A DNA stretch of 64,000 nucleotides from Acidimicrobiales bacterium (GCA_052143575.1 JBKQSP010000051.1:6308-70307); one strand, 5' to 3'. Numbered from the stretch's first letter, positions 1 through 64,000 are shown. A program made the numbers and translations. Notes: generated by a model from the sequence alone, not told the origin.

Positions 1-882
1 GCTGGCACAGCGTGGGGCGAAGCGGCAGTTCGTGATCTCTTTTGAGAGGTCTGGCGGCAGACCGGGGATGGTGTAGAGCTTCTGGGTGCTGTCCTGCTCG
101 AGCTTCGGGATCGACTGCAAGAGTGCGAGGGCATAGGGGTGGTTCATCTTGTGGAAGAGCTCTTGGGTCTCTGCTTCCTCCACGATCTTGCCGGCGTACA
201 TGACGATGACGCGGTCGCTGCGACCGGCGATGACGCCCATGTCGTGGGTGATGAGGATGATCGCCATGCGCAGGCGGGCACGCAGGTCGTCGAGGAGGTT
301 GAGGATCTGGGCCTGGATGGTGACGTCGAGCGCCGTCGTCGGCTCGTCGGCGATGAGCAGCTTCGGCTCGTTGGCGAGGGCGAGGGCGATCATGACGCGC
401 TGGCGGAGGCCGCCGGACAGCTGGTGCGGGTAGTAGTCGAGGCGCTCGGCCGGACGGGGCATGCCGACGAGGGTGAGCACCTCGAGGGACCGTTCGCGGG
501 CTTCGGCTTTCGAGACGTTGCGGTGGAGGCGGACGCCTTCGGAGATCTGCTGAGCGATCGTCATCGTCGGGTTGAGCGACGTCATCGGGTCCTGGAAGAT
601 CATGGCGACGTCGTTGCCCCGGAGCTCTCGCATCTGGCGTTCGTTCATCGGCACGACGTCTTGGTCATTGACCCGGATAGAGCCGCGAACGATGTGGCCG
701 ACGCCGGGCAGCAGCTTCATGACCGAGAGCCCGAGCGTGCTCTTGCCGCAGCCGGACTCACCGACGATGCCGACGCACTCGCCCTCGGCGACGTGGAAAC
801 TGACGCCGTCCACGGCGCCAACATTGGCGGTCCGCAGATGGAATTCCGTGCGTAGGTTCTCCACTTCGAGAACGTTGGCCAC
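1..882 (-). CDS. ABC transporter ATP-binding protein, oligopeptide/dipeptide type (OppD/DppD-like); C-terminal part lies beyond the window start
   Basis: Minus-strand reading from GTG at 882 (GAAGGGG upstream) gives Walker [12 protein letters not shown], signature QLSGG and Walker [13 protein letters not shown]. The + ORF 139..855 is its antisense shadow. It is missing from the track because it is open-ended. Confidence 0.9.
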
Positions 883-972
883 GTGACCACCCCTTCGTGA
901 TCAGCCTCAGTCGGCATCCGTAAAGCGCGGGTCCCTGGTCGCCCGGCCTGTGCCGCGCTATCGTAGCGGCCC

Positions 973-1293
973 ATGCCACAACCACCCAGCCTCAGCCCAG
1001 AGCAGCGCCAAGCAGCGCTCGAGAAGGCCGCGGCCGTGCGCCGCCAGCGGGCCGAGATCAAAGACCACCTCAAGGCCGGCCGTATTACCTTGAAGGAGCT
1101 GCTCCAACGGGCAGAATCCGACGAGACGGTCGGCAAGATGAAGGTGCTGGCCGCCCTCGAGGCGCTCCCTGGCACCGGCAAGGTCAAGGCTCGCCGCTTG
1201 ATGGACACAGTCGGGATCAGCGAGGGTCGGCGCCTCCAGGGACTCGGTGCCAAGCAGCGTGAGACGCTGCTCGAGGCCGCAGAGCGCCCCTGA
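973..1293 (+). CDS. mihF: actinobacterial integration host factor MihF
   Basis: 106-aa ORF (…LKAGRITLKELL…KVLAALEALPGTGKVKARRLM…) matches the mIHF family from memory. It sits directly upstream of gmk-rpoZ, as in Mycobacterium and Streptomyces. Confidence 0.85.
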   Translation: MPQPPSLSPEQRQAALEKAAAVRRQRAEIKDHLKAGRITLKELLQRAESDETVGKMKVLAALEALPGTGKVKARRLMDTVGISEGRRLQGLGAKQRETLLEAAERP

Positions 1294-1326
1294 GCACCTG
1301 ATCCGCTCGAGCCACTCCACACCGCC

Positions 1327-1878
1327 CTGATCGTCGTCGTCATCGGCCCGGGAGGGGTCGGGAAGGGCACCGTCATCAAACGGGTGCTCGAGCGGGACAA
1401 GCGGCTGCGACTCAGCCGATCGTGGACGACCCGGCGGCAGCGACCGGGCGAGCCCGCCGACGCCTACGACTTCGTCGATCGCCCCACCTTCGAGGCGAGC
1501 GTCGCCGCCGGCGGCTTCCTCGAGTGGGCGCAGGTGCTCGACGACCTCTACGGGACGCCGCTGCCCGAAGTCGTCGAGGACTGCGACATCGTGCTTGAGA
1601 TCGACGTCCAGGGCGCCCGCCAGGTGCTGGCAGCTCGACCCGACGCCTTGGTGGTGCTCGTCGTGGCACCCTCGGTGGAGGCACAGACGCAGCGTCTTCG
1701 CTCGAGAGGCGACTCGGAGGACCACGTGCAGCGCCGGGTCGTTCTCGGGCGAACCGAGGAGCGAGAGGGCCGGGCGCTCGCGCAGGGCGTCATCGTCAAC
1801 GACGACCTCGAGCAAAGCGTCGACCAACTTCTCGCTATCATTGATGCTGCACGGAAAGGTGTTTTGCCGCGCCCGTAG
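1327..1878 (+). CDS. gmk: guanylate kinase (start codon unresolved; provisional CTG 1327)
   Basis: P-loop GPGGVGKGT is encoded at 1345..1371 and a guanylate-kinase-like body follows (SRSWTTRRQRPGE…YDFV). The track ORF starts only at GTG 1384, downstream of the P-loop, so the true start must be upstream and non-canonical. Confidence 0.8.
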   Translation: MIVVVIGPGGVGKGTVIKRVLERDKRLRLSRSWTTRRQRPGEPADAYDFVDRPTFEASVAAGGFLEWAQVLDDLYGTPLPEVVEDCDIVLEIDVQGARQVLAARPDALVVLVVAPSVEAQTQRLRSRGDSEDHVQRRVVLGRTEEREGRALAQGVIVNDDLEQSVDQLLAIIDAARKGVLPRP

Positions 1879-1933
1879 GTGCGCCGTAGCCGATTTCCGC
1901 TCGTGACCGACAAACCGCTTCTGAAGGAGCCTG

Positions 1934-2275
1934 ATGGCTGAGCCGCGCAGCACGATGATCGATCCGCCGATTGAGACGCTTCTCGACGCCGTCGACTCGA
2001 AGTTCACACTCGTCACCCTCGCCGCCAAGCGCGGGCGGCAGGTGAACGCCTATTTCAGCCAGCTCGGAGAGGGTCTCGGAGCGATCGTGCCGCCGCAGGT
2101 CGCCTCCATCGCCCGCAAGCCGCTGTCCATCGCCCTCGAGGAGATCGCCGCCGGCAAGGTTCGTGCCGTCTTCCCCGCCGACCGGGATCGTGACCCGTCC
2201 GAGGTGAGCGACGAAGGGGAGGTAGCGGTCACCGATCTCGGTGACAGCGCCGACCACGGTGACAACGCCAGCTGA
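1934..2275 (+). CDS. rpoZ: DNA-directed RNA polymerase subunit omega
   Basis: 113-aa ORF with an omega-like core ([20 protein letters not shown]) in the conserved position after gmk. Confidence 0.88.
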
Positions 2276-3599
2276 TTCCGCTGCTCCGGGGCACCACGAG
2301 CAAGGGTCGCTCTCCGGCGTCTACGTGGTTCTCGGTGTGAGCGGCGGGATCGCCGCCTACAAGGCAATCGAGGTGTGCCGGCGGCTCGTCGACAGCGGAG
2401 CCCACGTCGCACCCGTGCTGACGGCGGGGGCGCTGCGCTTTGTGGGCGCCGCCACCTTCTCCGCCCTCGCTTCCGAACCTGCCCACACGTCGCTGTTCGA
2501 AGACGCCAGCCCGATACCGCACACCCGCCTCGGCCAGCAGGCCGACCTCGTCGTCGTGGCGCCCGCAACGGCCCGCCTCATCGGCTCCTACGCCGCCGGG
2601 ATCTCGGCCGACCTCCTCGTGGCCACATTGCTCGCCACTCGAGCTCCCGTGCTCGTCTGCCCCGCCATGCACACCGAGATGTGGGAGCACCCGGCCGTGC
2701 AGGCAAACCTCGAAGTGTTGCGGGTGCGGGGCGTCCACGTGCTCGAGCCCGCCGTCGGTCGCCTTGCCGGCGGCGACGTCGGAGCGGGACGGCTGGCCGA
2801 GCCGGCCGACATCGTGGCGGCGGCGGCGCGCATCGTGTCGGCCGCACATGGCGCCGCCAGCGGCACTGCCGGGCATCGGGCGACCGCACGCTCGACCGCC
2901 GATGGCCTCGCCGGCCGGCGGGTCCTCGTCACCGCCGGCGGCACGCGAGAGCCGATCGACCCCGTGCGCTTCATCGCCAACCGCTCCTCCGGCAAGCAGG
3001 GTTATGCCCTTGCGGCTGCAGCCCGCGGGCGGGGCGCCGAGGTGACGCTCGTGACGACCGTGCAGCTGGCCGCCCCGGAGGGCGCCGAGGTCGTCGAGGT
3101 GGAGACGGCCGCCGAGATGGCCGAGGCCGTCCTCAGCCGGGCGAAGGAACAGGACCTGATCGTCATGGCGGCCGCTGTGGCCGACTTCCGCCCGAGTGTG
3201 CGAGCCGCCGCCAAGCTGCGCAAGGCCGACGGTGTCCCCGAGATCGAGCTCGAGCCGACCCTCGACATCCTCGCCGAGCTCGGTCGCCAGCGGCAGCCCG
3301 GCCAGGTGCTCGTGGGCTTCGCCGCCGAGACGGAGTCCGTCGTCGAGCGCGCCGCCGAGAAGCTGCGCTCGAAAGGGGCCGACCTCGTCGTGGGCAATGA
3401 CGTCGGGGCGGAGGGCGTGGGTTTCTCGTGGGACACCAACGCCGTCTCGATCGTTACCGCCGAGGGCAGGACCGACGTCCCGCTCAGCTCGAAGCGCGCC
3501 GTCGCCGAAGCCGTCCTCGACGCCGCCCTCGCCTGCATGGTGCAGGCCGAGAGTGACCAAGGAATCCGAACACTGCCTGATGAGGAGCCAATCGCGTGA
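2241..3599 (+). CDS. coaBC: bifunctional phosphopantothenoylcysteine decarboxylase / phosphopantothenate-cysteine ligase
   Basis: N-terminal flavoprotein motif [15 protein letters not shown] plus a C-terminal ligase half ([25 protein letters not shown]). The GTG start at 2241 overlaps the rpoZ end; a later start is possible. Confidence 0.88.
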
Positions 3600-4786
3600 G
3601 CCAGTACCACTTCACCTCGGAGTCGGTGACCGAAGGCCATCCCGACAAGATGGCCGACCAGATATCCGACGCCGTCCTCGACGCCATCCTCACGGAGGAC
3701 CCGAACGGGCGGGTCGCCTGCGAGACGCTCCTCACCACCGGTCTCGTCGTCGTGGCCGGTGAGATCTCCACGACCGCCTACGTCGACGTCGCACACATCG
3801 TCCGCCAGACCGTCCTTGCCATCGGGTACGACCGGGACGAGCTGTGCTTCGACGGGAACGCCTGCGGTGTCCTCGTCTCCATCGACGAGCAGTCGCCCGA
3901 CATCAGCCAGGGCGTGTCGACCGCCCTCGAACGGCGGTCCGGCACCGACGGCGAGGACGTCCTCAGCTCCCAGGGGGCCGGCGACCAGGGGATGATGTTC
4001 GGCTTCGCCTGCGACGAAACCCCCGACCTCATGCCCCTGCCCATCTGGCTCGCCCATCGCCTCGCCCGCCGCCTCGCAGAGGTGCGCAAGGACGCCACGC
4101 TGCCCTACCTCGGTCCGGACGGCAAGACCCAGGTGTCGGTCGTCTACGACAACGGCCGCCCCGTCAAGCTCACGACCGTGCTCATCTCCACCCAGCACAC
4201 GAAGGACGTGGAGCTGGTCGAGCAGCTGCCGGCGGATCTCCTCAAGCACGTCATCGAACCGCTGCTGCCGACGGACCTCGACACGGAGAATTTCCGGCTG
4301 CTGGCGAACCCGACGGGTCGCTTCGAGCTCGGTGGCCCTCGGGCAGACAGCGGGCTCACCGGGCGAAAGATCATCGTCGACACCTACGGCGGGGCCGCCC
4401 GCCACGGCGGGGGAGCCTTCTCCGGCAAGGACCCGTCCAAGGTCGACCGCTCGGGCGCCTACGCGGCCCGCTGGGTGGCCAAGCACATCGTCGCCGCCGG
4501 CGCTGCCCGTCGCTGCGAGATACAGGTCGCCTACGCCATCGGCGTCGCCCGCCCCCTTTCGGTCATGCTCGACACGTTCGGCACCGAGACGGTCGACCCC
4601 GAGAAGATCACCGCAGCCATCGACGAGCTCTTCGACTTGCGGCCGGCGGCCATCATCCGCGACCTCGACCTGCGGCGGCCGATCTACAAGCGGACGGCCG
4701 CCTACGGTCACTTCGGCCGCTCTGACGCCGGACCCTGGGAGGCGACCCCGCGGGTCGAGGACCTTCGGCGCGCCCTCGGCCTCTGA
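3596..4786 (+). CDS. metK: S-adenosylmethionine synthase
   Basis: 396 aa with [25 protein letters not shown] and [16 protein letters not shown] motifs. GTGA overlap with the coaBC stop. Confidence 0.95.
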
Positions 4787-4874
4787 GGGCGGGCCGCATT
4801 CGGGGCCGGCAGTGGTCACGGTCGCCGGCGCTGGCGCACCCGCCGGAGCGGTCGCCGCGGTGAGCGTCGCGGCG

Positions 4875-6857
4875 GTGACGGAGCATCCCACGACGGTCGA
4901 AGTGCTGCCCGACGTGAGCGGGATCGACCGGGCGTTTCACTACCTCGTTCCCACCGCTCTAGCAGCCGGGGTCGTGGTCGGAACGATCGTGCGGGTGCCG
5001 CTCCACGGTCGTCGCGTTCGCGGCTATGTCGTGGCGGTCGGAACGCCGGCGCCCCGAGGCGTCAGACCCCAGGAGATCCTCCAGGTCGTCTCGTTGGGCC
5101 CGCCGGCCGACGTCGTCGAGCTCTGCCGATGGGCATCGTGGCGGTACGCCGGGCGGCTCCGACCGTTCCTGGCCGCCGCCTCGTCCCCAACGGTCGTCCG
5201 GAGGTTGCCGGCACCGGGATCGGGTCCGCCGGCCCCAAGCACCGCAGCGCCGGCCCCAAGCACCGCAGCGCCGGCCCCCAGCACAGAACCGCCGGCCCCC
5301 AGCACAGAACCGCCGGCGCCCAGCACCGCAGCGCCGGCGCCCAGCACAGAACCGCCGGCGCCCAGCACCGCAGCGCCGGCCCCCAGCACAGAAGCGCCGG
5401 CTGCGGCGGCCGCCAGTTGGCTCGGACAGGCCGTCTCAGATGCCCTCAAGGCTCGGGACGCCGTCATCCGGCTACCGCCGGCCGTCGAGCGGCTGCCGAT
5501 CGTCCTCGAGGCCCTCGAGCACATGAGAGGCACCGCCGGCGACCCGATGATCCTCGTCGAGTCGACCTCCGACGCCGACGCCCTCGCTCGGCGGCTCGTC
5601 CGGCGGGGATGGGACGTCAGTCCCTACCCCGAGCAGTGGGCGGCCGCAGCCGCCGGCGGCCGAGTGGTGGTCGGCACTCGCAACGTCGCTCTCGCTCCCG
5701 GGCGGCGCTCTGTCGTCATCGTGCTGGACGCCCACAGCGAGTCGTACCGCTCCGAGCGGGCGCCGACCTTCGATGCACGCACGCTCGTGGCCGAGCGGAG
5801 CCGGCGGGACGGTGTCCCGGTCCTGTTCGTCAGCCCCTGCCCGAGCCTGGAGCTGCTTTCTGGGCGCCGGCTCGTCACGATCGAGCGCTCGGCGGAACGA
5901 AACGGCTGGCCGCCCGCCTCCGTCCTCGACGCCCGCGAGGAGGACCCGAGAGAAGGCGGCTACCCGTCGCGACTCGTCTCGCTCGTGCGAGCCGCCGTGG
6001 CGGCTGGCATCGAAACAGGGCGCCCCGTCGTGCTCGTGCTCAACCAGAAGGGCCGCGCCCGGCTCCTGTCGTGCTCGCTCTGCCGCTCGATCCAGCGATG
6101 CGGCCGTTGCGGAGCGGCCCTCACACAGCCCACACGGGCGCCTCGCGGCACGACCGGCACGCTCGAGTGCCCGAGCTGCGGTGACGAGTCAGCGGCCGTG
6201 TGCACGACCTGTGGCTCGGCTCGGCTGCGGATCCTGCGGCCAGGCGTCAGCCTCGCCCGCGAGCAGCTCTCCACCTTGCTCGGCGTCGAAGTCGCCGAGG
6301 TCGGCGCCCCAGGCACACCAGCCGCCCTCGCCACGCCCCGGGCGCCGGCTCCCGTCGTGATCGGCACCGAGGCGGTGTTGCACGCCGTGCGGGGGGCGGT
6401 GATGGTGGGTTTCCTCGATCTCGATCACGAGTTGCTCTCGCCCCGCTTCCGTGCGGCAGAGCAGGCACTCGTCCTGCTGGCGCGAGCGGCTCGCCTCCTC
6501 GGCGGCCATTCGGGCGGCGGCCGCCTCGTCATGCGCACCTCGGTGCCCGACCACGACGTCGTGAGAGCCGTGCAGGCGGGCGACCCAGCGCTCGTGGCTG
6601 CGGCGGAGTCGGGGCGCCGCAGCATGCTGCACCTGCCCCCGCTGGCGGCGCTCGCCTCGGTGACCGGGACGGACGCCGCCGGCGTCGTCAGCCGCCTGCA
6701 GGGCGTCGAGGTGTCGTCGGGCCGGCGCGGTGGCTATCTCGTACGCGCCGAGAGCTCGTCGGCGCTGGCGGACGCCTTTGCCCGCCTCGTCGCCGAGGAG
6801 AGTGCCGGCTGGGCCGGCGTCGATGCCCGTATCGAGGTCGACCCGCTGGCGGTCTGA
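4875..6857 (+). CDS. priA: primosomal protein N' (PriA-like), helicase motifs not recognisable
   Basis: PriA-like N-terminus (LPDVSGIDRAFHYLVP…VRVPLHGRRVRGYVV) and four CxxC pairs (CSLC, CGRC, CPSC, CTTC). GTG 4875 chosen (alternative 4860). The 4332..4874 part of the track ORF overlaps metK and was rejected. Confidence 0.8.
   Translation: MTEHPTTVEVLPDVSGIDRAFHYLVPTALAAGVVVGTIVRVPLHGRRVRGYVVAVGTPAPRGVRPQEILQVVSLGPPADVVELCRWASWRYAGRLRPFLAAASSPTVVRRLPAPGSGPPAPSTAAPAPSTAAPAPSTEPPAPSTEPPAPSTAAPAPSTEPPAPSTAAPAPSTEAPAAAAASWLGQAVSDALKARDAVIRLPPAVERLPIVLEALEHMRGTAGDPMILVESTSDADALARRLVRRGWDVSPYPEQWAAAAAGGRVVVGTRNVALAPGRRSVVIVLDAHSESYRSERAPTFDARTLVAERSRRDGVPVLFVSPCPSLELLSGRRLVTIERSAERNGWPPASVLDAREEDPREGGYPSRLVSLVRAAVAAGIETGRPVVLVLNQKGRARLLSCSLCRSIQRCGRCGAALTQPTRAPRGTTGTLECPSCGDESAAVCTTCGSARLRILRPGVSLAREQLSTLLGVEVAEVGAPGTPAALATPRAPAPVVIGTEAVLHAVRGAVMVGFLDLDHELLSPRFRAAEQALVLLARAARLLGGHSGGGRLVMRTSVPDHDVVRAVQAGDPALVAAAESGRRSMLHLPPLAALASVTGTDAAGVVSRLQGVEVSSGRRGGYLVRAESSSALADAFARLVAEESAGWAGVDARIEVDPLAV
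5229..5396 (+). repeat. 8 tandem 21-bp units encoding PAPST(A/E)(A/P/E) inside priA
   Basis: Read directly: ccggccccaagcaccgcagcg and close variants repeat head-to-tail, in frame with priA. A degenerate copy (PAPGSGP) precedes them. Confidence 0.95.
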
Positions 6858-6888
6858 GCTTCGCTCGGCACCTCCCACCGTCTCCCTA

Positions 6889-6948
6889 GTGTCAAAGCGA
6901 GCTGCTCCGTGTCAAACCGAGCAGCTCAGTGTCAAAGCGAGCATCTCG
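6889..6948. promoter_or_regulatory. three direct repeats GTGTCAAA(G/C)CGAGC phased at 20 bp, between priA and the next gene
   Basis: Copies start at 6889, 6909 and 6929. Each is followed by a GAGC-N-GCTC mini-palindrome (third copy imperfect). The set lies about 50 bp upstream of ATG 6997. Confidence 0.4.
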
Positions 6949-6996
6949 ACCGGCCGACCAGGGCGGCACGGCGACCAGAGGAGGGCGGAGGCAGGG

Positions 6997-7455
6997 ATGA
7001 GCAAGCAGGTACCGGTCCTCTTGACGCCGCCACAGGCGCGCCAGCTGGCCCAGGCGCTCGCCGGCCTCCGTGGCCTGATCGGCGTCGTGGCCTTCGTCTC
7101 GCCCAGCGTCGCCCTGCGGCCCTGGGCGGGTGCGGCGGTGGCGGCGCACCCCGGCGGGCGCCTCGTCGGGCGCGCCCTCGGCGGTCGTGACCTCGCCCTG
7201 TCCGCCGGGGCGTTCCTCGCCATGCGCCACGACGGGCGGGTGCGCGGCTGGATCGAGGCCGGGGGGCTCGCCGACACCGGCGACGTCCTCGCCACGCTCG
7301 TCGCCTTTCGGCATCTGCCGAAGCGGACGCGCTGGGGCGTGCTGGCGCTCACGCTCGGCGCCGTCGCCGCCGCCTACGTCGTGGCGCCGAGCGTCGACGA
7401 GCAGGGCTGGGGCACTTCGCTCCCGCCGGAAGCTTCCCCGAGCCCTGCCTGCTAG
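6997..7455 (+). CDS. hypothetical membrane protein (152 aa)
   Basis: ATG preceded by a GAGGAGGGCGGAGG purine-rich SD. Several hydrophobic segments (LIGVVAFVSPSVAL, WGVLALTLGAVAAAYVVAP). No family recognised. Confidence 0.55.
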   Translation: MSKQVPVLLTPPQARQLAQALAGLRGLIGVVAFVSPSVALRPWAGAAVAAHPGGRLVGRALGGRDLALSAGAFLAMRHDGRVRGWIEAGGLADTGDVLATLVAFRHLPKRTRWGVLALTLGAVAAAYVVAPSVDEQGWGTSLPPEASPSPAC

Positions 7456-7497
7456 CATTGGCGATCGCCGGCCCAGGTCGGCGCTGGTGGGCGGTGT

Positions 7498-7523
7498 CTC
7501 GCCGGATCGTCTGATCCGGCGGG
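7498..7523 (+). terminator. stem-loop downstream of the membrane-protein gene
   Basis: An 11-bp stem (ctcgccggatc / gatccggcggg) with loop gtct. No U-tract follows, which is common in high-GC actinobacteria. Confidence 0.5.
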
Positions 7524-7605
7524 GTGGTGCCCCCTGAGGAGTTCCGTCACCTTCCCGGCCGGCCCACGCGGTCTGCCGGCACCAAAGAAAGCCCATTCTC
7601 AACGC

Positions 7606-7863
7606 ATGCCCGACAAGACGGCGACGATCGCCGAGCACCGGCTCCACGAGACCGATACCGGTTCGCCCGAGGTCCAGGTTGCCATCCTCACTGAGCGGAT
7701 CAACCACCTCACCGAGCACCTGAAGGTGCACCGGGGCGACCATCACACCCGGCGAGGCCTGATGAAGCTGATCGGCCGCCGCCGTCGTCTGCTGGACTAT
7801 GTGAAGGCGAACGACGTCGACCGATACCGGGGGCTTATCGCCCGGCTCGGCATCCGTCGTTAG
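7606..7863 (+). CDS. rpsO: 30S ribosomal protein S15
   Basis: 85 aa containing [25 protein letters not shown]…HHTRRGL, the classic S15 sequence. Confidence 0.95.
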
Positions 7864-7906
7864 GGCTGGGGACAGAACCCCCAAACGAAGACAACCACGG
7901 CGCCCG

Positions 7907-8000
7907 CAGTCGTCAGCTGCCAGTCGCCGGGTACCGGGCCGCACGAAAGGCCGGAGCAGGTGGAACACCTCGCTCGGGCAGGTCCGGTGCGCGACGACTG
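7907..8000 (+). promoter_or_regulatory. structured rpsO-pnp intergenic leader (candidate Actino-pnp-type motif)
   Basis: A long-range 8-bp pairing, cagtcgtc (7907-7914) with gacgactg (7993-8000), encloses several local hairpins (ggcc…ggcc, aggtg-gaa-cacct). The pnp SD GAGGAG follows. Confidence 0.45.
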
Positions 8001-8041
8001 GGAACTGGCCAGGTCTGGCGCCTCGAAAATAGAGGAGTGTC

Positions 8042-10534
8042 ATGGCTGACGCCATCACCGTCTCCGGTCCCGTGAGTGGGACCGACCGCACCATGTCCTT
8101 TGAGACCGGCAAGCTGGCCGGCCAGGCCGACGGGGCGGTGCTCGCTCGTCTCGGTGACACCATGGTCCTCGTCACGGCGACGGCGGCCCGCAAGGTCCGC
8201 GAGGGGACGGATTTCTTTCCGCTCACCGTCGACCTCGAGGAGCGGATGTACGCCGCCGGCAAGATCCCCGGCTCGTTCTTCCGTCGGGAGGGCCGGGCGA
8301 CCGATCAGGCCATCCTGACGGACCGGTTGATCGACCGGCCGCTGCGGCCGTCGTTTCCCGAGGGCTTCCGCAACGAGGTCCACATCGTCGGCACGACGTT
8401 TGCCGCCGACCTCGTCAACCCGCACGACGTGCTCGCCATCAACGGCGCCTCCGCCGCCCTCATGATCTCGGGCATCCCCTTCGACGGCCCGATCGGCGCC
8501 GTTCGCATGGCCTACTCCACCGAGGGGACCTGGCTCCCGCACGCCACCTACCAGGAGGGTGATGCCTCGACCTTCGAGCTCGTCGTGGCCGGCAGGGCGC
8601 TCGGCACCGAGCGCGACGCCGAGGTCGCCATCATGATGGTGGAGGCGGGCGGGACCGAGAACGCCTGGCAGTACTACGAGAACGGCGCCCCGAAGGTGAC
8701 CGAGGACGTCATCGCCGAGGGCCTCGAGGCTTCGAAGACGTGGATTCGCGAGTCGATCGAGCTGCAGCGCGAGCTCGTCGCCAAGGCGGGCCGCAAGGAG
8801 ACGATCCCCTTCGAGCTGTTCGTCGACTACTCCGACGAGATCTACGAGCGGGTCTCCACCGTGGGCGCCGAGGCCATCACGACGGCGAATGCCATCACGA
8901 CCAAGACGGAGCGCAACGCCGCCCTCGACGCCGCCGCCGAGACGATCCTCGACGAGCTCGCACCGCTGTTCCCCGAGCGCGAGCGCGAGATCAAGGCGGC
9001 CATCCGCTCCTACACGAAGAAGATCGTGCGCAAGCGCATCGTCTCGGAGGGCATCCGCATCGACGGCCGTGGCACGACCGACATCCGGCCCCTCTCGGCC
9101 GAGGTGGGCCTCATCCCGACGGCGCACGGCTCCGGGCTCTTCCAGCGGGGCGACACCCAGGTGCTGAACTTCACGACCCTCGGCATGCCCCGCATGAACC
9201 AGCTGCTCGACACGATCGGCATCGACGACACCAAGCGCTACATGCACCACTACAACTTCCCGCCCTTCTCGACGGGCGAGACGGGGTTCATGCGGGGCCC
9301 GAAGCGCCGTGAAATCGGCCACGGACTGCTCGCCGAGCGCGCCCTCCTGCCGGTCATCCCGCCAGAGAGCGAGTTCCCCTACGTGCTCCGGCTCGTCTCC
9401 GAGGTGCTCTCCTCCAACGGCTCGACGTCGATGGCCTCGGTCTGCGGCTCCACGTTGTCGCTCATGGACGCCGGTGTGCCGATCAAGGCGCCGGTCGCCG
9501 GCATCGCCATGGGCCTCGTCTACGCCGAGGGCGTCTACACGACCCTGACCGACATCCTCGGGGCCGAGGACGCCTTCGGGGACATGGACTTCAAGGTGGC
9601 AGGCACCTCGGAATTCGTCACCGCCCTGCAGCTCGACACGAAGATCGACGGCCTGCCCGCCGACGTGCTCTCGAAGGCGCTCCACCAGGCGCGCGACGCC
9701 CGCCTCATCATCCTCGACGTCATCGCCGGCGCCATCTCGGCACCACGCGAGGAAGTGAAGCCGCACGCCCCGAAGATCGTCACCTTCGAGATCCCGATCG
9801 ACAAGATCGGTGAGGTCATCGGCCCCAAGGGCAAGGTCATCAACGCCATCCAGCAGGAGACGGGCGCGGACGTCAACGTCGACGACGACGGGCAGGTCGG
9901 CACCGTGACGATCGGCGCCAAGGAGCGCTCCGTCGTCGACGAGGCCCGTCGCCGCATCGAGACGATCCTCGACCCGCCCTCGGCCGACGTCGGCACCGTC
10001 TACACGGGCAAGGTCGTCAACATCACGAAATTCGGGGCGTTCGTCAACATCCTGCCGGGCCGTGACGGCCTCATCCACATCTCCCGCCTCGGCCAGGGCA
10101 AGCGAGTCGAGCGTGTCGAAGACGTCGTCGAGCTCGGCCAGGAGATCGAGGTGCGCGTCGACGACATCGACCCGCAGGGCAAGGTTTCGCTCTCGCTCGC
10201 ATCCTCACCGCCTCCCTCCGCCTCCTCGTCAGAGGACGGTGAAGGCGGGGATCGCCCCCGTGGCGGCCGCGGGCGCGAGCGGTCGGAGCGATCCGGTCCC
10301 GAGCGCTCGGAGCGCTCCGAGCGCAACGGCTCTGTCGCCGAGAGCGGCGTTCCGCGGGCATCCTTCGAGGACGCCTTCGACGCCGAGCTGTCGGCCGAGC
10401 TCGGCGACCTCGGTCCGCGCGAGTCGGCCGGGGCCGGTGGCCCGCGGCGTGAGGGAAGTCGCCGGCCGGAGGGTGGCCGGCGTGAGGGCGCAGGCGGCGG
10501 TCCCCGCCGCCGTCCCCGCAGCGGTCGGGACTAG
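8042..10534 (+). CDS. pnp: polyribonucleotide nucleotidyltransferase (PNPase) with extended Arg/Gly/Ser/Glu-rich C-terminal tail
   Basis: 830 aa: two RNase PH-like domains, a KH domain (IPIDKIGEVIGPKGKVINAIQ), an S1 domain (GKVVNITKFGAFVNILPGRDGLIHIS), then a low-complexity tail of about 110 aa. Confidence 0.95.
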   Translation: MADAITVSGPVSGTDRTMSFETGKLAGQADGAVLARLGDTMVLVTATAARKVREGTDFFPLTVDLEERMYAAGKIPGSFFRREGRATDQAILTDRLIDRPLRPSFPEGFRNEVHIVGTTFAADLVNPHDVLAINGASAALMISGIPFDGPIGAVRMAYSTEGTWLPHATYQEGDASTFELVVAGRALGTERDAEVAIMMVEAGGTENAWQYYENGAPKVTEDVIAEGLEASKTWIRESIELQRELVAKAGRKETIPFELFVDYSDEIYERVSTVGAEAITTANAITTKTERNAALDAAAETILDELAPLFPEREREIKAAIRSYTKKIVRKRIVSEGIRIDGRGTTDIRPLSAEVGLIPTAHGSGLFQRGDTQVLNFTTLGMPRMNQLLDTIGIDDTKRYMHHYNFPPFSTGETGFMRGPKRREIGHGLLAERALLPVIPPESEFPYVLRLVSEVLSSNGSTSMASVCGSTLSLMDAGVPIKAPVAGIAMGLVYAEGVYTTLTDILGAEDAFGDMDFKVAGTSEFVTALQLDTKIDGLPADVLSKALHQARDARLIILDVIAGAISAPREEVKPHAPKIVTFEIPIDKIGEVIGPKGKVINAIQQETGADVNVDDDGQVGTVTIGAKERSVVDEARRRIETILDPPSADVGTVYTGKVVNITKFGAFVNILPGRDGLIHISRLGQGKRVERVEDVVELGQEIEVRVDDIDPQGKVSLSLASSPPPSASSSEDGEGGDRPRGGRGRERSERSGPERSERSERNGSVAESGVPRASFEDAFDAELSAELGDLGPRESAGAGGPRREGSRRPEGGRREGAGGGPRRRPRSGRD

Positions 10535-10576
10535 GCCGGCTTTGCCGGGCCTCGCCCGACGCAGGCGCTCATCGCC

Positions 10577-11857
10577 TTGATCAAGACCTCGGTCCTCAAT
10601 TCGGGCATCCGTCTCGTCACCGAGTCGATGCCGGACGTCGCCTCGGCCTCCGTCGGCGTGTGGATCGGGACCGGCTCGCGGGACGAGTCAGGCCCGCAGG
10701 CCGGCATCTCCCACTTCCTCGAGCACTTGCTCTTCAAGGGGACCGACGGCCGCACCGCCCGCGACATCGCCGAGGCCGTCGACGCCGTCGGCGGCGACAT
10801 GAACGCCTACACGACGAAGGAGTACACGACCTTCTACGTACGCGCCCTCTCCGAGCACCTCGAGCTCGGCCTCGACATCCTCTGCGACATCTTGCGCGAG
10901 CCCGCCTTGCGAAGCGATGACGTCGACGCCGAGCGCCAGGTGATCCTCGAGGAGGTCCTCATGCACCGCGACGAGCCGGCCGACGTCGTGCAGGAGCGTT
11001 TCAGCGAGGCGATGTTCCTCAGCCACCCGCTCGGCCGCGAGGTGCTCGGCGACCCCGAGGTGATCCAGCGGGTCACCGTGCCCGAGATCCGGACGTTCTT
11101 CGACCACCACTACCTGCCCCGCAACATGGTCGTGGCCGCCGCCGGTGACATCGTGCACGAGGTCGTGGCGCAGGAGATCGAGCGGCGTTTCGTCGGCCGC
11201 GAGGGCGGTCAGGCGCCCCCGCGCACGTCCCCGGATACCCGCGTGCAGACCCTCACGGTGGAGCGCCGGGACACCGAGCAGGTGCAGCTCGTCCTCGGCA
11301 CCCGCGCCCCGGCGCGGCGCTCGCCGCACCGCTTCAGCTTGGCGGTGCTCAACCACGCCCTCGGTGGTGGCCTCTCGAGCCGCCTCTTCCAAGAGGTCCG
11401 AGAAACCCGTGGCCTCGCCTACTCCATCGGTTCCGACCGCCTCGCCTATGAGGACTCCGGAGCTCTCGCCGTCTCGGTGGGAACGGCGCCCGAGCACGCC
11501 ATGGAGGTCCTCGCTCTCATCGCCGCCGAGCTCGATGAGCTCCGCGACTCGGGCGTCTCCGAGCGTGAGCTCGAGGTGGCAAAGGGGCACCTGCGGGCGG
11601 ATCTGCTGCTTTCGCTCGAGGATTCCGGCGCCCGCATGTCCCGCATCGGGGCGAGCTTGCTGTTGCACGACGAGGTGCTCACGGTCGCCGAGCTCGAGGC
11701 GCGAATCGCCGCCGTCACCCTCGCCGATGTCGCCGGCGCCTCCGCCGGCGTCTTGAGCGGGCCGAGGGTGCTCGCCGTCGTAGGTCCCTTCGACGAGTCC
11801 GACTTCGCCTCCGTCTCCTCGACCGCGCCGAGCGGGCCGGCCTCAGCAGCCTCCTGA
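10577..11857 (+). CDS. M16 family zinc peptidase (pitrilysin-like)
   Basis: HxxEH zinc motif in GISHFLEHLLFKGT. Located downstream of pnp, as in other actinobacteria. Confidence 0.88.
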   Translation: MIKTSVLNSGIRLVTESMPDVASASVGVWIGTGSRDESGPQAGISHFLEHLLFKGTDGRTARDIAEAVDAVGGDMNAYTTKEYTTFYVRALSEHLELGLDILCDILREPALRSDDVDAERQVILEEVLMHRDEPADVVQERFSEAMFLSHPLGREVLGDPEVIQRVTVPEIRTFFDHHYLPRNMVVAAAGDIVHEVVAQEIERRFVGREGGQAPPRTSPDTRVQTLTVERRDTEQVQLVLGTRAPARRSPHRFSLAVLNHALGGGLSSRLFQEVRETRGLAYSIGSDRLAYEDSGALAVSVGTAPEHAMEVLALIAAELDELRDSGVSERELEVAKGHLRADLLLSLEDSGARMSRIGASLLLHDEVLTVAELEARIAAVTLADVAGASAGVLSGPRVLAVVGPFDESDFASVSSTAPSGPASAAS

Positions 11858-11871
11858 GCCTCCCCGCTACG

Positions 11872-12723
11872 GTGGGGAGCGTGATCCGCGTAGGTGTCTT
11901 CGGCGCCGGCGGGCGCATGGGCGCCACCGTCTGCGCGGCCGTCATGACGGCGTCCGATCTCGAGCTCGTGGCCGCCGTCGACCCGGCCCGTGCCGGCGAG
12001 CGCCTCACCGACGTGCTGGGCGGTTCGACGGTTGCTGTTGCCTCCGGGGGCCGAGCCGCCGGCGACCTGGCGATTGCCGCCGATGCGGAAGCGCTTGGTC
12101 GTGCCGGGGTTGACGTCGCCGTTGATTTCACCGTGGCGGCGGCGGCTCGCGAGAACCTCCGCTGGTGCTCGCTGCACTCGGTGCATGCCGTCGCAGGCAC
12201 GACCGGCTTCACCGACGGGGACCTCGAGCACTTCGCCGAGTGGTTCGGGCCGAGCTCTACGGCGAACGCCGTCGTCGCCGCCAACTTCTCGCTCGGAGCG
12301 GCTCTCATGATGCGCTGTGCCGAGCTGTGTGCCCCGTACTTCGACGGCGTCGAGATCATCGAGCTCCATCATGAGCACAAGCGCGATGCTCCCTCCGGGA
12401 CGTCGCTCGCGACGGCGCGCCGCATCGAGGCGGCCCGTTCCGCCGCCGGGCGCGGGCCGCTCGCCGCCGACCCGACCGAGCAGGAGGTCCTCGAGGGCGC
12501 TCGCGGCGGGGCCACGATCGGTGGCGTGCACGTGCACTCCGTGCGGCTGCCCGGCCTCGTCGCCCACCAGGAGGTTCTCTTCGGCTCGGCCGGCGAGACG
12601 CTGACGATGCGTCACGACTCGACGGATCGGGTGTCGTTCATGCCGGGGGTCCTGCTCGCCGTCCGCGGGGTCGCCGAACACGCCGGCCTGACCGTCGGCC
12701 TCGACTCGCTGCTCCGGGGCTGA
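11872..12723 (+). CDS. dapB: 4-hydroxy-tetrahydrodipicolinate reductase
   Basis: N-terminal Rossmann motif VGVFGAGGRMG and the ELHHEHKRDAPSGT motif. An alternative GTG start exists 9 nt downstream. Confidence 0.9.
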   Translation: MGSVIRVGVFGAGGRMGATVCAAVMTASDLELVAAVDPARAGERLTDVLGGSTVAVASGGRAAGDLAIAADAEALGRAGVDVAVDFTVAAAARENLRWCSLHSVHAVAGTTGFTDGDLEHFAEWFGPSSTANAVVAANFSLGAALMMRCAELCAPYFDGVEIIELHHEHKRDAPSGTSLATARRIEAARSAAGRGPLAADPTEQEVLEGARGGATIGGVHVHSVRLPGLVAHQEVLFGSAGETLTMRHDSTDRVSFMPGVLLAVRGVAEHAGLTVGLDSLLRG

Positions 12724-12769
12724 GCCGGCAACCCGACACGTCCGTGGCCGAAGCCGCCGGGAAGCGCCG

Positions 12770-15700
12770 TCAGCCCGCCGGCCAGGCGACGGTGACCTCG
12801 CCGGCGCTCGTGCAACGTTCCGCGTTGGAGACAAGTCCGTCCGAGTTGACGGCACGGATGATGACGCTCAGCGAACCCGCCGGCGCCGTCAGTTGCACCC
12901 GGGCGCCGGCGGCGCGGCTCACCTTCACCGTCTCGAGCCGAAGGCGCTTGCCGTCGGCGCTCAGGAAGACCAGCTGGAACCACGACGCCTTCCCGTCGTA
13001 CCAGTGCGAGCCCGGTGCCACGAAGTGCAGTGTGCGACCCGAGAGGCGGGCGTCCCGCACGACGCCGGGCGGGCGGGAGTCCGTGCCGAGGCGGCCGGAG
13101 TTGTACTCGTCGTGGAACGCCCGCCACCAGCTCCCGCTGCCGGGGGCGGCCCCAGGTGTCGACCAGACGAAGAGATACCCCTCGCGGGTGACGGTCACGA
13201 GGTCGTCGTGGCCGTTGCCGAGGAGGTCGCCGGCGCTCGGGGCATAGACCGTCCACCCCCCGGTGAATTTCGGGAATCCCGCCACGACGGCTCCGGAGGC
13301 GGCGCGGGCGTCCACGGCCCCTGAGTCACCGCCGATGACGAGCTCGTTGGCGTCCCCCGAGCTGACGGGGGCGAGCATGGGCTGGCCGAGGAAGTCCATT
13401 CCCTGCTCAGTCGTCGGGAAGCCCTTCAGCTCATCGGCTCCCGAGCCCGTCCTGCTGGCTGCGAGCGCCGGCCAGGCGGCGGCCAGCTCGTTGATCGGGT
13501 TGCCCGAGCCGGCATAGAGGAGGGCGGCGGCGAGGTGCTCGGTGCCGATGGCCGGATCGGCATAGACGAGCTGGGCACCGAGGGTGCCGAAGGCTCCGCT
13601 GCCGGTGAACGGGGTGGGCGTCGTCGCCGGCAGATGGCCGGAGATGGCGCCGGCGGGATCGCTCACGACGCCGAGGAGGGCACCGAGCACGGCGCCCGAG
13701 GACCCGTAGCTGCCGATGACCTTGCCAGTGGAGGTGACGAGGCTGTTCGGAGTCCAGATCGGCCCGACGGCGACGTCGTCGAGCGACTTGTTGCCGTCTC
13801 GGTTGCCGAGGACGTCGGCCACGGCGGGCGCGTCCGTGCCTTCGGTGACGAACTCCTGGGCGCTCCCGTAGTCCTCGATCGTGCCCTGCAGGCGGACGGG
13901 CCAACCGCGTACGAGCTTGCCGGCGGGCGTGTAGGCGAAGACGAAGCCGTAGTCGAGGGCCTGCAGGCCACCCTCGCCGGTCCCGAGCTCGGTGTACTGG
14001 GACCGGATGACGAGATCAGGGGTCCCCGTCGGGCTGAAGCGGGCGACGGCAGGCGACGTGTCGAGCTTCTCGTCGGCCTCGAGGGTGTCACCCGCCGGCA
14101 GCTTCGCCTCGGCGGGCGTCAGGGTGACACGCACCGGCCAGCCGGGCAGCACCTTCCCGCTCGGGTACCAGGCATGGATTTCCCCGTCCCAGCCGGCCTG
14201 CACGATGTCGAGAACGGGGCCCTTCTCGAGGGAGACGAGCACGGGAGGTGCCGTGGCGCCCTCCACCGGGCGGCGTTCGTGGGAGCGGTTCGGACGTGGG
14301 ATAGGAGGCTTTACGACGCCGGCGTCCATGGCTTTCGGCCACCCCCGCTCGAGCTTGCCAGCGGCGTTGAAGACATAGACGTAACCGTCCTCCGACGTCG
14401 CCACGACCGAGAGGCTGCCCGTGTGGTCAAGATCGCCGACGGCGACGTCCGACATGATGGGCTGGTCCCCGGTGCTGACGCCCTTCGGCACGTCGAGTGC
14501 CCTGACGGCATCGGTGCGCGCCGGCCAGCCGGGCACCTCGGCGCCTGTCTTCGGGTCGATGGCCTCGATCGTGCCGTCCGCCGTCCCGAAGACGGTGTCG
14601 AGCCGGCCGCGGCCTTGCAGGTCGACGAGGGCCGGCTCGCTCTCGCCGCTGGAACCGATCGAGAGCGGGAAGCCGGCGAGGGCACTCGAGTCGTGGAAGA
14701 CGTCGACGACGCGGCGGGCTTCGCCGCTGAGGGTGGAGGAACCGATGACGGTGCTCGTCACGACGCGGAACGTCACGTCGTACTGGTCGAACGTCGTCAG
14801 CTCCTTCGTGGAGGAGAGGTGGAACGCCGCCTCGTAGAAAGACGCCGGAACGAGCGCGAGGGAGAACGTTCCGAAGGTGCCCGAGAACGGCCCGGTGCGG
14901 CTCCCGGACGAGATCGTGTGCCACGCCGAGGGGTCGCCGCCGAGTCCGTACTGCAAGCTCCAGTGGTAGGCCTGCCCGCTGTCGGCACTCACCGTGCCGG
15001 TCACCGTCACCGAGTGCTGGCGGGTCGGGTCTGCCAGCGTGTACCAGGCAGGGGAGTCGATCTCGGGAGCGGCCGGCACGTGGGCGACGGCGACGTCCTG
15101 CAGCGCCGTCAGGACGTCCGGCATCCCGTAGCCGTACTGCTCGTTCCACTCGCCCGGTGAGGCGGGCCAGGGCAGCTTGGCCCCGGGCGGCGCCACCGGC
15201 TCAGCCGATGCCTCGCGAAGGACCTGCACGGCTTGCGGACCCGTCAAGGGTGCAGCGATGGTGTGGGCAGCGGCCGCCAGGTCCCCCTCCGAGAGCACGA
15301 GCGCCATGACGCCGCCGAGCGTGGGCGTCGACTCCGAGGTGCTGCCGCCGTTGGTGGCGACGGAGAAGACGTTGTGGACGCCGAAGGACGTCAGGTCAGA
15401 ACGCGTCCAGAACGGCCCCTTCATCCCTGCGAGCGTCGAGCCGCTCACGCCGGCCGTGTTCGGGACAAGGCCGTTGCCGGGCAGGACGTTGCCCCAGTAC
15501 ATGCCGCCCTGGTGATCGGCCGAGTCGAAGTCGTTGCTCGACTCGAGGACAACGACGCCGAGCGAGTCGAGGTAGGCGAGGATCCCGGCGGCAAAGGAGG
15601 AGTAGCCGAGGTCGGCTGTCACCGAGACGATGACCTTGGCACCCGACTCGGCGGCGAAGAGCCAGGCCTTGGCGAGCAATTCGGTCGAGTCGATCGCCTC

Positions 15701-16486
15701 GTCGCCGGCCTTCACAGGCAGGATGAGGCACGTGGGGCAGACGCGGTGGATGACGTTCATCTGGTCGTCGGAATGGTCATAGGAGCCATCGGTCGTGGCC
15801 GGGTCGTTCTGGTTGTCGTAGAAGTCCCAGCCGCTGATGGCGTCCTGGTAGCCCGCCGGAGACGCGTGTGCCGGCCGGAAACCGGCGCCCGAGAAGGCGG
15901 CGATGAGATCCTCCGGATCGAGGATGCCGTTGTGGTTGGCGTCGTGCACGCGGGGATCGTGCGCCCAGTCCTGCACGGTGACGTCGTCGGTATTGGCCAC
16001 GGTCTCGTAGTCCGAGATCCGGCTCGAATACGCCGTGGCGCAGGCAACGCTCTTGCCGTCGAGCGTCATGGTGGCCGTGGCGACGGTGGCTCCCACGCAA
16101 GGCACGGGCGTGTCCCGCCAGTTCACCCACATGGCGTTGGCGAGCGCCTGCGAGGCGTCGAACCAGTTGGGGCCGCCCTCGATGTAGGCGACGAGCACGT
16201 GGGGTGCCGTCGTCCCCGTCGAGTGGCCGGACAGGTAGGCCTGGGCAGCGTCGACGTTCATGCCCGCCGGGCCGTAGGGGTCGATCGTGCTTGCGGTCGC
16301 ACGGCCAGTGCCGGCGACGTGGGCGGCGAGGGCAGCGCTCGCCGGCGCCCCGGCGGTCGCTCGTGCCGCCGCCGGCAACGTGGAGGCGGCCACCACGACG
16401 GGCACGACGACAACGGCCGTCATCCAGAGCAGGCGCCACCTTCTGCCGAGTCGGGTGAAGCGCTCTCGTGACGAAGGGGCAGCCAT
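12770..16486 (-). CDS. large secreted subtilase-like (S8-like) protein with FG-GAP/propeller-type repeats
   Basis: 1238 aa. The N-terminus has RRWRLLW plus a hydrophobic signal. Subtilase-like blocks are VAYIEGG…, YDHSDDQ, ESSNDF and GGSTSESTPTLGG. The C-terminal half has FG-GAP-like units (VAVGDLDHTGSLSVV…GYVYVF, SAGDLLGNGHDDLVTVTREGYLFVW). Confidence 0.75.
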   Translation of the reverse strand: MAAPSSRERFTRLGRRWRLLWMTAVVVVPVVVAASTLPAAARATAGAPASAALAAHVAGTGRATASTIDPYGPAGMNVDAAQAYLSGHSTGTTAPHVLVAYIEGGPNWFDASQALANAMWVNWRDTPVPCVGATVATATMTLDGKSVACATAYSSRISDYETVANTDDVTVQDWAHDPRVHDANHNGILDPEDLIAAFSGAGFRPAHASPAGYQDAISGWDFYDNQNDPATTDGSYDHSDDQMNVIHRVCPTCLILPVKAGDEAIDSTELLAKAWLFAAESGAKVIVSVTADLGYSSFAAGILAYLDSLGVVVLESSNDFDSADHQGGMYWGNVLPGNGLVPNTAGVSGSTLAGMKGPFWTRSDLTSFGVHNVFSVATNGGSTSESTPTLGGVMALVLSEGDLAAAAHTIAAPLTGPQAVQVLREASAEPVAPPGAKLPWPASPGEWNEQYGYGMPDVLTALQDVAVAHVPAAPEIDSPAWYTLADPTRQHSVTVTGTVSADSGQAYHWSLQYGLGGDPSAWHTISSGSRTGPFSGTFGTFSLALVPASFYEAAFHLSSTKELTTFDQYDVTFRVVTSTVIGSSTLSGEARRVVDVFHDSSALAGFPLSIGSSGESEPALVDLQGRGRLDTVFGTADGTIEAIDPKTGAEVPGWPARTDAVRALDVPKGVSTGDQPIMSDVAVGDLDHTGSLSVVATSEDGYVYVFNAAGKLERGWPKAMDAGVVKPPIPRPNRSHERRPVEGATAPPVLVSLEKGPVLDIVQAGWDGEIHAWYPSGKVLPGWPVRVTLTPAEAKLPAGDTLEADEKLDTSPAVARFSPTGTPDLVIRSQYTELGTGEGGLQALDYGFVFAYTPAGKLVRGWPVRLQGTIEDYGSAQEFVTEGTDAPAVADVLGNRDGNKSLDDVAVGPIWTPNSLVTSTGKVIGSYGSSGAVLGALLGVVSDPAGAISGHLPATTPTPFTGSGAFGTLGAQLVYADPAIGTEHLAAALLYAGSGNPINELAAAWPALAASRTGSGADELKGFPTTEQGMDFLGQPMLAPVSSGDANELVIGGDSGAVDARAASGAVVAGFPKFTGGWTVYAPSAGDLLGNGHDDLVTVTREGYLFVWSTPGAAPGSGSWWRAFHDEYNSGRLGTDSRPPGVVRDARLSGRTLHFVAPGSHWYDGKASWFQLVFLSADGKRLRLETVKVSRAAGARVQLTAPAGSLSVIIRAVNSDGLVSNAERCTSAGEVTVAWPAG

Positions 16487-16513
16487 TGCCGGAGCCTACC
16501 TACGGGTGGAGAT

Positions 16514-16532
16514 CGAGCCCTGAGACGGCTCG
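16514..16532. promoter_or_regulatory. inverted repeat CGAGCC-N7-GGCTCG in the 61-bp divergent region between the S8-like gene and TetR-1
   Basis: Read directly. The spacer ctgagac resembles the half-site of the TetR-2 operator at 18016. Confidence 0.3.
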
Positions 16533-16547
16533 CCTACGCTCGAGTCG

Positions 16548-17162
16548 ATGCCACGCCCCGTCGTTGACACCCGCACGCGCCTTCTGGAGGCGACGTACGA
16601 GTGCATCGCCCGCGACGGTCTTGCGGCGACTTCGCTGGAGGACGCCGCCCGCTCGGCTGGCGTGTCGCGGGCGACCTTGTACCGATACTTCCCAGGTGGA
16701 CGCGACGAGCTGCTGGCGGCCGTGATCACGTGGGAGACCCTGCGCTTCTTCCTGCGGTTGGCCGACGCCGTGGCGGCGGCGCCCGATCTCGAGGCCGTGC
16801 TCGTCGACGGCATCCTCTTCGCCCACCGCGCCATCGAGGAGCACGAGGTGCTGCAACGCCTGCTCGGGACCGAGCCGGAGCTGCTGACGCCGCAGCTGAC
16901 CCTCGACGCACCTCGCATCTTGAACCTGCTGCGGACATTCTTCGCCGGGCGCTTCGGTGATCACGAGCTGCGGGAGGGCCTGTCGCTCCTCGAGGCGGCC
17001 GAGTACGTCGCCCGCATGACCCTCTCGTTCATCTCCTCGCCGGGCCGCTGGGACCTCTCCGACCGCGATCAGGTCCGCACGCTCGTGCGCAGCGAGATCC
17101 TCGCCGGCGTGCACCCCTACGAGGTGGCCGGCCCGCACGCTGGGGCGCCGCCAGCGCCCTGA
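16548..17162 (+). CDS. TetR family transcriptional regulator
   Basis: N-terminal HTH RLLEATYECIARDGLAATSLEDAARSAGVSRATLYRYFPGGRDELL. Confidence 0.88.
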   Translation: MPRPVVDTRTRLLEATYECIARDGLAATSLEDAARSAGVSRATLYRYFPGGRDELLAAVITWETLRFFLRLADAVAAAPDLEAVLVDGILFAHRAIEEHEVLQRLLGTEPELLTPQLTLDAPRILNLLRTFFAGRFGDHELREGLSLLEAAEYVARMTLSFISSPGRWDLSDRDQVRTLVRSEILAGVHPYEVAGPHAGAPPAP

Positions 17163-17200
17163 GGGGCCGCCTTGGTGGTCGGAGGGATCCGATAGCCCGG

Positions 17201-17245
17201 GCGCTCAGATGCTGAGCGCTCAGATGCCGAGCGCTCAGATGGCGG
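17201..17245. repeat. 15-bp tandem repeat x3 (gcgctcagatgcNga) forming serial hairpins between convergent genes
   Basis: Copies at 17201, 17216 and 17231. gcgctcag-atg-ctgagcgc forms an 8-bp stem. The last copy contains the stop codon of the 17235..17819 gene. Confidence 0.8.
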
Positions 17246-17819
17246 TGTAGCCGGGGATGCCCACGCCCCCCTCGACCGGCCCGACGTACATGAAGATCGG
17301 GCCGTTGTTCTTGCAGGCGCCGATCTGCAGTGGGACGAGCACCGAGGCGTGCTGGCCCGGAGGAGTCAGCCGCAGCACGCCCGCCGTGGCGGCATGACAG
17401 GTGGCAAGGAAGCCCGGGTCGATGGATCGCAAGATGACGTGAGCCGTCCCGCCGGCGGCGGCGAGGGTCACGAGGTGCGGGGTGCTGCCGGCGAGGTGAG
17501 CTGCGGCGCTGCCGAGCTGGGGGCCGCTCACGCTGAGGGCGACGAGTCCCGGGAAACCGTCCAACGAGCAAGCGTGGGTACCCACGTTGCTGAGCTCGAT
17601 GTCCCAGTACGTGCTTCCGGCGGCGCCGTTGCCGGGCTCGCCGTACCAGACGTCGAGATGGCGCGTGAGGCAGCGAGCCGCCGTGGCGGGGCGGGCCGGT
17701 TGCGCCGAAGCGGCCCCGGATGCCGTCGACAGCGCCACGACGGAGATCAGCGCCGCTGCCGAGCTGAGTACGGCAACTGCGGCAGCGAGGCGCCGATTGG
17801 GACGACGTGTCAGCTTCAT
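17235..17819 (-). CDS. secreted DUF4232-like protein (194 aa)
   Basis: ATG 17819 with a GGAGG SD. Signal peptide MKLTRRPNRRLAAAVAVLSSAAALISVVAL, then a Cys-containing domain (CLTRHLDVWY…HACSLDGFPG) resembling DUF4232 from memory. The longer TTG-18047 version in the track was rejected. Confidence 0.7.
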   Translation of the reverse strand: MKLTRRPNRRLAAAVAVLSSAAALISVVALSTASGAASAQPARPATAARCLTRHLDVWYGEPGNGAAGSTYWDIELSNVGTHACSLDGFPGLVALSVSGPQLGSAAAHLAGSTPHLVTLAAAGGTAHVILRSIDPGFLATCHAATAGVLRLTPPGQHASVLVPLQIGACKNNGPIFMYVGPVEGGVGIPGYTAI

Positions 17820-18009
17820 GAGCGTGCCTCCTTGCGGCTCCGCCCAGGTGGGGCGGATGAACCAGGTGTCGGTGACCGGACAGCTCAGGGTAAGGGATGG
17901 GAGAGCCACGGCCAAGGCCTCGACGACCCAGGCTGTCCGGGGCCGGCCACGGACGGGACAACGGCCGAGGTGGCCGTACGTCGCCTCTCGCCTCGTGCGG
18001 TGAGGCCCG

Positions 18010-18044
18010 TTGACACTGAGACAGATCAAGGCGTATTGTCTCAG
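18010..18044 (+). promoter_or_regulatory. sigma-70-like promoter (TTGACA-18 nt-TATTGT) overlapped by perfect inverted repeat CTGAGACA-N13-TGTCTCAG, abutting the TetR-2 ATG (leaderless type)
   Basis: TTGACA at 18010-18015, TATTGT at 18034-18039, inverted-repeat arms at 18016-18023 and 18037-18044, ATG at 18047. No SD is present. Confidence 0.6.
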
Positions 18045-18046
18045 CA

Positions 18047-18862
18047 ATGGGCATCGCCCTAGCCGACCGCGCGCTGATACCCGATCGCACTGCGATCGGC
18101 GAGGCAGACGCGGCAGGTTTCGAGCCCGGAGTCGTCGCTTCCGGCACTCCCCCCTCGCCGCGGGCGGCAGACTCCAGGGCTCGAGTTCTCGGCGCAGCCG
18201 TCCGCTGCGTCGCTCGCTTCGGCATCTCGAAGACGACGGTCGACGACGTCGCCCGTGAGGCTCGTCTCAGCCGTGCGACCCTCTACCGGCTCTTCCCGGG
18301 CGGGCGCGACGAGATCGTCGAGACGATGGTGGCAGCGGAGATCGGAGCCTACTTCGGCAGCCTTGCGGCCCGCCTCGAGGGCGTCGAGGACTTCGAGGAG
18401 CGGATCGTCGTCGCCATGACGGCAGCGGCAGCAGAGCTCGTCGGGCACCGGGCGCTGGGTTTCGTGCTGGCGCACGAGCCGGAGCTCGTGCTTCCGCACG
18501 TCTCGTTCGCCCAGTTCGACCGCGTGCTCGAGGTCGCCTCACGCTTCTTCGCCCCCTACCTCGCCGGCCTGCTCGCCCCGGAGGACGCTCGCCGCGTCGG
18601 CGAGTGGGTGACCCGCCTTGTGCTGTCCCACGTCGCCTGCCCCGCCGACTCCCTCGACGAAGCGTCGTCGGGGACGACGGCGAGCTCGATCTCCGACTCG
18701 GACGGCGAGCCGTTCTCCTTTCATCCCGAGCCCATGTCGCCCGAGCGGGCGAGATGGCTCGTGCGCACCTTCGTCATGCCCGGCATCCGGGCCCTGACGG
18801 CTGCTTCAAGTTCTGCAGGTCTTCAACCGACAACTCAGTCACCATCCGCCGTCACGGTGTGA
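18047..18862 (+). CDS. TetR family transcriptional regulator (paralogue of 16548..17162)
   Basis: HTH RVLGAAVRCVARFGISKTTVDDVAREARLSRATLYRLFPGGRDEIV. Confidence 0.85.
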   Translation: MGIALADRALIPDRTAIGEADAAGFEPGVVASGTPPSPRAADSRARVLGAAVRCVARFGISKTTVDDVAREARLSRATLYRLFPGGRDEIVETMVAAEIGAYFGSLAARLEGVEDFEERIVVAMTAAAAELVGHRALGFVLAHEPELVLPHVSFAQFDRVLEVASRFFAPYLAGLLAPEDARRVGEWVTRLVLSHVACPADSLDEASSGTTASSISDSDGEPFSFHPEPMSPERARWLVRTFVMPGIRALTAASSSAGLQPTTQSPSAVTV

Positions 18863-18891
18863 CCGGATCTCATCGAGGGGGAGCCCCAACC

Positions 18892-20016
18892 ATGGCATCG
18901 ACGACCGACCAAATCATCGGCCGCGACAACGTCGACGACATCGAGGCGATTCTCGCCGTCTCGAACACTGACGTCGACGAGGTTCTCCATACGGTCCGGT
19001 CCAACTACGACACGATCTTCACGTGGAACTACGACAAGGGCTCCCGCCCGAAGCTGAACCGCCTCTACGAGAAGGCGAAGACCTCGATGTGGAACGCCCA
19101 GACGGATCTCCCGTGGGAGACGGAGGTCGATCAGGAGAAGCTCGTCGAAGAGCAGAAGCTGCTCATGGGGCCGCCGCTCCACACCTACGCAGACTTGAAG
19201 GGCACGGCCTTCGAGAGCTGGGGCGACAAGGAGTGGGACCAGCTGGCGATCGAGAGCCAGAACTGGACCTTGTCGCAGTTCATGCACGGGGAACAGGGCG
19301 CGCTCGTCTGCACGGCCAAGGTCGTCGAGTCGGTCCCGTGGATCGATGCCAAGTACTACGGGGCCACCCAGGTCATGGACGAGGCTCGCCACGTCGAGGT
19401 CTTCGCCAAGTACCTCGACGAGAAACTCTCCGGCCACTACCCGATCAACGCCCACCTGAAGCTGCTGCTCGACGACATCATCGCCGACAGTCGCTGGGAC
19501 ATGACCTTCCTCGGCATGCAGATCATGGTGGAGGGATTGGCGCTCGCCGCCTTCGGCTTCATGCACGCCATGACGACCGAGCCGTTGCTCAAGCAACTCT
19601 TGCGTTACGTCATGTCGGACGAGGCACGCCACGTCGCTTTCGGCGTGTTGGCGTTGCAGGACTTCTACACCGAGCTCTCCGGGCCTGAGATCCGCGAGCG
19701 CCAGGAGTTCGCCTTCGAGGCGGCCGTGCGGATGCGGGACCGTTTCCTCCAGCAGGAGATCTGGGACCGCATGGGGATCCCGCCCCGCGACGTCCTGCCC
19801 CTCACGCTGGCGGCACCGGACCGTGCCATGTTCCAGGCGATGCTCTTCTCGAAGATCGTGCCGAACCTGAAGAAGCTCGGACTGCTCGATGCCGGTGACG
19901 GCTGGTTGCGCACCAAATTCACCGAGCTCGGTGCCATCCAGTGGGAGAACCTCTCGGACACCGAAGAGGAGTACGCCGCATTCCAGCTGGCAGAAGGCGA
20001 GCTCAAGACCGCTTGA
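18892..20016 (+). CDS. ferritin-like diiron protein (AurF-like diiron oxygenase family)
   Basis: ATG 18892 with a GAGGGGGA SD. Two DEARHV (ExxH) motifs plus upstream carboxylates (HGEQGA, MVEGLA) fit a four-helix diiron site. The 18604 start in the track overlaps TetR-2 and was rejected. Confidence 0.7.
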   Translation: MASTTDQIIGRDNVDDIEAILAVSNTDVDEVLHTVRSNYDTIFTWNYDKGSRPKLNRLYEKAKTSMWNAQTDLPWETEVDQEKLVEEQKLLMGPPLHTYADLKGTAFESWGDKEWDQLAIESQNWTLSQFMHGEQGALVCTAKVVESVPWIDAKYYGATQVMDEARHVEVFAKYLDEKLSGHYPINAHLKLLLDDIIADSRWDMTFLGMQIMVEGLALAAFGFMHAMTTEPLLKQLLRYVMSDEARHVAFGVLALQDFYTELSGPEIRERQEFAFEAAVRMRDRFLQQEIWDRMGIPPRDVLPLTLAAPDRAMFQAMLFSKIVPNLKKLGLLDAGDGWLRTKFTELGAIQWENLSDTEEEYAAFQLAEGELKTA

Positions 20017-20188
20017 CCTCGGTGTCGCCTCCCCCACCCATGCGGACCTGGAGCGACGCGGTGCCGGAGCGAAGTGTCGAAAAAAGGTCCTCGACTGCGG
20101 CGAGCCCCTGTGACACCATTTCTATCGCAAATCGTATCCACCAACGAGAACGGCCCGGTACGCAGCCTCGTGCCGCGAGGCCCGGAGG

Positions 20189-20686
20189 GTGACCATGAGC
20201 GTGACCGACGAGCTGCTGACGAACAACGACGCTTACGCCGCTGACTTCGACAAAGGCGACCTGCCCCTGCCGCCCGGCAAGAAGGTGGCGATCGTTGCCT
20301 GCATGGATGCCCGCCTCAGCCCGTACTTCGCGCTCGGCCTGCGGGAAGGCGACGCCCACGTCATCCGCAACGCCGGCGGTGTCGTCACGGCTGACCAGAT
20401 CCGTTCCCTCGCCATCTCTCAGCGCCTGCTCGGAACCGAGGAGATCGTCCTCATCCATCACACGGACTGCGGCATGTTGACCTTCAGCGACGACGAGTTC
20501 AAGCGCCAGATCGAGGAGGAGGTCGGCATCAAGCCGGAGTGGGCGGCCGAGTCCTTCGGGGATCTCGAGGTCGATGTGCGCCAGTCGATCGCCCGCATCA
20601 AAGCGAGCCCCTTCGTCCCGAAGAAGGACTCGATCCGCGGCTTCATCTACGACGTCAAGACAGGCCGCCTGAACGAAGTCGTCTGA
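20189..20686 (+). CDS. beta-class carbonic anhydrase
   Basis: Zinc-ligand motifs CMDAR and HTDCG; 165 aa. Confidence 0.85.
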   Translation: MTMSVTDELLTNNDAYAADFDKGDLPLPPGKKVAIVACMDARLSPYFALGLREGDAHVIRNAGGVVTADQIRSLAISQRLLGTEEIVLIHHTDCGMLTFSDDEFKRQIEEEVGIKPEWAAESFGDLEVDVRQSIARIKASPFVPKKDSIRGFIYDVKTGRLNEVV

Positions 20687-20779
20687 ACGGGCAATCTCCG
20701 GGCGGGGCGTCAGGCGAGAAATTCACCGCCGAAGGGGCGGCGCCCGCAAGGATCCGGGCCGCTCGAGCGTCTACGGTGC

Positions 20780-22102
20780 ATGAGGATCCGGAGAAGGTGC
20801 AACGTGTCACGGGCGGTCGCGGAGTGGGCGGCCGGCGAGTGGGCGGCCGGCGAGCGGGCGCATCGTGCCCGCACCGTCGGCGCCCCGGCGGGCATCGGCG
20901 CCCTGCTCCTGGCGTCGGTGACCCTGGCGGCGTGCAGCGGGACCGGTCCCTCCGGGGCCCCGGTCACGGCGAAGGCGACGACGAACGCCAGCCTCGTCGC
21001 CAGCTCCACCTCACGTTCCAGCTCAACCCGCACCTCAAACCCCACTGGGACGGGGGCTTCGTCGACGGCGACTCCTGGCGCCCCGGCGCTGCCGGCTGGG
21101 TCCTCGGTACCGGGCGGCTTCGAGCCGAGATCGGCGACGTTCGTGTCGGCGGCAACCGGATACGTCCTCGGCGTCAGCACCTCGTGCCCGAGCCGTCGGT
21201 GCGTCTCGCTCCTTCGCACGACTGATGGAGGCAGCCGCTGGATGAGCCTGGCGGCGCCTGCGGGAATCTACGGGAGCCAAGTGAGCGAGGTTCGCTTCGC
21301 TGACCCCCTCGACGGCTGGCTGTTCGGTCCTGACCTCTTCGTCACCCACGACGGTGGACGCACGTGGCATCGCGTCGCCACATCGGGCTCGGTGAGGCAA
21401 CTCGAGACGTCCGGCGGCTACGTCGACGCCGTCGTGTCTTCGTGTGCGCCGAACGGGTGTAGCGGAAGGCTCCGCCTCGAGCAAGCCGCCGCCACGGGTG
21501 GCCCGTTCACGACCGTGCTCGTCAGCACGGCACGGCACTCGAGCTCGCAGCTCTCCCTGCAGGCCGACGTCGGCTTCGTCGTCTTCGGCGACTTCCAGTT
21601 GTATGCAACCGAGAACCTCGCCAACAGCGCCGGCTGGAAGCCGTTCCCCAACCCGTGCGCCTCGCTGAAGAACTTCGTGTTGGGTCCGATCGTGGCCCCC
21701 AACACGACGACCTTGGTCTCAGTCTGCTGGGGCAACGGCGCCGCAGGTAGCTCGACGAAAGACGTCGTTGTGACGCGTGACGCCAAGAGCACCGTCGTCG
21801 GCCGCACCCCCCTCGGCGGCCTCCCCGTGGCGATCGCGGCGACGCCGTCGGGCCGCACCATCGTGGTGGCGTGCTCGTCGGGCGCCAGCATGCTCTACCG
21901 ATCGAGGACCGGCGGCCGTTCCTGGTCGACTGTCGCATCCTTCGGGGACGGCGGCTACGGGTGGAACGACCTTGGCTTCACTACGGCGACGCAGGGCTTC
22001 GTCATGCGGGGTGCAGCGTCGATCTGGCGGTTCGCTCACTTCGACGAGATGCTCATGACCCACGACGCCGGCGCCAGTTGGCACCGAGTGCGGTTCTCCT
22101 GA
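20780..22102 (+). CDS. lipoprotein with Asp-box (BNR)/Ycf48-like beta-propeller repeats
   Basis: Lipobox VTLAAC. Asp-box-like motifs TTDGGSRW, THDGGRTW, RTGGRSW and THDAGASW. The start may be GTG 20813. A 15-bp tandem repeat (gagtgggcggccggc, x2.5) at 20822..20860 encodes EWAAG-EWAAG in the signal n-region. Confidence 0.7.
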   Translation: MRIRRRCNVSRAVAEWAAGEWAAGERAHRARTVGAPAGIGALLLASVTLAACSGTGPSGAPVTAKATTNASLVASSTSRSSSTRTSNPTGTGASSTATPGAPALPAGSSVPGGFEPRSATFVSAATGYVLGVSTSCPSRRCVSLLRTTDGGSRWMSLAAPAGIYGSQVSEVRFADPLDGWLFGPDLFVTHDGGRTWHRVATSGSVRQLETSGGYVDAVVSSCAPNGCSGRLRLEQAAATGGPFTTVLVSTARHSSSQLSLQADVGFVVFGDFQLYATENLANSAGWKPFPNPCASLKNFVLGPIVAPNTTTLVSVCWGNGAAGSSTKDVVVTRDAKSTVVGRTPLGGLPVAIAATPSGRTIVVACSSGASMLYRSRTGGRSWSTVASFGDGGYGWNDLGFTTATQGFVMRGAASIWRFAHFDEMLMTHDAGASWHRVRFS

Positions 22103-22203
22103 GGCGTGCGACGCCCCGTCGTGGTGCACGACCTCATCGTCACTGACGACGAACACTCACGCAGCGCCTACGGTGGGAACGACACTCGAGCCGGGAGCCC
22201 CGC

Positions 22204-23004
22204 ATGGCCGTTGACTTCACGCTGCTCGTCGGAGACCTCGCCGCCGAGAGCACGGATCTCGTCGCCATGCTCGACGAGCGGCTGAGGTCCGACCCCGCCA
22301 TCGTCGAGAAACCGACCCCGGCCGAGGGCTGGACGGTCGCCGACCAGCTTGCTCACCTTGCCTACTTCGACGAGGCCCTCTTGCTCGCCATGGGCGACCC
22401 GCTGGAGTTCCGGGTCGAGCGCGACCTGTTGATCGCTCGCGGAGGCGAGGTGGCTGCCCTGGCGCGGGAGCGTCATCAAGCCCGCGGGGGATCGCTCCTC
22501 GGCTGGTTCCAAGAGGCGCGCGCCGACCTCGTGACGACGCTTCGGGGCGACGACGCCCGCCGCCGCGTCCCGTGGTACGGCCCGGACATGAGCCTCGCCT
22601 CGGCGGCGACGGCGCGGCTGATGGAGACCTGGGCGCACGGTCAGGACATCGCCGACGCCGTCGGCGCCTGGCGGCACGCCACGAGCCGGCTCCGGCACGT
22701 CGCCGATCTCGGCGTCCGCACCTACGCCTTCAGCTTCACCGTGCGCGGCTTGGCGGCTCCCGAGGTCCCCGTCCGCGTCGAGCTCATGGGCCCCCATCTC
22801 GAAGAGTGGTCCTGGGGGCCGCCCGATGCCGCCGACGTCGTGAAGGGCTCGGCGGAGGAGTTCTGCCTCGTCGTGACACAGCGGCGCCATCTCGCCGCCA
22901 CGTCGCTCGTGGTCGAGGGCGTGACGGCACGAGCCTGGCTGAGCATCGCCCAGGCCTTCGCGGGCGCCCCGACGACGACCTCGGCGGGGCGGGCACCCGC
23001 CTGA
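22204..23004 (+). CDS. DinB/mycothiol-maleylpyruvate-isomerase-N-terminal-domain family metal-binding protein (TIGR03084-like)
   Basis: Family resemblance from memory (EGWTVADQLAHLAYFDE…ARLMETWAHGQDI). Confidence 0.6.
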   Translation: MAVDFTLLVGDLAAESTDLVAMLDERLRSDPAIVEKPTPAEGWTVADQLAHLAYFDEALLLAMGDPLEFRVERDLLIARGGEVAALARERHQARGGSLLGWFQEARADLVTTLRGDDARRRVPWYGPDMSLASAATARLMETWAHGQDIADAVGAWRHATSRLRHVADLGVRTYAFSFTVRGLAAPEVPVRVELMGPHLEEWSWGPPDAADVVKGSAEEFCLVVTQRRHLAATSLVVEGVTARAWLSIAQAFAGAPTTTSAGRAPA

Positions 23005-23085
23005 GGCGGAGGGGCGGCGGGCATCGGCGCCACAGCGGCTCGAAAGCTGCCCGGTCGTTCGAGGCGGCGTGCTGGTAGTTTCGTC

Positions 23086-24003
23086 GTGATGACCAAGCGC
23101 ACTCCAGGTCGCTTCGGCGCCGTGTTGACTGCCATGGTGACGCCCTTCGACGAGGCGGGGGAGCTCGATCTCGACGGCGCCCTCGGTCTTGCCAAGCATC
23201 TGGCAGACAACGGCACCGAGGCCGTCGTCCTCGCCGGCACGACGGGCGAGGCACCCGTTCTCACCGACCCCGAGCGGTTGGATCTCTTCCGGGCGCTCGC
23301 CGAATCGCTCACGATTCCCGTCATCGCCGGTTCGACGACGAACGACACCGCTCATTCCGTACAGCTCACGAAGGCGGCCGAAGCCGCCGGCGTCGCCGGC
23401 ATCCTCGCCGTGACCCCGTACTACAACCGGCCGTCGCAGACGGGCCTCGGGCGGCATTTCACGGCCGTGGCGCAAGCGACGTCGCTGCCGGTCATCCTCT
23501 ACGACATCCCCATCCGGACCGGGCGGAAGATCGCCACCGAGACGATGCTTCGCCTCGCCCGCGAGGTCCCCAACATCGTCGGCGTCAAGGATGCCGCCGG
23601 GGATGTGGCCGGCACGGCGAGGTTGCTGGCGGAGGCGCCGGAGGGTTTCCAGTGCTACAGCGGTGAGGACTCCATCACCTTGCCGCTCCTGTCGGTCGGG
23701 GCCGTCGGCGGCATCTGCGTGGCTTCCCACTGGGTGGGGCGCGAGATGGCCGAGATGATTGCGGCCTTCCTTGCCGGCGACGTCGAGGGGGCCCGTCAGC
23801 TGAACGCCGCCACGATCGACGCCGTGGCGTTCCAGACGAGCGACGAGGCGCCCAACCCCATGCCCGCCAAGGCGATGCTGCGGGCGATGGGCCTGCCGGC
23901 GGGTGAATGCCGACTGCCGCATGGGCCAGCACCGACGTGGCTGGAGGAACGGGCAGAGGGCGTGCTCGCCGACCTGGAGGAGTGGCGGGCCTCACGTGGC
24001 TGA
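23086..24003 (+). CDS. dapA: 4-hydroxy-tetrahydrodipicolinate synthase
   Basis: FGAVLTAMVTPF…VVLAGTTGEAPVLT…YNRPSQ; 305 aa. Confidence 0.92.
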   Translation: MMTKRTPGRFGAVLTAMVTPFDEAGELDLDGALGLAKHLADNGTEAVVLAGTTGEAPVLTDPERLDLFRALAESLTIPVIAGSTTNDTAHSVQLTKAAEAAGVAGILAVTPYYNRPSQTGLGRHFTAVAQATSLPVILYDIPIRTGRKIATETMLRLAREVPNIVGVKDAAGDVAGTARLLAEAPEGFQCYSGEDSITLPLLSVGAVGGICVASHWVGREMAEMIAAFLAGDVEGARQLNAATIDAVAFQTSDEAPNPMPAKAMLRAMGLPAGECRLPHGPAPTWLEERAEGVLADLEEWRASRG

Positions 24004-25657
24004 CCGTGTCCGGGTGTCCTTTCTCGGCGGTCTCGGCGAGATCGGACGCAACTGCGCAGTCATCGAGCAGGGCGGCCGCCTCGTCGTCCTCGACTGCGGC
24101 ATCATGTTCCCGAACCCGGAGATGCCCGGTGTCGACCTCGTGCTGCCGGACTTCGGCTGGCTCTTCGAGCGGGCCGGCGATGTCGACGGCGTCGTGCTCA
24201 CCCACGGGCACGAGGACCATGTCGGTGCGCTCGCCTACCTGCTGCGCCAGGTACCGGTGCCTATCTACGGCTCGCCGTTCACCCTTGGCATCGCCCGCAA
24301 CCGCCTCGAGGAGGCGAACCTCGCCTCCTCGACGACGTTCGTGCCGGTGGCAGACGGCGAGCGGCGCACGATCGGCCCCTTCGACGTCGAGTTCATCCCG
24401 GTCACGCACTCGGTCCCCTTCGGTTTCGCCCTCGCCTTCCACACCGCCCAGGGCGTCATCCTCCACACTGGCGACTTCAAGCTCGACCTGAACCCCGTCG
24501 ACGGGCGGCGGACGGATCTGGCGAGGATCGGCCAGATCGCCTCGACCGACGGCATCCGCCTCCTGCTGGCCGATTCCACGAACGCCGAGGAGCCCGGCTA
24601 CACCGGCAGCGAGTCGAGCGTCGGCGCCTCCCTGCGGACGATCTTCATGGGGAACCGCACCTCGCGCATCATCGTGGCGTGCTTCGCCAGCCACATCCAC
24701 CGCATCCAGCAAGTGGCCGACGCTGCCGTGGGCAGTGGCCGGCGCATCGCACTGCTCGGGCGTTCCATGGTGAAGAACGTCGGCGTCGCCCGTGAGCTCG
24801 GCCTCCTGCGCGTGCCCGACAGCGCCTTTGTCGAGATCGAGGGCATCGCAAACATCGACCCCGGCCAGCTCTGCGTCATCTCGACGGGCTCGCAGGGCGA
24901 GCCCATGTCCGCCCTCTCGCTCATGGCCGAGGGCGAGAGCCGCTGGCTCAACATCACCGATGGCGACGTCGTCGTGCTGTCCTCGCACGCCATCCCGGGC
25001 AACGAATGGGCCGTTGCCAAGGTGATGGACGGCCTCGCCCGCAAGGGCGCCGAAGTCGTGCACGGCTCCATCGCCCACGTGCACGAGAGCGGCCATGCCC
25101 GCCAGGGCGAGTTGGCCACGATGCTGTCGATCGCCAAGCCGAGGTCCTTCGTGCCCGTGCACGGCGAGTACCGCATGCTGCTGCGGCACTCCCGTCTCGC
25201 CATCGAGATGGGCGTTGCCGCCAGCGAGGTGCTCGTGTGTGAGGACGGCGACGTCATCGCCCTCAGCGACGAGGGGATCGACTTCGCCGGCGAGGTCTCT
25301 TCCAGCTACGTGTTCGTGGACGGCCTCGCTGGCGACGTCGGCGTCGGCGTCCTGCGCGACCGTCGCGTGCTGGCCGAAGAAGGCGTCGTCGTGACGGTCG
25401 TGACGGTCGACCGCAAGAGCGGGGAGCTCGTCGGCCCACCGGAGATCGTCAGCCGCGGCTTCCTCTCCGAGCCGGGTCACGAGGACCTCGCCGAGGAGCT
25501 CCGCGTCGCCGTGCAGAAGGCCGTCGAGGCGGGCGCCGGGCAGACGAGCCGGGATCCGGACGCCATCCGGCGGGTCGTGCGGCGCGCTGTCGGCCGCCTC
25601 GTGAACGAGCGGACCCGCCGCCGCCCCATGATCGTGGTGGTCGTCGTCGAAGCCTGA
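23996..25657 (+). CDS. rnj: ribonuclease J
   Basis: Metallo-beta-lactamase motif THGHEDHVGAL and beta-CASP architecture. GTG 23996 (VADRVRVSFLGGLGEIGRNC) overlaps the dapA stop by 8 nt. The earlier track start lies inside dapA and was rejected. Confidence 0.9.
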   Translation: MADRVRVSFLGGLGEIGRNCAVIEQGGRLVVLDCGIMFPNPEMPGVDLVLPDFGWLFERAGDVDGVVLTHGHEDHVGALAYLLRQVPVPIYGSPFTLGIARNRLEEANLASSTTFVPVADGERRTIGPFDVEFIPVTHSVPFGFALAFHTAQGVILHTGDFKLDLNPVDGRRTDLARIGQIASTDGIRLLLADSTNAEEPGYTGSESSVGASLRTIFMGNRTSRIIVACFASHIHRIQQVADAAVGSGRRIALLGRSMVKNVGVARELGLLRVPDSAFVEIEGIANIDPGQLCVISTGSQGEPMSALSLMAEGESRWLNITDGDVVVLSSHAIPGNEWAVAKVMDGLARKGAEVVHGSIAHVHESGHARQGELATMLSIAKPRSFVPVHGEYRMLLRHSRLAIEMGVAASEVLVCEDGDVIALSDEGIDFAGEVSSSYVFVDGLAGDVGVGVLRDRRVLAEEGVVVTVVTVDRKSGELVGPPEIVSRGFLSEPGHEDLAEELRVAVQKAVEAGAGQTSRDPDAIRRVVRRAVGRLVNERTRRRPMIVVVVVEA

Positions 25658-25675
25658 GCAATCGGCCTCCCGCCG

Positions 25676-28597
25676 TTGTCACCGTTGTCTGGTGAGGCTG
25701 GTGTTACCGTTGTTGGCACTGTGGCAGTGACGAAACCAGCTGCTGGCACCCGTCCCTCGGGGTCACGCAGCAGCTCGGGTACGGGAGCGCACACGCGCGG
25801 CTCGGGATCGCGCCCCAAGACGGCCACGTCGCGCTCCTCCGGGCGTCCGGGCGGCAGCGGCCGGTCGGCCCGCTCGGAGCGCCGCGGTCGCCCCACCCAG
25901 ACAGGCCGTTCGAGCGCCCGGTCCTCGCCGGCCCGCCGCCGTCCTCCGAAGGGCCCCTCCCTCCTCGAGCGTGCGCTCGACCGCCTCATGGCTCTCGTCG
26001 GGGCGCAGCCGGACGACGCCTGGGGCCTCCTCCTCGTCCTCGTTGGCGTGCTGCTGGCACTCGGCATCCACTTCGGCGTCCTCGGCCCTGCCGGCACGGC
26101 CATCCGCCATGGAGGCGGCCGTCTCTTTGGTTGGGGAGAGGACGTCATCCCGGCCAGCCTCGTTGTCGGCGGCTGCCTCCTTGTCGCCGAGCGCTCCTGG
26201 TGGGGCCTGCTCGGGACGTTCAACTCCGCTCTGCTGCTCACGGTGGCCTCGGCCGGCTTGGCGGACCTGGCCGGCGGAAACCCGGCCCTCCGCTCGCCGG
26301 CGTCTCTCCTGGCGGGCGCTGGCGGCCTCGTCGGCGCCGGCGTCGGCGGAGGGATGGCGAAGGTGATCGGCGTCGCCGGCTCGGGCGTCGTCCTCGGCGT
26401 CGTGGCCTTCACCGCCATCTGCTGGCTCCTCGGCGGCCGCGTCGTCGAGGTCCTGCGCGGTGCCGCCGCCGTCCTCAGCCGGGCGGGGCGGGGCGCCGCC
26501 GCCACGTTCCGGGAGTTCCGTCACCAGACGCTCACGGGCGCCCAGCTCGAGGCTGCCCGCCTGGCCGCCCTGGCGGCGCCGCCCCTCCTGGAGCCTGCAG
26601 CCAGCCGGCGTGGCGTCCCTGGCGCCGACGAGGGACCGGGCCTCTCCGGCTTCGAGCCGATCGCCCCGCCGCCGATGGAGCACGATCACGATGCCGAGCC
26701 GGCTCACACCGCTGTGGGCGCCGAGGCTGGCGAACCCGCCGTCCTGCACGCCGCCGGCATGCTGGACGCCTCCTCCGCCGACGGCAAGCCCGAGCAGCTG
26801 ACGCTCCCCGTCCCCCTCCCGAACGCCAATTGGCGCCTGCCGGCGATCAGGCTGCTGAAGCGCAGCAAGGACCAGGCCCACGACCGAGCCGAGATCGAGT
26901 CGCGGGGCCGCGTGCTCGAGCGAGCTCTGGCGGCTCACGGCGTCGAAACCCACCTCGTCGGTTTCACCGTCGGCCCCACCGTCACCCGCTTCGAGCTGGA
27001 GCTCGGGGCCGGTGTCAAGGTGGCGCGTGTCACGAACCTCGCCAAGGACATCGCCTATGCCATGGCGTCGGCCGACGTGCGCATCCTCGCCCCCATCCCG
27101 GGGCGCTCGGCCATCGGCGTCGAGGTGCCGAACCAGAACCGCCAACTCGTCACGCTCGGCGACGTCCTCTCGACGAACGACGCCCGCCGAGCGACCCACC
27201 CGCTCGAGGTGGCCCTCGGCCGCGACATCGCCGGCCGGGCCGTCATGATCAACCTCGCCGAGATGCCCCACCTGCTCATCGCCGGTGCCACAGGGGCGGG
27301 CAAGTCCTCCTGCATCAACTCGGTGATCACGTCGATCCTCATGCGGGCGACCCCGGACGAGGTCCGCCTCATCCTCGTCGACCCGAAGCGGGTCGAGCTC
27401 GGGCACTACAACGGCCTCCCCCACCTGCTGACGCAGGTCGTCGTGAACCCGAAGCGGGCGGCCAACGCCCTCAGCTGGGCCGTGACGGAGATGGAGCGAC
27501 GCTACGACCTCCTCGCCGAAGTCGGCATGCGCGACATCACCGGGTACAACGCCGCCGTCGACCGCGGCGACCTCGACGTGGCGGCGACCGAGATCGAGCT
27601 CGAGGACGCCAGCGACGAGGGGGAGGGCGCCGAGCTGGCCTACCTGGCCGCCCTCGGGGACCTCACCGAGCTCGGGGACGATGACGAGCTCGGCGGGGAC
27701 GAGCACGACCTCGCCGCCGACAGCGCCCGGGGCGCCCCCGCCGGGGAGGCGGGCCCGAGGTTCGAAGGCGTCGGGCCCGGGAGCATCTCGCTCCTCGGTG
27801 GCGTCCCCGTGCCGCCGGCAGCGCCGCAGGGCGTCGCCGAGCCGGCGCCGCCCCGGCCGACCTCGCCCGCCGTCGCGGCCATGGTGAGCGAGTCGCGCAC
27901 CCGCACGCAGGCTCGAGACGGCGTCGTTCACGGCCGCCTGCCCTTCGTCCTCATCGTCGTGGACGAGCTGAACGACCTCATGATGGTGGCCGCCCGCGAT
28001 GTCGAGGAGTCGATCTGCCGCATCGCCCAGATGGCACGAGCCGTCGGCATCCACCTCGTGATCGCCACCCAGCGCCCCTCCGTCGACGTCATCACGGGCG
28101 TCATCAAGGCGAACATCCCCTCGCGCCTCGCCTTCTCCGTCTCCTCGCTCGCCGACAGCCGCGTGATCCTCGACCAGCCGGGGGCGGAACGCCTCATCGG
28201 ACGGGGCGACCTCCTGCTGCTCTCGGCCTCCTCCAGCGTGGCCCGCCGCCTGCAGGGACCCTGGGTGGGCGAGGACGAGGTCCGCAGCATCGTCGCTCAC
28301 TGGCGGCGCCAGAGCGGGCCGCGATACGTCGAGGGCGTCGAGGGAGAGGAATCAGCCGGCGGTATGCCCGGCGGCAGCGACGACGACGACGAGCTGCTCA
28401 TGACGGCAATGGAGCTCGTCGTCCGGTCGCAACTAGGCTCTACCTCCATGTTGCAGCGCAAGCTCCGCGTCGGCTTCGCACGAGCGGGACGGTTGATGGA
28501 TCTGTTGGAGCGGCGCGGCGTCGTCGGCCCCTCCGAGGGCTCGAAAGCACGGGCCGTCCTCATGACGCCCGAGGAGCTCGATCAGATCGATCGGTGA
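25676..28597 (+). CDS. ftsK: DNA translocase FtsK/SpoIIIE with a large low-complexity insertion in the motor domain
   Basis: Membrane N-domain, Walker A GATGAGKSS, Walker B LIVVDELNDLMM, QRPS motif and a C-terminal gamma winged helix (MLQRKLRVGFARAGRLMDLLERRGVVGP). The exact start is uncertain. Confidence 0.9.
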   Translation: MSPLSGEAGVTVVGTVAVTKPAAGTRPSGSRSSSGTGAHTRGSGSRPKTATSRSSGRPGGSGRSARSERRGRPTQTGRSSARSSPARRRPPKGPSLLERALDRLMALVGAQPDDAWGLLLVLVGVLLALGIHFGVLGPAGTAIRHGGGRLFGWGEDVIPASLVVGGCLLVAERSWWGLLGTFNSALLLTVASAGLADLAGGNPALRSPASLLAGAGGLVGAGVGGGMAKVIGVAGSGVVLGVVAFTAICWLLGGRVVEVLRGAAAVLSRAGRGAAATFREFRHQTLTGAQLEAARLAALAAPPLLEPAASRRGVPGADEGPGLSGFEPIAPPPMEHDHDAEPAHTAVGAEAGEPAVLHAAGMLDASSADGKPEQLTLPVPLPNANWRLPAIRLLKRSKDQAHDRAEIESRGRVLERALAAHGVETHLVGFTVGPTVTRFELELGAGVKVARVTNLAKDIAYAMASADVRILAPIPGRSAIGVEVPNQNRQLVTLGDVLSTNDARRATHPLEVALGRDIAGRAVMINLAEMPHLLIAGATGAGKSSCINSVITSILMRATPDEVRLILVDPKRVELGHYNGLPHLLTQVVVNPKRAANALSWAVTEMERRYDLLAEVGMRDITGYNAAVDRGDLDVAATEIELEDASDEGEGAELAYLAALGDLTELGDDDELGGDEHDLAADSARGAPAGEAGPRFEGVGPGSISLLGGVPVPPAAPQGVAEPAPPRPTSPAVAAMVSESRTRTQARDGVVHGRLPFVLIVVDELNDLMMVAARDVEESICRIAQMARAVGIHLVIATQRPSVDVITGVIKANIPSRLAFSVSSLADSRVILDQPGAERLIGRGDLLLLSASSSVARRLQGPWVGEDEVRSIVAHWRRQSGPRYVEGVEGEESAGGMPGGSDDDDELLMTAMELVVRSQLGSTSMLQRKLRVGFARAGRLMDLLERRGVVGPSEGSKARAVLMTPEELDQIDR

Positions 28598-28639
28598 CCA
28601 GGGCGACATGAACCCTCACCGTTACCTAAGTTTGTAGCT

Positions 28640-30061
28640 ATGACGGCTGCGAACCAGACGCCAGCGGGTCGGCCGCGGGTGCCGTCTCATCTCGCGGGGC
28701 AGCAGCCGGGCAAGCACGCTCGCAGTGCACCGCCCCGAAACGCCGCGGAGCGGGCAGCCCGCTTGCAGGCAGCCCGCCGGCGGGGACGGCAGCGGCTCGC
28801 CGTCATCGTGCTGGCCTGTGGCGCCGTGACCTTCCTCATCGTCTCCCTGGCGGGCTCGGCCACCCCCGCCCGCAAGAAGGACGCGGCAGCGACGCTCGGC
28901 GCCCCCCACACGAGCGTCCTTGTCAGTCCGCATCTCACGTCGAGCCTGGCATCCTCGTTCGTGGTCCCCGGCAAGCCGCTCGCCCTCCCCTTCCCGGGCA
29001 CGGGCGAGGGGGCGGTCCTCGTCGACGGGATCGGCCTCGTCGCCGCCAGCGAGGACGAGCGCTCCGTGCCGGTTGCCAGCGTCACCAAGATCATGACCGC
29101 CTACCTCGTGCTGAAGGACCATCCCCTCACCGGCAAATCCGGCGGACCGGTCTTCACCATGACCTCTGCTGATCACGACGCCTGGATCGAGGCGTCCATG
29201 CAGGACGAGTCCAACATCGAGGTCAAGGCCGGCGAGCGCCTCGACGAGCGGCAACTGCTGCAAGCCCTCATGATCCCGTCGGCCGACAACATCGCCGACT
29301 ACCTGGCGGCCTGGGACGCCGGGAGCATCAAGGCCTTCGTGGCGAAGATGAACGCCACGGCGGCGGCCATGCACCTCACGGGCACGCACTTCGCCGACGC
29401 AAGCGGGGTCAACCCCGGCTCCCGTGGGACGGCCATCGACATGGCACGCCTGGCAGCCGCTGCTTTCTCGAACCCGGTGCTGCAGTCGATCATCGACGAG
29501 CAGTTCATCAGGTTGCCCGTCTCCGGGGAGATCTGGAACAACTACGACCCGGCAGTTGACGTCGACGGGATCATCGGGGGGAAGTCGGGTTTCACGGATG
29601 CGGCGCAGACGAACCTCGTGACGGCAGCCTGGCGCACCGTCGCCCGCCACCGCGTGCTCGTCATCTGCGACGTCATCAATCAGCCGAACTCGTTGTCCGG
29701 CGACGCCGAGGAAGACGAGTCGCTTCTGAACGCCGTGACGGGCGAGCTGCGGCTGGCGCGGATCATGCCGCGCCAGGCGAGCGTCGGCGAAGCGACGGCC
29801 GCCTGGAACCACGGCACCTCGTTCCTGCGGCTCGACGCCCCGGTGGCCGTCGTCGCCTGGCCGGGCCTCGTTCTCAGGCCGGCCGTGGCGGCCGTGCCGA
29901 CTGCGGCGAGCGCCGCCCGACACGGTTGGCCGGCCGGCTGCACGATCGGGACCTTCGAGCTCGACTATCCCGACGGCCCGGCCCTCAGCGCACCCGTCGT
30001 GCTGCAGACGGCGATCGGGCCGCCTCCTGCCGGCTGGGCACCACCGGGCAACCTCCGTTGA
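28640..30061 (+). CDS. D-alanyl-D-alanine carboxypeptidase family serine hydrolase (S11-like)
   Basis: N-terminal membrane anchor and SxxK motif in PVASVTKIMTAYLVL. Confidence 0.75.
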   Translation: MTAANQTPAGRPRVPSHLAGQQPGKHARSAPPRNAAERAARLQAARRRGRQRLAVIVLACGAVTFLIVSLAGSATPARKKDAAATLGAPHTSVLVSPHLTSSLASSFVVPGKPLALPFPGTGEGAVLVDGIGLVAASEDERSVPVASVTKIMTAYLVLKDHPLTGKSGGPVFTMTSADHDAWIEASMQDESNIEVKAGERLDERQLLQALMIPSADNIADYLAAWDAGSIKAFVAKMNATAAAMHLTGTHFADASGVNPGSRGTAIDMARLAAAAFSNPVLQSIIDEQFIRLPVSGEIWNNYDPAVDVDGIIGGKSGFTDAAQTNLVTAAWRTVARHRVLVICDVINQPNSLSGDAEEDESLLNAVTGELRLARIMPRQASVGEATAAWNHGTSFLRLDAPVAVVAWPGLVLRPAVAAVPTAASAARHGWPAGCTIGTFELDYPDGPALSAPVVLQTAIGPPPAGWAPPGNLR

Positions 30062-30073
30062 CCGGCCGCTGAG

Positions 30074-30925
30074 GTGCGGGCACGAGTCCCGGCTTCCTCC
30101 TCGAACCTCGGGCCCGGCTATGACGTGCTCGGGCTCGCCCTGCGGATGTACGTCGAGGTGGAGGTGCTACCGGCCGCCCGATTGCACATCGTCAGCGAGG
30201 GCGAAGGGTCTGATCTTCCTGCCGACGAGTCGCACCTCGCCGCCGCCGTCGTCCGCTCCGTGCTCGGGCACGACCGCGTGGCGCTCCACGTGCGTTCGTC
30301 GATACCCGTCAGCCGCGGTCTCGGCTCGTCGGCGGCCCTGGCAGTGGCCGCCGCCGCTGCCGCCGGAGGCGGCGATCCGCTCGCCGTTGGTGCCGCTGTC
30401 GACGGCCACGCCGAGAACGCCGCCGCCTCCATGCTGGGCGGTCTCGTGGCCGCCACGATGATCGACGGCGCTCCCGTCGCCCGGCGGCTGCCGCTCGACG
30501 GCCGCCTCGGGTTCGTCATCGTCGTGCCCGACCGTCACCTCCCCACCAAGCTCGCCCGTTCCGTCCTGCCCGCCACGGTTCCCCTCGGCGACGTCATCCA
30601 CAACCTCGGGCGCATGGGCCTCCTCGTCGCCGGCTTGGCGGACGCCTCCTCGCTCTTCGCCGGCGCAGGCGACGACCGGCTCCACCAAGGACCGCGCGCA
30701 GCCTTGTTCCCAGAGGCGCCCGAGCTGCTCGACCGCCTCCGCGCAGGGGGTGCCACGGTCGCCTGTTGGTCGGGCGCCGGCCCCGCCATGCTCGCCATCT
30801 GCGCCGACGGCGAGTCCGCCCTGAAGGTGGAGTCAGCCGCCGTCCGGGCACTCTCGGATCTCGGGCTGCCCGGCCAGGCCGCCGTGATCGAGCCGGACCT
30901 GGAGGGTCTCGTCGTCACGAGTTGA
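30074..30925 (+). CDS. thrB: homoserine kinase
   Basis: VPASSSNLGPGYDVLGLAL and the GHMP motif PVSRGLGSSAA. No hom or thrC is adjacent. Confidence 0.8.
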   Translation: MRARVPASSSNLGPGYDVLGLALRMYVEVEVLPAARLHIVSEGEGSDLPADESHLAAAVVRSVLGHDRVALHVRSSIPVSRGLGSSAALAVAAAAAAGGGDPLAVGAAVDGHAENAAASMLGGLVAATMIDGAPVARRLPLDGRLGFVIVVPDRHLPTKLARSVLPATVPLGDVIHNLGRMGLLVAGLADASSLFAGAGDDRLHQGPRAALFPEAPELLDRLRAGGATVACWSGAGPAMLAICADGESALKVESAAVRALSDLGLPGQAAVIEPDLEGLVVTS

Positions 30926-31076
30926 AGGCGGTCGATGAGCGCTCGGCCATCACTCCGGGCGTCGCTCCGGCGGGTGCAGGCTCCACCCCGGCAGGCTCCG
31001 GGATCACCCCGGCAGGCTGGGGCGGTCGTCGGTAAGGTTTGCCCGAGCCAGCAGGAAGCCGGCCGGGAGGAACCGA

Positions 31077-32243
31077 ATGCGACTGTTCAGCTTTCACCTG
31101 ATGCCCTACCCGGGCCTGCCGCCCGACTACGACGGCCCAGCCTGGATCAAGTGCCCGAACGAATTCTTCGACCCGTCGATCGGCACCGAGATCTACAACC
31201 GCTATCTCGACGAGCTGATCCTCGCCGACGAGCTCGGTTTCGACGGCGTCTGCGTCAACGAGCACCATCAGAACGCCTACGGCTTGATGCCCTCGCCGAA
31301 CCTGATGGCCTCCATCCTCGCCCGCGAGACGACGAACTGCCGCATCGCCGTCGTCGGGAACGCCCTCCCGCTCTACGACCCGCCGACACGGGTGGCTGAG
31401 GAGTTCGCCACGATCGATTGCATATCCGGCGGCCGCCTCATCGCCGGCATGGTCGTCGGCGGCGGCCCTGAGTACTACTCGTTCGCCATCAACCCGGCCG
31501 AGGCCCGCTCCCGCTTCGCCGAGGCGCACGACCTCATCATCAAGGCCTGGACCGAGCCCGGTCCCTTCGAGTTCATCGGGAAGCACTACCGCATCCGTTA
31601 CGTCAACACCTGGCCGCGGCCCGTGCAGCGGCCCCATCCGGAGATCTGGATCCCGGGCGCCGGCTCCCTCGAGACGCTGGAGTTCGTCGCCAAGCATCGC
31701 TATGCCTACATGGGCATCCCGTACTTTCATATCTCGGTCTTCGAGCGCATGTTCCGTCTCATGCGGGAGGCGTGCGAGAACGAGGGCTACGAGGCCGACC
31801 CGCTCCAGCTCGGCTGGCTTGTCCCGATCTTCGTGGCCGAGACGGACGCCGAGGCGCGGGAACGCTTCGAGGAGCACTTCTGGTACTTCGTGAAACGCCT
31901 CCTCCCCGGCATCTCCATCTCGCCACCCGGCTACACCTCGGTGCGCTCCCTCGAGAACATCATCAAGGGCGGCCACACCTTCGCCGAGTTCCTCGAGACC
32001 TGGGAGCAGGTTGTCGAGGGTCAGTACGCCATCGTCGGCTCGCCCGAGACGGTGCTCGAGAAGCTGACGGAGAACGTCGAGCGCCTCGGGGTCGGCAACC
32101 TGCTGGGGCTGTTCCAGCTCGGCACGCTCGGGGCCGACGACACTCGCCGCAACCTCGAGCTGTTCGCGGCCGAGGTCGCCCCGACGTTGCGGGCGCGCTT
32201 TCCGGGCACCGAGCGGCGAATCATCAGCGGGGCGGTGGCGTGA
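31077..32243 (+). CDS. LLM-class (luciferase-like) flavin-dependent oxidoreductase
   Basis: MRLFSFHLMPY…GFDGVCVNEHHQNAYG…, a typical LLM N-terminal region. Confidence 0.8.
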   Translation: MRLFSFHLMPYPGLPPDYDGPAWIKCPNEFFDPSIGTEIYNRYLDELILADELGFDGVCVNEHHQNAYGLMPSPNLMASILARETTNCRIAVVGNALPLYDPPTRVAEEFATIDCISGGRLIAGMVVGGGPEYYSFAINPAEARSRFAEAHDLIIKAWTEPGPFEFIGKHYRIRYVNTWPRPVQRPHPEIWIPGAGSLETLEFVAKHRYAYMGIPYFHISVFERMFRLMREACENEGYEADPLQLGWLVPIFVAETDAEARERFEEHFWYFVKRLLPGISISPPGYTSVRSLENIIKGGHTFAEFLETWEQVVEGQYAIVGSPETVLEKLTENVERLGVGNLLGLFQLGTLGADDTRRNLELFAAEVAPTLRARFPGTERRIISGAVA

Positions 32244-33127
32244 GCGCCGCCCCGCTCGAGACGGGGCCGTTCGAGACGGCCGTCGGCAGCGTCGTCATGA
32301 CGAGGAGCCCTGCAACCGTCCCGGCGGGCGACGCCGGCCCGCCCATCGTCTATCTGCATTCCTCCGGAGGCGAGACGGGGGCCGACTCGGTGGCGCCCTT
32401 CCTGGAGCTGCTGGCCGAGAGCTCCGAGGTGTACGCGCCGATGTTCCCCGGATTCGCCGGTTCTGCCGGGCTCGAGCAGATCGACGACATGGAGGACGCC
32501 GTCTACCACTGCCTCGACGTCTTCGAGCGGCTCGGCCTCACGGGCGAACGCCGGCCGCACGTCGTCGGGCTGTCCATCGGCGGTTGGATGGCGGCCGAGA
32601 TCGCCTGGCGCTACCCGGAAGCCGTCCGGAGCCTCACCCTCGTGAGCGCCCCTGGTATCTACGTCGCCGGCCATCCCATGAGTGAGCTCTTCGGGCGGCG
32701 TTTCGACGAGCTGGCAGAGGAGACCTTTGCCGACCAGAACCATCCGGTGGCGGCGATGATGCACCAGATGGCCGCCATGAGCCTGGCGGGCGCCGGCGTC
32801 GACATCCCCTTCGAGCTCATCCGGCCGTTCTTCGAGTCCATGGCTGCGGCTGCCAAGCTCGCCTGGAACCCGTACTTCCACAATCCCAAGCTGCCCCGCC
32901 GCCTCGGGCGCGTGACCGCCCCGACGCTCGTGATCGCCGGCCGCCTCGACGGCTTGGTGCCCTTCGAGACTTCGCAGGAGTACGCCCGCCTCATCGCCAG
33001 CGCCCGGCTCGAGATCTGGGACGACGCCAGCCACATGATCCCGCTCGAGCAGCCGGCGCGACTGGCCGGTCGAATCAGCGCCCACGTGAGCGAGGCGCTG
33101 GCAACGCCGCAGGCGGATCGGGGATGA
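32240..33127 (+). CDS. alpha/beta hydrolase
   Basis: GTG 32240 overlaps the LLM stop (GTGA). Nucleophile elbow VVGLSIGGW. The 31772 start in the track lies inside the LLM gene and was rejected. Confidence 0.72.
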   Translation: MSAAPLETGPFETAVGSVVMTRSPATVPAGDAGPPIVYLHSSGGETGADSVAPFLELLAESSEVYAPMFPGFAGSAGLEQIDDMEDAVYHCLDVFERLGLTGERRPHVVGLSIGGWMAAEIAWRYPEAVRSLTLVSAPGIYVAGHPMSELFGRRFDELAEETFADQNHPVAAMMHQMAAMSLAGAGVDIPFELIRPFFESMAAAAKLAWNPYFHNPKLPRRLGRVTAPTLVIAGRLDGLVPFETSQEYARLIASARLEIWDDASHMIPLEQPARLAGRISAHVSEALATPQADRG

Positions 33128-33134
33128 TAGAGGC

Positions 33135-34493
33135 GTGACGAGCGAAGGCGTCGGTGCTTTCATCGGCGCCGGGACGATCGAGGCGCTCGTGCGGTCGTTC
33201 ATCCACACGGGCCAGCTGGCCTACCTGGCGTTGCGAGCCGACGGCGTCGTCGTGTTCGCGAGCGAGTCCAGCAAGGACGTGACGAGCTGGGAGCCCTCGG
33301 CCCTCGTGGGAGCCAACGCACTCGACTGGCTGCACCCCGACGACGCCGAGCGCGCCGTCCTGCAGCTCAGCGAGCTGAACGTCGTCGGCTCGACACCCGG
33401 CACGAGCTTGTTCCGCATCCGGCGAGCCGATGACTCCTGGGTGCCGCTCGAGGTGCTGGCGTCGATGGTGAGCGACGGCGAGGAGTCGCTCATCGGCTTG
33501 TGGATCCGCAATGCCGAGCACCAGCTGTTCCTCGAGGACCTGCTGCACCGCATGGTCAGCGGCGTGAAGCGGGCCGAGGTCCTGCGCCTTGTCTGCGACG
33601 CCGTCGACTGGCAGCAATTCGGTTCGAGCGTGGCCATCTCCTGGAGCGACGACGACGGGCTCCGGCAGGTGAGCACGGGCCTTCCCGACTCGCTCGGGGG
33701 TGCCGACCCGGGCCACAACACGCCCTGGGATCTCACACGGCGCGAGGGTGTCGCCCACCAGGGGACGGCAGCCGAGCTCGACGCCCATCGGCGAGAGCTC
33801 GCCGGCGAGCTCGGCATCGGTGCGTTCTGGGTGGAGCCGGTCACCTGGAGCGCGAACCGTGTGCCGGCGACGATCACCATCTGGACCGAAGCCGGCCCGC
33901 GGGCGCCCGGCATCCATGCCTACGGGATGGGTCTCGTGCGCAACCTCGTCGAGCTCGTGCTCCGCTGGACCGAGCAGGCCGCCCGCCTCGACGAGGCAGC
34001 CCACTCGGATTCGCTCACCGGCCTTGTGAACCACCGGGCCTTCTACATGACCCTCGCGGAGTCGGCCGTCGGCGGCGCCGTCCTGTACTGCGACCTCGAC
34101 CACTTCAAGCCGGTGAACGACGAGCACGGACATTCCGTCGGCGACGCGCTGTTGCGGGTGGCGGCCAAGCGCATCCAAGGCTGCGTACGGGAGGCAGACG
34201 TCGTCGGCCGTCTCGGCGGCGACGAGTTCGCCGTGCTGTGTTACGACGTCACCGACGACGACGCCCTCGAGATCGCCAAGCGGATCCTGCAGAGCCTGCG
34301 GGAGCCGTTTCGTGTCGGTGACGACAACCGCGTCGTGCACATCGACGCCAGCATCGGCGTCGCCGTCAGCTCATCGCCGATGACCGAGGATCTGCTGAAG
34401 GCGGCCGACCGGGCCCTCAGCGCCGCCAAGGGCGCCGGGAGGGGCAGGGTCATCCTGGGGACGCCGAGCGGGTTCAGGGAGCAGCCGGGCTGA
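33135..34493 (+). CDS. sensor diguanylate cyclase (PAS-like N-terminus, central sensory region, GGDEF domain)
   Basis: Intact GGDEF active site (GRLGGDEFAV) with an RxxD I-site (READ) five residues upstream. PAS-like segment LVGANALDWLHPDD. Confidence 0.85.
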   Translation: MTSEGVGAFIGAGTIEALVRSFIHTGQLAYLALRADGVVVFASESSKDVTSWEPSALVGANALDWLHPDDAERAVLQLSELNVVGSTPGTSLFRIRRADDSWVPLEVLASMVSDGEESLIGLWIRNAEHQLFLEDLLHRMVSGVKRAEVLRLVCDAVDWQQFGSSVAISWSDDDGLRQVSTGLPDSLGGADPGHNTPWDLTRREGVAHQGTAAELDAHRRELAGELGIGAFWVEPVTWSANRVPATITIWTEAGPRAPGIHAYGMGLVRNLVELVLRWTEQAARLDEAAHSDSLTGLVNHRAFYMTLAESAVGGAVLYCDLDHFKPVNDEHGHSVGDALLRVAAKRIQGCVREADVVGRLGGDEFAVLCYDVTDDDALEIAKRILQSLREPFRVGDDNRVVHIDASIGVAVSSSPMTEDLLKAADRALSAAKGAGRGRVILGTPSGFREQPG

Positions 34494-34506
34494 GGAAGGC
34501 TGGTGA

Positions 34507-34546
34507 GCGAGCCGGGCCCCGCCGGCGGCGGGCGTCGCCGGCTCGC
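34507..34546. terminator. bidirectional stem-loop between convergent GGDEF gene and sufU
   Basis: Outer 9-bp stem gcgagccgg / ccggctcgc with an inner cccgcc / ggcggg stem. Confidence 0.5.
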
Positions 34547-34560
34547 CAGCGTCGAGACCC

Positions 34561-35073
34561 TCAGGCCTCGCTCGGGACCCCGGCGTCGATCTCGTCGAGA
34601 CCCTGCAGGAGCGTGTTCCACGAGAGCGTGGCGCACTTGATGCGCACGGGAAACTTCACGACCCCTTGCAGGGCGGCAAGCTCGCCGAGATCCTGATCCG
34701 AGAGGGCCCGGGCCGCATCGGCCACGTCGCCGGTGTCGGATCCGTCTGCCTCGCCGCCGATGCTGTGCTCGTGGATCGTCATCATGGCCTTGAAGGAGTC
34801 GATGAGCTGGCGGGCCTTCGCCGTGGACTTGCCCTTCACGGCGGCCGACATCATCGAGGCCGACGACTGGCTGATCGAGCAGCCCTGCCCGCTGATCTTG
34901 AGGTCCTTCACGGTGTCACCATCGACCTCCATGTAGACCACGACCTCGTCGCCGCACAAGGGGTTGAATCCTTCCACGCGGTGCGCAGGCGGCACCTCCA
35001 GCTCGCCCCGGTTCCGAGGCGAGCGGTAGTGGTCGAGGATGATCTCGCGGTAGAGGTCTTCCAAGCCCGTCAT
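34561..35073 (-). CDS. sufU: SUF-type Fe-S cluster scaffold SufU (NifU/IscU-like)
   Basis: LYREIILDHYRSPRNRG…NPLCGDEV…GQGCSISQSSASMM. Confidence 0.9.
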   Translation of the reverse strand: MTGLEDLYREIILDHYRSPRNRGELEVPPAHRVEGFNPLCGDEVVVYMEVDGDTVKDLKISGQGCSISQSSASMMSAAVKGKSTAKARQLIDSFKAMMTIHEHSIGGEADGSDTGDVADAARALSDQDLGELAALQGVVKFPVRIKCATLSWNTLLQGLDEIDAGVPSEA

Positions 35074-36407
35074 GATCGGCTGAACATCTCCTTCGCCTTT
35101 GTCAACCCGGCGCTGAGCGCCAGCACGTCATCCTCATCGTTGTACAGGTAGACGGACGCTCGGGCGGTCGCCGGCACCTCGAGGCGGCGCATGAGGGGCT
35201 TGGCGCAGTGGTGTCCCGCCCGCACGCAGACGCCTTCGGCGTCGAGCACCTGGGCGAGGTCGTGCGAATGGATGTCCCGATAGGCGATCGAGATGGCGCC
35301 GCCGCGAACCGCCGGATCTGGCTCCGGCCCGAAGAAGCGCACGTCAGGGCCGTGCTCGTTCCGCAACGTCTCGAACGTGAATGCCGTGAGGGAGGCCTCG
35401 TGCTCGGCGATGCGGTCCATGCCGACGGCCTCGAGGTAGCTGACGGCGGCACCGAGGCCGATCGCCTCGGCAATGGGGGGCGTGCCCGCTTCGAACTTCC
35501 AGGGCAGATCGTTCGTCGTGAAGCCGTCGAGGCGGACGTCACGGATCATCTCGCCGCCACCGAGGAACGGCGGCATTGCCTCCAGCAGCTCCTCACGGGC
35601 CCAGAGGACCCCGATGCCGGTGGGGCCGAGCATCTTGTGGCCCGTAAAGGCGAGGAAGTCGACGCCGAGGCGGGCGACATCGACATGGCGGTGGGGGACG
35701 AGCTGCGACCCGTCGCACACGACGACGGCGCCGTTGGCGTGCGCCGCTTCCACGATGGGGTCGAGGTCGTTGATCGTGCCGAGGACGTTCGACATGGCCG
35801 TCACCGCAACGATGCCGGCGCCGTCGGTCAGCTCGTCGAGGTCGCGCAGATCGAGCTGGTAGCCGTCGGTGATGGGCAGGTAGCGCAGCTCGACGCCGCG
35901 CTCCTCGGCGAGCATCAGCCAGGGGACGATGTTGGCGTGATGCTCCATCTCCGTGAGCACGATCGCCTTTCCGTCCGGCAGACGCCGGCGACCGTAGGAG
36001 TGGGCCACAAGGTTGAGCGCCTCCGTGGCGTTCTTCGCAAAGACGATCTCGGTCGCCGGCTTCGGCGCACCGATGAAACGGCCGAGGTGATGGCGCGCCT
36101 CCTCGTACTGGCGGGTGGCCTCCTCGGCGATGGCATAGACGCCGCGGTGCACGTTGGCGTGCGTCGTCTCGTAGTAAGCGTCCATGACCTCGAGCACCTG
36201 GCGGGGATGCTGGGAGGAGGACGCCGAGTCGAGGTAGGCGAGGCGATGGCCCGCCCGCTCCTGCTGGAGGAGGGGGAAGTCGGCGCGCAGGGCGGCGGCA
36301 TCGAGCGGGGACGGCGCCACCGCGACGGCCCTGGCGGCGAGCGGCGCCGCGGCCGGATCGGTGCTGCCTTCGTTCACCACGTCGTCGGCCGTGGTGGTCG
36401 AGGTCAT
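35070..36407 (-). CDS. sufS: cysteine desulfurase SufS
   Basis: ATG 36407 (ATGA overlap with the sufC stop). PLP-enzyme motifs (FTGHKMLGPTGIG, RAGHHCAKPL). The longer 36773 start overlaps sufC and was rejected. Confidence 0.9.
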   Translation of the reverse strand: MTSTTTADDVVNEGSTDPAAAPLAARAVAVAPSPLDAAALRADFPLLQQERAGHRLAYLDSASSSQHPRQVLEVMDAYYETTHANVHRGVYAIAEEATRQYEEARHHLGRFIGAPKPATEIVFAKNATEALNLVAHSYGRRRLPDGKAIVLTEMEHHANIVPWLMLAEERGVELRYLPITDGYQLDLRDLDELTDGAGIVAVTAMSNVLGTINDLDPIVEAAHANGAVVVCDGSQLVPHRHVDVARLGVDFLAFTGHKMLGPTGIGVLWAREELLEAMPPFLGGGEMIRDVRLDGFTTNDLPWKFEAGTPPIAEAIGLGAAVSYLEAVGMDRIAEHEASLTAFTFETLRNEHGPDVRFFGPEPDPAVRGGAISIAYRDIHSHDLAQVLDAEGVCVRAGHHCAKPLMRRLEVPATARASVYLYNDEDDVLALSAGLTKAKEMFSRS

Positions 36408-37162
36408 GGGCGCCACCTCTCGTACCCTTCGGCATCGAGCCGCTCGGCCAACTCCGGGCCGCCCGAGTCGACGATGCGGCCCTCGATGAAGACGTGGACA
36501 CGGTCGGGCGCCAGCTCCTCGAGGATGCGCCGGTAGTGCGTCACGATCACGATGCCGAGCTCGGGCTGCATACGCCGCACCTCGGTGACACCTTTGGCGA
36601 CGATCCGCAGGGCGTCCACGTCGAGGCCCGAGTCGGTCTCGTCGAGGACGGCGAGCAGCGGCTCGAGCATGGCCATCTGGAGGATCTCGTTGCGCTTCTT
36701 CTCCCCGCCGGAGAAGCCCTCGTTCAGGTACCTGGAGGCGAAGCTCGGATCCATCTCGAGTCGCTGCATCCACTCCGTCAGGGCCACGCGGACCTCCAGC
36801 ACCGAGAGGTCGGTGCCTTTGCGGGCGGAGACGGCCTGACGGAGGAACTGGCTGACGGGCACGCCCGGGATCTCCTCGGGGTACTGGAAGGCCATGAAGA
36901 TGCCCGCCTTCGCCCGTACGTCGACGGGCCAGAGCGTGATGTCCTCGCCCTGGAAGACGATGCGACCCTTCGTCACCCGATAGCCCGGGTTGCCGGCGAT
37001 CGTGTTGGCGAGCGTCGACTTGCCCGAGCCGTTCGGCCCCATGATGGCGTGCAACTCACCGGAGGCGACCTCGAGGTTCACGCCACGCAGGATCTCGGTG
37101 TCCTCGACGGCGACGTGCAGATCCTCGATCGTCAGCAGGGGCGTGGGGGCAACGTCTGGCAC
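36404..37162 (-). CDS. sufC: Fe-S cluster assembly ATPase SufC
   Basis: Walker A GPNGSGKST, signature FSGGEKKR, Walker B AVLDETDSGLD. Confidence 0.93.
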   Translation of the reverse strand: MPDVAPTPLLTIEDLHVAVEDTEILRGVNLEVASGELHAIMGPNGSGKSTLANTIAGNPGYRVTKGRIVFQGEDITLWPVDVRAKAGIFMAFQYPEEIPGVPVSQFLRQAVSARKGTDLSVLEVRVALTEWMQRLEMDPSFASRYLNEGFSGGEKKRNEILQMAMLEPLLAVLDETDSGLDVDALRIVAKGVTEVRRMQPELGIVIVTHYRRILEELAPDRVHVFIEGRIVDSGGPELAERLDAEGYERWRP

Positions 37163-37247
37163 CGTCTCATCCTACCGCCCACGCCTGATTTGCACTACCG
37201 CCGTAGGAGAAACCCAAGGTGTCGCCGCCAGCCGGCAAGGGGCAGCG

Positions 37248-37850
37248 TTACCAGCCGCGCGCAACCCATTCGTCGAGATGGGGAGCCTCCTCGCCGATGG
37301 TCGTGTCCTTGCCGTGGCCGGGCATGACAATCGTGTCGCTTGCAAAGGGCGCGAAGAGGCGGCGCTCGATGGACTCGATGATCGTCGGGAAGTTGCCACC
37401 GGCGAACTTCGTGTTGCCGGGACCACCGGGAAACAGCGTGTCGCCGGAGAGGAGCACGGGGGAGCCCTCGATCGAGAAGCACATCGAGCCGGGCGTGTGG
37501 CCCGGTGTGAGGATCGTGTGGATGCGGAGGCGCCCCACCGTGATGAGGGCGTCGTCCTCGAGGACCGTGTCGTAGGAGGGCAGCATGGCGGCATCGGCGG
37601 CGGTGACGCCGACGTCGTAGCCGGCGTCACGCAACTGGGGGACGGCCTGGATGTGGTCCCAGTGCCCGTGGGTCTCGAGCACGCGGCGGACACCGAGCGT
37701 CCTGCACAGCTCGAGCAGCTGTTCGTGCTCGTTGGCGGCATCGATGAGGACCGAGTCCCCCGTCTGCTTGCAGCGGACGATGTAGACGTTGTTGTCCATC
37801 GGCCCGACCACGGTCTTGTGGATCTCGACTTGGCTGTCCTCGTAGTGCAC
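37248..37850 (-). CDS. MBL-fold metallo-hydrolase (glyoxalase II-like)
   Basis: THGHWDH motif; 200 aa. Confidence 0.8.
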   Translation of the reverse strand: MHYEDSQVEIHKTVVGPMDNNVYIVRCKQTGDSVLIDAANEHEQLLELCRTLGVRRVLETHGHWDHIQAVPQLRDAGYDVGVTAADAAMLPSYDTVLEDDALITVGRLRIHTILTPGHTPGSMCFSIEGSPVLLSGDTLFPGGPGNTKFAGGNFPTIIESIERRLFAPFASDTIVMPGHGKDTTIGEEAPHLDEWVARGW

Positions 37851-37941
37851 GGCTTGCCTCCTTGCGGCGCTCTTCGCCTGTCGCCGGCGGTCGCCTCCAG
37901 ACTAAGGTTCCGCCGTACCTAGGCCCGCGTGGGAGGCAGTT

Positions 37942-39057
37942 GTGAATTTCGGATTCTCTGAGGAACAAGAGGAGCTGCGCAGGGCTGTGCGGCGCTTCCT
38001 CGACGACAAGTCGCCGAGCACGGAGGTGCGCCGGCTGATGGAGACGACCGAGGGCTATGACGCCGCCGTTTGGTCGCAGATGGCGAACCAGCTGGGGCTG
38101 CAGGCGATCAGCATCCCGGAGGAGTACGGCGGGGCGGGTTTCGGGTACGTGGAGCTCGTCGTCGTGCTCGAGGAGATGGGCCGCTCCCTCTTGTGCGCCC
38201 CGTACTTCTCGACCGTCGCACTTGCCGCCAACGCCCTGCTCAGCTCGGGTGACGAGGGAGCCAAGGCCGAGTATCTGCCCGGCATCGCCAGTGGTGAGAC
38301 CATCGCCACGCTGGCCTTCACCGAAGAGAGCGGTCGCTGGGATGTCGAGGGCATCGCCATGGTGGCAAGCCGTGCCGGCGACGGCTGGATGCTCGACGGT
38401 ACGAAGTCCTATGTCATCGACGGCCACACGGCCGACCTCATCCTCGTCGCAGCTCGCACCGGCAATGGCGTGAGCCTCTTCGCCCTGCCTGGTGACGCCG
38501 AGGGGCTGACGCGCACGCCGTTCGCAACAATGGACCAGACTCGCAAGCAAGCGAAGCTGACGTTCGCCGCCACGCCGGCCCGCTTGGTCGGCGAGGAAGG
38601 CGGTGCCGGGCCGGTGCTCTCCAAGACGCTCGACCTCGCCGCCGTAGCACTCGCCGCCGAGCAGGTGGGCGGGGCGCAGCGGGTGCTCGACATGAGCGTC
38701 GAGTACGCCAAGCACCGCATCCAGTTCGGGCGCCCCATCGGGAGCTTCCAGGCCATCAAACACAAGTGCGCCGACATGCTCCTCGAGGTCGAGTCGGCGA
38801 AGTCGGCTGCCTACTACGCCGGCTGGGCGGCGGCGGAGGACAACGACGAGCTGCCGGTGACGGCCTGCCTGGCGAAGGCCTACTGCTCGGAGGCGTACTT
38901 CCACGCCGCCGCCGAGAACATCCAGATCCACGGCGGTATCGGCTTTACCTGGGACCACGACGCCCACCTGTACTTCAAGCGGGCAAAGTCCTCCGAGCTC
39001 ATCCTCGGAGACCCCTCGTACCACCGCGAGCTGCTCGCCCAGCGCATCGGTATCTAA
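37942..39057 (+). CDS. acyl-CoA dehydrogenase family protein
   Basis: MNFGFSEEQEELRRAVRRFL… N-terminus and the C-terminal IHGGIGFTWDH motif. Confidence 0.85.
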   Translation: MNFGFSEEQEELRRAVRRFLDDKSPSTEVRRLMETTEGYDAAVWSQMANQLGLQAISIPEEYGGAGFGYVELVVVLEEMGRSLLCAPYFSTVALAANALLSSGDEGAKAEYLPGIASGETIATLAFTEESGRWDVEGIAMVASRAGDGWMLDGTKSYVIDGHTADLILVAARTGNGVSLFALPGDAEGLTRTPFATMDQTRKQAKLTFAATPARLVGEEGGAGPVLSKTLDLAAVALAAEQVGGAQRVLDMSVEYAKHRIQFGRPIGSFQAIKHKCADMLLEVESAKSAAYYAGWAAAEDNDELPVTACLAKAYCSEAYFHAAAENIQIHGGIGFTWDHDAHLYFKRAKSSELILGDPSYHRELLAQRIGI

Positions 39058-39101
39058 CACACGGGGCATCGACGCTGCCCACGGCCTGAGGTGCCGGCGT
39101 C

Positions 39102-39761
39102 TCAGAGGCCGAGGAGGCCGGGCAGCTCCGACATCTTGTTGAAGACGATGGCCCCGGGCAGCTGCAGCAAGGAAGCCGGCGTCATCCCGCCGGCGAATCC
39201 GTAGGCGGCCATGCCGGCGGCGAGGGCCGCCGCGAGCCCGAACGGGCTGTCCTCGATGACGGCGCAGCGAGCCGGCTCGACACCGCTCACCGCCGCAGCG
39301 TGGAGGAACAAATCCGGCGCCGGCTTCCCGTGTTCCACCTCGTCGGCGCTGAACAGGCGCCCCTCGAAGCGGGCCAGCAAGCCCGTCAGCCCGAGCGTGA
39401 ATCTCATCTTGTCGTGGGTGCCGCTCGATGCCACGCACATCGCGACGTGCGCCTGAGCGAGGGCGTCGAGCACGGCCTCGACGCCGTCGACGGACGTGAG
39501 CTCGCGTTCGAAGGCTTCCTCGTATCGCCGGTCGATCTCGCCGTACAGCTCGGGAGGCAGTGACCGGCCGATGTGGGCCTCGATGTCCCGGTTGCAGTCC
39601 TCTGCCGACCGTCCGACAAAACGCTCGATCACCTCCTCCTCCGTCATCGGCCACCCGAGCTCGGTGATCACGGCGGCATCGATCGGGATGGCGATGCGCT
39701 CGGTGTCTACGAGGATGCCGTCGCAGTCGAAGATGACGAGCTCTGGATTGGTGAGCAGCAC
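39102..39761 (-). CDS. HAD-superfamily hydrolase (beta-phosphoglucomutase-like subfamily IA)
   Basis: GTG 39761. Motif I is VIFDCDGILVD; later motifs are CVASSG and GKPAPD…VIEDS. The 40049 start begins inside a terminator hairpin and was rejected. Confidence 0.78.
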   Translation of the reverse strand: MLLTNPELVIFDCDGILVDTERIAIPIDAAVITELGWPMTEEEVIERFVGRSAEDCNRDIEAHIGRSLPPELYGEIDRRYEEAFERELTSVDGVEAVLDALAQAHVAMCVASSGTHDKMRFTLGLTGLLARFEGRLFSADEVEHGKPAPDLFLHAAAVSGVEPARCAVIEDSPFGLAAALAAGMAAYGFAGGMTPASLLQLPGAIVFNKMSELPGLLGL

Positions 39762-39872
39762 GGTCTCACCGTAGGCGCCGGCCGTCTTCCTCCGAGACGT
39801 CCGGAATGCCGCCACGCGGCCCCGCGCGCTCGATATTGTTTGTGCACCAGAGAAAGGAGGTGGTCCAATCAC

Positions 39873-39917
39873 ATGAGTAGTCAACGCATTGGGACCCTGG
39901 AGGTGGCTGGCCGCTAG
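39873..39917 (+). other. 14-codon mini-ORF (MSSQRIGTLEVAGR) with strong SD, embedded in alternative hairpins; function unknown
   Basis: AAAGGAGGTGG at 39853-39863, ATG at 39873, TAG at 39915-39917. See the finding for the pairing scheme. Confidence 0.3.
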
Positions 39918-40032
39918 GCGGCTTGCTGGACCACCTGGTGACAACCAGTCAGACACCCTTGGCTCGCTCGGTCGGAAGCCGGTCCCATCCGATGTAGTCC
40001 GAAGAGTCAAGCCTTTCAGCAGTTGCTTCGTT

Positions 40033-40066
40033 GGTCGTGGGCGGTCCATGTGGGCCGCCCACGACC
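40033..40066. terminator. strong perfect stem-loop just downstream of thiE (also closes the + strand mini-ORF region)
   Basis: ggtcgtgggcgg (40033-40044) pairs perfectly with ccgcccacgacc (40055-40066). The thiE stop is at 40071-40073. Confidence 0.65.
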
Positions 40067-40070
40067 GCGC

Positions 40071-40742
40071 TCAGGGTTCGGTGCGCCCGACGGCTCCGTC
40101 AAGGGCGGCGGCCAGCTGGCGGGCGGCACTCTCCGGCTCGGGCGACTCGGTCAGCCAGCGCACGACGACCACCCGCCGAGCTCCCGCCGCCACCATGGCT
40201 CCCACTGTGTCGGGTCGGGCGTTCCCCGTCACGAAGAACGGCATCGGCGGCGCGCATCCGGCGGCCAGACGGCTCGCTATCCGCACGTAGTCAAGGCCGG
40301 TTCCCGGTCGGCCGGGCTTTGTCGGTGTCGGCACGACCGGCCCGACCGAGACGTAGTCGACAGGTTCGAGAAGGGCCGCCTCCAGTTGGGCAGGCTCGTG
40401 TGTCGAGAGGCCGACGATGCCTCCTTCGCCGAGGAGGCGCCGCGCCTCGACAGCGGCGACGTCGTCCTGGCCGACGTGAACGCCGTCGGCGCCCATCTCG
40501 GCGGCGAGATCGGGACGGTCGTTCAGGATGAAGGGGACGCCCAGATCAGCGCACACCCGCTGGGCGAGGCCGGCCCGCTGCACGATGCCGGCATCGTCGA
40601 GGCGCTTGTCGCGAAGTTGGACGACGTCGACGCCACCCGAGATGCAGGCCCGCAGAAACCCCTCCAGATCCTCGCGGTCCGAGGTACACAGGTACAGGCG
40701 CCGACCCTGCAGGAAGGGATGTTCCTGGGTGGGCGGCGTCAC
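40071..40742 (-). CDS. thiE: thiamine-phosphate synthase
   Basis: LYLCTS…GGVDVVQLRDK…PFILNDRPDLA…GADGVHVGQDD…VGPVVPTPTKPG. The GTG start forms a GTGA overlap with the upstream gene's stop. Confidence 0.85.
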   Translation of the reverse strand: MTPPTQEHPFLQGRRLYLCTSDREDLEGFLRACISGGVDVVQLRDKRLDDAGIVQRAGLAQRVCADLGVPFILNDRPDLAAEMGADGVHVGQDDVAAVEARRLLGEGGIVGLSTHEPAQLEAALLEPVDYVSVGPVVPTPTKPGRPGTGLDYVRIASRLAAGCAPPMPFFVTGNARPDTVGAMVAAGARRVVVVRWLTESPEPESAARQLAAALDGAVGRTEP

Positions 40743-41632
40743 GCGGAGCTGGCGGCCTTCCTTGCCGGCGCCTTCCTTGCCGGCGCCTTCCTTGCCGGCG
40801 CCTTCTTTGCCGGCGCCTTCTTTGCCGGCGCCTTGGTGACCGGCGCCTTCTTGGCCGGTGCTTTCTTAGCCGCGCTGACCTTCTTGGCCGGCGCCGCCTT
40901 CCTCGCCGGGGTGGCCTTGGCGGGGGCCTTCTTGGCCGGCGCCTTCTTTGCCGGGGCCTTCTTCGTGGCCCGCGGTGCTTTCTTCGCCGGCGCCTGTGCC
41001 GCTGCCGCCTTGGCGGCGGCCTTCATCTCTCGCTTGTGCTCTCGCACGAGGACGAGCGCTTCCGGGCCGTCGATGTCGGCGATCGAGAGGTGGGTGCCGT
41101 GGTGACCGAACGGCGAGGCGACTTCGACCCAGCCGTCGGCCTTCAACCCGAGCTGCTTACCGAGGAGGGCAATGAAGATCTTGGCCTTCTGCTGTCCGAA
41201 TCCGGGCAGCGCACGCACGCGCGCGAACAGCTCGTTGCCGTCGCGGGCGGTCGTCCAGACCTTGGCGGCGTCGCCCCCGTACTCCTCGACGAGGTGGCGG
41301 GCAAGGGCTTGCACTCGCCTGGCCATGGCGGCCGGGTAGCGGTGCAGCGCCGGGCGAGCGGCGAACGCCGCGATGATGGCTTCTTCCGGCATCTCGGCGA
41401 GGCCGGCAGCGTCGAGGCGATCGTCAAGTCGATGCATCAGGTGGAATGGACCCTCGAAAGCCCACTCGAGTGGGATCTGCTGGTCGAGCACCATTCCGAT
41501 GAGAAGGGCGAGCGGATCCTCGGAGAGGAGCTGGTCGGCTTCCGGCGCTCCGGAGAGGTACAGCTTGGGTCGCTTGGTCGGCACGCCGACAAGGCTAGTC
41601 ATCGAGCAACCGTCGATGTTTGGCTGCACCAA
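40739..41632 (-). CDS. HhH-GPD-type base-excision-repair family protein fused to a Lys/Ala/Pro-rich histone-H1-like C-terminal tail
   Basis: The N-terminal ~195 aa (DPLALLIGMVLDQQIPLEWAF…LPGFGQQKAKIFIALLGKQLG) match that family from memory. The C-terminal ~97 aa are AKKAP/ARKAP repeats. The start may be ATG 41602. Confidence 0.7.
   Translation of the reverse strand: MVQPNIDGCSMTSLVGVPTKRPKLYLSGAPEADQLLSEDPLALLIGMVLDQQIPLEWAFEGPFHLMHRLDDRLDAAGLAEMPEEAIIAAFAARPALHRYPAAMARRVQALARHLVEEYGGDAAKVWTTARDGNELFARVRALPGFGQQKAKIFIALLGKQLGLKADGWVEVASPFGHHGTHLSIADIDGPEALVLVREHKREMKAAAKAAAAQAPAKKAPRATKKAPAKKAPAKKAPAKATPARKAAPAKKVSAAKKAPAKKAPVTKAPAKKAPAKKAPARKAPARKAPARKAASSA
40750..41025 (-). repeat. 15-bp-based tandem repeats (ggcgccttcYttgcc on + strand) encoding (P)AKKA units
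   Basis: Read directly. Near-perfect copies lie at about 40755-40850 and degenerate copies beyond. Confidence 0.9.
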
Positions 41633-41789
41633 CCCGACTTCTGCCGCCCCCAGCCCGTCGTGCTCGACGGACCGAGATGAACGAACTCATCCAGCGTCGA
41701 GCCGTCGCTGATCTAGCTTCCCACCTCACCGAGACGCTTCCATGCGCACGCAACCTGCCCGGAGCGCGCCTGAGGCGCTGCCATCCAGG

Positions 41790-42113
41790 TCAGTACTGGA
41801 TGTCCAGGGCGTAGCGGAGGGCTCGGTCGAGGGCAGCGCGCTTCTCCAGGTTGAGATGCCCAACCGGCCTTTCTGCCAACGTCGACATGGGCAGGGTGAC
41901 CACGTTGTCGCAAGCGATGACGCTGACTGCAGGCAACCCTTCGTCGGGTCCGACTTCAACTTCTGATCGAATTCCGCGGATAGTCCGCCTGATTGGAGCG
42001 CATGTCACCGAAGAGAGCACCTGAATCGCAGCGTCTCTCGTGAGTACGCACACGGGCCGCCGGCCGGCCCGAGCACCGAGCTCAGCCCAGATGATGTCTC
42101 CCCGTGCTACCAC
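41790..42113 (-). CDS. mazF: type II toxin, MazF/PemK-family endoribonuclease
   Basis: 107 aa with RGDIIWAELGARAGRRPVCVLTRD…VTCAPIRRTIRG…ACDNVVTL, the PemK-like pattern. Confidence 0.8.
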   Translation of the reverse strand: MVARGDIIWAELGARAGRRPVCVLTRDAAIQVLSSVTCAPIRRTIRGIRSEVEVGPDEGLPAVSVIACDNVVTLPMSTLAERPVGHLNLEKRAALDRALRYALDIQY

Positions 42114-42352
42114 TCGGGAGCAGTCTCGGCCGCAAGTCGAGCGGCAGCCTCGACGAACTCGGGGTCCTGGGGGAGCCGCCGGTAGGCATCCTGGAGCTCG
42201 AGGTCTGCCTGATGAAGATCGTCGGCAATCAACACAGCCAACGCACCGCGGCGCAACAGCTCAGACCGGTTCGTTCCTCGTTCGGAAGCCATGCGGTCGA
42301 GTCGAGCGACGAGGTCATCGTCGAGTTGAACCAGCACTTCACGCCTAGCCAT
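42107..42352 (-). CDS. ribbon-helix-helix (CopG/MazE-like) antitoxin
   Basis: 81 aa. RHH N-terminus EVLVQLDDDLVARLDRMASERGTNRSELLRRGAL. Overlaps the toxin start by 7 nt. Confidence 0.75.
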   Translation of the reverse strand: MARREVLVQLDDDLVARLDRMASERGTNRSELLRRGALAVLIADDLHQADLELQDAYRRLPQDPEFVEAAARLAAETAPEW

Positions 42353-42522
42353 AGACCATATGCTAACGCATATGGCGCATGCTCCGGCGGCCCCGGCTCT
42401 GCTGCCGCCCCCACGGCATGTTGCACGAAACCTGAGATGCTCGCAGCTCTTCCGGCAAGGGCAAGGGCGTGGACCCGGTCGAGCTGTGCGGCGAGCGTGA
42501 TGGTCACTTTTCTGGTCGCCAT
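42229..42522 (-). pseudogene. second RHH-like ORF; only the first ~45 codons look protein-like and the rest runs out of frame across the antitoxin gene (possible remnant or short orphan antitoxin)
   Basis: ATG 42522. The RHH pattern is MATRKVTITLAAQLDRVHALALAGRAASISGFVQHAV. The downstream W/C-rich sequence overlaps 42229..42352 of the antitoxin in another frame. Confidence 0.35.
42356..42375. promoter_or_regulatory. palindrome CCATATGC-TAAC-GCATATGG immediately upstream of the antitoxin ATG, overlapping a TAGCAT -10-like hexamer (leaderless type)
   Basis: Read directly. On the minus strand TAGCAT is at 42365-42360, with 7 nt before ATG 42352 and no SD. Confidence 0.5.
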
Positions 42523-42693
42523 ACCGCTCGCCGGCAGGCCCAAGGTGGCTGACGGCGGCGGTCGCCGTCGGAGACCCTGGCAGGCCGTGACGACGGCGAG
42601 TACAACAACGAAGGGACGCGGCGTGCCCCGGAGCTCATGCACCGAAGCACGCTGGCACGAGGAGTGGGTACCCCACGGAAGGAGAGATCTGGC

Positions 42694-43302
42694 ATGAGCG
42701 TCACCCGCGGGTTCTTCGGCCGGGGGCGAGGGCCCCGTGACCCTCGGCTTCCGCCCGGTCAGTACGACGTCGGTTCGACGTGGCCGGTGCTCACGGCTGA
42801 ACCGACCCCGAGGTTGGCGACCGCGACGTGGACCTTCACGGTCGACGGGCTTGTGGAGCGACCGACGACCTGGACATGGGACGACGTGCACGCCCTCGAG
42901 CCCTCGAGCTACGAGGGCGACATCCACTGCGTGACCACCTGGTCGAAGCTGGGCGTCCGCTTTGCCGGGGTCTCGGTCGACACGCTGCTCGGCGCCGCCC
43001 GGCTGTTGCCGTCCGCCACGCACGTCCTCGCCGTGTGCCACACGGGCTACACGACGAACCTCCCGCTCGCCGACGTGACGGGAGGCAAGGCGTGGGTCGT
43101 CTGGGACTACGAGGGGCGACCGTTGCCCGTCGAGCACGGAGGCCCAGCCCGGCTGCTCGTGCCGCACCTGTATTTCTGGAAGAGCGCCAAATGGGTGTCA
43201 GGACTGCAGTTGCTCGATCACGACCAGCAGGGTTTCTGGGAACAAAACGGCTATCACGACCGAGGCGACCCCTGGCTGGAACAGCGGTACCAAGGTGACT
43301 GA
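42694..43302 (+). CDS. molybdopterin-dependent oxidoreductase (sulfite-oxidase/YedY-like Moco domain)
   Basis: ATG 42694 with a GGAAGGAGAG SD. Sequence WTFTVDGLV…IHCVTTWSKLG…GGPARLLVPHLYFWKSAKWV. Confidence 0.72.
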   Translation: MSVTRGFFGRGRGPRDPRLPPGQYDVGSTWPVLTAEPTPRLATATWTFTVDGLVERPTTWTWDDVHALEPSSYEGDIHCVTTWSKLGVRFAGVSVDTLLGAARLLPSATHVLAVCHTGYTTNLPLADVTGGKAWVVWDYEGRPLPVEHGGPARLLVPHLYFWKSAKWVSGLQLLDHDQQGFWEQNGYHDRGDPWLEQRYQGD

Positions 43303-44017
43303 CCCAATCGGAGCGCCGCCCCGGCCGGGAGGATGGCAGACCGCCACCGTCGTCGGAGTCACCGTCGAGACGGCCCACGCCAAGTCCTTCCGGCTCGCCC
43401 TCCCGGCGCCCTCTCACCACCTCGCCGGGCAGCACTACATCGTCCGTCTCACCGCCCCGGACGGCTACACGGCTTCGCGGTCCTACTCGGTGGCGAGCGC
43501 TCCTGACGGAAGCGCCGAAATAGAGGTCACCGTGGAGCGTCTCGAGGACGGCGAAGTGTCCAGCTTCCTCCACGACGTCGTCCGCCCCGGCGACAACTTG
43601 GAGGTGCGGGGACCGATCGGTGGCTGGTTCGTGTGGCGAGGCGAGACGCCGGCGCTGCTCGTCGGGGGCGGTTCCGGGGTCGTTCCCCTCATGTCCATGC
43701 TGCGACTCGCTCGGCGGAGTGGGCGGTCCGACCTCCTCCGGCTCGTCGTGTCCGTCCGAAGCCCGGCGGATCTCTACTACGCCGATGAGCTTGCGGGTCC
43801 GGAGACCACCGTCCTCTACACGCGGACAGCGCCGCCGTCCTGGCTGCGGCCACCGGGCCGCATCAACGTCGGCGATCTCACCGGTCTCGTGCCGCCCGGC
43901 ACAGACGTCTATGTGTGCGGATCGCCAGGCTTCGCTGACGCCGCCACGGACCTGCTCACCGGCGCCGGCATGCCAGCCTCCCGCATCCGTGTCGAGCGCT
44001 TCGGCCCCACGCAATGA
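43295..44017 (+). CDS. ferredoxin-NADP reductase-like FAD/NAD(P)-binding oxidoreductase
   Basis: FAD motif RSYSVAS and NAD motif LLVGGGSGVVPLMSM. 8-nt overlap with the Moco gene. Confidence 0.72.
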   Translation: MTDPIGAPPRPGGWQTATVVGVTVETAHAKSFRLALPAPSHHLAGQHYIVRLTAPDGYTASRSYSVASAPDGSAEIEVTVERLEDGEVSSFLHDVVRPGDNLEVRGPIGGWFVWRGETPALLVGGGSGVVPLMSMLRLARRSGRSDLLRLVVSVRSPADLYYADELAGPETTVLYTRTAPPSWLRPPGRINVGDLTGLVPPGTDVYVCGSPGFADAATDLLTGAGMPASRIRVERFGPTQ

Positions 44018-44020
44018 AGT

Positions 44021-46504
44021 GTGCCGCAGCCGACGATGCCGGCGAGGGGCGAGGAGAGCGCTAGGTTCCGCCAGATGCCAGGCTCGTTGTTGGGCAACAG
44101 CGTTCGCCGCCTCGAGGATCCCGACCTCCTGCTCGGGCTCGGCACCTTCGTGGGCAACTTCAAGCTGCCGGGTCTCACGCACGCCGTCTTCGTGCGCTCG
44201 CCCTTCGCCCACGCCACCATCTCCTCCATCGAGGCCGAGGAGGCCCGGCGTGCTCCTGGCGTCCTTGCGGTGTACACGGCTGAGGATCTCGGCATCACAC
44301 CCTTCCACGGCTTCATGGTGCTGAACGCCGCCTGTGCCCGGCCGCCGCTCGCCCACGGCACGGTGAGGTTCGTCGGCGACCCCGTCGCCATGGTCGTCGC
44401 CGAGACCGAGGCGGCAGCCGTCGACGCCGCCGAGCTCGTCGTGGTGGACTACGAGCCGCTGGAGGCCGCCGTCGACCCGGAGGCCGCCCTTGCCGAGGGC
44501 GCACCCCTGCAGTTCCCCGAGCTCGGCACGAACCTCGTCGCCGGCATGGCCGATCCGCCCGAGCCGGATCCGCTTGCTGGGGCGGCAACCGTGGTGCGCG
44601 CCCAACTGCAGAACCAGCGCCTCGCCGTCGTCCCGATGGAGGGAGACGCCATTGCCGTCGTGCCCGGCGACGACGGCGATGGCCACGATCTCACGGTCTA
44701 CGTCTCGACGCAGATGCCGCACGGGTTCGCCTCCGCCGTCGCCCGCCACCTCGGTGTCGACCTGGCACGGCTGCGGGTGGTGGCTCCACATGTGGGTGGG
44801 GCCTTCGGCTCGAAGGCCGGGCTCGGAGCCGAGCATGCGGCCGTCATCGTCGGTGCGCAGCGGCTCGGACGGCCCGTCGCCTGGGTGCAGACCCGCTCCG
44901 AGAACCTCGTCGCCACACCGCACGGGCGGGGCCAGACGCAGTGGGTCGAGATGGGCTTCGACGCCGACGGTCGCGTCACGGGCATGCACTGCCGGGTACT
45001 TGCCGATGCGGGCGCCTATGCCGGTTTCGGGGGAGCCCTTGCCCTCGGGCCCACCCGGATGATGGCGCAGGGCGTCTACGCCATCCCGGCCATCCGCTTC
45101 GACGTGGCCGTTGCCGTCACGAACACGACGCCGATGGGCGCCTTCCGCGGAGCGGGCCGGCCGGAAGCGGCCGAGTTCCTCGAGCGGATGATGGACATCG
45201 CCGCCGGCGAGCTCGGGCTCGATCCGGTCGAGCTGCGCCGGCGCAACCTCCTGCCCGCCTTCAGCGAGTCCTACACGACCGTGATGGGGACCACCTACGA
45301 CGTCGGTGACTACGTGAAGCCGCTCGACGAGGCGATCCGCCTCGCCGGCTACAAGCAGCTGCGCGCCGAGCAGGCAGCGCGGCGTGCCTCCGGCGACCGC
45401 TGGCAGCTCGGCATCGGGGTCGGCGTCTACGTCGAGGTGACCGCCGGTGGCGGAGGCGAGTTCGGCGCCGTCGAGGTGCATCGCGACGGCACGGCCTCCA
45501 TCAGCGTGGGCACGTCGGCGCACGGGCAGGGCCATGCCACGTCGTTCGCCATGATCGTGTCGGACACCCTCGGCATCGCCCTCGAGGACATCCGTTTCGT
45601 GCAGTCCGATACCGCCACGGTGCCGAGAGGTGGAGGGACCGGAGGGTCGAGATCGCTGCAGCTCGCCGGCAGCGCCGTGCTCGGGGCCGCCGAGCAGGTG
45701 CTCGACCAGGCCCGCGAGCTCGTCGCCGCCGAGCTGGAGGCGAGCGCCCACGACATCGTCGTGCACGACGGTGGCCGTCTCGGTGTCGCCGGAGTGCCCG
45801 CGAGCGCCCTGTCGTGGGAGGCCATCGCCGCCCTGGCCGGGAGCGCTCCGACGGAGGCCGAGGGCGCCGGAGATGACAGCGCCGCAGGCTCATTGTCTGC
45901 CGAGCTCGACTTCGAGCAGGCGGGGTCGACGTTCCCCTTCGGGGCACACGTGTCGGTCGTCGAGGTCGACACCGAGACGGGGCAGGTGCGCCCACTGCGG
46001 CACATCGCCGTCGACGACTGTGGACGGATCGTGAACCCGCTGCTCGTCACCGGTCAGCAGCATGGGGGTATCGCGCAGGGGATGTCGCAAGCCCTCTGGG
46101 AGGAGATCCGCTTCGACGACGTCGGCAACCCGCTCACTGTCACCTTCGCCGACTACTCGATCCCGAGCGCGGCGGAGTTCCCGTCGTTCGAGACGGCGAA
46201 CACGGAGACGCCGACGTTTCGCAACCCGCTCGGCGCCAAAGGGATCGGTGAGTCGGGCACGATCGGATCGACGCCGTCGGTGCACAATGCCGTCATCGAC
46301 GCCGTCTCGCATCTCGGCGTGCGCCACATCCCGATGCCCTGCACGCCCGAGCGGGTGTGGCGGGCCATCAGGGCGGCAGCCGCCGGAGGACCCGGCGCTA
46401 CGGCCGGCGGCCAGCCGCTCTGGCGCCAACCCCCGGCCTTCTTCGACCGGTTGCCTGTGGGCGGCGAGGGTGAGCGCCCGGAAGCGGCCGACGCCGAGAT
46501 CTAG
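44021..46504 (+). CDS. xanthine dehydrogenase/CoxL-family molybdopterin-binding large subunit
   Basis: VRRLEDPDLLLGLGTF…FVRSPFAHA… and GAFRGAGRPEA motifs. An alternative start is ATG 44075. No CoxS/CoxM-type genes are adjacent. Confidence 0.82.
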   Translation: MPQPTMPARGEESARFRQMPGSLLGNSVRRLEDPDLLLGLGTFVGNFKLPGLTHAVFVRSPFAHATISSIEAEEARRAPGVLAVYTAEDLGITPFHGFMVLNAACARPPLAHGTVRFVGDPVAMVVAETEAAAVDAAELVVVDYEPLEAAVDPEAALAEGAPLQFPELGTNLVAGMADPPEPDPLAGAATVVRAQLQNQRLAVVPMEGDAIAVVPGDDGDGHDLTVYVSTQMPHGFASAVARHLGVDLARLRVVAPHVGGAFGSKAGLGAEHAAVIVGAQRLGRPVAWVQTRSENLVATPHGRGQTQWVEMGFDADGRVTGMHCRVLADAGAYAGFGGALALGPTRMMAQGVYAIPAIRFDVAVAVTNTTPMGAFRGAGRPEAAEFLERMMDIAAGELGLDPVELRRRNLLPAFSESYTTVMGTTYDVGDYVKPLDEAIRLAGYKQLRAEQAARRASGDRWQLGIGVGVYVEVTAGGGGEFGAVEVHRDGTASISVGTSAHGQGHATSFAMIVSDTLGIALEDIRFVQSDTATVPRGGGTGGSRSLQLAGSAVLGAAEQVLDQARELVAAELEASAHDIVVHDGGRLGVAGVPASALSWEAIAALAGSAPTEAEGAGDDSAAGSLSAELDFEQAGSTFPFGAHVSVVEVDTETGQVRPLRHIAVDDCGRIVNPLLVTGQQHGGIAQGMSQALWEEIRFDDVGNPLTVTFADYSIPSAAEFPSFETANTETPTFRNPLGAKGIGESGTIGSTPSVHNAVIDAVSHLGVRHIPMPCTPERVWRAIRAAAAGGPGATAGGQPLWRQPPAFFDRLPVGGEGERPEAADAEI

Positions 46505-46653
46505 CGCCGCCATCGCCGCCTCCCGTTCTCGAACGGGGTGCTCTCCGGCTCAGGCTGGGACATCGGGACGACATCTCACGAGGTGGGTCGGCAGCGATCC
46601 CCTGCCCGAGTAGCCCCGCACGCTCGAGGGCTGCCGACTGCGATACTCCTCAA

Positions 46654-47148
46654 GTGGCCGGCACGCTTCGACAGATCGAGCAAGTGGAGTTCCGAGTCGA
46701 CGAGCTCACGCGCATCGTCGCCTCGATGGGTCGGCTCGCCACCGCCGGCGACGGATGGATCAACCTGATACCGAGCATCAGCGACAACGACAAGCGGTCG
46801 ACCGCGCTCGGGTTCTTCGCCTTGTTCGGTGGCGGAGGCATCGGTGTCACGATGGCCACCTGGATCCCCGGGAGCCACCATCCCCGTGGAGACATCGAGC
46901 CCAGCCTCGGCATCTCGCACGTCACCGGCCGTCGTGCCCTTGGCGAGCTGCAATCGCGCGGTGTCGCCGTTCCGGAGAGCTGGCGCCTCGAGCAGGACCA
47001 CCCCCGTCGCGGGCTAATCCTGCGTGTCCCGGCGGACGAACCCCATGAGCAGGTGTTGGTATGGGCGCTGGGCGCCGTCGGCGTGCTCAGCGCTCCCCGC
47101 CCCATCGAGGGCTGGCGGGCCGACATCTACCTCCCGGCGACGCCGTGA
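46654..47148 (+). CDS. hypothetical protein (164 aa)
   Basis: High third-position GC and plausible composition. No motif recognised; weak RBS and uncertain start. Confidence 0.4.
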   Translation: MAGTLRQIEQVEFRVDELTRIVASMGRLATAGDGWINLIPSISDNDKRSTALGFFALFGGGGIGVTMATWIPGSHHPRGDIEPSLGISHVTGRRALGELQSRGVAVPESWRLEQDHPRRGLILRVPADEPHEQVLVWALGAVGVLSAPRPIEGWRADIYLPATP

Positions 47149-47179
47149 GAGCGGCGCCGCCCGACGCTTGGGGCGGGCG

Positions 47180-49009
47180 CTACGAGTCGTAGAAGATGTC
47201 GCCGCTGTTGCCGACCACGGCACAGAAATTCGACGCCGGGCAGGCGACCGAGATGAGGCCGCTCTCGCTCGGGCCGATGCGATGCGGGCTCGACCAGGAG
47301 TGGCCGTTGTAGGACAGGACGTTGTCCGTGTAGTCGACCGTGACGCAGAACCGGTGACTGTGGCAGGCCACCGAGACGAGGTCGTTGCTGTGGTGGTCGA
47401 TGTAGTGCGGGCTCGACCAGGTGTGGCCGTTGAAGGTGAGGGCGTCGCCGGCGCCGTCGACGACGGCGCAGAAGCTCGAGCTCGAACACGAGATCGAAAG
47501 AGGGTCGCCGACGCTGTCGACACCGTGCGGCACCGACCACGAGTGACCGTTGTAGGTGACCACGTTGCCCTTGGTGTCAACGATGGCGCAGAAGCTGTCG
47601 CTCGCGCAGGAGACAGCGGAGAGGTCCCTCCCGTGGTCGATGCGGTGCGGGCTCGACCAGGTGTGTCCGTTGAAGGTGATGAGCCGCCCGGACCGGTCGA
47701 CGGCGGTGCAGAAGTGCGAGGTCGGGCACGAGACGGAATCGAGGTCGTGGCGGCTGTCGATCGGCCGCGGGCTCGACCAGGTGTGTCCGTTGAACGTCAG
47801 GACGTTGCCCAGGTTGTCCAAGGCGGCGCAGAAGCTCGTCCTCGGGCAGGAGATGGCGACGAAGCCGTCACCGCTCGAGTCGACGTTCCTCGTGACGTGC
47901 CAGGCGTGCCCGTTGTACTTGAGGGCGTCCCCGTAGCTGTCGACGACTTCGCAGGAGTGGCTGCTCGAGCAGGAGAGGGCGATGGGATACCCCTCGCTGG
48001 GGTCGAAGTAGTCGAGGGCTGACCACCGGTGGCCGTTGTAGGTGACGGCGTTGCCGAACTGGTTCACGGCGGCACAGAAGCTCGACGTGGCGCACGAAAC
48101 GGCGTTGAGGCCGTCGGGATCGGTGGGGCGCGGCGCCGACCAGACACCGCTGTTGTCGGTGAGGACGTTGCCGCTGTAGTCCGTCGCCTTGCAGAGGACG
48201 GCCGAGAGACAGGAGATGGAACTGATGCCGAAGCCCCTCCCGTCGACGTGATGGGGGGCCGACCACGTCGTGCCGTTGAACGTGACGACGTTGCCGGCAT
48301 AGTCGCCAGCGGCACAGAAGGTCACGAGCCCGTCGCTCGCCGTGCATGACAGCGCCGTGAGGCCGTCGGCGTCTACGAGCTGAGGGGACGACCACGTGCC
48401 GTCGTAGGTGAGGACGTTGCCGGCGTAATCGACCGCAACGCACCGGTAGATGCTCGGGCACGAGACGGCGGCGAAACCGTCCCCGTGCGGGTCGACGTCG
48501 ACCGGAGTCGTCGACGTCCACGACCCGAAGTACATGACGGCGTTGCCCAGCCCGTCGACCGTGGCGCAGAACTCCGCCGACTGGCAGGAGACGGCGCCGA
48601 AGTTACCGCCCGGGTCGATGTGGGAAGGGGGGGACCACGAGCCGGCGCTGTACGTGAGCTCCTGGCCGAAGCGATCGACGGCGACGCAGAAGCTCGCCGT
48701 CGGGCAGGAGATATCGGCGATACCGCCGCCGGCGGCGTCGATGGCGTGGGGCGCCGTCCACACATGGCCGTTGTAGGTGAGCACGTTGCCGGCGAGGTCG
48801 ACGGCGGCACAGAAGGTCGTCGTCGGGCACGACACCGAGAGCGGGTTGCCCGCCGGCGTGTCGATCTTCGTCCCCGATGTCCAAGCGGCGGCGAGGCGGG
48901 GGACTGACGAGGCCGCAGCGGGAGACGGAACGGCCGCCAGCGCCGGAGCGGCCACTGCGACGATGAGCCCGCATGAGCCGAGAAGCCGACCGAGAACTGA
49001 TCGCAACAT
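47180..49009 (-). CDS. secreted protein composed of 14 tandem ~40-aa Cys-pair repeats (unassigned repeat family)
   Basis: ATG 49009 (AAGGGGAG SD) gives signal peptide MLRSVLGRLLGSCGLIVAVAAPALA. The alternative GTG 49051 has no SD. The body is repeats of the form [VIL]SCxxxxFCxAVDxxGNVLTYNGxxWSxPxxID. Confidence 0.75.
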   Translation of the reverse strand: MLRSVLGRLLGSCGLIVAVAAPALAAVPSPAAASSVPRLAAAWTSGTKIDTPAGNPLSVSCPTTTFCAAVDLAGNVLTYNGHVWTAPHAIDAAGGGIADISCPTASFCVAVDRFGQELTYSAGSWSPPSHIDPGGNFGAVSCQSAEFCATVDGLGNAVMYFGSWTSTTPVDVDPHGDGFAAVSCPSIYRCVAVDYAGNVLTYDGTWSSPQLVDADGLTALSCTASDGLVTFCAAGDYAGNVVTFNGTTWSAPHHVDGRGFGISSISCLSAVLCKATDYSGNVLTDNSGVWSAPRPTDPDGLNAVSCATSSFCAAVNQFGNAVTYNGHRWSALDYFDPSEGYPIALSCSSSHSCEVVDSYGDALKYNGHAWHVTRNVDSSGDGFVAISCPRTSFCAALDNLGNVLTFNGHTWSSPRPIDSRHDLDSVSCPTSHFCTAVDRSGRLITFNGHTWSSPHRIDHGRDLSAVSCASDSFCAIVDTKGNVVTYNGHSWSVPHGVDSVGDPLSISCSSSSFCAVVDGAGDALTFNGHTWSSPHYIDHHSNDLVSVACHSHRFCVTVDYTDNVLSYNGHSWSSPHRIGPSESGLISVACPASNFCAVVGNSGDIFYDS

Positions 49010-49141
49010 GCTCCCCTTGCTGTCTCGAGATCCTCGAAGCGCCCGCCGCACGAGTGCAGGCAGCCTACTTCGGGCTGCTCACCACTGTGGGCGAGAAAGG
49101 CTGGCAGCGGGCGTAGCGTCGCTGCCGGCCCCGCTGCCGCC

Positions 49142-49702
49142 TCAGAGCTCGAGCACGAAGGCGATGAGCCGCAAGTCCTTCTCGCCGTCGGGAAGGCGTG
49201 CCACGAACACATCGAGATCGGGAGTCGGCACGAAACCCATCCGCTCGTACATCGCCCGCGCCCTCACCATGACTTCGGTGGAGTGCAGGATGATCCTGGC
49301 CCGGCCGTCAGCGCGCGCCCGGTCGATGCAGGCTTGCGTGAGGGCCCGGCCGACGCCCCTGCTCTGGTGATCCGGTCGCACGGCCAGCATGCGGATCCCG
49401 GCCGCCTCCGGGTCGTCGAACTCGGTCATGGCGCGGTCGGAATCGGGCACGTAGGTGACGCCGCCGAGCAGCTCGCCCTCCTCGTCGACGGCCACGAGGA
49501 CGACGCTGTCGGCCGCCCGCTCGGCCACGGCGAGCAGTTGGTCCTCGTAGCTGCCGTAGTGGTCGCCACGCCAGAGGTCCCGGTAGGCGTCCACGGTGAT
49601 CTGCCCGATCGCCGAGTACTCATCTGGCCGCGCCGGGCGGATCTGTATCGCAGGCCCCGGCGCGCCGACGGCGCCGTCAGGCCGTGCGGGGCTCGACGGC
49701 AT
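49142..49702 (-). CDS. GNAT family N-acetyltransferase
   Basis: Acetyl-CoA motif RMLAVRPDHQSRGVGRALTQ. The only canonical in-frame start upstream of the domain is ATG 49702, giving a 26-nt overlap with the aceE end. Confidence 0.7.
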   Translation of the reverse strand: MPSSPARPDGAVGAPGPAIQIRPARPDEYSAIGQITVDAYRDLWRGDHYGSYEDQLLAVAERAADSVVLVAVDEEGELLGGVTYVPDSDRAMTEFDDPEAAGIRMLAVRPDHQSRGVGRALTQACIDRARADGRARIILHSTEVMVRARAMYERMGFVPTPDLDVFVARLPDGEKDLRLIAFVLEL

Positions 49703-52394
49703 CCGGGTCGATGCCGTAGCGCTCGATTGCCTCGGCGACCGTGCTCTCTTTGACGTCGCCGTTTCCCGCCAGCGAGGCCAGCACGGCCACCACGAGGTGA
49801 GCGGCGTCGATCTCGAAGTGGCGGCGAAGGGCCGGTCGCGTGTCCGAGCGACCAAAGCCATCGGTGCCGAGCGGCACGAAGCTTCCCGGTAGGAAGCGTG
49901 AGATCTGATCGGGCACCGACTTCAGGTAGTCGGTGACGGCCACGATCGGGCCGCGGGCGTCGGCGAGCGCCCGCGAGACGTACGCCTCTCGGGGCGTCGA
50001 GCCCGGGTGCAGCCGGTTCCAACGCTCGATGTCGAGGGCGTCCTCGCGCAGCGCCTTGTAGCTCGTGACGGACCAGCATTCGGCGCCCACGCCCCACTCG
50101 TTCGCCAACAGCTCGCGCGCCTCGAGAGCGGCCTGCCACATCGGGCCGGAGAACAGGATCGTCGCCGGCCGGAGGGCCGCATCGGGCGAGGCGACGTAGC
50201 GGTAGCAACCGCGCAGCACGCCGTAGCGGATGCTGTCGCGCTCGCCGGCGTCGTCCGGCAGGGCGGGCATCGGGTAGTTCTCGTTGTAGAGCGTCACGTA
50301 GTAGAGGAGGTCCTCGGCGTCCGGGCCGTACATGGTCTGGATGCCGTCGGCGACGATGAAGGCGAGCTCGTAGGCGAACGCCGGGTCGTAGGAACGGACG
50401 CAGGGCACGACGGAGGCGAGCAGCGGTGAGTGCCCGTCCTCGTGCTGCAGGCCCTCGCCGTTCATCGTCGTCCGCCCAGCGGTGCACCCGAAGAGGAAAC
50501 CCCTCGCCCGGGCGTCAGCAGCCTGCCAAATGAGGTCACCCACACGCTGGAACCCGAACATCGAATAGAACAGGTACATCGGCAGCATCGGCCTCGACCA
50601 GGTGGCATAGGCGGTCCCGGCCGCCTGGAAGCTGCCCATGCCGCCCGCCTCCGTGATGCCCTCCTGCAGGATCTGCCCGGTGCGGTCCTCGGCGTAGGTG
50701 AGAAGGAGGCCGGCGTCGACCGAGGTGTAGTGCTGGCCCTCGGAGGCGTAGATTTTCGCCTCGGCGAAGAGGGCGTCGAGGCCGAACGTGCGGCCCTCGT
50801 CCGGAATGATCGGCACGACGTAGCGACCGATCGACGGGTCACGCAGGAGGCTTCGCAGCATGCGGGCGAAGGCCATCGTCGTCGAGACCGCCTGGCCCTT
50901 GGAGCCGACCCAGAACTCGTCCCACAGGCTGGTGGCCGGGTTGGGCAGGCCGAGGCGCCCGGCACCCCGCACGAGGCGTGTCGGCAGGGAGCCGCCTTGG
51001 GCCTGCAAGCGCGCCTGCAGATACTCCTGCTCGGGCGAGCCGGCCGGCGGGCGGTAGTACGGCGGGTGCTCGGCGTCGAGGGCGGAGTCGGGTATCTCCT
51101 CGCTCAGATAGAGGCGGTCGCGCAGCAGGCGCAGCTGCTCACGAGTCATCTTCTTGATCTGATGGGTGGCGTTTCGCGCCTCGATCTCGGGACCGAGCGT
51201 CCAACCCTTCACGGTCTTGGCGAGGATGACGGTGGGCGCCCCCGTCTGCTCTGTCGCCATCTTGTAAGCGGCGTACAGCTTTTGGTAGTCGTGCCCACCC
51301 CGCGGCAGCGCCTGCAACTCGGCGTCGGAGAGGTGCTCCACCATCTTGCGCAGGCGGGGGTCGGGACCGAAGAAGTGCTCCCTGATGTAGGCGCCTTCGG
51401 CGGTCGAGTAGGTCTGGAAGTCACCGTCGAGCGTGGTGTTCATCTTGTTGACGAGGACGCCGTCGACGTCGCGGGCGAGCAGCTCGTCCCACTTGCGCCC
51501 CCAGATGACCTTGATGACGTTCCAGCCGCAACCGCGGTAGAGCGCTTCCAGCTCCTGGATGATCTTGCCGTTGCCGCGCACGGGGCCGTCGAGGCGCTGC
51601 AGGTTGCAGTTGACCACGAAGACGAGGTTGTCGAGCTTCTCGCGGGCGGCGAGGCGGAGGGCGCCCTGGCTCTCGGGCTCGTCCATCTCGCCATCGCCGA
51701 CGAAGCACCAGACGCGGGAGGCCGACGTGTCGACGATCTCGCGGTGCAGCAGGTAGCGGTTGAAGCGCGCCTGGTAGACGGCGGCGAGCGGGCCGAGGCC
51801 CATCGAGACCGTGGGGAACTCCCAGAAGTCCGGCATGAGGCGAGGATGCGGGTAGCTGGAAAGGCCGTGGCCGCTGGTCTCGAAGCGGAAGTTGTCGAGC
51901 AGCGCCTCGTCGAGGCGCCCCTCGACGAAGGCCCTCGCGTAGATGCCGGGCGAGCCGTGACCTTGAAAGAAGACCTGGTCGCCGGCGAGGCCGTTGGCCT
52001 TGCCGTGGAAGAAGTGGTTGAAGCCGACCTCGTAGAGGGCGGCAGAGCCGGCGTAGGTGGAGAGGTGGCCGCCGATGCCGGGATCCTTCGAGTTCGCTCT
52101 CGTCACCATGACGGCGGCGTTCCAGCGGATGTAGGCGCGGATACGACGTTCCAGGTGCTCGTCGCCCGGGAACCACGGCTCACGAGCGGCCGGGATGGTG
52201 TTGACGTAGGGCGTCGACACCGTCGCCGGGAAACCGATCTGGTCGGCGCGGGCCCGTTCGAGAAGCTTCATGAGCAGGAAGCGGGCCCGATCGCGACCAC
52301 TCTGCTCGACGATGGAATCGAAGGAGTCGAGCCACTCGGTGGTTTCCTCCGGGTCGATGTCCGGAACCTGGTGCGAGAAGCCGTCGAAGATCAC
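49677..52394 (-). CDS. aceE: pyruvate dehydrogenase E1 component, homodimeric type
   Basis: 905 aa containing PEETTEWLDSFDSIV…ARFLL…GGHLSTYAGSA…, typical AceE. Confidence 0.95.
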   Translation of the reverse strand: MIFDGFSHQVPDIDPEETTEWLDSFDSIVEQSGRDRARFLLMKLLERARADQIGFPATVSTPYVNTIPAAREPWFPGDEHLERRIRAYIRWNAAVMVTRANSKDPGIGGHLSTYAGSAALYEVGFNHFFHGKANGLAGDQVFFQGHGSPGIYARAFVEGRLDEALLDNFRFETSGHGLSSYPHPRLMPDFWEFPTVSMGLGPLAAVYQARFNRYLLHREIVDTSASRVWCFVGDGEMDEPESQGALRLAAREKLDNLVFVVNCNLQRLDGPVRGNGKIIQELEALYRGCGWNVIKVIWGRKWDELLARDVDGVLVNKMNTTLDGDFQTYSTAEGAYIREHFFGPDPRLRKMVEHLSDAELQALPRGGHDYQKLYAAYKMATEQTGAPTVILAKTVKGWTLGPEIEARNATHQIKKMTREQLRLLRDRLYLSEEIPDSALDAEHPPYYRPPAGSPEQEYLQARLQAQGGSLPTRLVRGAGRLGLPNPATSLWDEFWVGSKGQAVSTTMAFARMLRSLLRDPSIGRYVVPIIPDEGRTFGLDALFAEAKIYASEGQHYTSVDAGLLLTYAEDRTGQILQEGITEAGGMGSFQAAGTAYATWSRPMLPMYLFYSMFGFQRVGDLIWQAADARARGFLFGCTAGRTTMNGEGLQHEDGHSPLLASVVPCVRSYDPAFAYELAFIVADGIQTMYGPDAEDLLYYVTLYNENYPMPALPDDAGERDSIRYGVLRGCYRYVASPDAALRPATILFSGPMWQAALEARELLANEWGVGAECWSVTSYKALREDALDIERWNRLHPGSTPREAYVSRALADARGPIVAVTDYLKSVPDQISRFLPGSFVPLGTDGFGRSDTRPALRRHFEIDAAHLVVAVLASLAGNGDVKESTVAEAIERYGIDPDAVEPRTA

Positions 52395-52414
52395 CGTGTG
52401 ATTCTCGCGCCGTC

Positions 52415-52930
52415 ATGGCTGCCGTCCGGTCACAGGTGAGGGCGGGGCTGGTCGCTATGGTCGCGGCCGTGCCGCAGCCCGCTCGATCCGTCGTCGTCTA
52501 CACCGACGGCGCCTGCATCCGGAACCCCGGTCCGGGCGGCTGGGCCTGGGCCGTCTCGGAGGACCGCTACGCCAGCGGCTGCGAGGTGGCCACGACCAAC
52601 CAGCGCATGGAGCTGCGGGCCGTCATCGAGGCCCTCGCCGCCTTCCCCTCCGGCGAGGTGAAGGTCGTCAGTGACTCGACCTACGTCGTCAACTGTTTCC
52701 GGCAGCGCTGGTGGGCGGGCTGGCGGGCGAGAGGCTGGCGCAACTCCAAGGGCGAGCCGGTGGCGAATCAGGACCTCTGGCGCCCCCTCGTGGCCCTCGT
52801 CATCGACGAGCGGCCCGGCTCGATCCAGCTCGAGTGGGTGAAGGGCCACGGGACGAACCTCGGCAACATCCTCGCCGATCGTTTGGCGACCGAGGCTGCC
52901 CGGCTGCAGCGGCCGGCCGTCGCCGGCTGA
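52415..52930 (+). CDS. rnhA: ribonuclease HI
   Basis: VVYTDGACIRNPGPGGWA…NQRMELRAVIEAL…SDSTYV…WVKGHGTNLGNILADRLA. The start could be ATG 52457. Confidence 0.85.
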   Translation: MAAVRSQVRAGLVAMVAAVPQPARSVVVYTDGACIRNPGPGGWAWAVSEDRYASGCEVATTNQRMELRAVIEALAAFPSGEVKVVSDSTYVVNCFRQRWWAGWRARGWRNSKGEPVANQDLWRPLVALVIDERPGSIQLEWVKGHGTNLGNILADRLATEAARLQRPAVAG

Positions 52931-52999
52931 GGGTGGGTGAGGAGCAACCGATCGGCGGCGGATTGGGACCAGAGGCCCACCGTCTCGTAGGTTGTTGAC

Positions 53000-53767
53000 A
53001 TGCGTATCAACAACACTTCAGCGCTCGTGACCGGAGGGGCCTCCGGCCTCGGCGAGGCGACGGCGAGGGCCCTGTACGCGGCTGGCGCCACGGTCACGCT
53101 CTTCGACCGCGACGAAGCCCGTGCCAAGGCGACGGCCGAGGCGATCGGCGGGGCGACGAGCTATGTCGCCGGCGACGTGGGCGACCCGGACGCCGTCACG
53201 CGGGCGGTGGAGCTGGCGGCGGCCGCCGGCGAGTTCCGCATCACGGTGTCGTGCGCCGGCATCGGATGGGCACAGCGCACGATCGGCCGCAACGGCGAGC
53301 CGCACGACTTCGACGCCTTCAAGACGGTCGTGAACGTCAACCTGGTCGGGACGTTCAACGTCATGCGCATCTCCGCAGGCGCCATGTCGAAGACCGAGCC
53401 GCTCGACGACGGCGAGCGGGGGGTCATCGTCAACACGGCCTCCGTCGCAGCCTTCGAGGGGCAGATCGGCCAGATCTCCTACTCGGCCTCCAAGGGCGGC
53501 GTCGTGGGCATGACCGTGCCGGCGGCGCGCGACCTCGCCCCGGTCGGCATCCGGGTGAACACGATCGCCCCGGGGCTCATGGATACCCCCCTGCTCGGAC
53601 TCCTGCCGGAGGAGAACCGCAAAGCCCTCGGCGCCGGCGTCCTCTTCCCGAAGCGCCTCGGGACGCCGGCGGAGTTCGGCCAGCTCGTCGTCGCCATCGC
53701 CGAGAACGGCTACCTGAACGGTGAGACGATCCGCTTGGACGGCGGCCTGCGCATGCCACCGAAGTAG
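53000..53767 (+). CDS. SDR family oxidoreductase (3-hydroxyacyl-CoA dehydrogenase type II-like)
   Basis: TGGASGLG cofactor motif and YSASKGG catalytic motif. Confidence 0.85.
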   Translation: MRINNTSALVTGGASGLGEATARALYAAGATVTLFDRDEARAKATAEAIGGATSYVAGDVGDPDAVTRAVELAAAAGEFRITVSCAGIGWAQRTIGRNGEPHDFDAFKTVVNVNLVGTFNVMRISAGAMSKTEPLDDGERGVIVNTASVAAFEGQIGQISYSASKGGVVGMTVPAARDLAPVGIRVNTIAPGLMDTPLLGLLPEENRKALGAGVLFPKRLGTPAEFGQLVVAIAENGYLNGETIRLDGGLRMPPK

Positions 53768-53839
53768 TCGGGAGCGCTAAGAAGTAGCGGGAGCCGTCGG
53801 CACGGCGGTGCAGCCAGGTTCGAGAGGAGGTCGACACTC

Positions 53840-54841
53840 ATGCGATACGTCGAAACCAAAGGCGAGCGTCTCTCCGTCATCGGCCTCGGCACCTGGCAGT
53901 TCGGCTCACGCGAGTGGGGCTACGGGGCCGGCTACGCCGAACGGGATGCCGGCGAGATCGCCCGGCGAGCCGTCGAACTGGGCGTCAACCTCTTCGATAC
54001 GGCGGAGGTGTACGGCTTCGGGCGCTCGGAGCGCATCCTCGGCGCCGCCATCGCCGAACACCGCCACGAGGTCTTCATCGCCACCAAGGTCTTTCCCGTC
54101 GTCCCGGTGCCGGCCGTCATCTGCCGGCGGGCGGAGGGCAGCGCCCGCCGCCTCGGTATCAGCGAGATCGACCTCTACCAACTGCACTGGCCGAACCCGG
54201 TCGTGCCGCCCCGCCTGCAGATGGAGGGCATGCGCCAGGTCCACAACCGTGGCCTTGCACGCCACATCGGCGTCAGTAACTACTCGCTGGCGGGCTGGCA
54301 GGCGGCCGAGGAGGCATTTGGTGGCACCGTCTTGACGAACCAGGTGCGCTTCAGCCTCGTCGACCGGCGCCCGCTCGCCTCGGGGATGACCGCCTGGGCA
54401 GCCGAGCACGATCACCTCGTGATGGCCTACAGCCCACTCGCCCAGGGGCTGCTCTCCGGTCGCTACGACGCCGAGCACCGTCCCGGTGGCATGCGTGCCA
54501 ACCAAACGGCCTTCCTGCCGGAGAACCTCGAGCGGGCAGCCGGGCTCATCGAGGCCCTGCGCGGCGTCGCCGCCGCTCACGATGCCACGCCCGCCCAGGT
54601 GGCACTCGCCTGGATCGTGAGCTACCGGAGCGTCGTGGCCATCCCGGGGGCGAGCTCGGTCGCCCAGATGGAGCACAACGCCGCCGCCGCCGACCTCGAG
54701 CTGAGCGAGGACGAGCGGGCCGAGCTGCTGGCGGCGGCCGAGTCGTTCCGGCCGATGGAGCGTGTGCAGGCATGGCAGGAGGTGGCCCGGCAGCGCTTCG
54801 GTGCCATGGGACGGTTCGGACAGGCCGGCGACCGCCGGTGA
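53840..54841 (+). CDS. aldo/keto reductase
   Basis: GLGTWQFG…FDTAEVYG…DLYQLHWP…IPGAS pattern. Confidence 0.85.
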   Translation: MRYVETKGERLSVIGLGTWQFGSREWGYGAGYAERDAGEIARRAVELGVNLFDTAEVYGFGRSERILGAAIAEHRHEVFIATKVFPVVPVPAVICRRAEGSARRLGISEIDLYQLHWPNPVVPPRLQMEGMRQVHNRGLARHIGVSNYSLAGWQAAEEAFGGTVLTNQVRFSLVDRRPLASGMTAWAAEHDHLVMAYSPLAQGLLSGRYDAEHRPGGMRANQTAFLPENLERAAGLIEALRGVAAAHDATPAQVALAWIVSYRSVVAIPGASSVAQMEHNAAAADLELSEDERAELLAAAESFRPMERVQAWQEVARQRFGAMGRFGQAGDRR

Positions 54842-54857
54842 CCGCAAGGGGGAAGTG

Positions 54858-56294
54858 ATGGACTCGTTACTGACGTGGATGGACGCAACCGAGCAGGCGC
54901 AGGCGGTGAGGAGCGGGCAGACATCGCCGTCCGAGCTCGTCGAGGCCGCAATCGAGCGCATCGAGCGCGTCAACCCGGATCTGAACGCCGTCATCCACGA
55001 GCGTTTCGACGCCGCCCGCAAGGAGGCGGCCGCCGGCAAGGTCAGCGGGCCGTTCGCCGGCGTCCCCATCCTGTTGAAGGATCTCGGCGCCGCCCAGGCG
55101 GGCGAGCCGCTCCACCTCGGGCTCGGCGCCCTCAAGGAGGCAGGCTTCCGGGCAGCTACCGACAGCTTCATCGCCGCCAAGCTGCAGGCCGCCGGCTGCA
55201 TCATCCTCGGGCGCACGAACTGCCCGGAGTTCGGCACGACGATCACGACCGAGCCGGTCTCCTACGGCCCGACACGAAACCCTTGGAACACCCAGCACAC
55301 CACGGGCGGCTCCTCCGGCGGGTCGGCGGCGGCCGTGGCCAGTGGCATGGTGCCCGTCGCCCATGCCAACGACGGCGGCGGCTCGATCCGTATCCCGGCC
55401 GCCAACTGCGGCCTGTTCGGGCTGAAGCCGAGCCGCGGCCGTGTCAGCCCGGGGCCTGACCCGCACGAGTCCTCCTGGTCGGGATCCACGATCGACCACA
55501 TGGTGACGAGGACCGTGCGCGACTCGGCCGGGCTGCTCGACGTGCTCGCCGGCGAGATGCCGGGCGACCTCTTCGTCGCCCCGCCGCCGCGGCGCCCCTT
55601 CGCCCACGAGGTGGGCGCCGACACCGGCGCCCTCAAGATCGGTTGGCTCGATCATCCCGCCCAGGAGGGGATCGCCCCCAACGCGGAGTGCGCCACGGCC
55701 GTGCACGAGGCACGCGACCTCCTCGAATCGCTCGGGCACGAGCTGCACGAGGCGCACCCGGCCGCCCTCGGCGAAGCGGAGTTCACGCGTCACTTCCTGA
55801 CGATCATCACGACGGCGGTGGCGGCCGACCTCGAGGAGTGGAGCGACGCCATCGGCCGCGTCATCGCTCCCGGCGAGCTCGAGCCGGACAACCAGACGTT
55901 CCAGATGCTCGGCGCCATGGTGCCGGCCACCGCCTACCTGCGCTCGGAACTGTGGTTCGAAGCCTGGCGCCGGCGCATGGCGGCCTTCTGGGCCGAAGGC
56001 GGCTACGACCTTTTGCTGACGCCCGTGCTCAACATGCCACCCGCCCGCCTCGGCGAGCTCTCCGAGCCGATCCTCGGTCAGCAGCGTGTCATCGAGGCGC
56101 TCCAGTACACGGCGCAGTTCAACGTCACCGGCCAGCCCGCCATGTCGTTGCCGCTGCACTGGACGCCGGAGGGGCTGCCTGTCGGGGTACAGCTCGTGGC
56201 GGCCTACGGTCGGGAAGACGTCCTCGTTCGGCTAGCGTCTCGCGTTGAGCAGGCCGCACCCTGGGCAGACCGTAAGCCGCCGGTGCACGCGTGA
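54858..56294 (+). CDS. amidase (amidase-signature family)
   Basis: ATG 54858 with an AAGGGGGAAG SD. Signature GGSSGGSAAAVASG…DGGGSIRIPA. Confidence 0.85.
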   Translation: MDSLLTWMDATEQAQAVRSGQTSPSELVEAAIERIERVNPDLNAVIHERFDAARKEAAAGKVSGPFAGVPILLKDLGAAQAGEPLHLGLGALKEAGFRAATDSFIAAKLQAAGCIILGRTNCPEFGTTITTEPVSYGPTRNPWNTQHTTGGSSGGSAAAVASGMVPVAHANDGGGSIRIPAANCGLFGLKPSRGRVSPGPDPHESSWSGSTIDHMVTRTVRDSAGLLDVLAGEMPGDLFVAPPPRRPFAHEVGADTGALKIGWLDHPAQEGIAPNAECATAVHEARDLLESLGHELHEAHPAALGEAEFTRHFLTIITTAVAADLEEWSDAIGRVIAPGELEPDNQTFQMLGAMVPATAYLRSELWFEAWRRRMAAFWAEGGYDLLLTPVLNMPPARLGELSEPILGQQRVIEALQYTAQFNVTGQPAMSLPLHWTPEGLPVGVQLVAAYGREDVLVRLASRVEQAAPWADRKPPVHA

Positions 56295-56315
56295 CCGTTG
56301 TTTCGGCGGCTCGAA

Positions 56316-56360
56316 GCCGGCTGACTTCCCGAACGCTGACTCCCTGAACGCTGACCCCCT
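56316..56360. promoter_or_regulatory. three phased copies (15-bp period) of GCTGAC-YYCCY upstream of cysD
   Basis: GCTGAC at 56320, 56335 and 56350. The last two units are gaacgctgacYccct. The set ends 22 nt before ATG 56382, and no clear SD is present. Confidence 0.35.
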
Positions 56361-56381
56361 GGACCGAATGCCCACAGCGAA

Positions 56382-57299
56382 ATGACCACGTACCGGCTCT
56401 CACACCTCGACGAACTCGAAGCCGAGGCCATCCACATCATCCGTGAGGTGGTCGCCGAGTTCGAGAAGCCCGCCCTCCTCTTCTCCGGCGGCAAGGACTC
56501 CGCCGTCCTGTTGCGCCTCGCCGTGAAGGCGTGCTGGCCGCAGCGGCTTCCCTTCCCCGTCGTGCACGTCGACACCGGGCACAACTTCCCCGAGGTCATC
56601 GCCTACCGGGACCACCAGGTCGAGACGCTCAACCTCCGTCTCGTCGTCGGCTTGGTGCAAGAGGACATCGACCGCGGCCACATCATCGAGACCCCCTCGC
56701 CAGGGGCGACCCGCAACCGGCTGCAGACCTTCACACTGCTCCGAGTGCTCGAGGAAGGCGGCTACGACGCCGTCTTCGGGGGCGGCCGGCGCGACGAGGA
56801 GAAGGCGCGTGCCAAGGAGCGGATCTTCTCGCTACGTGACGAGTTCGGGCAGTGGAACCCACGGGCGCAGCGACCCGAGCTCTGGAACCTCTACAACACG
56901 AGGCACCGCCCGGGCGAGCACTTCCGTGTCTTCCCGCTCTCGAACTGGACCGAGCTCGACATCTGGCAGTACGTCGAGCAGGAGGAGGTGCCGCTGCCGG
57001 AGATCTACTTCTCCCACCGCCGCCCCGTCTTCCGGCGCGGCGGCTTGCTGCTCGCCGTCGGTCCCTTCACCCAGCCCCGTGAAGGCCACGCCGAGGAGGT
57101 GCCGTTCGAGGCGGCCGTTCGTTACCGCACGGTCGGGGACATGACCTGCACGGCCGCCATCGAGTCGACGGCCGTGACGCCCTCGCAGGTGATCTCCGAG
57201 ACGGCGGTCAGCCGGGTGAGCGAGCGAGGGGCCACGAGGGCGGACGACCGCTTCTCGGAGGCCGCCATGGAGGATCGCAAGCGGGAGGGCTACTTCTAG
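56382..57299 (+). CDS. cysD: sulfate adenylyltransferase subunit 2
   Basis: LDELEAEAIHIIREV…LLFSGGKDSAV…; 305 aa. Confidence 0.93.
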   Translation: MTTYRLSHLDELEAEAIHIIREVVAEFEKPALLFSGGKDSAVLLRLAVKACWPQRLPFPVVHVDTGHNFPEVIAYRDHQVETLNLRLVVGLVQEDIDRGHIIETPSPGATRNRLQTFTLLRVLEEGGYDAVFGGGRRDEEKARAKERIFSLRDEFGQWNPRAQRPELWNLYNTRHRPGEHFRVFPLSNWTELDIWQYVEQEEVPLPEIYFSHRRPVFRRGGLLLAVGPFTQPREGHAEEVPFEAAVRYRTVGDMTCTAAIESTAVTPSQVISETAVSRVSERGATRADDRFSEAAMEDRKREGYF

Positions 57300-58556
57300 A
57301 TGGAGCTGCTCCGCTTCGCCACGGCCGGCTCGGTCGACGACGGCAAGTCGACGCTGATCGGCCGCCTGCTCTACGACTCGAAGCAGGTGTTCGAGGATCA
57401 GCTGCAGGCGGTCGAGGCCTCCAGCCTGGCGCGTGGAGACGACTACACGAACCTGGCCCTGCTCACCGACGGCCTGCGGGCCGAGCGTGAGCAGGGCATC
57501 ACGATCGACGTCGCCTACCGCTACTTCGCCACCCCGAAACGCAAGTTCATCATCGCCGACACCCCAGGCCACACCCAGCACACGCGCAACATGGTGACGG
57601 GTTGCTCCACCGCCGACCTCGTCGTCCTGCTCGTCGACGCACGTCTCGGCCCCACCGAGCAGACTCGCCGGCACGCCACCGTCGCCTCGCTGCTCGGCAT
57701 CCGCCACCTCGTGCTCTGCATCAACAAGATGGACCTCGTCGACTGGGACCGGAAGCGCTTCGAGGAGATCCGCCGGGAGTTCGACGACTTCGCCACCCGG
57801 CTGCAGGTGACGGATCTGACCTACATCCCGATGTCGGCCCTGGAGGGTGACAACGTCGTCGAGCGCTCGGCGGAGATGAAGTGGTACGACGGTCCCTCCC
57901 TCCTGCACCACCTCGAGGAGGTGCACATCTCCTCGGACCGCAACCTCATCGACTTCCGCTTCGCCGTGCAGCGGGTGGTGCGGCCCATCTCCTCGAGCGA
58001 CCTGCACGACTTCCGCGGCTACGCCGGCCAGGTCTCGAGCGGGGTGGTGCAGGTCGGCGACCCCGTCGTGGTGCTGCCGTCCGGCTTTGCGTCCACGATC
58101 GAGGCGATCGAGACGGCCGACGGTCCCCTCGAGGAGGCCTACCCGCCCATGTCGGTGCTGCTGCGGTTGAGCGATGACCTCGACATCTCGCGGGGCGACA
58201 TGCTCTGCCGGCCGCACAACCAGCCGAGTATCGGGCAGGACCTCTCTGCCATGGTGTGCTGGATGGCGGAGGCGCCGCTCCGGCCGGGCGCCAAGCTGTG
58301 GCTGAAGCACACGACCCGCTGGGTGCGAGCCCTCGTGAAGGATCTGCAGTACCGGCTCGACGTCAACACGCTGCACCGGGACCTGGCCGCCGGCGAGCTC
58401 GCCCTCAACGAGATCGGCCGGATCGACCTTCGCACGACCCTGCCGCTGTTATTCGACGAGTACCGGTTGAACCGGCGGACGGGCAGTTTCGTGCTCGTGG
58501 ACGACGCCACGAACGCAACCGTGGCGGCGGGGATGATCCTTCGACCGAGCACCTGA
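57300..58556 (+). CDS. cysN: sulfate adenylyltransferase subunit 1 (GTPase)
   Basis: GTPase motifs G1 GSVDDGKST, G3 DTPGH and G4 NKMD. Starts directly after the cysD stop. Confidence 0.93.
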   Translation: MELLRFATAGSVDDGKSTLIGRLLYDSKQVFEDQLQAVEASSLARGDDYTNLALLTDGLRAEREQGITIDVAYRYFATPKRKFIIADTPGHTQHTRNMVTGCSTADLVVLLVDARLGPTEQTRRHATVASLLGIRHLVLCINKMDLVDWDRKRFEEIRREFDDFATRLQVTDLTYIPMSALEGDNVVERSAEMKWYDGPSLLHHLEEVHISSDRNLIDFRFAVQRVVRPISSSDLHDFRGYAGQVSSGVVQVGDPVVVLPSGFASTIEAIETADGPLEEAYPPMSVLLRLSDDLDISRGDMLCRPHNQPSIGQDLSAMVCWMAEAPLRPGAKLWLKHTTRWVRALVKDLQYRLDVNTLHRDLAAGELALNEIGRIDLRTTLPLLFDEYRLNRRTGSFVLVDDATNATVAAGMILRPST

Positions 58557-58566
58557 GGCCCGTGTC

Positions 58567-59196
58567 GTGACGGGGGGATCGGCGGGAGGCACGGCTCACG
58601 GCGCCGTGCCCGAGGCGGTCGTGGACGAGAGCTGGCCGACGACGCCGGCCTCCGTGGCGACACGGGGCACGATCTGGTTCACGGGCCTCTCCGGGGCCGG
58701 CAAGACGACGGTGGCGACGACGCTCAAGGTCATGCTCGACGCCCTCGCCGTGCGAACGTTTCTCCTCGACGGCGACGTGCTGCGTTCCGGGCTCAACTCG
58801 GACCTCACCTTCAGCGACGAGGACCGCGCCGAGAACGTGCGGCGCATCGGCGAGGTGGCCCTGCTCTTCGCCGGCGTCGGCCACCTCTCGCTCGTGACGG
58901 TCATCAGCCCCTATGACGCCGGCCGCACGGCCGTGCGCGCCCGCCACGCCGCCGTCGGCGTCCCTTTCCTCGAGGTGTACGTGGCCACCCCGCTCGAGGT
59001 CTGCGAGCAGCGCGACCCGAAGGGGCTCTACGCCCGCGCCCGCCGGGGCGAGGTGACCCGCTTCACCGGCATCTCGGCGCCCTACGAGGTACCGGAGGAC
59101 GCCGAGCTCGAGATCTTCACGACGGACCGGACACCGGTGCAGTCGGCCACCGAAGTCTTCGAGCTGCTCGTCGAGCGAGGGCTCATCACGGGCTGA
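58567..59196 (+). CDS. cysC: adenylyl-sulfate kinase
   Basis: P-loop FTGLSGAGKTT and ISPY motif. A separate gene, not fused to cysN. Confidence 0.87.
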   Translation: MTGGSAGGTAHGAVPEAVVDESWPTTPASVATRGTIWFTGLSGAGKTTVATTLKVMLDALAVRTFLLDGDVLRSGLNSDLTFSDEDRAENVRRIGEVALLFAGVGHLSLVTVISPYDAGRTAVRARHAAVGVPFLEVYVATPLEVCEQRDPKGLYARARRGEVTRFTGISAPYEVPEDAELEIFTTDRTPVQSATEVFELLVERGLITG

Positions 59197-59211
59197 GGGC
59201 CTCCGGCGGGC

Positions 59212-59547
59212 GTGGCGGTAGCCTGCGTCATGACCGAAGACGCCTCACCGCCGGCATCGATGCCCGACGAGCTGAGCAGCCACCACCGGGACACGCTCGA
59301 GCACCTTTTTCGTCATCCCGCCGGTCACAACATCGAGTGGCACGACGTTCTCTCGTTGCTCGAGGCGGTGGGCTCTGTCCGCGAGACCCACGACGGCAAC
59401 TTCCTCGTGACGCTCGGCAGTGAGACCGAGACCTTCGAACGGCCGCCCCACAAGGACATCGACACGCAACAGGTCGTCGACTTGCGGCGGATGCTGCGGG
59501 CCGCCGGCTACAGCGACTCGCAGGCTACGGAGAGCACGGCCGAATGA
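59212..59547 (+). CDS. small hypothetical protein (possible HicA-like fold family)
   Basis: 111 aa (alternative ATG 59230). The pattern TLEHLFRHPAGHNIEWHDVLSLLEAVG…FERPPHKD…VVDLRRMLRAAG recalls, from memory, small proteins often annotated HicA-like. No partner gene is seen. Confidence 0.5.
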   Translation: MAVACVMTEDASPPASMPDELSSHHRDTLEHLFRHPAGHNIEWHDVLSLLEAVGSVRETHDGNFLVTLGSETETFERPPHKDIDTQQVVDLRRMLRAAGYSDSQATESTAE

Positions 59548-59705
59548 GGACTCACCGCGGCTGACACGACGGTGGGAGAACCGTCGGGCACGTGACCGGC
59601 GCCCCGCCTCGATAGGCTCCAGCCTGCAGAGATGCCCGCCTGCGCGGGCGAAACGGGCGGTGAAGATCGCCCCGGTGCGGCGTAGCCGCACCCGAGACAC
59701 GGGAG

Positions 59706-61139
59706 GTGATCCGGCTGACTGCTGTCGGTTCCGATCCGTCGAACACGTTCGACATCGTTGTGATCGGCGGAGGCCCTGGTGGGTACGCGGCTGCCCTCTA
59801 TGCGGGCAATGCCGGGCTCAGCGTGGCCGTCGTCGAGAAGGAGAAGGTCGGCGGGACCTGCTTGCACCGGGGGTGCATCCCTGCCAAGGAGTTCCTCGAG
59901 ACGGCGGCCGTGTTCCGCGCCGTCGGCGGCGCCAAGGAGTTCGGAGTGCAGGCGAGCCAGCCCACCGTCGAATTCTCCATCAGCCAGGACCGCAAGCAGA
60001 AAGTCGTCGAGCAGTTGCACCGGGGGCTCTCGGGCCTCATGAAGCAGCGCAAGAACGTCATCTTCGAGGGCACCGGGCGGCTGCTGGCCGACCACGTCGT
60101 CGAGGTGACCGCCCCGGACGGATCCACCCGGGCCATCTCCGGTACGAACGTCGTGCTGGCGTCGGGCTCGGTGCCGAGGACGCTGCCGGGCTTCGAGGTG
60201 GATGGGCGTTTCGTCCTCACCTCCGACGAGGTCCTCGCTCTGCGCGAGCTGCCGCGGACCGCCGTCGTGATCGGCGGCGGGGCCATCGGCTGTGAGTTCG
60301 CCTCCATGCTCTCCGACCTGGGCGTGCAGGTCACCATCCTCGAGGTGCTCCCGAAACTGCTCCCCGGCTGCGACGAGGACGTCGTCAACCTCGTCGTGCG
60401 CTCCTTCCAGAAGCGGGGCATCACGGTGCGGGCCGGCGTGGCCGTGCACCGGCACGAGCCGGGCGAGGCGGGGACGACGGTCAGCTTCGGCGATGGTGAG
60501 TCAGTGCTCGTCGACAGCGTCATCGTCTCGGTCGGCCGCCGCCCCCTCTCTGACGGCCTGCTGGCGGAGGGCACGGGCGTCGTCGTGGACGGGCGGGGTT
60601 TTGTCGAGGTGGACGAATGGATGCGGACGGCCGCCGCCGGCGTCTTTGCCGTCGGCGATCTCGTCAACACGCCGCAGCTCGCCCACGTCGGCTTTGCCGA
60701 GGCCATCCTCGTCGTCAAGCAGATCCTCGGTGAGCGGGCCGTGCCGGTGAACTACGGCGCCGTGCCGTGGGGGATCTACTGCCACCCGGAGGTCGCCTTC
60801 GTGGGCATGACGGAGGAGGGGGCCAAAGCCGCCGGCATCGACGTCGTCGTGAAGAAGGATCCCTACGGTGGCAACAGCCGCGCCCGCATCCTCGGCGAGA
60901 CCGAGGGCATGGTGAAGGTCATCGCAGAGCGCATGGCTGACGGCTCGGCCGGTCGGCTGCTCGGCGTCCACATGGTGGGCCCGTGGGTGACCGAACAGCT
61001 CGGGCAGGCTTACTTGTCCGTCAACTGGGAGGCGACGCCCGACGAGATCGGCGCCTTCATCCAGCCGCACCCGACACTGTCCGAGACATTCGGCGAGACC
61101 GTCCTCGCCCTCACGGGAAGGGGCCTGCACCTTGCCTGA
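59706..61139 (+). CDS. lpd: dihydrolipoyl dehydrogenase (E3)
   Basis: FAD motif VVIGGGPGGY and redox disulfide GGTCLHRGCIPAK. C-terminal interface domain HPTLSE. Confidence 0.93.
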   Translation: MIRLTAVGSDPSNTFDIVVIGGGPGGYAAALYAGNAGLSVAVVEKEKVGGTCLHRGCIPAKEFLETAAVFRAVGGAKEFGVQASQPTVEFSISQDRKQKVVEQLHRGLSGLMKQRKNVIFEGTGRLLADHVVEVTAPDGSTRAISGTNVVLASGSVPRTLPGFEVDGRFVLTSDEVLALRELPRTAVVIGGGAIGCEFASMLSDLGVQVTILEVLPKLLPGCDEDVVNLVVRSFQKRGITVRAGVAVHRHEPGEAGTTVSFGDGESVLVDSVIVSVGRRPLSDGLLAEGTGVVVDGRGFVEVDEWMRTAAAGVFAVGDLVNTPQLAHVGFAEAILVVKQILGERAVPVNYGAVPWGIYCHPEVAFVGMTEEGAKAAGIDVVVKKDPYGGNSRARILGETEGMVKVIAERMADGSAGRLLGVHMVGPWVTEQLGQAYLSVNWEATPDEIGAFIQPHPTLSETFGETVLALTGRGLHLA

Positions 61140-62520
61140 CATCACGATGCCGCAGCTGGGTGAGACCGTCACCGAGGGCACGATCATCAAGTGGCTGAAG
61201 AATGTCGGTGACACGATCGTGCAGGACGAGCCGCTCTTCGAGGTCTCGACGGACAAAGTCGACTCCGAGGTGCCCTCGCCGGCCGAAGGCGTCATCACCG
61301 AGATCCTCGTGCCCGAGGGCGCCACGGTCGACATCGGGACCCGCTTGGCGGTCATCGGGGAGGCCGGTTCGGCCCCGGAGCCGGCTGCGGCACCGGCTCC
61401 GAAACCGGAGCCGGTTGCCGAGCACGCTCCGCCCTCCCCTCCGGCCGAGCCGGAAACCCCTGAGGCTGCGGTGGAGCCGACACCCGCAGACGTTGTCGCT
61501 GTGGCCGAAGAAACCCCCTCGCCCCGTGGCAACGGGGCCGGCGGCCTGCTCTCACCGGTGGTGCGCAAGCTCGTCAACGAGCACGGGCTCGACCCGTCCC
61601 TCATCCGCGGGACGGGGCAAGGCGGCCGCATCACCCGGGGCGACGTGCTCGGGTACCTCGACGCCCAGGCGACGGCGGGCGCCGGCGGTGTGGCCCCGTC
61701 GCTGGCGGGCGGTCGAGAGGCGCCGCCACGGCCGGCTGCGGCTGCGGCTCCGGCCGTGGCCTCAGGGGCCGGCGACTCCCGCGGGTTCCCGCCGGCCTTA
61801 CCGGGCGAGAGGGACGAGGTCGTGCCCTTCTCGAACATCCGCCGGCTGACGGCCGAGCACATGGTTCGCTCGAAGGCAACGTCTGCTCACACCCTCGTCG
61901 TCGTGGAGGCCGACTACGAGGGCATCGACCGCGTCCGGCGGCGGGAGAAGGACCGCTTCAAGGAACAGGAGGGCGTTTCGCTCACCTACCTTCCGTTTGT
62001 GGCACGGGCTGTCGTCGACGTTCTGCGCGACTACCCGAACCTGAATGCCTCCGTGGGCGACGGGACCCTCATCGTGCACCGTGACGTCCACCTCGGGATC
62101 GCCGTTGACCTCGACCGCCAGGGCCTCATCGTGCCCGTCGTGCGCCAAGCCGATGGGCAGTCGTTGCGGGGTCTCGCCCGCGCCATCGCCGATCTCGCCG
62201 AGCGGGCGCGCTCCCGCCGCCTCTCGGCAGACGACGTCGTCGGCGGTACGTTCACGATCACGAACCCGGGCCCGTTCGGCACAGTCATCACGGCTCCGAT
62301 CATCAACCAGCCTCAGGTGGCCATCCTCTCCACCGACGGCGTGAAGCGCCGACCGGTCGTCGTGACGGCGGGCGATGGGACAGAGGCCATCGCCATCCAC
62401 TCCGTCGGCATGCTGGCAATGTCGTTCGATCACCGTGCCGTCGACGGCGCCTACGCGTCCGCTTTCCTGCGTGACCTCGCCCACGAGATCGAAACCCGTG
62501 ACTGGGCCTCCGAGCTGTAA
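61132..62520 (+). CDS. dihydrolipoamide acyltransferase (E2 of a 2-oxoacid dehydrogenase complex)
   Basis: Lipoyl domain (EVSTDKVDSEVPSP), Ala/Pro linkers, E3-binding domain (LSPVVRKLVNEHGLD) and catalytic DHRAVDG. 8-nt overlap with lpd; an alternative start is ATG 61147. Confidence 0.92.
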   Translation: MPDITMPQLGETVTEGTIIKWLKNVGDTIVQDEPLFEVSTDKVDSEVPSPAEGVITEILVPEGATVDIGTRLAVIGEAGSAPEPAAAPAPKPEPVAEHAPPSPPAEPETPEAAVEPTPADVVAVAEETPSPRGNGAGGLLSPVVRKLVNEHGLDPSLIRGTGQGGRITRGDVLGYLDAQATAGAGGVAPSLAGGREAPPRPAAAAAPAVASGAGDSRGFPPALPGERDEVVPFSNIRRLTAEHMVRSKATSAHTLVVVEADYEGIDRVRRREKDRFKEQEGVSLTYLPFVARAVVDVLRDYPNLNASVGDGTLIVHRDVHLGIAVDLDRQGLIVPVVRQADGQSLRGLARAIADLAERARSRRLSADDVVGGTFTITNPGPFGTVITAPIINQPQVAILSTDGVKRRPVVVTAGDGTEAIAIHSVGMLAMSFDHRAVDGAYASAFLRDLAHEIETRDWASEL

Positions 62521-62523
62521 CCC

Positions 62524-64000
62524 GTGACGCCGCTTCGCATCCGCTGGCTGGGCCGCGTCCGCTACCAGGAGGCGCTCGATCTCCAGCACGCCATTCGGGA
62601 TGCCCGCACCGGCGACTACCTCCTGTTGCTCGAGCACCCGCACGTCTACACCCTTGGCGTGCGCACGAAGCCCGAGCACCTCTTGGCAGGCGTCGCCTCC
62701 TCCGGTGCCGACGTCGTGCGGGCGGACCGGGGCGGCGACGTCACCTACCACGGTCCCGGGCAGCTCGTGGGCTATCCGGTGCTCGACGTCCCGATGGGCC
62801 CGGCCACCGTTCCGGCCTACGTGCGCCGCATCGAGCAGCTCGTGATAGACGTGCTGGCCGACGTCGGCCTCGGTGACACGGGGCGCCTCGACGGCTACCC
62901 GGGGGTGTGGGTCGAGCCCGGCGGCCACCGCCCGCGGAAGATCTGCGCCATCGGGGTACGAGTGGACCGGGGGAGGTCGATGCACGGCTTCGCCCTCAAC
63001 GTCGACCCCGACCTGACCATGTTCGGGAACATCGTGCCCTGTGGCATCCCGGACAAGCCCGTCACCTCGCTTGCCGCCGAGGGCATCGACGTGTCGATGC
63101 GGGACGTCGTCGAGGCCGTGTGCCGCCGAGCTGCTTCGGGCCTCTCGTTCGGAGCGGGGGAGCGCCGGATCGAGGTGCACTCGGCCGCCTGGAGGCCGCC
63201 GAGCGAGCCGGCGGAGAGCGCCGGCGGCTCGGCCGTCGCCCCTGTCGTCATCCGTTCGCTCGACCGCCGGCTCGCCACTGCCGGCGTCGACCCGAACGGT
63301 GGCATCTCCTTTCACTCCCGAAAGCCGGACTACTTGCGCGCCCCGGTCAGGCTCGGCACCGAGGTCCTCGGGCTGCGCTCGCTGGTGCGCGGGCTCAACC
63401 TCGTGACCGTGTGCGAGGAGGCGGGCTGCCCGAACCTGTCGGAGTGCTGGGCAGACGGCACGGCCACGTTCATGATCAACGGCGAGCGTTGTACGCGGGC
63501 GTGTGGCTTCTGCCTGGTGGATACCCGCCATCCGGTGCCCCTCGACCCCGAGGAGCCCGAGCACGTCGCCGATGCCGTTGTGCGGCTCGGCCTCGCCCAC
63601 GCCGTCGTTACCGCCGTCGCCCGTGACGATCTCGCCGACGGAGGCGCCGCCGCCTTCGCGGCCACCGTGGGCGCCATCCGCCGCCGCAGCGCCGGCACGG
63701 CCGTCGAAGTCCTCGTCTCGGACTGCAAGGGCGATGCCGACTCGCAGGCCGTGATCTTCGCCAGCCGCCCCGACGTGCTCAACCACAACGTCGAGACGGT
63801 GCTCCGCCTGCAGCGCGCCGTCCGTACGTCGGCGCACTACGCCCGGAGCCTCACTCTGCTCGCCCGCGCAAAAGCTGCAGGTCTCGTGACGAAATCCGGC
63901 ATGATCCTCGGCATGGGCGAGACCCTGCCCGAGATCGAGGCCACCCTCCTCGACCTGCGCGCCGTCGGCGTCGACATCGTCACGATCGGCCAGTACCTGC
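62524..64000 (+). CDS. lipB-lipA: octanoyltransferase LipB and lipoyl synthase LipA encoded in one continuous reading frame (apparent LipB-LipA fusion); 3' end beyond window
   Basis: I translated frame 1 codon by codon from GTG 62524 (3 nt after the E2 TAA) to 64000 and found no stop. LipB motifs are HGPGQLVGYP, RKICAIGVRV and IVPCGI. LipA motifs are RKPDYLRAP (from 63319), CEEAGCPNLSEC, CTRACGFC and NHNVETV. The ORF is absent from the track, consistent with being open-ended. Confidence 0.85.
   Translation, partial: MTPLRIRWLGRVRYQEALDLQHAIRDARTGDYLLLLEHPHVYTLGVRTKPEHLLAGVASSGADVVRADRGGDVTYHGPGQLVGYPVLDVPMGPATVPAYVRRIEQLVIDVLADVGLGDTGRLDGYPGVWVEPGGHRPRKICAIGVRVDRGRSMHGFALNVDPDLTMFGNIVPCGIPDKPVTSLAAEGIDVSMRDVVEAVCRRAASGLSFGAGERRIEVHSAAWRPPSEPAESAGGSAVAPVVIRSLDRRLATAGVDPNGGISFHSRKPDYLRAPVRLGTEVLGLRSLVRGLNLVTVCEEAGCPNLSECWADGTATFMINGERCTRACGFCLVDTRHPVPLDPEEPEHVADAVVRLGLAHAVVTAVARDDLADGGAAAFAATVGAIRRRSAGTAVEVLVSDCKGDADSQAVIFASRPDVLNHNVETVLRLQRAVRTSAHYARSLTLLARAKAAGLVTKSGMILGMGETLPEIEATLLDLRAVGVDIVTIGQYL

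What the first reader, a model, noticed from the sequence alone, without database searches (positions are those of the whole stretch)
62524..64000. lipB and lipA are one uninterrupted reading frame: an apparent bifunctional octanoyltransferase-lipoyl synthase
Codon-by-codon translation from GTG 62524 runs through a complete LipB domain with its catalytic Lys (RKICAIGV) and Cys (IVPCGI). A linker of about 55 aa follows (…GERRIEVHSAAWRPPSEPAESAGGSAVAPVVIRSLDRRLATAGVDPNGGISFHS). The frame then continues straight into LipA, with the auxiliary cluster motif CEEAGCPNLSEC and the radical-SAM motif CTRACGFC. No stop codon occurs before the window end.

In Mycobacterium and most bacteria these are adjacent but separate genes. 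A fusion would channel the octanoyl-domain substrate between the two steps of lipoate biosynthesis, right next to the E2 gene that receives the cofactor.

An internal in-frame GTG (63175) could additionally give a free-standing LipA.
Basis: seen in the sequence. Interest (0 to 1): 0.6.

Follow-up and report, generated by a model that had tools for sequence, protein, structure and literature searches.

The report
Conserved fused LipB–LipA lipoate enzyme
The two enzymes that build the lipoic acid cofactor on its target proteins are really encoded as one fused protein here, but the same fusion occurs in many uncultured Acidimicrobiales and several other bacterial groups and is already in the databases, so it is real but only moderately new.

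Summary
From GTG 62524 a single stop-free frame runs to the window end. It encodes a complete LipB octanoyltransferase domain, a short variable linker and a LipA lipoyl synthase domain. The full protein is 553 aa.

It is not an error. Six independent metagenome assemblies give identical DNA. All 80 related species genomes fetched (Acidimicrobiales/Acidimicrobiia) keep both domains in one ORF. Their linkers have 35 different lengths, all in frame, with 0 stops in 2071 linker codons against 21–23 in the other frames. Linker GC3 (0.91) matches the coding frame. All catalytic residues are invariant.

The truly variable linker is about 20 aa, not 55. The rest is a conserved LipB C-terminal strand and a LipA N-terminal helix. 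The proposed internal GTG 63175 start is not conserved.

The architecture is not unique. LipB–LipA fusions, and reverse LipA–LipB ones, also occur in Planctomycetota, Sumerlaeota and cultured Propionispora. UniProt labels the Propionispora protein "Multifunctional fusion protein"; NCBI calls these proteins just "lipoyl synthase". I found no paper describing the fusion.

AlphaFold gives pTM 0.89 for this protein against 0.61 for the Propionispora fusion. This hints at docked domains in the Acidimicrobiales type.

Verdict: a real bifunctional gene, a member of an uncharacterised but database-known architecture, of moderate interest.

The parts
62524..64000 (+). lipB-lipA fused ORF (lipBA). It is truncated by the window end; the full gene is 1662 nt / 553 aa and would stop at about 64183-64185.
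   Evidence: No stop in 492 codons. An identical 553-aa protein, P0001, is in the database. The start is supported by homologues beginning MTPLRIRWLG and by the JGI gene call.
62524..63192 (+). LipB octanoyltransferase domain (aa 1-223). It includes the conserved C-terminal segment RRIEVHSAAW (aa 214-223, predicted strand 216-220).
   Evidence: PF21948 at aa 14-201. NF010925 scores 209 bits against a cut-off of 155, and TIGR00214 scores 151 against 83.55. It aligns to Mtb LipB 1W66 residues 14-208. The AF2 model against 1W66 gives TMt 0.80. The 'veRQDvaW' motif is conserved in 81 junctions.
62938..62940 (+). Codon of catalytic Lys139 (RKICAIG).
   Evidence: Aligns with Mtb LipB K142. Invariant in 63 fusion proteins.
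63040..63042 (+). Codon of the acyl-thioester Cys173 (VPCGI).
   Evidence: Aligns with Mtb LipB C176. Invariant in 63 fusion proteins.
63193..63252 (+). Variable Ala/Pro/Gly/Ser-rich interdomain linker (aa 224-243, RPPSEPAESAGGSAVAPVVI).
   Evidence: Low-occupancy, unalignable columns in 81 junctions. Length is 9-60 aa (median 21) with 35 distinct lengths, and there are 0 stops in 2071 codons. AF2 pLDDT is below 50 for residues 226-243. GC3 is 0.91 in frame.
63175..63177 (+). It is not conserved.
   Evidence: It lies in the conserved LipB C-terminal strand. The aligned column is mostly Arg in relatives. No linker column has a start codon in more than 29 of 81 sequences, and those are ordinary Val GTG codons.
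63253..64000 (+). LipA lipoyl synthase domain (aa 244-492 in the window, to aa 553 in full). It begins with the conserved helix R-LDRRLATAGVD.
   Evidence: NF004019 scores 370 bits against 203, and TIGR00510 scores 315.5 against 310.25, for full-length P0001. It aligns to Mtb LipA 5EXI residues 43-325. The AF2 model against 5EXK gives TMt 0.90.
63412..63447 (+). Auxiliary [4Fe-4S] cluster motif CX4CX5C (C297, C302, C308).
   Evidence: Sequence CEEAGCPNLSEC. The three cysteines are invariant. The fourth ligand motif, RSSY (aa 532-535), is present in full-length P0001 beyond the window.
63490..63513 (+). Radical-SAM cluster motif CX3CX2C (C323, C327, C330).
   Evidence: Sequence CTRACGFC. The cysteines are invariant. 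Radical_SAM PF04055 covers aa 321-477.
61147..62520 (+). E2 dihydrolipoamide acyltransferase, the lipoylation substrate. Its stop codon lies 3 nt before the lipBA start.
   Evidence: Biotin_lipoyl, E3_binding and 2-oxoacid_dh domains. The lipoyl-lysine motif is STDKVDS. E2 sits immediately upstream in 74 of 76 related loci.
59706..61139 (+). E3 dihydrolipoamide dehydrogenase, the first gene of the E3-E2-lipBA cluster.
   Evidence: Pyr_redox_2 and Pyr_redox_dim domains. E3 lies upstream on the same strand in 53 related loci.

Best explanation
The region encodes a genuine single-polypeptide LipB-LipA fusion of 553 aa (about 60 kDa) in an uncultured Acidimicrobiales bacterium. The gene sits in an E3-E2-lipBA cluster.

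Proposed mechanism, from established LipB and LipA enzymology:
1. The N-terminal LipB domain takes octanoate from octanoyl-ACP onto Cys173.
2. With Lys139, it transfers the octanoyl group to the lipoyl-lysine of the E2 lipoyl domain (encoded immediately upstream) or of GcvH.
3. The C-terminal LipA domain uses its radical-SAM [4Fe-4S] cluster (C323/C327/C330) to generate 5'-deoxyadenosyl radicals.
4. Its auxiliary cluster (C297/C302/C308 plus the Ser of RSSY) serves as the sulfur donor, converting the protein-bound octanoyl group to lipoyl.

Inferred consequences of the fusion: equimolar synthesis of the two enzymes, and LipA held next to the newly octanoylated domain. The tether is a flexible Ala/Pro/Gly/Ser linker of about 20 aa, flanked by two conserved junction elements. 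In this lineage the two domains may dock on each other.

Inferred origin: loss of the lipB stop codon between the adjacent lipB and lipA genes typical of Actinomycetota.

What is shown: ORF continuity, conservation, intact catalytic motifs, synteny. What is inferred: a single polypeptide in vivo, both activities, and any kinetic benefit.
For: - The ORF is open through both domains.
- The catalytic dyad and all cluster ligands are present and invariant in 63 fusions.
- Six independent JGI metagenome assemblies give identical DNA.
- More than 120 database clusters at 66-100% identity are all 534-597 aa with both domains.
- 80 of 80 species genomes are fused.
- The linker has 35 distinct lengths, all in frame, with 0 stops in 2071 codons against 23 and 21 out of frame. 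Linker GC3 is 0.91.
- There is no conserved internal start codon.
- E2 lies directly upstream in 74 of 76 loci, with the lipoyl-lysine motif present.
- AF2 gives both domains confident and only residues 226-243 disordered, with pTM 0.89. The compact Propionispora fusion used as a control gives pTM 0.61.
- The same architecture occurs in cultured isolates (Propionispora vibrioides WP_091744105.1, P. hippei WP_149735090.1) and is labelled 'Multifunctional fusion protein' by UniProt.
Against: - There is no protein-level evidence (mass, junction peptides, activity) for any member.
- In this particular genome an SD-like GGAG precedes GTG 63175, so some internal initiation cannot be excluded.
- The docking inference rests only on a pTM value; no coordinates or PAE could be inspected. 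The control alignment A2 was heterogeneous, which may itself lower pTM.
- The 81 linkers are phylogenetically related, so the stop-codon statistic overstates independence.
Confidence: 0.85

Rival explanations
1. The ORF is continuous, but the cell also, or mainly, makes a free-standing LipA by internal initiation (for example at GTG 63175). The fusion would then be only one of two products.
For: GTG 63175 is in frame and has a GGAG-like sequence within 4-16 nt upstream. 76 of 81 orthologues have some in-frame ATG/GTG/TTG in the junction, 27 of them with an SD-like sequence.
Against: No junction column carries a conserved start codon. The window's GTG aligns to a mostly-Arg column inside a conserved LipB strand. 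The most frequent 'starts' are ordinary Val GTG codons in 25-29 of 81 sequences. Selection has kept frame and openness across 35 linker lengths, which would be unnecessary if LipA were made separately.
Confidence: 0.08
2. The fusion polypeptide is made but then cleaved in the disordered linker, giving separate LipB and LipA enzymes. The fusion would serve only co-expression and stoichiometry.
For: The linker is disordered and protease-accessible (pLDDT below 50 at residues 226-243). Its sequence and length are unconstrained.
Against: No conserved cleavage motif exists in the variable region. Compact fusions in other phyla have almost no linker. The conserved junction elements and high pTM suggest an integrated architecture.
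Confidence: 0.05
3. Sequencing or assembly artefact, or a recent neutral loss of the lipB stop codon: a chance open frame in a 70% GC genome with no functional meaning.
For: High-GC DNA has few stop codons. Out-of-frame stop density in the linkers is only about 1% per codon. A 679-aa antisense shadow ORF overlaps the region.
Against: Six independent assemblies give identical DNA. 80 of 80 species are fused. About 22 stops would be expected in the pooled linkers and none is observed, with 35 in-frame length variants. The coding-frame GC3 signature runs through the linker. Fusions are present in isolate genomes.
Confidence: 0.02

Closest known systems
Separate LipB (Rv2217, PDB 1W66) and LipA (Rv2218, PDB 5EXI/5EXJ/5EXK) of Mycobacterium tuberculosis
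   Same: The domains are homologous. The Cys-Lys dyad is the same, as are the CX4CX5C, CX3CX2C and RSSY motifs. The folds match, with TMt 0.80 and 0.90. From general knowledge of the Mtb locus, the gene order is also the same: E2, then lipB, then lipA.
   Different: In M. tuberculosis they are two polypeptides. Here there is one ORF with a linker of about 20 aa, plus a conserved LipB C-terminal strand and a LipA N-terminal helix at the junction.
LipB-LipA fusion of Propionispora vibrioides / P. hippei (WP_091744105.1, UniRef100_A0A1H8R2W1 'Multifunctional fusion protein')
   Same: The domain order is the same, LipB then LipA, in one protein. Both halves pass the NCBIfam LipB and LipA models.
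   Different: It is about 49% identical to the Planctomycetota query P0144; its identity to the window protein was not measured. The junction is compact, with the LipB Cys 84 aa from the auxiliary cluster instead of 125 aa, and it lacks both the variable linker and the Acidimicrobiales junction motifs. AF2 pTM is 0.61 against 0.89. It probably arose by an independent fusion event (a rough tree).
NCBIfam NF053790 LplA_LipA_fuse (bifunctional lipoate-protein ligase / lipoyl synthase)
   Same: It follows the same logic: a lipoyl/octanoyl-attaching enzyme of the LplA/LipB superfamily fused N-terminally to LipA.
   Different: The N-terminal partner there is an ATP-dependent LplA ligase, not LipB. 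The window protein scores 332 bits against a cut-off of 800, and only over its LipA part.
Reverse-order LipA-LipB fusions (P0149, P0152, P0164, P0204, P0215, P0167)
   Same: The same two enzymes are in one polypeptide.
   Different: The domain order is reversed, with a connector of about 20 aa after RSSY. These must be independent fusion events.

Membership tests
LipB octanoyl-[ACP]:protein N-octanoyltransferase | Scores above the curated family cut-off | tested here: met
   NF010925 scores 209.3 bits against 155. TIGR00214 scores 150.7 against 83.55. PF21948 scores 148.5 against 27.
LipB octanoyl-[ACP]:protein N-octanoyltransferase | Catalytic Cys/Lys dyad (Mtb C176/K142) | tested here: met
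   C173 and K139 align to the Mtb residues and are invariant in 63 homologues.
LipB octanoyl-[ACP]:protein N-octanoyltransferase | LipB fold | tested here: met
   The AF2 model against 1W66 gives TMt 0.80, and against 2QHS gives TMt 0.87.
LipB octanoyl-[ACP]:protein N-octanoyltransferase | Octanoyl transfer activity | not testable with these tools
   Needs an enzyme assay or complementation of an E. coli lipB mutant.
LipA lipoyl synthase (radical SAM) | Scores above the curated family cut-off | tested here: met
   For full-length P0001, TIGR00510 scores 315.5 against 310.25, NF004019 scores 370.2 against 203, and NF009544 scores 371.8 against 210.
LipA lipoyl synthase (radical SAM) | CX3CX2C radical-SAM motif, CX4CX5C auxiliary-cluster motif and C-terminal RSSY serine ligand | tested here: met
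   C323/C327/C330, C297/C302/C308 and R532-S533-S534-Y535 are all invariant. RSSY lies beyond the window end but is in the identical full-length protein.
LipA lipoyl synthase (radical SAM) | LipA fold | tested here: met
   The AF2 model against Mtb LipA 5EXK gives TMt 0.90.
LipA lipoyl synthase (radical SAM) | Sulfur insertion activity | not testable with these tools
   Needs an anaerobic reconstituted assay or complementation of a lipA mutant.
LipB-LipA single-polypeptide fusion (UniProt 'Multifunctional fusion protein' type) | Both domains in one uninterrupted ORF, conserved in orthologues | tested here: met
LipB-LipA single-polypeptide fusion (UniProt 'Multifunctional fusion protein' type) | Made and retained as one polypeptide in vivo | not testable with these tools
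   No proteomic data are available. The absence of a conserved internal start is only indirect support.
NCBIfam NF053790 LplA_LipA_fuse | Full-length match above the cut-off, with an LplA-type N-terminal ligase domain | tested here: not met
   It scores 332.1 bits against a cut-off of 800. The match covers only profile positions 329-605, the LipA half.

The most novel reading that the evidence does not exclude
In the Acidimicrobiales lineage the fusion may be more than a tether. It could be a rigid, docked two-active-site enzyme. The conserved junction elements (LipB C-terminal strand 'veRQDvaW' and LipA N-terminal helix 'LDRRLAxAGVD') would hold the LipB and LipA active sites so that one bound lipoyl domain is octanoylated and then sulfurated without dissociating. 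That would be a true protein-substrate handover, and a natural scaffold for trapping the long-sought LipB-LipA-lipoyl domain assembly structurally.
Probability: 0.2. Interest if true: 0.55.

Novelty: new member of a known kind. Interest (0 to 1): 0.3.

Why it matters
There are three practical points.

1. Annotation. NCBI and JGI name these proteins only "lipoyl synthase". Pathway reconstructions for Acidimicrobiales, which are abundant in soil, peat and water, and for some Planctomycetota, Sumerlaeota and Negativicutes will therefore wrongly report LipB as missing. NCBIfam has a model for LplA-LipA fusions but none for LipB-LipA.

2. Functional coupling. Recurrent, independent fusion of the two enzymes, in both orders, is 'Rosetta-stone' evidence that LipB and LipA work as a physical unit on the same protein-bound substrate.

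3. A possible experimental handle. If the docked architecture hinted at by AlphaFold is real, the Acidimicrobiales protein would let one study how the octanoyl-lipoyl domain passes from transferase to synthase. No new chemistry is implied.

Tried and rejected
- **Looking for unfused close relatives.** The two candidates from the representative search were uninformative. P0136 (LipA only) is on a 1-kb contig whose end is a palindromic fold-back artefact. P0206 (LipB only) is followed by junk-like sequence on a 1.9-kb contig.
- **Internal start codon hypothesis.** Tested by column-wise start codon and SD counts, and rejected as a conserved feature.
- **Promoter/terminator scan of 59000-64000.** Nothing was found in the linker. 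The scan is uninformative for a 70% GC actinobacterium.
- **Antisense 679-aa ORF 61798-63837.** It has no Pfam hit and is treated as a high-GC shadow ORF.
- **Paralogues in the window.** None were found.
- **AlphaFold-database fold search.** This was meant to list UniProt fusions, but the library was unavailable. The PDB search showed that no solved chain covers both domains.
- **Literature.** Seven full-text searches and targeted reading found no description of a natural LipB-LipA fusion. The Cronan reviews and Hassan & Cronan 2011 are not held.

Full report
**Observation**

Translating the + strand from GTG 62524 to the window end gives 492 codons without a stop.
- Pfam places an LplA/LipB catalytic domain at aa 14-201, the end of LIAS_N at aa 264-302, and Radical_SAM at aa 321-477.
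- NCBIfam places LipB (NF010925) at aa 2-203 and lipoyl synthase (NF004019) at aa 267-492.
Lys139 (AAG 62938-62940) and Cys173 (TGT 63040-63042) align with the K142/C176 dyad of M. tuberculosis LipB.
- CEEAGCPNLSEC (63412-63447) is the auxiliary-cluster motif and CTRACGFC (63490-63513) is the radical-SAM motif. The LipA part aligns to Mtb LipA 5EXI residues 43-325.
- The window cuts the gene. An identical full-length protein of 553 aa (P0001) is in the database and carries the C-terminal RSSY motif.
- The start at 62524 is supported by homologues that begin MTPLRIRWLG with ATG and by the JGI gene call.

**Is the fusion real or an artefact?**

Four lines of evidence say it is real.
1. The identical protein is encoded on contigs from six different JGI metagenome samples. 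Their DNA is identical to the window over the whole gene.
2. A search of 5.8 billion proteins returned more than 120 clusters at 66-100% identity. All are 534-597 aa and all have both domains; where named, they come from Acidimicrobiales MAGs.
3. A scan of GTDB species genomes returned 80 loci, all Acidimicrobiales/Acidimicrobiia, including long-read assemblies and one complete chromosome. Stop-to-stop parsing found LipB and LipA in one ORF in 78 loci. The other two (L024, L026) failed only my strict regular expressions and are fused on inspection.
4. The coding signature runs straight through the junction. GC at codon positions 1/2/3 is 0.74/0.65/0.91 in the linker, against 0.76/0.47/0.91 in LipB and 0.73/0.50/0.90 in LipA.

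Pooled over 81 orthologues, the variable linkers hold 2071 codons with no in-frame stop, against 23 and 21 stops in the +1 and +2 frames. They come in 35 different lengths (9-60 aa, median 21), all of which preserve the frame. About 22 stops would be expected without selection, so the chance of none is of order e^-22. The sequences are related, so that figure is an upper bound on the significance. The many in-frame indels are independent evidence.

**Anatomy of the junction**

- A conserved LipB C-terminal segment ending in the motif 'veRQDvaW'. In the window this is RRIEVHSAAW, aa 214-223.
- A variable, unalignable stretch rich in Ala, Pro, Gly and Ser. In the window this is aa 224-243.
- A conserved 'r-LdRRLaxAGVDp' segment (window aa 244-256) leading to the RKP motif. 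The RKP motif lies a fixed 31 residues before the auxiliary cluster in all 80 loci.

AlphaFold2, run with a 63-sequence alignment, agrees. Both domains are confident, residues 216-220 form a strand, residues 245-252 form a helix, and of the junction only residues 226-243 fall below pLDDT 50. In that alignment K139, C173, C297, C302, C308, C323, C327, C330 and R532-S533-S534-Y535 are invariant, so both halves are under purifying selection. Full-length P0001 passes the curated cut-offs of both LipB equivalog models and of the LipA equivalog TIGR00510.

**Internal start**

The proposed GTG 63175 is Val218, inside the conserved LipB strand. In relatives that column is mostly Arg. Across the junction no column has a start codon in more than 29 of 81 sequences, and those columns are conserved valines that sometimes use GTG. 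An SD-like GGAG does precede the window's GTG, so minor internal initiation in this organism cannot be excluded. It is not a conserved feature of the family.

**Context**

The gene follows lpd (E3, 59706-61139) and the E2 acyltransferase (61147-62520). E2 carries the lipoyl-lysine motif STDKVDS and stops 3 nt before the lipBA start. E2 is immediately upstream in 74 of 76 related loci, and E3 is upstream in 53. On the longer contigs the next gene, an Xaa-Pro aminopeptidase-like protein, overlaps the lipBA stop by 4 nt. The enzyme is therefore made from the same, probably translationally coupled, message as its main substrate (inference). No second lipA or lipB lies in the window.

**How it most likely works**

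Each domain has everything needed for its textbook reaction. LipB takes octanoyl from ACP as a thioester on Cys173 and passes it to the lipoyl-lysine. LipA uses two SAM-derived radicals and its sacrificial auxiliary cluster to insert sulfur at C6 and C8. Both enzymes act on the same protein-bound substrate. A fusion would therefore guarantee 1:1 stoichiometry and keep LipA close to freshly octanoylated domains. This is an inference from the anatomy; nothing here measures activity.

One extra hint comes from AlphaFold.
- The model of the window protein has pTM 0.89, although its larger domain is only about 56% of the chain.
- The compact Propionispora fusion, modelled the same way, has higher pLDDT (90) but pTM 0.61, the value expected for two well-folded domains with no defined mutual orientation.
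- This suggests that the Acidimicrobiales protein docks its domains, perhaps through the conserved junction elements.
- I could not inspect coordinates or PAE, and the control alignment was heterogeneous. This is a lead, not a result.

**How widespread, and how new?**

An exhaustive HMMER search of 1.84 billion cluster representatives put fusions at the top. Of the best 150 hits, 88 are LipB-LipA, 7 are LipA-LipB in reverse order, 49 are LipA alone and 6 are LipB alone.

Named examples outside Actinomycetota:
- Candidatus Sumerlaeota (MCX7013382.1);
- Planctomycetota (MBN1422490.1, MCD6303805.1);
- the cultured Negativicutes Propionispora vibrioides (WP_091744105.1) and P. hippei DSM 15287 (WP_149735090.1).

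UniProt calls the Propionispora entries 'Multifunctional fusion protein', while RefSeq calls them 'lipoyl synthase'. These other fusions have a compact junction with almost no linker. In a rough neighbour-joining tree of the LipA domain, the Acidimicrobiia fusions form one clade, while the compact and reverse-order fusions scatter among stand-alone LipAs (no support values). That pattern, together with the two domain orders, points to several independent fusion events.

NCBIfam contains a model for an LplA-LipA fusion. The window protein matches it only over the LipA half, at 332 bits against a cut-off of 800, and no LipB-LipA model responded. No solved structure covers both domains. Seven full-text literature searches and targeted reading found no paper describing a natural LipB-LipA fusion. 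The main reviews are not in the held library, so I cannot say the fusion has never been mentioned.

**Verdict**

This is a real, selectively maintained lipB-lipA gene fusion, not an error or a chance open frame. It is a lineage-wide feature of Acidimicrobiales and one instance of an architecture that recurs in several phyla. That architecture is already visible in protein databases, though under-annotated and apparently uncharacterised. I rate it as a new member of a known kind, with moderate interest (0.3). It is useful for annotation and as a possible structural handle on LipB-to-LipA substrate handover, but it implies no new chemistry.

Noticed in passing
window 57300-59196 (+): cysN (sulfate adenylyltransferase GTPase subunit, 57300-58556) and cysC (APS kinase, 58567-59196) are separate adjacent genes directly upstream of the lpd-E2-lipBA cluster, on the same strand. 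The same arrangement appears on the JGI contigs. Whether sulfate activation is co-transcribed with the lipoate and 2-oxoacid dehydrogenase genes is unknown.
   Followed up: partly
window 59212-59547 (+): A small ORF (111 aa; called as 105 aa on the JGI contigs) lies between cysC and lpd. It has no Pfam hit.
   Followed up: no
window 61798-63837 (-): A 679-aa antisense ORF overlaps the end of E2 and most of lipBA. It has no Pfam hit and is most likely a shadow ORF of the kind common in 70% GC DNA.
   Followed up: partly
P0149, P0152, P0164, P0204, P0215, P0167: These are reverse-order LipA-LipB fusions of about 490-540 aa, with LipB starting about 20 aa after the RSSY motif. One is on a 7.85-Mb contig. 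Their taxa were not identified.
   Followed up: partly
NCBIfam scan of P0001 and P0327: NCBIfam release 20 has an 'exception' model for LplA-LipA fusions (NF053790), but no model responded specifically to LipB-LipA fusions. RefSeq, GenBank and JGI name them only 'lipoyl synthase', which hides the LipB function.
   Followed up: partly
AF2 models me5b882ac8478 and mb0ba8daf8830: pTM is 0.89 for the Acidimicrobiales fusion against 0.61 for the compact Propionispora fusion, even though the latter has higher pLDDT. This may mean a lineage-specific docked architecture. The interface could not be inspected.
   Followed up: partly
L081:1-30: A 1-kb GenBank metagenome contig carrying a truncated LipA begins with a perfect palindrome (ACCAACCGTCGT / ACGACGGTTGGT). 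It looks like a fold-back assembly artefact that creates a false stop just upstream of LipA.
   Followed up: no
window 61360-61431 (+) and 63193-63252 (+): The E2 interdomain linker (AGSAPEPAAAPAPKPEPVAEHAP) and the LipB-LipA linker share the same Ala/Pro-rich composition, typical of flexible tethers in 2-oxoacid dehydrogenase complexes.
   Followed up: no
L083:6659-9900 (downstream of the window end): Downstream of lipBA on the longer contigs are a Creatinase_N/Peptidase_M24 aminopeptidase gene (overlapping the lipBA stop by 4 nt), an APH-family kinase gene and a PAC2-family gene, all on the same strand and tightly packed.
   Followed up: no
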